A DNA stretch of 23,537 nt, taken from the IMG/VR virus record IMGVR_UViG_2648501437_000035; one strand, given 5' to 3'. Every line of letters starts with the position of its first letter. Positions within the stretch are counted from its first letter, which is position 1. Below the pieces are notes generated by a model that saw nothing but the letters and a program-made list of their open reading frames with translations, did no database searches and was not told where the DNA came from. The translations under genes and the position numbers were made by a program. Origin of the DNA: a virus. Its lineage: Duplodnaviria; Heunggongvirae; Uroviricota; Caudoviricetes. Positions 1 through 23,537 of this stretch are shown here, one piece after another.

Positions 1-8348: not shown

Positions 8349-8791
8349 GCAGCTCTCCCTTTTCGTTGTGACCATTCATACTCTCGCCAGGAGTCATCAC
8401 TCCACCGCACGTTGCGCTCTGAGCCGAACCAGAACATGATTTCGATAAGCTCAGTCATGCTGGCCTTCCGCATTTTGCTGGTACGCACGCCAAGCATGAC
8501 AACGCCACCGTCGATACCAGGCACACTTCGTTGCTCCAGTTTTTTGGTCTTAAGCCACAGGGCAGTGAACAGGTCTTTCCAGTCTTCCGGCGCCAGCCGT
8601 TGACCATGCCATAGCACCTGACGCGAAACATCGTTCAGCATCGGCCACATACGGTCATTCTGCGCTTTGCTGCGCCTGGGTTCTTTAACGTGGACTTCGT
8701 GGGGTGACTTGTCGTCGATGGGTAGTGAGAGAATGGCGTCTATGGCGTTATTTCTGATTGCTTCGTTGCGAAGCAGAAAGGTTTGCTTCAT
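8345..8791 (-). CDS. ninB: NinB (Orf-family recombination mediator)
   Basis: From MKQTFLLRNEAI...; aligns with lambda NinB as recalled (DVSRQV-WHG, SKMR, ends ...RAA). About 148 aa. Confidence 0.8.
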   Translation of the reverse strand: MKQTFLLRNEAIRNNAIDAILSLPIDDKSPHEVHVKEPRRSKAQNDRMWPMLNDVSRQVLWHGQRLAPEDWKDLFTALWLKTKKLEQRSVPGIDGGVVMLGVRTSKMRKASMTELIEIMFWFGSERNVRWSDDSWREYEWSQRKGRAA

Positions 8792-8984
8792 CTCCTGCTC
8801 TCCGGTTCCATTTTTCAGCCGCCGCAGCAACTGATGGTGCCCATGCCCCCCTGGCTTCACAGAGGTCACATTCTGCATAGCCCCACACATCAATATTTAT
8901 TCCGGCCTCAACCCACAGACGAGCATTACCGCCGCAAAACGGACATTCTTTTAGCTTTGGCTGGGTTAATGATAGGTCGCTCAT
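8748..8984 (-). CDS. Lar-family restriction-alleviation-like zinc-finger protein
   Basis: MSDLSLTQPKLKECPFCGG... has the LKxCPFCGG signature I associate with Lar proteins. AAGGAG 5 nt upstream of ATG at 8984. The supplied ORF (to 9191) extends further upstream; start uncertain. Overlaps the ninB start by about 44 nt. Confidence 0.55.
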   Translation of the reverse strand: MSDLSLTQPKLKECPFCGGNARLWVEAGINIDVWGYAECDLCEARGAWAPSVAAAAEKWNRRAGDEANLSASQRSNQK

Positions 8985-8994
8985 GCTCACTCCT

Positions 8995-9210
8995 TCACTT
9001 AAAATCCAGACTCCGGATAATTCTGTTGCGCTGAAACTCATTGTTGAGTTTGAACAACCGTCGAAGAACACGGTCACGCGGATAGCGTCGTGCGGCAGGT
9101 GAATGCTCATACAACTCATCAAGCGGCAAACTGGACGATGAACGATACCGATACCAACGCACCAACTCTTCACGAAAATTAGCCCTGACAAGCTCAGCTA
9201 TCGTACTCAT
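8995..9210 (-). CDS. hypothetical protein, 71 aa
   Basis: ORF with strong RBS (GAGGAGG, 9-nt spacer, ATG); basic, Arg-rich product. No recognised motif. Confidence 0.5.
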   Translation of the reverse strand: MSTIAELVRANFREELVRWYRYRSSSSLPLDELYEHSPAARRYPRDRVLRRLFKLNNEFQRNRIIRSLDFK

Positions 9211-9341
9211 TTCTTAAAACCTCCTCAAACGCATTCTGACGCATTTTTCATTCTCGCTGCTTATCGGCTGCCTTGCACGTGCTTACCTCACCACAGAGCG
9301 ATTGTGATGCCTTAAAAGCGATTTATTGAAGTGATATTTGC

Positions 9342-9635
9342 TTAATCGAAATTCTTTTCTTTGATTCCTGCGGCCCTGATGGCTTTCATTACTGCAATTA
9401 CCGTTTTGTCACGCCCATCCTCATAACCCATCGCATAAGCACCTTCTTCACCATCTTTCCAAAGGTCGTCATTCGATTCGGGCCAGTCGATATCCAGTTC
9501 AATAGCTGCTCGTGATGCCTGCCATATCACCCAGGTAAACTCTTTTAATTCATCGTCTTCTGTAAACTGGCTTTTGTCTTTTGACCACCAGTTTTCAAAC
9601 TGTCGGTAGCTATCGTTCACTTCCCTCTCCCCCAA
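9342..9635 (-). CDS. hypothetical acidic protein, ~92-97 aa
   Basis: ORF in the nin region on the operon strand. Start ambiguous (TTG at 9635 or GTG at ~9620 preceded by GGGGGAGAGGG). Trp- and Asp/Glu-rich. Confidence 0.45.
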   Translation of the reverse strand: MGEREVNDSYRQFENWWSKDKSQFTEDDELKEFTWVIWQASRAAIELDIDWPESNDDLWKDGEEGAYAMGYEDGRDKTVIAVMKAIRAAGIKEKNFD

Positions 9636-9665
9636 ATAAAAAGGCCTGCGATTACCAGCAGGCCT
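9631..9665 (-). terminator. rho-independent terminator between ren and the nin genes (tR2-like)
   Basis: AGGCCTGC (9642-9649) pairs with GCAGGCCT (9658-9665), 8-nt loop; on the minus strand followed by UUUUUAUUU. Confidence 0.6.
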
Positions 9666-9690
9666 GTTACAAGCTCAGTGATGTAGATGG

Positions 9691-9981
9691 TCATCTTTTA
9701 ACTCCATATACCGCCAATACCCGTTTCATCGCTGCACTCTGGCGACACTCCTTAAAAATCAGGTTCGTGCTCACCTTTCCTTCCCGTTCTTCCCTGGTAG
9801 CAAACCGGTAATACACCGTTCGCCAGACCTTACCTTCGATAACCAGAAGACCTGCCCGTGCCATTTTAGCCGCGGCCTGATTTATGCTGGTTACTGTTGC
9901 GCCTGTTAGCGCGGCAACGTCCGGCGCACAGAAGCTATTATGCGTCCCCAGGTAATGAATAATTGCCTCTTTGCCCGTCAT
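9691..9981 (-). CDS. ren: Ren (protects against Rex exclusion)
   Basis: 96 aa, matches lambda Ren as recalled (MTGKEAIIHYLGTHNSFCAPDVAALTGATVTSINQAAAKMARAGLLVIEGK...). Confidence 0.88.
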   Translation of the reverse strand: MTGKEAIIHYLGTHNSFCAPDVAALTGATVTSINQAAAKMARAGLLVIEGKVWRTVYYRFATREEREGKVSTNLIFKECRQSAAMKRVLAVYGVKR

Positions 9982-10679
9982 ACACTTGCTCCTTTCAGTC
10001 CGAACTTAGCTTTAATTTCTGCGATCTTCGCCAGCGCCTGAACATGATTTAGAGGTCTGCCGCCCATGACAGGAAGTTGTTTTACTGGTTCAGGGATCAC
10101 CTCACCACGATTAATTCTCGCAGTCATATGGACAAGCTCATCTGCGGCCTTGCGCCGTAATTCCGCGTCAGTCAGCGCATTGGCCCGCATGTTCTGGTAC
10201 AGGTTGGTAACCAGCCAGTAGTGCGCGTTTGATTTCCACGGATAAGACTCTGCATCCGGATACAGGCCACGCTTCCGGCAATACTCGTAAACCATATCAA
10301 CCAGCTCGCTGACGTTTGGCAGTCCGGCGATAACGGATGCTTCTTCCCGGCACCATGCAACAAACTGCCCGGGTGATGGAAGAAATGGTCGATTCTGCCG
10401 ACGGGCTACGCGCATTCCTGCGTTAACCTGTTCCATCGAGGTGATCCCGTTTTCCCGGAAAGCCAGAACCCACTGGCGGCGGATTTCATTCAGTTCGTTC
10501 TGGTCCCGGTTAGCCAGACTCGCCGGGAAAGTTGCCAGTAACTGGCTGAACACACCGTTGATGATCTGCGCTACCTGTTGTACCTGCGGCTTTTCGTCGT
10601 ACTGTTCCGGCATGTTGTTGGTGATCCGACGCATCTGCTCACGGTCAAAGTTAACCATCTGTGCGGCGATGTTTTTCAT
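9978..10679 (-). CDS. P: replication protein P (DnaB helicase loader)
   Basis: 233 aa, near-identical to lambda P as recalled (MKNIAAQMVNFDREQMRRI...). Confidence 0.95.
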   Translation of the reverse strand: MKNIAAQMVNFDREQMRRITNNMPEQYDEKPQVQQVAQIINGVFSQLLATFPASLANRDQNELNEIRRQWVLAFRENGITSMEQVNAGMRVARRQNRPFLPSPGQFVAWCREEASVIAGLPNVSELVDMVYEYCRKRGLYPDAESYPWKSNAHYWLVTNLYQNMRANALTDAELRRKAADELVHMTARINRGEVIPEPVKQLPVMGGRPLNHVQALAKIAEIKAKFGLKGASV

Positions 10680-11614
10680 AAATCCACCCCGTAAATCCAG
10701 TCAGTGTTTGTCAGGTCGAGTTTTGGTTTTCCAGCTGTCACGCCAGCCTGTTGCTTGTTACGGTTGATTTCGAGCTGGGTCCACTTGTCGCGGAGTTTGG
10801 CCGGACTTAGCACGTTACCGGACCAGAAGTTGTCCTGGCATGCCCAGCGGAACAGCACGCACATGTCGCGGTGGTTACGTCCGTCACGTTCACGCATCAG
10901 GCGGATATCGTTAGCCCACCCTGCAAAATTCGGTTTTCTGGCTGATGGTGCGATGGTCTTCACCATGTCAAACATCCACTCTGCGGCGGTCAGGTCTTCT
11001 GCTGTTCCCCACTTGCTGCCGCTCTGAATTGCAGCATCCGGTTTAACCACAGAAAGATCGTTTTCTGGCTGGTCAGAGGATTCGCCAGAATTCTCGGACG
11101 AATAATCTTTTCTTTTTTCTTTTGTAATAGTGTCTTTTGTGTCCCCCTGTTTTGAGGGATAGCAATCCCCTAATTTGAGGGATGTTTTATCCCTCGTTTT
11201 AGGGGATTTTCCCTCGTTTTGAGGGATGTCCCTCATTTTAGGGGAACCTCCCTCGTTTTGAGGGATGCACCATTCTGAGGTGTTTTTATTTGGTCCAAAC
11301 ATGCCGCCTTGCTGCTTGATAATATTCATTCTGACGAGTTCTAACTTGGCTTCATTGCACCGTTTGACAGGTAACTTTGTAATCTCGCTAAGTTGAGAAT
11401 CGGTGATTCTGTCCATTGGTTTATTCCACCCATAGGTTTTACGCAGAATGGCAAGCAGCACTTTAAACTGTCGCTTGGTCAGATCTGCGCCTGAATAAGC
11501 CTCAATCAGCATATTTGATAGTCTGGCGTAACCATCATCGAGATCTGCCACATTACGCTCCTGTTCGGCAAAGTTACCTCTGCCGAAGTTGAGTATTTTT
11601 GCTGTATTTGTCAT
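10676..11614 (-). CDS. O: replication initiator O
   Basis: 312 aa, near-identical to lambda O (299 aa as recalled) except for a short inserted segment (duplicated IPQNEG-SPK-RD) that coincides with extra ori iterons. Confidence 0.95.
   Translation of the reverse strand: MTNTAKILNFGRGNFAEQERNVADLDDGYARLSNMLIEAYSGADLTKRQFKVLLAILRKTYGWNKPMDRITDSQLSEITKLPVKRCNEAKLELVRMNIIKQQGGMFGPNKNTSEWCIPQNEGGSPKMRDIPQNEGKSPKTRDKTSLKLGDCYPSKQGDTKDTITKEKRKDYSSENSGESSDQPENDLSVVKPDAAIQSGSKWGTAEDLTAAEWMFDMVKTIAPSARKPNFAGWANDIRLMRERDGRNHRDMCVLFRWACQDNFWSGNVLSPAKLRDKWTQLEINRNKQQAGVTAGKPKLDLTNTDWIYGVDL
11142..11267. repeat. origin of replication iterons (six ~19-bp O-binding repeats) inside the O gene, with adjacent AT-rich region at 11101-11140
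   Basis: Six tandem inverted-symmetric repeats of the form TCCCTCGTTTTGAGGGA (11142-11160, 11165-11183, 11189-11207, 11209-11227, 11228-11246, 11248-11267), followed on the O-distal side by a T/A-rich tract (AATAATCTTTTCTTTTTTCTTTTG). Confidence 0.9.
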
Positions 11615-11646
11615 AATGACTCCTGTTGATAGATCCAGTAATGACC

Positions 11647-11943
11647 TCAGAACTCCATCTGGATTTGTTCAGAACGCTCGGTTGCCGCCGGGCGTTTTTT
11701 ATTGGTGAGTCCATCAAGCGCATACTTAAAAGCCCTGCTAATCGGACTGATGTCTGATGCCATTCCGAAAGCACACAAGACCGAAGCAATAAATCTCCAA
11801 TCCGTTCTGCTTATCTTCGATTCATGACAGCCAATCATCTTTGCCAGACCGCGCTGGGTAAGCGTTGACAGGTTGATGAGTAAATCCGTTTCTGCGCGAT
11901 CAACGTCGCGCTGGGATAGTTTGCTGTAACTTGTTTGTGTCAT
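11647..11943 (-). CDS. cII: CII transcriptional activator (chimeric: non-lambda N-terminal/DNA-binding part, lambda-identical C-terminus)
   Basis: 98 aa. The C-terminal LTNKKRPAATERSEQIQMEF matches lambda CII as recalled; the N-terminal ~75 aa, including the HTH-like QRGLAKMIGCHESKISR, differ from lambda. Confidence 0.8.
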   Translation of the reverse strand: MTQTSYSKLSQRDVDRAETDLLINLSTLTQRGLAKMIGCHESKISRTDWRFIASVLCAFGMASDISPISRAFKYALDGLTNKKRPAATERSEQIQMEF

Positions 11944-12028
11944 TTCTTAATATTTCCAATAGTGAATAGTTAGTTGAAAGGTATGCGTGGAAACGCATAT
12001 GGCCTTAGTTGGTCAGATATATTGGGAC

Positions 12029-12043
12029 TCGCTTTGTCAGCGA
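12029..12043 (-). promoter_or_regulatory. nutR boxB hairpin (P22/933W-type loop)
   Basis: Minus strand UCGCUGACAAAGCGA: 4-bp stem with 7-nt loop UGACAAA, between cro and cII. Same loop as the hairpin upstream of N. Confidence 0.65.
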
Positions 12044-12081
12044 CGTAGGACGAATGTCCATTGTGAAAATAGCGGTGTTAC

Positions 12082-12291
<210 letters not shown>

Positions 12292-12306
12292 TTAGTACAT
12301 GCAACC

Positions 12307-12376
12307 ATTATCACCGCTAGAGGTAAAATAGTCAACGCGCACGGTGTTAGATATTTATCCCTTGCGGTGATAGATT
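12307..12376. promoter_or_regulatory. OR operator region with divergent promoters pR (minus strand) and pRM (plus strand)
   Basis: Three 17-bp operators: OR1 12309-12325 (TATCACCGCTAGAGGTA), OR2 12333-12349, OR3 12356-12372. pR on minus strand: TTGACT at 12330-12335, 17-bp spacer, GATAAT at 12307-12312. pRM on plus strand: TAGATA at 12348-12353, 17-bp spacer, TAGATT at 12371-12376. Confidence 0.85.
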
Positions 12377-12379
12377 TAA

Positions 12380-13096
<717 letters not shown>

Positions 13097-13173
13097 GGCC
13101 AGCAACGGATCACAACAAACACATGGGGCGGCGGATTAAGGGTGATGGAGAATCGAAATAAGTTGAGGTCAAC

Positions 13174-13329
13174 ATGAACACGTTCAGCATAATCGCGATA
13201 CCTTTTTTTGCCCTTTCAGTGGTTCTGTTGACTCTTGGCGCTACCAGGAAGAACCAAGCCAGCTTCATCGTTGGCGGCGTGTTTATGGCGTCATGCGTGG
13301 TTAATGCCATTATCGGCATGTCTCTTTGA
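13174..13329 (+). CDS. small hydrophobic protein, 51 aa, predicted two transmembrane helices
   Basis: Hand-found ORF (below ORF-track cutoff): GAGG RBS 5 nt upstream of ATG at 13174. Product MNTFSIIAIPFFALSVVLLTLGATRKNQASFIVGGVFMASCVVNAIIGMSL has two hydrophobic stretches separated by TRKNQ. Immediately downstream of cI on the same strand. Confidence 0.4.
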   Translation: MNTFSIIAIPFFALSVVLLTLGATRKNQASFIVGGVFMASCVVNAIIGMSL

Positions 13330-13521
13330 GCGCTATGAGATCAGGCATCCTCGTTACTTTGTCATGTGTGACAGCCTGGTATGCACTCTGCGAGCTTTGA
13401 TGTGGTTTACCACTTTAATAGTCACCGTATCACTAAACTGATTAGCTTTACTCATACTCTTGTGGATTCGCTATTTCTGATGTCAATGCAAAAAAATACT
13501 AAGGAAACAAAAAGGATACTT

Positions 13522-13788
13522 ATGTCAGATAACACTATTAAAATCATACCTCAGCACATGACCGCCACATCAGTTCTTATTACGCCTGATCGTGCTGAAA
13601 CAATCATTACTTTTTACCGCCATGAATTTGAGCATCACATGCAGTCTGATGAGCAAGGAAAGAATAGCTTCCAAGTAAAAGTTGAGTTGATCCCTAACAT
13701 GTCAGTCTCAATGAGCCCGGATCAAGCTGTTGCATTAGTAAAATCATTACAGGTAGCTCTCAGGGATAATGGGCTATGGAAAGACTGA
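13522..13788 (+). CDS. hypothetical soluble protein, 88 aa (first gene of the cI-distal pair occupying the rexA position)
   Basis: ATG at 13522 preceded by AAAGGA (7-nt spacer); the ORF track extends upstream to 13381. Its stop overlaps the start of the next gene. No recognised motif. Confidence 0.6.
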   Translation: MSDNTIKIIPQHMTATSVLITPDRAETIITFYRHEFEHHMQSDEQGKNSFQVKVELIPNMSVSMSPDQAVALVKSLQVALRDNGLWKD

Positions 13789-14426
13789 AGCCAGTTTCTT
13801 CAGTTCAACCTACCTCAGGAACAACATCATCAGTTCTTCCAAGTATTATAGTTAGTGCAACCCTAGCAGCGACAACCGTTTCTCCTTATGGGGATCCATC
13901 TCAGTACCAAAGTATTGGTATTGATGCTAAGGTATCAAATAGAGTTTCATACGCCATGGACGAAACGGGTTTGCGCCCAAGTAAGGAAGATGTAGCGATG
14001 AAGAGTGATACCCTGGAGGTAAGCGTGAGCGGAATGTCCAGAGAAGAACTTGACGCAAAGCTTTCACAAAACAAATCAGAGGTAGAGTCTATTGCTGCGG
14101 AAATGCGTCGCGAATCAGCTGACTTTAAAACCTATTATACTCAGCAATTTTCTTCTATTGAGAGAGGTATTGCTGAAATTAAAGGTGAAATCGGCGGTTT
14201 GAAAACGGGACTTACAACGACTCAGTGGGCGATGGCCGTTGGCTTGACTTTAGTTACTGTGATTCTGTCTGGCGTGATGTTAGCCTCAAGTTGGATTATC
14301 TCCGGCAATGACAAGTCACCATCAGTAACCAGCCCGGCTCCAATTATAATACAGGTACCGACACAGCAACCATTAACGAGCGCTCCAACTAACCAATCGT
14401 CATCACAACAAGCTCCTAAGCAATAA
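13776..14426 (+). CDS. hypothetical membrane-anchored protein, 216 aa: Ser/Thr-rich N-terminus, predicted coiled-coil, single C-proximal transmembrane helix, low-complexity tail
   Basis: Start ATG overlaps the upstream gene (ATGGAAAGACTGA). Charged, heptad-like region (ELDAKLSQNKSEVESIAAEMRRESADFKTYYTQQFSSIERGIAEIKGEIGGLK), then a hydrophobic helix (WAMAVGLTLVTVILSGVMLASSWII), then a P/S/T/Q-rich tail. Not similar to lambda RexA or RexB as recalled. Confidence 0.65.
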   Translation: MERLKPVSSVQPTSGTTSSVLPSIIVSATLAATTVSPYGDPSQYQSIGIDAKVSNRVSYAMDETGLRPSKEDVAMKSDTLEVSVSGMSREELDAKLSQNKSEVESIAAEMRRESADFKTYYTQQFSSIERGIAEIKGEIGGLKTGLTTTQWAMAVGLTLVTVILSGVMLASSWIISGNDKSPSVTSPAPIIIQVPTQQPLTSAPTNQSSSQQAPKQ

Positions 14427-14431
14427 ATAAA

Positions 14432-14457
14432 CCCGGCCACCGCGCCGGGTTTTCTTT
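14432..14457 (+). terminator. rho-independent terminator after the rex-position cassette (tImm-like)
   Basis: CCCGGC (14432-14437) pairs with GCCGGG (14444-14449), 6-nt loop, followed by TTTTCTTT. An A-rich tract upstream makes it potentially bidirectional. Confidence 0.7.
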
Positions 14458-14607
14458 GCCTCACGTTCGCCCCAAAACACATAACCAATTGTATTTATTT
14501 GAAAATTAATAGATACAACTCACTAAACATCGCAATTCAGATCTCTCGATCACCTCCCAAGCCACACACCCCTGCAAAAAAATAAATCTATATAAAAAAC
14601 ATACAGA

Positions 14608-14671
14608 TAACCATCTGCGGTGATAAATTATCTCTGGCGGTGTTGACATAAATACCACTGGCGGTGATACT
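14608..14671 (+). promoter_or_regulatory. OL operators (OL3, OL2, OL1) and pL promoter
   Basis: Matches lambda pL/OL as recalled: OL3 ~14608-14625, OL2 ~14629-14645, OL1 14653-14669 (TACCACTGGCGGTGATA); pL -35 TTGACA 14643-14648 and -10 GATACT 14666-14671. Confidence 0.9.
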
Positions 14672-14739
14672 AAACACATCAGCAGGACGCATTACTCACC
14701 AGGGCGGTGAATATACAACGATTCGAATATGAATCTACG

Positions 14740-14754
14740 GCGCTGACAAAGCGC
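14740..14754 (+). promoter_or_regulatory. nutL boxB hairpin (P22/933W-type)
   Basis: GCGCUGACAAAGCGC: 4-bp GC stem with 7-nt loop UGACAAA, about 60 nt downstream of the pL start. Matches the boxB I recall for P22-type N proteins. No boxA recognised with confidence. Confidence 0.7.
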
Positions 14755-14919
14755 AATAACCAAAGTGAACTTTGGGGTGTGGTGAAGGGTTCATGGACGG
14801 GCATATGTCGCACGTAAAGCGGCGAGGCCTGCGGGACTATTGCCGAATTGAAGTAGGCCGAAACAGGTCGAAATGGGTCTCCCACCTACCACACCACCAA
14901 AGTTCATCAGGAGGTCTAT

Positions 14920-15303
14920 ATGACACGCAGAACTCAGTTCAAAGGCAATTCACGTTCTCGTCGTCGTGAGCGTTTAAAGGCAAAGGCATTAGCTAACGGC
15001 GTACTGGCCCGCGAAGAAGCAATAAGTTCAGAAGTATTACACCGCCCTACTCTAAGCAGAGCGCAGATTCAGGCTAAAGGTACTCACGAAACGCCTGAGC
15101 GCATAGAAGACGCTAAGCCAATTAAGTTCATGGCACAGGACGTGATCTGGCAACAGAAAGAATACAGACGCAATCTGGAGCGAGCGGCCATTGTGTACGC
15201 GAATGAGTTTGGACATAAGCAACCAGAAACTGGTGTATGTCTTCCAAACGTAGCCATTTACGCGGCAGGCTACCGGAAATCAAAACAACTGACGGCGAGG
15301 TGA
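14920..15303 (+). CDS. N: N antiterminator (non-lambda; P22/933W/H-19B type)
   Basis: 127 aa, first gene downstream of pL/nutL, AGGAGG RBS. N-terminal arginine-rich motif (TRRTQFKGNSRSRRRERLKAKA). C-terminal end PNVAIYAAGYRKSKQLTAR resembles the P22-type N C-terminus as recalled. Confidence 0.8.
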   Translation: MTRRTQFKGNSRSRRRERLKAKALANGVLAREEAISSEVLHRPTLSRAQIQAKGTHETPERIEDAKPIKFMAQDVIWQQKEYRRNLERAAIVYANEFGHKQPETGVCLPNVAIYAAGYRKSKQLTAR

Positions 15304-15361
15304 CTTGTGTTGGTCGCCAGAAAATGAAATTAGGCAGCAAACCACTTATTTGAGGTGAGAT

Positions 15362-15832
15362 ATGACAAAATCATGGAGCGTACCTTTTCCTGAATCAGAA
15401 ACTGAACATGATGGAATGCCTGTTTTCTGGAGATTCCAGGCGACAGTTGAAGAAGATGGGATAAAAATATTCGCACTTCAATATATAGCTTTTCATCAGA
15501 CAGAGCATTATGCATGGTTGGTTCCTGCGCATTGGATTGTTAATTTTAAACCAGCACCAAATCAGTGGTTACAGGAATGGAAACAAAGGAGAAATAGATA
15601 TGCAATTAAGAAAGTAGCAAAAAATGCAGAAAGATCTTTTGCATTCCCAACGAAGAAACTTGCCATTGAAAGTTTATTGCGCCGGAAGAAATACCATTTA
15701 ATGAGAATCAAACAAGATTTGGCTGTTGTATCAACTCTTGTTGATGGTATGAAGAATATTGATACATCAACACCAGATATTGAATATAACTTTGGACACA
15801 ACCAAGAAACAGAAAATTGGGTATTTTATTAG
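15362..15832 (+). CDS. hypothetical early protein, 156 aa (occupies the ral/sieB region of the pL operon)
   Basis: ORF with GAGGTGAGAT-ATG RBS, directly downstream of N. AT-rich 3' half, basic region (KQRRNRYAIKKVAKNAERSF, LLRRKKYHLMRIKQ). No recognised motif. Confidence 0.6.
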   Translation: MTKSWSVPFPESETEHDGMPVFWRFQATVEEDGIKIFALQYIAFHQTEHYAWLVPAHWIVNFKPAPNQWLQEWKQRRNRYAIKKVAKNAERSFAFPTKKLAIESLLRRKKYHLMRIKQDLAVVSTLVDGMKNIDTSTPDIEYNFGHNQETENWVFY

Positions 15833-15975
15833 TACGAATAAGCACTGTGTATTCATTCCAACGAGTGAATACACGGAGCAATGTCGCTCGTAACTAAACA
15901 GGAGCCGACTTGTTCTGATTATTGGAAATCTTCTTTGCCCTCCAGTGTGAGGGCAATTTTTTTGACGGAGGATAT

Positions 15976-23537: not shown

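Follow-up and report, generated by a model that had tools for sequence, protein, structure and literature searches.

Genes 49 and 48 of phage HK97 form a mobile, repressor-linked cassette in the rexAB slot of lambdoid prophages and may encode a two-component exclusion module

Results

The window, by which we mean the whole stretch of 23,537 nt that was analysed, comes from a prophage of Escherichia coli E110019. The flanks of the region studied here are lambda-like: P, O, cII and cro occupy the minus strand, and cI, the cassette, OL/pL and N follow on the plus strand. The features referred to below are these:

12383-13096, plus strand: cI repressor of lambda/HK97 type (237 aa); cI / LexA family in the HK97 and E. 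coli E110019 annotations
13072-13096, plus strand: the 25 nt that close cI, where a segment common to HK225-type prophages has its left end
13121-13161, plus strand: relic of the 3' end of an HTH-only repressor, reading MGRRIKGDGESK and then stop
13174-13329, plus strand: orf51, 51 aa, candidate two-helix membrane peptide
13330-13521, plus strand: spacer of 192 nt, nearly invariant among copies
13522-13788, plus strand: gene 49, 88 aa, HK97 Gp49, phrog_26809
13776-14426, plus strand: gene 48, 216 aa, HK97 Gp48, phrog_5820
14429-14460, plus strand: intrinsic terminator, end of the operon and right end of the mobile cassette
14600-14680 (approximate), plus strand: OL operators and pL promoter, downstream border of the slot
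14643-14671: pL, TTGACA-17-GATACT, from a promoter scan
14920-15303, plus strand: N, 3' of OL/pL

As a preliminary description of this DNA had stated, three co-oriented ORFs lie between cI and OL; with a strong terminator they make up the cI-OL/pL interval, all in the orientation of cI. The second and third ORFs, given there as translationally coupled, overlap: genes 49 and 48 share 13 nt (ATGGAAAGACTGA), an arrangement retained in Klebsiella homologues. The OL region of the window, read from the sequence, contains the lambda OL repeats TATCACCGC and TACCACTGGCGGTGATA. The claim that genes other than rexAB fill the slot was borne out, with similarity to RexA or RexB absent: BLASTP gave no alignment of the 88-aa protein with RexA at E <= 100, nor did this protein match PADLOC, and the 216-aa protein aligned with RexB over 13 residues at E = 0.69. 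The description had also proposed a survey of the interval in relatives. Its contents between cI and N were of six different kinds across the seven loci looked at, which makes it a variable cargo site. The cI-N interval has likewise been described as a variable site of accessory genes, and both lambda rexAB and bstA of Salmonella phage BTP1 lie in this slot and are transcribed with cI in lysogens (PMC7067206).

None of the three proteins had been recognised at first, yet two of them belong to a well-known phage. The 88-aa protein is HK97 Gp49 (NP_037734) and the 216-aa protein is HK97 Gp48 (NP_037733), with full-length PHROG profile matches to phrog_26809 (E = 2.9e-62) and phrog_5820 (E = 9.6e-69), respectively. 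The cassette is 99.6% identical to HK97 DNA, and over 13097-14460 identity to HK97-type copies is 99.6-99.8%; in HK97, as in the window, it is located between cI and N. The same genes occur as gp43/gp42 of HK225 and in Lambdavirus PDP110P1. Whereas the mosaic of the window prophage differs from that of HK97 (lambda-type O and P versus P22-type/DnaB-type replication genes), the cassette itself shows no substantial difference between the window and HK97, HK225 or PDP110P1. Genes 48 and 49 have stood in the HK97 annotation since 2000 with no function assigned, and when we searched the literature for the gene names, the accessions and the subject, no function for either product came up.

Both genes are genuine and under purifying selection. 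Over the two, dN/dS was 0.06-0.25 in unsaturated pairs of homologues, with 0.12 for gene 49 (one close homologue pair) and 0.11-0.26 for gene 48, and 25 E. coli-type copies of gene 48 contained zero nucleotide variants. The start that gives gene 49 its 88 aa agrees with the Klebsiella homologue.

The status of orf51 is different. The two membrane helices predicted for it in the preliminary description correspond to two hydrophobic segments, 4-22 and 29-51 (Kyte-Doolittle 19-residue mean >2), a profile that 3 of 106 similarly sized ORFs in the window have. A good Shine-Dalgarno sequence, GAGG, lies 5 nt 5' of the ATG, and the changes seen in two related loci, L012 and L013 (I7L, G22S, C41S, I46V), are conservative when read in the orf51 frame but radical in the antisense one. 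The ORF is unannotated in HK97 and HK225 and is called by PGAP in some genomes only (WP_001091427.1). Every copy found accompanies the cassette, the Klebsiella and Kosakonia loci lack the ORF, and our searches returned no divergent homologue. Judged by these features, orf51 is plausible but unproven as a gene. The proposal of a three-gene cassette had to be revised: outside E. coli only the 88-aa/216-aa pair is conserved, and a mosaic joint near 13310-13330 divides orf51 from it. In the spacer that follows, 13330-13521, there were 2 variant sites in 25 copies and no plus-strand promoter or terminator call, Rfam match or significant RNA fold.

The strong terminator said to close the cassette was evident. 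At 14429-14452, then UUUUCUUU, it scored -18.9 kcal/mol (z = -4.8), and 0 of 200 shuffles were as stable. A terminator of its own is also a trait of the phage moron as defined by Juhala et al. 2000 (summary in PMC3594210). The G+C content of the cassette is 0.38-0.46, versus 0.42-0.50 in the flanks. The genes do lie on the cI strand downstream of pRM, as had been noted; no convincing terminator was found between cI and gene 49, and no plus-strand promoter-like site in 13097-13521. Transcripts from pRM of lambda cI are the basis for expecting read-through from pRM/pRE into the cassette, which has more the look of a lengthened repressor operon than of an independent unit.

Copies of the cassette that are at least 98.9% identical sit in E. 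coli behind at least seven different repressors, some with and some without an S24 cleavage domain. Among 5426 complete E. coli genomes 52 carry it, compared with 99 for rexAB. In a blastn search of the window, homology to HK225 spanned 13072-14460 at 99.8% identity between unrelated flanks. In HK225-type prophages a different repressor ends before this match, and 13072-13096, the end of cI in the window, is a non-coding relic 3' of it. A second relic marks another joint: the HTH repressors of L012 and L013 (139 aa and 133 aa) end in YMGRRIKGDGESQ and a stop at 13121-13161, and homology with the window begins at 13121. The right end is constant, as homology with HK225, L012, L013, L017 and L028 stops at 14460 in every case.

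Linkage to repressors extends well beyond E. coli. In most of about 30 divergent loci examined, the homologous pair lies 3' of a repressor gene on the same strand, with a gap of 24-134 nt between repressor and small ORF in the roughly 20 loci measured. The order repressor, small ORF, Gp48-like gene on one strand recurs in Klebsiella, Kosakonia, Yersinia and IMG/VR contigs. Because the pair follows a same-strand repressor in most of these divergent loci, its co-transcription with the repressor in the lysogen is very likely. The pair instead adjoins Mnt/Arc-Ant in Xenorhabdus-type prophages, and in one locus, L047, it lies directly 3' of a Mnt-like gene. A scan by exact peptide patterns returned 7 loci, a count that depends on those patterns.

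The small ORF always abuts the Gp48-like gene on its upstream side, and its identity changes. The upstream partners fall into at least three families with no relation to one another: one comprises Gp49-type proteins and probable relatives of these, one is of the zinc-ribbon kind, and there are others. Which partner is present goes with the type of N-terminus on Gp48 (adjusted Rand index 0.48), a covariation that could reflect the mere physical adjacency of two pieces of DNA.

Gp48 had been described as a coiled-coil protein with one membrane anchor, and the models agree. Kyte-Doolittle analysis gave a single hydrophobic segment, 150-177, and the AlphaFold model places a long helix at 89-142 (pLDDT 85-90), with the membrane helix following at 148-177; outside the helices the model is weak (mean pLDDT 52), too weak for a search by fold. 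Residues 18-35 were considered as a second membrane helix (15-residue mean 1.67) and not counted as one, because they are only moderately hydrophobic and have no equivalent in other subfamilies. The architecture thus comprises a variable N-terminus (1-85), the conserved helix (89-142), the membrane helix (150-177) and a P/Q-rich, predicted-periplasmic tail bearing a PIIIQVP motif. Gp48 is accordingly predicted to be a tail-anchored inner-membrane protein, and we infer that its N-terminus faces the cytoplasm and its tail the periplasm. Conserved motifs lie on both predicted sides of the membrane. For Gp49 the AlphaFold model (pLDDT 77) shows four beta strands and a C-terminal helix, the predicted fold of a small soluble partner protein. 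A likeness to DUF3467 or SecB-like small beta-sheet proteins was considered and dropped, a Pfam match being absent.

The Gp48 family comprises about 200 sequence clusters with a core conserved throughout, and all its named members are from Enterobacterales. It corresponds to no Pfam, NCBIfam or PADLOC family, and for the cassette proteins we found no informative relative in Pfam, NCBIfam, PDB or BFVD; sequence profile searches of PDB yielded nothing below E = 0.17. Scans of the window proteins, 82 family members and the partners against Pfam, PADLOC, PHROGs and NCBIfam returned coiled-coil or zinc-ribbon noise besides PHROGs of unknown function. Like Gp48, the CCDC90-like / DUF1640 proteins (PF07798) have a coiled coil and then, at the C-terminus, one membrane helix. 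Weak matches to PF07798 were obtained for 25 of the 82 members (best E = 2.4e-7); the window Gp48 itself scored 12.6 bits, below the gathering cut-off of 33.5, and was not taken as a member. These matches, which stand beside hits to Baculo_PEP_C and NPV_P10, look like generic coiled-coil similarity and are uninformative on function.

Homology to rexA/rexB or to a characterised system had been named as one of the results that would speak against the proposed system, and BLASTP, PADLOC and PHROGs revealed none. None of the three window proteins had a PADLOC-DB v2.0.0 family at E <= 1, and from other loci eight partner proteins and two Gp48-like proteins scored no better than noise (E >= 0.0085). 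PHROG superinfection-exclusion families were not matched, and the significant PHROG matches were all of unknown function.

Discussion

From position and architecture, the best reading of the cassette is a lysogen-expressed anti-phage exclusion module made of a sensor and a membrane effector, a reading that we hold tentatively and at somewhat less than even confidence. Genes 49 and 48, possibly with orf51 in E. coli, would form an accessory operon that is read from the repressor promoters in the lysogen and stopped by its own terminator just ahead of OL/pL. The logic would be that of RexAB, carried out by proteins unrelated to RexAB. Gp48 would be the conserved effector: its coiled-coil stalk, on the cytoplasmic side, probably forms oligomers, and its single C-terminal membrane helix leads into a short, conserved tail in the periplasm. 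Gp49, a small cytoplasmic protein, may bind the variable N-terminal region of Gp48 and so act as a specificity, sensor or control subunit. When another phage infects, the complex would halt it by changing the inner membrane, either through an ion leak or by hindering entry of the genome. Both the Gp49-Gp48 interaction and the anti-phage function are proposed here on grounds of gene arrangement and predicted structure. The observations listed in support of such a module are slot and strand, terminators, repressor linkage, mobility, partner swapping, selection and membrane features.

The pairing of a small soluble with a membrane protein fits the anatomy of the cassette, and lambda RexAB offers the closest comparison. 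It shares the slot between cI and OL, the cI strand, the terminator before OL and the combination of one soluble with one inner-membrane protein encoded by two genes. In contrast, RexA has 278 aa against 88 in Gp49, RexB (143 aa) is polytopic whereas Gp48 is predicted to cross the membrane once, near its C-terminus, and to have a long helix in the cytoplasm, and the order of the genes for the small and the large protein differs. Rex-like two-gene, prophage-expressed defences of actinobacteriophages, among them that of Gordonia phage CarolAnn and others of the 'collusion' series, are reported to inhibit unrelated phages (PMC6426606). Those systems work in other hosts, have unrelated sequences and, unlike the cassette, demonstrated phenotypes. 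Some pairs of the 'collusion' series reportedly combine a membrane with a cytoplasmic protein, neither related in sequence to RexAB.

Counted against the proposed module is that a protein for exclusion, gp15, is already known from HK97 (PMC3594210). A location next to the repressor is also compatible with control of lysogeny or with another form of lysogenic conversion.

We regard a bolder version of the module as rather unlikely. In that version the Gp48 family would be a new kind of prophage immune effector, an oligomeric, tail-anchored coiled-coil protein across the inner membrane, whose conserved, Lys-terminated periplasmic tail detects or obstructs genome delivery by incoming phages and whose swappable N-terminus, with the interchangeable small cytoplasmic partners (Gp49-like, zinc-ribbon and others), sets the specificity of the trigger. 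The sensor-effector cassette would then travel between prophage immunity regions throughout Enterobacterales.

The alternative that survives best, although we judge it unlikely, is plain superinfection exclusion at genome entry. The periplasmic tail of Gp48 would hinder the channel formed by tape-measure or ejection proteins, as with HK97 gp15, P22 SieA and T4 Imm, and the small partner would do no more than aid folding or insertion of Gp48. The tail is suggestive. It is P/Q/A-rich, ends in Lys in 50 of 82 family members, and carries a conserved strand-like motif (QP, then two or three I/V, Q/Y-V, then P) that a strict regular expression matched in 23 of the 82. The bitopic, tail-anchored form indicated for Gp48 by model and hydropathy would suit an entry block as well. 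P22 keeps sieA in the Mnt/Ant neighbourhood, and it is beside the Mnt/Ant region that Xenorhabdus-type prophages carry the gene. HK97 gp15 and P22 SieA, like other known exclusion proteins of such a kind, are small, sit in the inner membrane and are made from the prophage (PMC3594210, PMC10883804). However, these act singly, whereas Gp48 always has an upstream cytoplasmic partner and is predicted to have a large cytoplasmic part. When the partner changes to an unrelated family, the cytoplasmic N-terminus changes with it, a pattern that points to a cytoplasmic input. Conservation of Gp48 peaks at residues 89-118, on the cytoplasmic side by predicted topology, and a few family members have no tail at all.

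It is distinctly improbable that the pair regulates the life cycle of its own prophage, tuning maintenance of lysogeny or induction through, for example, membrane proteases such as FtsH/HflKC or the stability of repressor or antirepressor. Such a role would account for the strict association with two kinds of immunity region, the CI type and the Mnt/Ant type. Precedents are the proposed switch roles of RexA/RexB in lambda and of Hex in phage 434, and other genes in this slot affect the switch (bioRxiv 10.1101/2021.04.19.439022; PMC3564112). That one cassette occurs behind at least seven repressors unrelated to one another, some with an S24 domain and some lacking it, argues against a repressor-specific partner. 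In many lambda-type prophages, furthermore, the slot is empty or holds unrelated cargo, and the function must therefore be dispensable for the switch.

Lysogenic conversion that benefits the host, in envelope stress tolerance or colonisation and with no anti-phage role, is doubtful to the same degree: lysogen-expressed accessory genes are diverse in role (PMC3594210, PMC7067206), lambda bor and lom being examples of conversion, and a predicted envelope protein with a mostly Lys-ended tail is reminiscent of Lpp, but the fast swapping of partners and N-termini, the many small low-abundance clusters and the mobility between immunity regions are more typical of arms-race genes than of conversion genes with a housekeeping-like role. 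Lpp is cross-linked to peptidoglycan via its C-terminal Lys.

In conclusion, HK97 is a laboratory model phage, yet the genes in its rexAB slot were never given a function. Genes 48 and 49 are not the curiosity of one phage. They belong to a family of about 200 clusters that, where its members could be placed, is tied to prophage immunity regions in Enterobacterales, and that consists of one conserved membrane protein with interchangeable partners and travels, as a cassette, among phages that differ in immunity. If the function is defence, the pair adds a family that current defence catalogues have missed and would offer a compact two-protein system in which to study how a signal passes to or across the inner membrane. 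If it is not, the family still marks a recurrent function expressed in the lysogen.

A catalogued pair of phage genes in the rexAB slot

The window is a lambdoid prophage with 100% identity to E. coli E110019 over this region, and its gene layout is a mirror image of the lambda map, with lambda-type replication genes and an immunity region that is HK97-like throughout from cII to gp45 (98.5% over 11607-15962). Its features are as follows.

9978-10679, minus strand: P
between P and cro, minus strand: O and cII
12082-12282, minus strand: cro
12383-13096, plus strand: cI
13174-13329, plus strand: orf51 (51 aa)
13522-13788, plus strand: gene 49 (88 aa)
13776-14426, plus strand: gene 48 (216 aa)
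14429-14452: terminator hairpin
14643-14671: OL/pL, TTGACA-17-GATACT
14920-15303, plus strand: N

The N gene is intact and encodes the same 127 aa as HK97 Gp47; the RefSeq annotation of only its last 69 nt as an 'incomplete' pseudogene, in E110019 and other genomes, is an artefact.

The preliminary description had proposed a three-gene exclusion or abortive-infection cassette between cI and OL. All three ORFs occupy the positions it assigned them, genes 49 and 48 do overlap by 13 nt, and the strong terminator is borne out as a hairpin followed by UUUUCUUU (-18.9 kcal/mol, z = -4.8). None of the proteins had been recognised; the 88-aa and 216-aa products are in fact HK97 Gp49 and Gp48. The stretch 13097-14460 is 99.6% identical to HK97 and 99.8% to HK225, and the HK97 annotation places Gp49 (88 aa) and Gp48 (216 aa), both lacking a product name, between cI (Gp50) and N (Gp47). 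Both larger ORFs were thus known from a model phage, already catalogued as gp48/gp49, and our literature search found no paper giving either a function.

A mobile cassette in a variable slot

The cassette was found in 52 of 5426 complete E. coli genomes, always at 99% identity or more; of the 5426, 99 carry rexAB and 1212 the C-terminal domain of lambda-type cI. One and the same cassette stands behind at least seven different repressors in E. coli: lambda/HK97 cI, a hybrid whose DNA-binding domain is a different one, three with the HK225-type C-terminal domain in common, and two HTH-only. Its right end is constant at 14460, just past the terminator, and its left ends are nested relics of repressor 3' ends. 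Nucleotides 13121-13161 read MGRRIKGDGESK up to a stop, which is how the HTH-only repressor gene of two other prophage loci (L012 and L013) ends, while 13072-13096, the terminal 25 nt of lambda cI, are non-coding in HK225-type phages, where they follow a different repressor of the phage's own. These nested relics suggest serial transfer of the cassette between immunity regions.

The slot between repressor and OL/N held six different contents among the seven loci examined:

rexAB
cassette of HK97 gp49/gp48 type, in HK97 and in HK225
126-aa hypothetical protein (L066, 3064-3444)
frameshifted hypothetical protein
185-aa hypothetical protein and DUF1828 protein (L069 of E. coli SCU-112, 3037-4343)
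nothing (L068)

The prophages L066, L068 and L069 have a repressor with the lambda-type C-terminal domain. The 126-aa protein and the 185-aa and DUF1828 pair are uncharacterised and are candidates for similar analysis.

Conservation of the pair in other genomes

The strongest evidence in our analysis is the context of the pair in other genomes. In Klebsiella michiganensis, Kosakonia, Yersinia and IMG/VR contigs, a repressor, a small ORF and a Gp48-like gene succeed one another on one strand. No gap separates the small ORF from the Gp48-like gene, the two being either contiguous or overlapping, and in most loci the small ORF starts 24-134 nt past the repressor stop codon. Both S24-containing and HTH-only repressors precede the pair. 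In Xenorhabdus-type prophages the pair adjoins a Mnt/Arc-Ant (immI-like) region, and in locus L047 it lies directly 3' of a Mnt-like gene. At four loci (L006 of Xenorhabdus sp. KK7.4, 5516-7648; L035; L042; L045) the pair is not beside a CI-type repressor, and its neighbours are an Arc/Mnt-like gene, a KilA-N/P22_AR_C-type antirepressor and a RelB/ParE toxin-antitoxin pair. A Yersinia intermedia prophage (L005, 3746-4691) carries two paralogues of 132 and 135 aa between repressor and pair, each with an N-terminal membrane helix; a family search with them gave no match, and they may be extra cargo of the same operon.

Among unsaturated homologue pairs, dN/dS was 0.11-0.26 for Gp48-like genes and 0.06-0.25 for their upstream partners, values that mark both as clearly coding. 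An exhaustive profile search, clustered at 50% identity, gave 203 Gp48-family clusters at E <= 0.001 and 107 at E <= 1e-10, nearly all of 130-270 aa. Members with a named organism are all from Enterobacterales (Citrobacter, Yersinia, Morganella, Klebsiella, Kosakonia, Xenorhabdus, Sodalis, Pantoea).

In the AlphaFold model of Gp48, confidence is confined to a long helix spanning 89-142 (pLDDT 85-90), and residues 1-85 and 178-216 are not given as structured. A second helix, 148-177, coincides with the sole strong hydrophobic segment, in agreement with the single membrane anchor first described. Across 82 family members, conservation is seen in the cytoplasmic sequence S-R-E-E-L-D-A-K-L-x-x-N-K-A-E-V-x-x-V-A-x-x-M-R-x-E-M-A-x-x-R, in a coiled-coil segment whose length varies, and in Q150-W151, where the membrane helix starts; the first 40-110 residues show none. 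Conserved too are a periplasmic strand-like motif (PIIIQVP, PTVIYVQQP, PIVIQVP and similar), which matched a strict regular expression in 23 of the 82, and the P/Q/A-rich tail that follows it, with PAPAPAP runs in some members (large family alignment A5; window 14340-14426). The final residue is Lys in 50/82, and K or R falls within the last three in 71/82. Lpp is linked to peptidoglycan via its C-terminal Lys, and the Lys-ending tail resembles it.

Gp49, modelled from a 36-sequence alignment (mean pLDDT 77), has four antiparallel strands and a C-terminal helix; searches for structural and sequence relatives returned none that was informative. When 25 near-identical copies were compared, the 651 nt of gene 48 showed zero variants and gene 49 showed three polymorphisms, all non-synonymous (S42P, K47N, I57T) and all within residues 42-57, which in the model run from the end of strand 3 through the loop into the start of strand 4.

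The small upstream ORFs fall into more than one family: the Gp49 type, a second group with a probable relationship to that type (hhalign E = 2.5e-4, probability 43%), a zinc-ribbon type (CxxC...CxxC) that is unrelated, and at least two further types. Partner type tracks the type of Gp48 N-terminus (adjusted Rand index 0.48). Since partner and N-terminus are encoded by adjacent DNA, this covariation shows exchange as one unit against a conserved core; it would also fit physical interaction of the two, without proving it. We regard it as solid that genes 49-48 form a genuine module of two genes, mobile and under selection, whose products are a bitopic membrane protein that is conserved and a soluble partner that can be swapped.

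orf51 and the spacer

orf51 has no annotation in HK97, HK225 has antisense ORFs annotated there instead, and among E. coli genomes PGAP predicts it in some but not in most. GAGG, lying 5 nt 5' of its ATG, makes a good Shine-Dalgarno sequence, and the peptide has two strong hydrophobic segments flanking a basic loop, a pattern seen in only 3 of 106 window ORFs of 40-80 aa. L012 and L013 carry the two diverged copies, in which the changes I7L, G22S, C41S and I46V are conservative in the frame of orf51 and radical antisense. A search for a divergent homologue found none. We lean towards orf51 being a real gene, on thinner evidence than for genes 48 and 49.

L012 and L013 diverge from the window by about 5% in orf51 and by hardly anything from about 13320 onward, and therefore a mosaic joint lies between orf51 and genes 49-48. 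The spacer that separates orf51 from gene 49 (13330-13521, 192 nt) moves with the cassette and hardly varies, with 2 variant sites among 25 copies; searches of it turned up neither a promoter nor a terminator, and neither an Rfam match nor a significant RNA fold. It contains a small palindrome, TGTCATGTGTGACA, at 13359-13372.

What the module may do

Placed as it is, the module should almost certainly share a transcript with the repressor in the lysogen. It occupies the rexAB slot, is predicted to be expressed in lysogeny, moves as a cassette, belongs to a family of numerous small and diverse clusters, has a partner that varies and includes a membrane protein. Such a combination would be expected of a prophage-borne anti-phage module with a sensor and membrane-effector logic like that of RexAB, and we tentatively propose one. 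Slot and proposed logic are alike in the two systems, whereas sequence homology is absent: searches of the cassette proteins found none to RexA/RexB or to any PADLOC system, and the module therefore lies outside known defence families. Exclusion purely by blocking entry would suit the conserved periplasmic tail of Gp48, but the cytoplasmic partner is obligatory, and we consider it unlikely. Lysogeny control is a shade more doubtful still, and some other conversion function equally so. As for the preliminary interpretation, its slot, strand and logic stand, whereas the three-gene unit does not, as the mosaic joint parts orf51 from genes 49-48.

In conclusion, the genes themselves were already catalogued, and what our analysis adds is a family-level picture of the Gp48/partner module. 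Unknown cargo in this slot will not surprise a specialist; yet this system is conserved, resides in a model phage and is immediately testable.

Follow-up and report, generated by a model that had tools for sequence, protein, structure and literature searches.

The gene for the Ral protein of phage lambda (PF11058) lies between N and the ral-ea10 spacer of the pL operon, and the protein stimulates methylation and thereby relieves type I restriction. Exclusion proteins of the SieB type are associated with the membrane and are made in the prophage from a promoter of their own. In the list of Silas et al. (bioRxiv 10.1101/2023.04.06.535777), the "Ral" accessory region comes second, and another gene of this region, orf184 of phage mEp213, was found to trigger the gop-beta-cII abortive (cell-death) system (bioRxiv 10.1101/2023.04.06.535777). 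A 104-aa relative of the P22 gene 17 product was included in the same screen as UDP0144 and is not among the genes with a reported phenotype (bioRxiv 10.1101/2023.04.06.535777). The lambda sRNA PreS/LPR1 is Hfq-dependent and ~88 nt long with a processed form of ~68 nt; it appears in the lytic cycle only, from 10 min after induction, and activates the translation of dnaN (bioRxiv 10.1101/2024.10.31.621285).

We compare with these systems a 156-aa ORF and the hairpin behind it in a window of 23,537 nucleotides (the whole stretch of DNA analyzed), which carries a lambdoid prophage with the leftward early operon on the + strand. A lambda-like cI is located at 12383-13096, and the region of interest comprises the following features.

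14643..14671, + strand: pL promoter (TTGACA-17-GATACT), within the lambda-type operators oL1-oL3
14920..15303, + strand: antiterminator N of 127 aa, of the 933W/H-19B/HK97 type (PF25694)
15301..15361, + strand: 5' anchor of the variable slot, made up of a 3' remnant of a phage-21-type N (ending in VTCVGRQKMKLGSKPLI and a stop codon) and the RBS GAGGTGA
15362..15832, + strand: 156-aa ORF with an ATG start, corresponding to HK97 gp45, 933W L0079 and phrog_1636
15845..15876, + strand: conserved RNA stem-loop of 14 bp including two G-U pairs, with the loop CAAC
15876..15963, + strand: PreS/LPR1, Hfq-dependent sRNA of ~88 nt, with the 5' end placed according to the published primers used in its cloning (GAGCAATGTCG...)
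15935..15963, + strand: intrinsic terminator tL2a (8-bp GC-rich stem followed by T7), the 3' boundary of the exchangeable module
15976..16287, + strand: homologue of P22 gene 17 (PF17420), the next gene after tL2a

The gene 17 homologue is followed by lambda-type cIII, kil, gam, bet and exo, and the region from cI to cIII shares 99% identity with HK97 over 91% of its length. In the promoter scan, pL was the sole promoter-like site upstream of the 156-aa ORF on the + strand. Between pL and 15935, the terminator scan called nothing but a weak 5-bp stem inside N; apart from that stem, no terminator-like site of any strength came after pL before the call at 15935-15956 followed by T7, which corresponds to lambda tL2a. 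Since pL is the sole promoter-like site and no convincing terminator precedes tL2a, the 156-aa gene should be silent in a lysogen and co-transcribed with N. The cI repressor would keep the gene off through pL, and the first, N-independent transcript made from pL after infection or induction would carry both N and the 156-aa ORF (Rho-dependent termination left aside). We infer from this layout that the expression of the gene is immediate-early.

The 156-aa ORF is present as the first-pass annotation described it, at 15362-15832 on the + strand and as the first ORF 3' of N, and a strong RBS (GAGGTGA) is located 3 nt 5' of its ATG. Its product has the same sequence as 933W L0079 and as the orthologues of many Stx1/Stx2 phages (100% identity), and shares 99.4% identity with HK97 gp45. 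Neither the 156-aa ORF nor the PreS sRNA is new as a sequence. Full-length homologues sharing 55-85% amino acid identity were found in Pectobacterium, Cronobacter, Brenneria, Rosenbergiella and Salmonella phages. In each of the 15 pairs of homologues compared, pN (0.18-0.44) was far below pS (0.66-0.90), with 14 of the 15 pairs being too saturated at synonymous sites for a dN/dS ratio. As the homologues stay full-length and pN is much lower than pS, we regard the ORF as a real coding gene under purifying selection. The gene is carried by 598 of the 5,426 complete E. coli genomes (~11%), in up to four copies, and the exact protein occurs on at least 1,000 contigs.

The gene had been called unrecognised from the DNA alone, and the database searches agree with this. 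Sequence searches of Pfam, NCBIfam, PADLOC and PDB with the 156-aa protein returned noise only, including a best PADLOC match to Cas1 that is not credible (E 0.018, 12 bits). Homology to Ral was not found (no Pfam match at E <= 1 beyond noise), and the Pfam scan of 40 members of the family gave no match. The protein is annotated as "hypothetical" in every database record found, and the literature search on L0079 or HK97 gp45 found nothing relevant. As for the genomic context, all Enterobacterales prophages examined have the gene in their early leftward operon: a relative is found between N and cIII in a Cronobacter prophage, and between N and kilR/erf or recT in two further lambdoid elements. 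The homologues are not confined to the position after N, as a Pectobacterium homologue is located just before xis/int, and a relative on a ~47-kb phage contig heads an operon and adjoins a ParB-like gene. The neighbours of the distant relatives are small unknown genes, and no obligate partner gene of the family was seen in any context examined.

The proposal that the ORF sits at the ral position proved literally correct, with the flanks that enclose orf28+ral in lambda imm21 identical and in place. In position, the 156-aa ORF and lambda orf28+ral are exact alleles, joined to the shared flanks at the start codon and ~10 nt past the stop codon. On the 5' side, 15301-15361 is identical to lambda imm21 up to the ATG, at which lambda imm21 continues into orf28-ral and the window into the 156-aa ORF. 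On the 3' side, the shared flank begins 10 nt past the stop codon: from 15842 to the end of the T tract at ~15962 the window is again identical to the lambda ral-ea10 spacer, and the alignment of the window and lambda shows identity over 15842-15956 with a difference of 1-2 nt at the terminator end. The module ends just past the T tract in 933W, H-19B and HK97. Sequences downstream of tL2a vary among phages, being ea10/ssb in 933W, gene 17 in H-19B and the window, and cIII in HK97. A 38-codon ORF at 15237-15353 ends in the C-terminus of the phage-21 N (VTCVGRQKMKLGSKPLI); it is a fossil of recombination between two types of N gene and the 5' homology anchor of the slot.

The variability of the slot was evaluated with the 121-bp hairpin-PreS-tL2a block. 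Among 385 phage records, 318 covered at least 80% of a 131-nt query spanning this block, and among the matches listed the block was at least 95% identical with the upstream genes differing. In 98 loci carrying the block, drawn from IMG/VR and phage records, the ORF directly upstream fell into 19 unrelated families, including Ral (28 loci), the 156-aa ORF (19), a 207-aa protein (10) and orf184 (3); the 156-aa ORF is thus the second most frequent slot allele in the sample examined. Related phages carry unrelated cargo between the same flanks here, as in the phage accessory regions of the type described by Silas et al. Altogether, these data show a hypervariable accessory site of the lambdoid pL operon, which houses interchangeable cassettes including the 156-aa ORF and is bounded by the end of N and the shared RBS upstream and the conserved hairpin-PreS-tL2a block downstream. 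The precise limits of the slot and the range of its alleles are new, being absent from the sources found. The first-pass annotation had stated that genes at this position often counteract host defences, and the slot is indeed a recognised counter-defence hot spot (bioRxiv 10.1101/2023.04.06.535777). Motifs of the 156-aa ORF were not found among the 200 genes screened in that study (bioRxiv 10.1101/2023.04.06.535777).

Ral and the 156-aa gene reside in the same slot with an identical RBS/ATG context and the same downstream hairpin-PreS-tL2a block, and both are non-essential early pL genes. However, Ral is a Cys-rich protein of 66 aa, whereas the 156-aa protein has no Cys, bears a basic centre and shows no sequence similarity to Ral. 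We considered whether orf184, which Silas et al. placed in the same accessory region as ral, is the 156-aa protein, and rejected the identity: orf184 lies at the same junction, directly upstream of the hairpin-PreS block, but encodes an unrelated acidic protein of 107 aa. The P22 gene 17 family (PF17420, 'superinfection exclusion gene product 17') is a neighbouring early accessory gene in the same N-to-cIII interval, but is unrelated to the 156-aa protein and belongs to a different exchange module downstream of tL2a. The gene 17 homologue in the window matches phrog_1510, annotated as 'superinfection exclusion'. Many of the slot cassettes, namely Ral, the 83-aa ORF of phage 2851, orf184 and the 207-aa ORF, have ...KAA or ...AA as their last residues and continue into the same DNA, so that the 3' junction of such cassettes lies inside their last codons. 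Unlike these, the 156-aa ORF joins the shared DNA 10 nt past its stop codon.

The 156-aa protein is soluble, devoid of Cys and free of transmembrane segments (maximum Kyte-Doolittle 19-residue mean of 0.56). It matched phrog_1636 over the full length with an E-value of 2.7e-112, and a profile search of 1.84 billion representative proteins yielded 86 relatives of 130-170 aa. When 40 aligned members (the window protein and distant relatives) were examined, 34 matched phrog_13631 and 17 matched phrog_25384. All three phrogs are annotated as 'unknown function', and they are clusters only, with no member of known function or solved structure. The AlphaFold model, based on an alignment of 84 sequences, has a pLDDT of 95.1 and a pTM of 0.82, and comprises strands at 19-30, 33-46 and 50-55, short helices, a strand at 83-86, a helix at 98-130 and an ordered C-terminal tail. 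The model thus shows a predicted compact, soluble alpha/beta protein, in which three long strands and two short helices are followed by a short strand and then by a helix of 33 residues. A Foldseek search against BFVD indicated that the fold is common to 14 uncharacterised phage proteins (E <= 3.2e-3; 11 of them at E <= 1e-3), the named ones of which belong to Erwinia, Tenacibaculum, Sinorhizobium, Delftia, Rhizobium and Cellulophaga phages as well as uncultured phages. Among solved structures, the model gave no significant superposition on HTH, RHH, AP2/integrase-N or OB folds or SH3-like barrels, and no solved structural relative was found.

The "basic C-terminal half" ascribed to the protein needs to be relocated. 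A basic part does exist, but it is the centre (residues 61-125, net charge +13), and the last 31 residues are acidic (net charge -5). This distribution holds across the 84 relatives, in which residues 61-125 have a median net charge of +10 and the ends are mildly acidic. Lys or Arg is conserved at positions 24, 75, 76, 83, 84, 87, 98, 108-110 and 117, and no conserved pattern of Cys, His, Asp or Ser was seen across the same relatives. That the basic centre is conserved and a pattern of catalytic-type residues is not speaks for a non-enzymatic binder of polyanions. The confident model with no solved relative of its fold, together with the conserved basic face, is new and absent from the sources found.

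The second element of the locus is the hairpin behind the ORF. A perfect inverted repeat had been reported there, and it exists 3' of the ORF, though its true position is 15847-15874, one nucleotide off from that reported. The repeat (GTGTATTCA-N10-TGAATACAC) occurs as a single copy in the window and in none of 100 shuffles. As RNA, the stem grows to 14 bp (15845-15876) including two G-U pairs, and a 76-nt segment (15825-15900) folds with -26.7 kcal/mol and a z of -5.65, a value matched by none of 200 shuffles. Of the two roles suggested by the first-pass annotation, that of a terminator is not supported: the stem contains 5 G-C pairs among 14 and is followed by AGCAAUGUCG, the terminator scan made no call, and the real terminator, tL2a, lies 60 nt downstream. 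Because no U tract follows the stem, we regard the hairpin as not being a terminator. The other role, that of a processing site, gains support, as the end of the hairpin coincides exactly with the 5' end of PreS and compensatory changes keep the stem.

The coincidence with PreS is seen as follows. The window is essentially identical to lambda lpr1 over 15876-15963, including an identical seed region, and the locus ends at the tL2a stem and U tract. The published primers start with GAGCAATGTCG, which corresponds to 15876 in the window, the last base of the hairpin stem (bioRxiv 10.1101/2024.10.31.621285). The "full lpr1 deletion" leaves the hairpin in place; the preprint does not state the origin of the PreS 5' end, and its text and supplement, as searched, do not describe the upstream hairpin (bioRxiv 10.1101/2024.10.31.621285). 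The two studies thus differ in that the sRNA was described there and the covariation of the hairpin is shown here. Rfam has no PreS model, and its search with the hairpin or PreS region gave no credible match (RyhB scored highest, with 19 bits where the gathering score is 55).

P22-like Salmonella phages carry hairpins with wholly different stem sequences at the same place (ST104, ST-32 and SEN22 types), so that the hairpin is kept across four unrelated stem sequences. Across ten distinct hairpin variants, 94.1% of the cells were paired and both sides had changed in 8 of the 14 pairs, in contrast to 26-50% of cells paired in the controls with slid partners. The covariation score was 0.676 against at most 0.135 with slid partners. 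None of 500 shuffles reached the observed number of paired cells, that of both-side-changed cells or the covariation score, while the count of pairs changed on both sides was reached by 39 of the 500. Compensatory substitutions in independent lineages thus mark the hairpin as a conserved structured RNA element. Furthermore, the two G-U pairs, which are conserved across the stem variants, become C-A mismatches on the other strand and in DNA. As these conserved pairs form only in the + strand RNA, the structure belongs to that RNA and not to DNA. HK022 retains PreS with the 5' arm of the hairpin missing, implying that the stem can be dispensed with. The stem at the PreS 5' end with its support from covariation, including the PreS-like loci of P22-like phages, is new and absent from the sources found.

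Those P22-like loci (that of ST104 at 640-810 of L021, and L023, L024 and L025) carry a diverged PreS-like sequence that is ~83% identical over the 5' half, from exactly 15876 onward. They contain a 13-nt insertion and their own compensated terminator stem, with a different hairpin in front and gene 17 or c3 behind. The PreS set of the preprint was given as '92% identity or more' (bioRxiv 10.1101/2024.10.31.621285), and the similarity of the P22-like sequences suggests that the sRNA family may be wider than this set.

We consider the hairpin most likely to be a processing or stability element. More specifically, it would be an RNA element that defines or protects the ends made when PreS is cut from the pL transcript: a cleavage at the 3' base of the hairpin would release PreS, and the N-ORF156 mRNA upstream of the cut would then end in a stem-loop that protects its 3' end. 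We also considered and dropped a PreS promoter within the hairpin, as no acceptable pair of -10 and -35 elements was present. It seems very improbable that the hairpin works otherwise, as a terminator or pause site, as a DNA palindrome for a dimeric protein or as a recombination site at the module boundary. The perfect 9-bp palindrome in DNA and the left edge of the conserved block, which lies 3 nt upstream of the stem in most phages, would fit an action at the DNA level. However, the extended stem needs the conserved G-U pairs that are mismatched in DNA, and the stem sequence varies freely with the pairing kept, which is the signature of an RNA structure rather than of a protein site; a terminator would conflict with the lack of a U tract and of a call in the scan.

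Altogether, we put at somewhat below one half (about 0.45) the probability of a joint reading, in which the 156-aa ORF is a slot cassette encoding an immediate-early, non-enzymatic polyanion binder for host takeover or counter-defence, and the hairpin is an RNA element abutting PreS. The protein would bind a polyanionic target with no catalysis, most probably DNA or RNA and otherwise an acidic host protein. Such binding at the onset of lytic growth would neutralise a host barrier or reprogramme the host, and the protein would then be a functional alternative to Ral and the other cassettes of the slot. The counter-defence version is well motivated, because the 156-aa ORF is allelic to ral and orf184. 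On the other hand, an anti-defence or exclusion activity is a guess made by analogy from position; guilt by position is a weak argument, and the slot also holds genes known only for triggering host cell death. A bolder version appears doubtful to us: that the phage-specific fold family, which has no solved relative and extends from lambdoid prophages to lytic phages of Proteobacteria and Bacteroidota, consists of immediate-early, non-enzymatic, nucleic-acid-binding counter-defence factors against a host system that is unmatched to any inhibitor, with the covarying stem-loop separately being the signal that carves PreS out of the pL transcript.

The basic face would fit equally well a regulator internal to the phage, which binds DNA or RNA and tunes early transcription, antitermination, the fate of mRNA or sRNA, or the lysis-lysogeny decision. 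The absence of catalytic-type residues, the adjacency of a regulatory sRNA and the constant location in the early operons of Enterobacterales prophages, by the regulators N, cIII and kil, are all consistent with such a role. Nevertheless, the searches revealed neither an HTH nor an RHH nor another known DNA-binding fold, and sibling phages in which N, PreS and the immunity region are the same carry unrelated genes such as ral instead. As siblings replace the gene in this way, no core regulatory circuit depends on it, and we consider an internal regulator unlikely. A still lower probability is given to the exclusion or abortion of competing phages (sieB/rex-like) or another benefit to the lysogen. 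The analogy with sieB was drawn in the first-pass annotation, other prophage loci near the immunity region carry defence genes, and the family of the neighbouring gene is annotated as "superinfection exclusion". The sieB-like version is nonetheless disfavoured, as no transmembrane segment, own promoter or homology was found for the 156-aa ORF. The gene has no promoter-like site other than the cI-repressed pL upstream, PADLOC gave no credible match, and relatives are found on phage contigs whose inspected stretch lacks lysogeny genes, as well as among the BFVD matches. Inhibition of host growth or division, or a general shut-off like that by Kil with no link to defence systems, seems as improbable as exclusion. 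Although the gene is an early pL gene sharing its operon with kil, and overexpression of basic proteins that bind nucleic acids is often toxic, kil is already present in the window, no similarity to a known inhibitor turned up, and roughly 11% of the complete E. coli genomes carry the gene stably in up to four copies.

The 156-aa gene is found in the 933W-type Shiga-toxin phages and HK97 and in about one in nine complete E. coli genomes, being annotated as hypothetical throughout. The best-known occupant of the slot is an anti-restriction protein, and the 156-aa product is probably made in the first minute of infection. As a slot allele with such probable timing, the gene is a well-justified and cheap target for counter-defence screens, and the protein is worth structural work because no solved fold resembles it. 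The hairpin, in turn, adds a testable element to the biology of PreS, which boosts host DnaN for phage replication, and P22-like Salmonella phages, too, possess PreS-like RNAs that carry this 5' stem.

Several further elements were observed in the window. A 32-codon ORF at 15881-15979 starts inside PreS and runs through the terminator; a GGAG located 3 nt before its start is partly hidden within the 3' arm of the hairpin. Two overlapping ORFs (13381-13788 and 13776-14426; the HK97 gp49/gp48 region) occupy the rexA/rexB position between cI and pL and match phrog_26809 and phrog_5820, families of unknown function. The former has a weak PADLOC match to PDC-S52 (E 0.009), and the latter has a hydrophobic stretch at the C-terminus; both are candidates for defence or exclusion genes expressed by the prophage. 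A G+C-rich 9-bp stem (AAACCCGGC...GCCGGGTTT) at 14429-14452, flanked on both sides by T and A runs, is likely a bidirectional terminator closing the cI-gp49-gp48 transcript just upstream of oL/pL. Finally, the start of cIII (16347-16405) matches the lambda cIII thermoregulator element in Rfam (RF01804, 88.5 bits).
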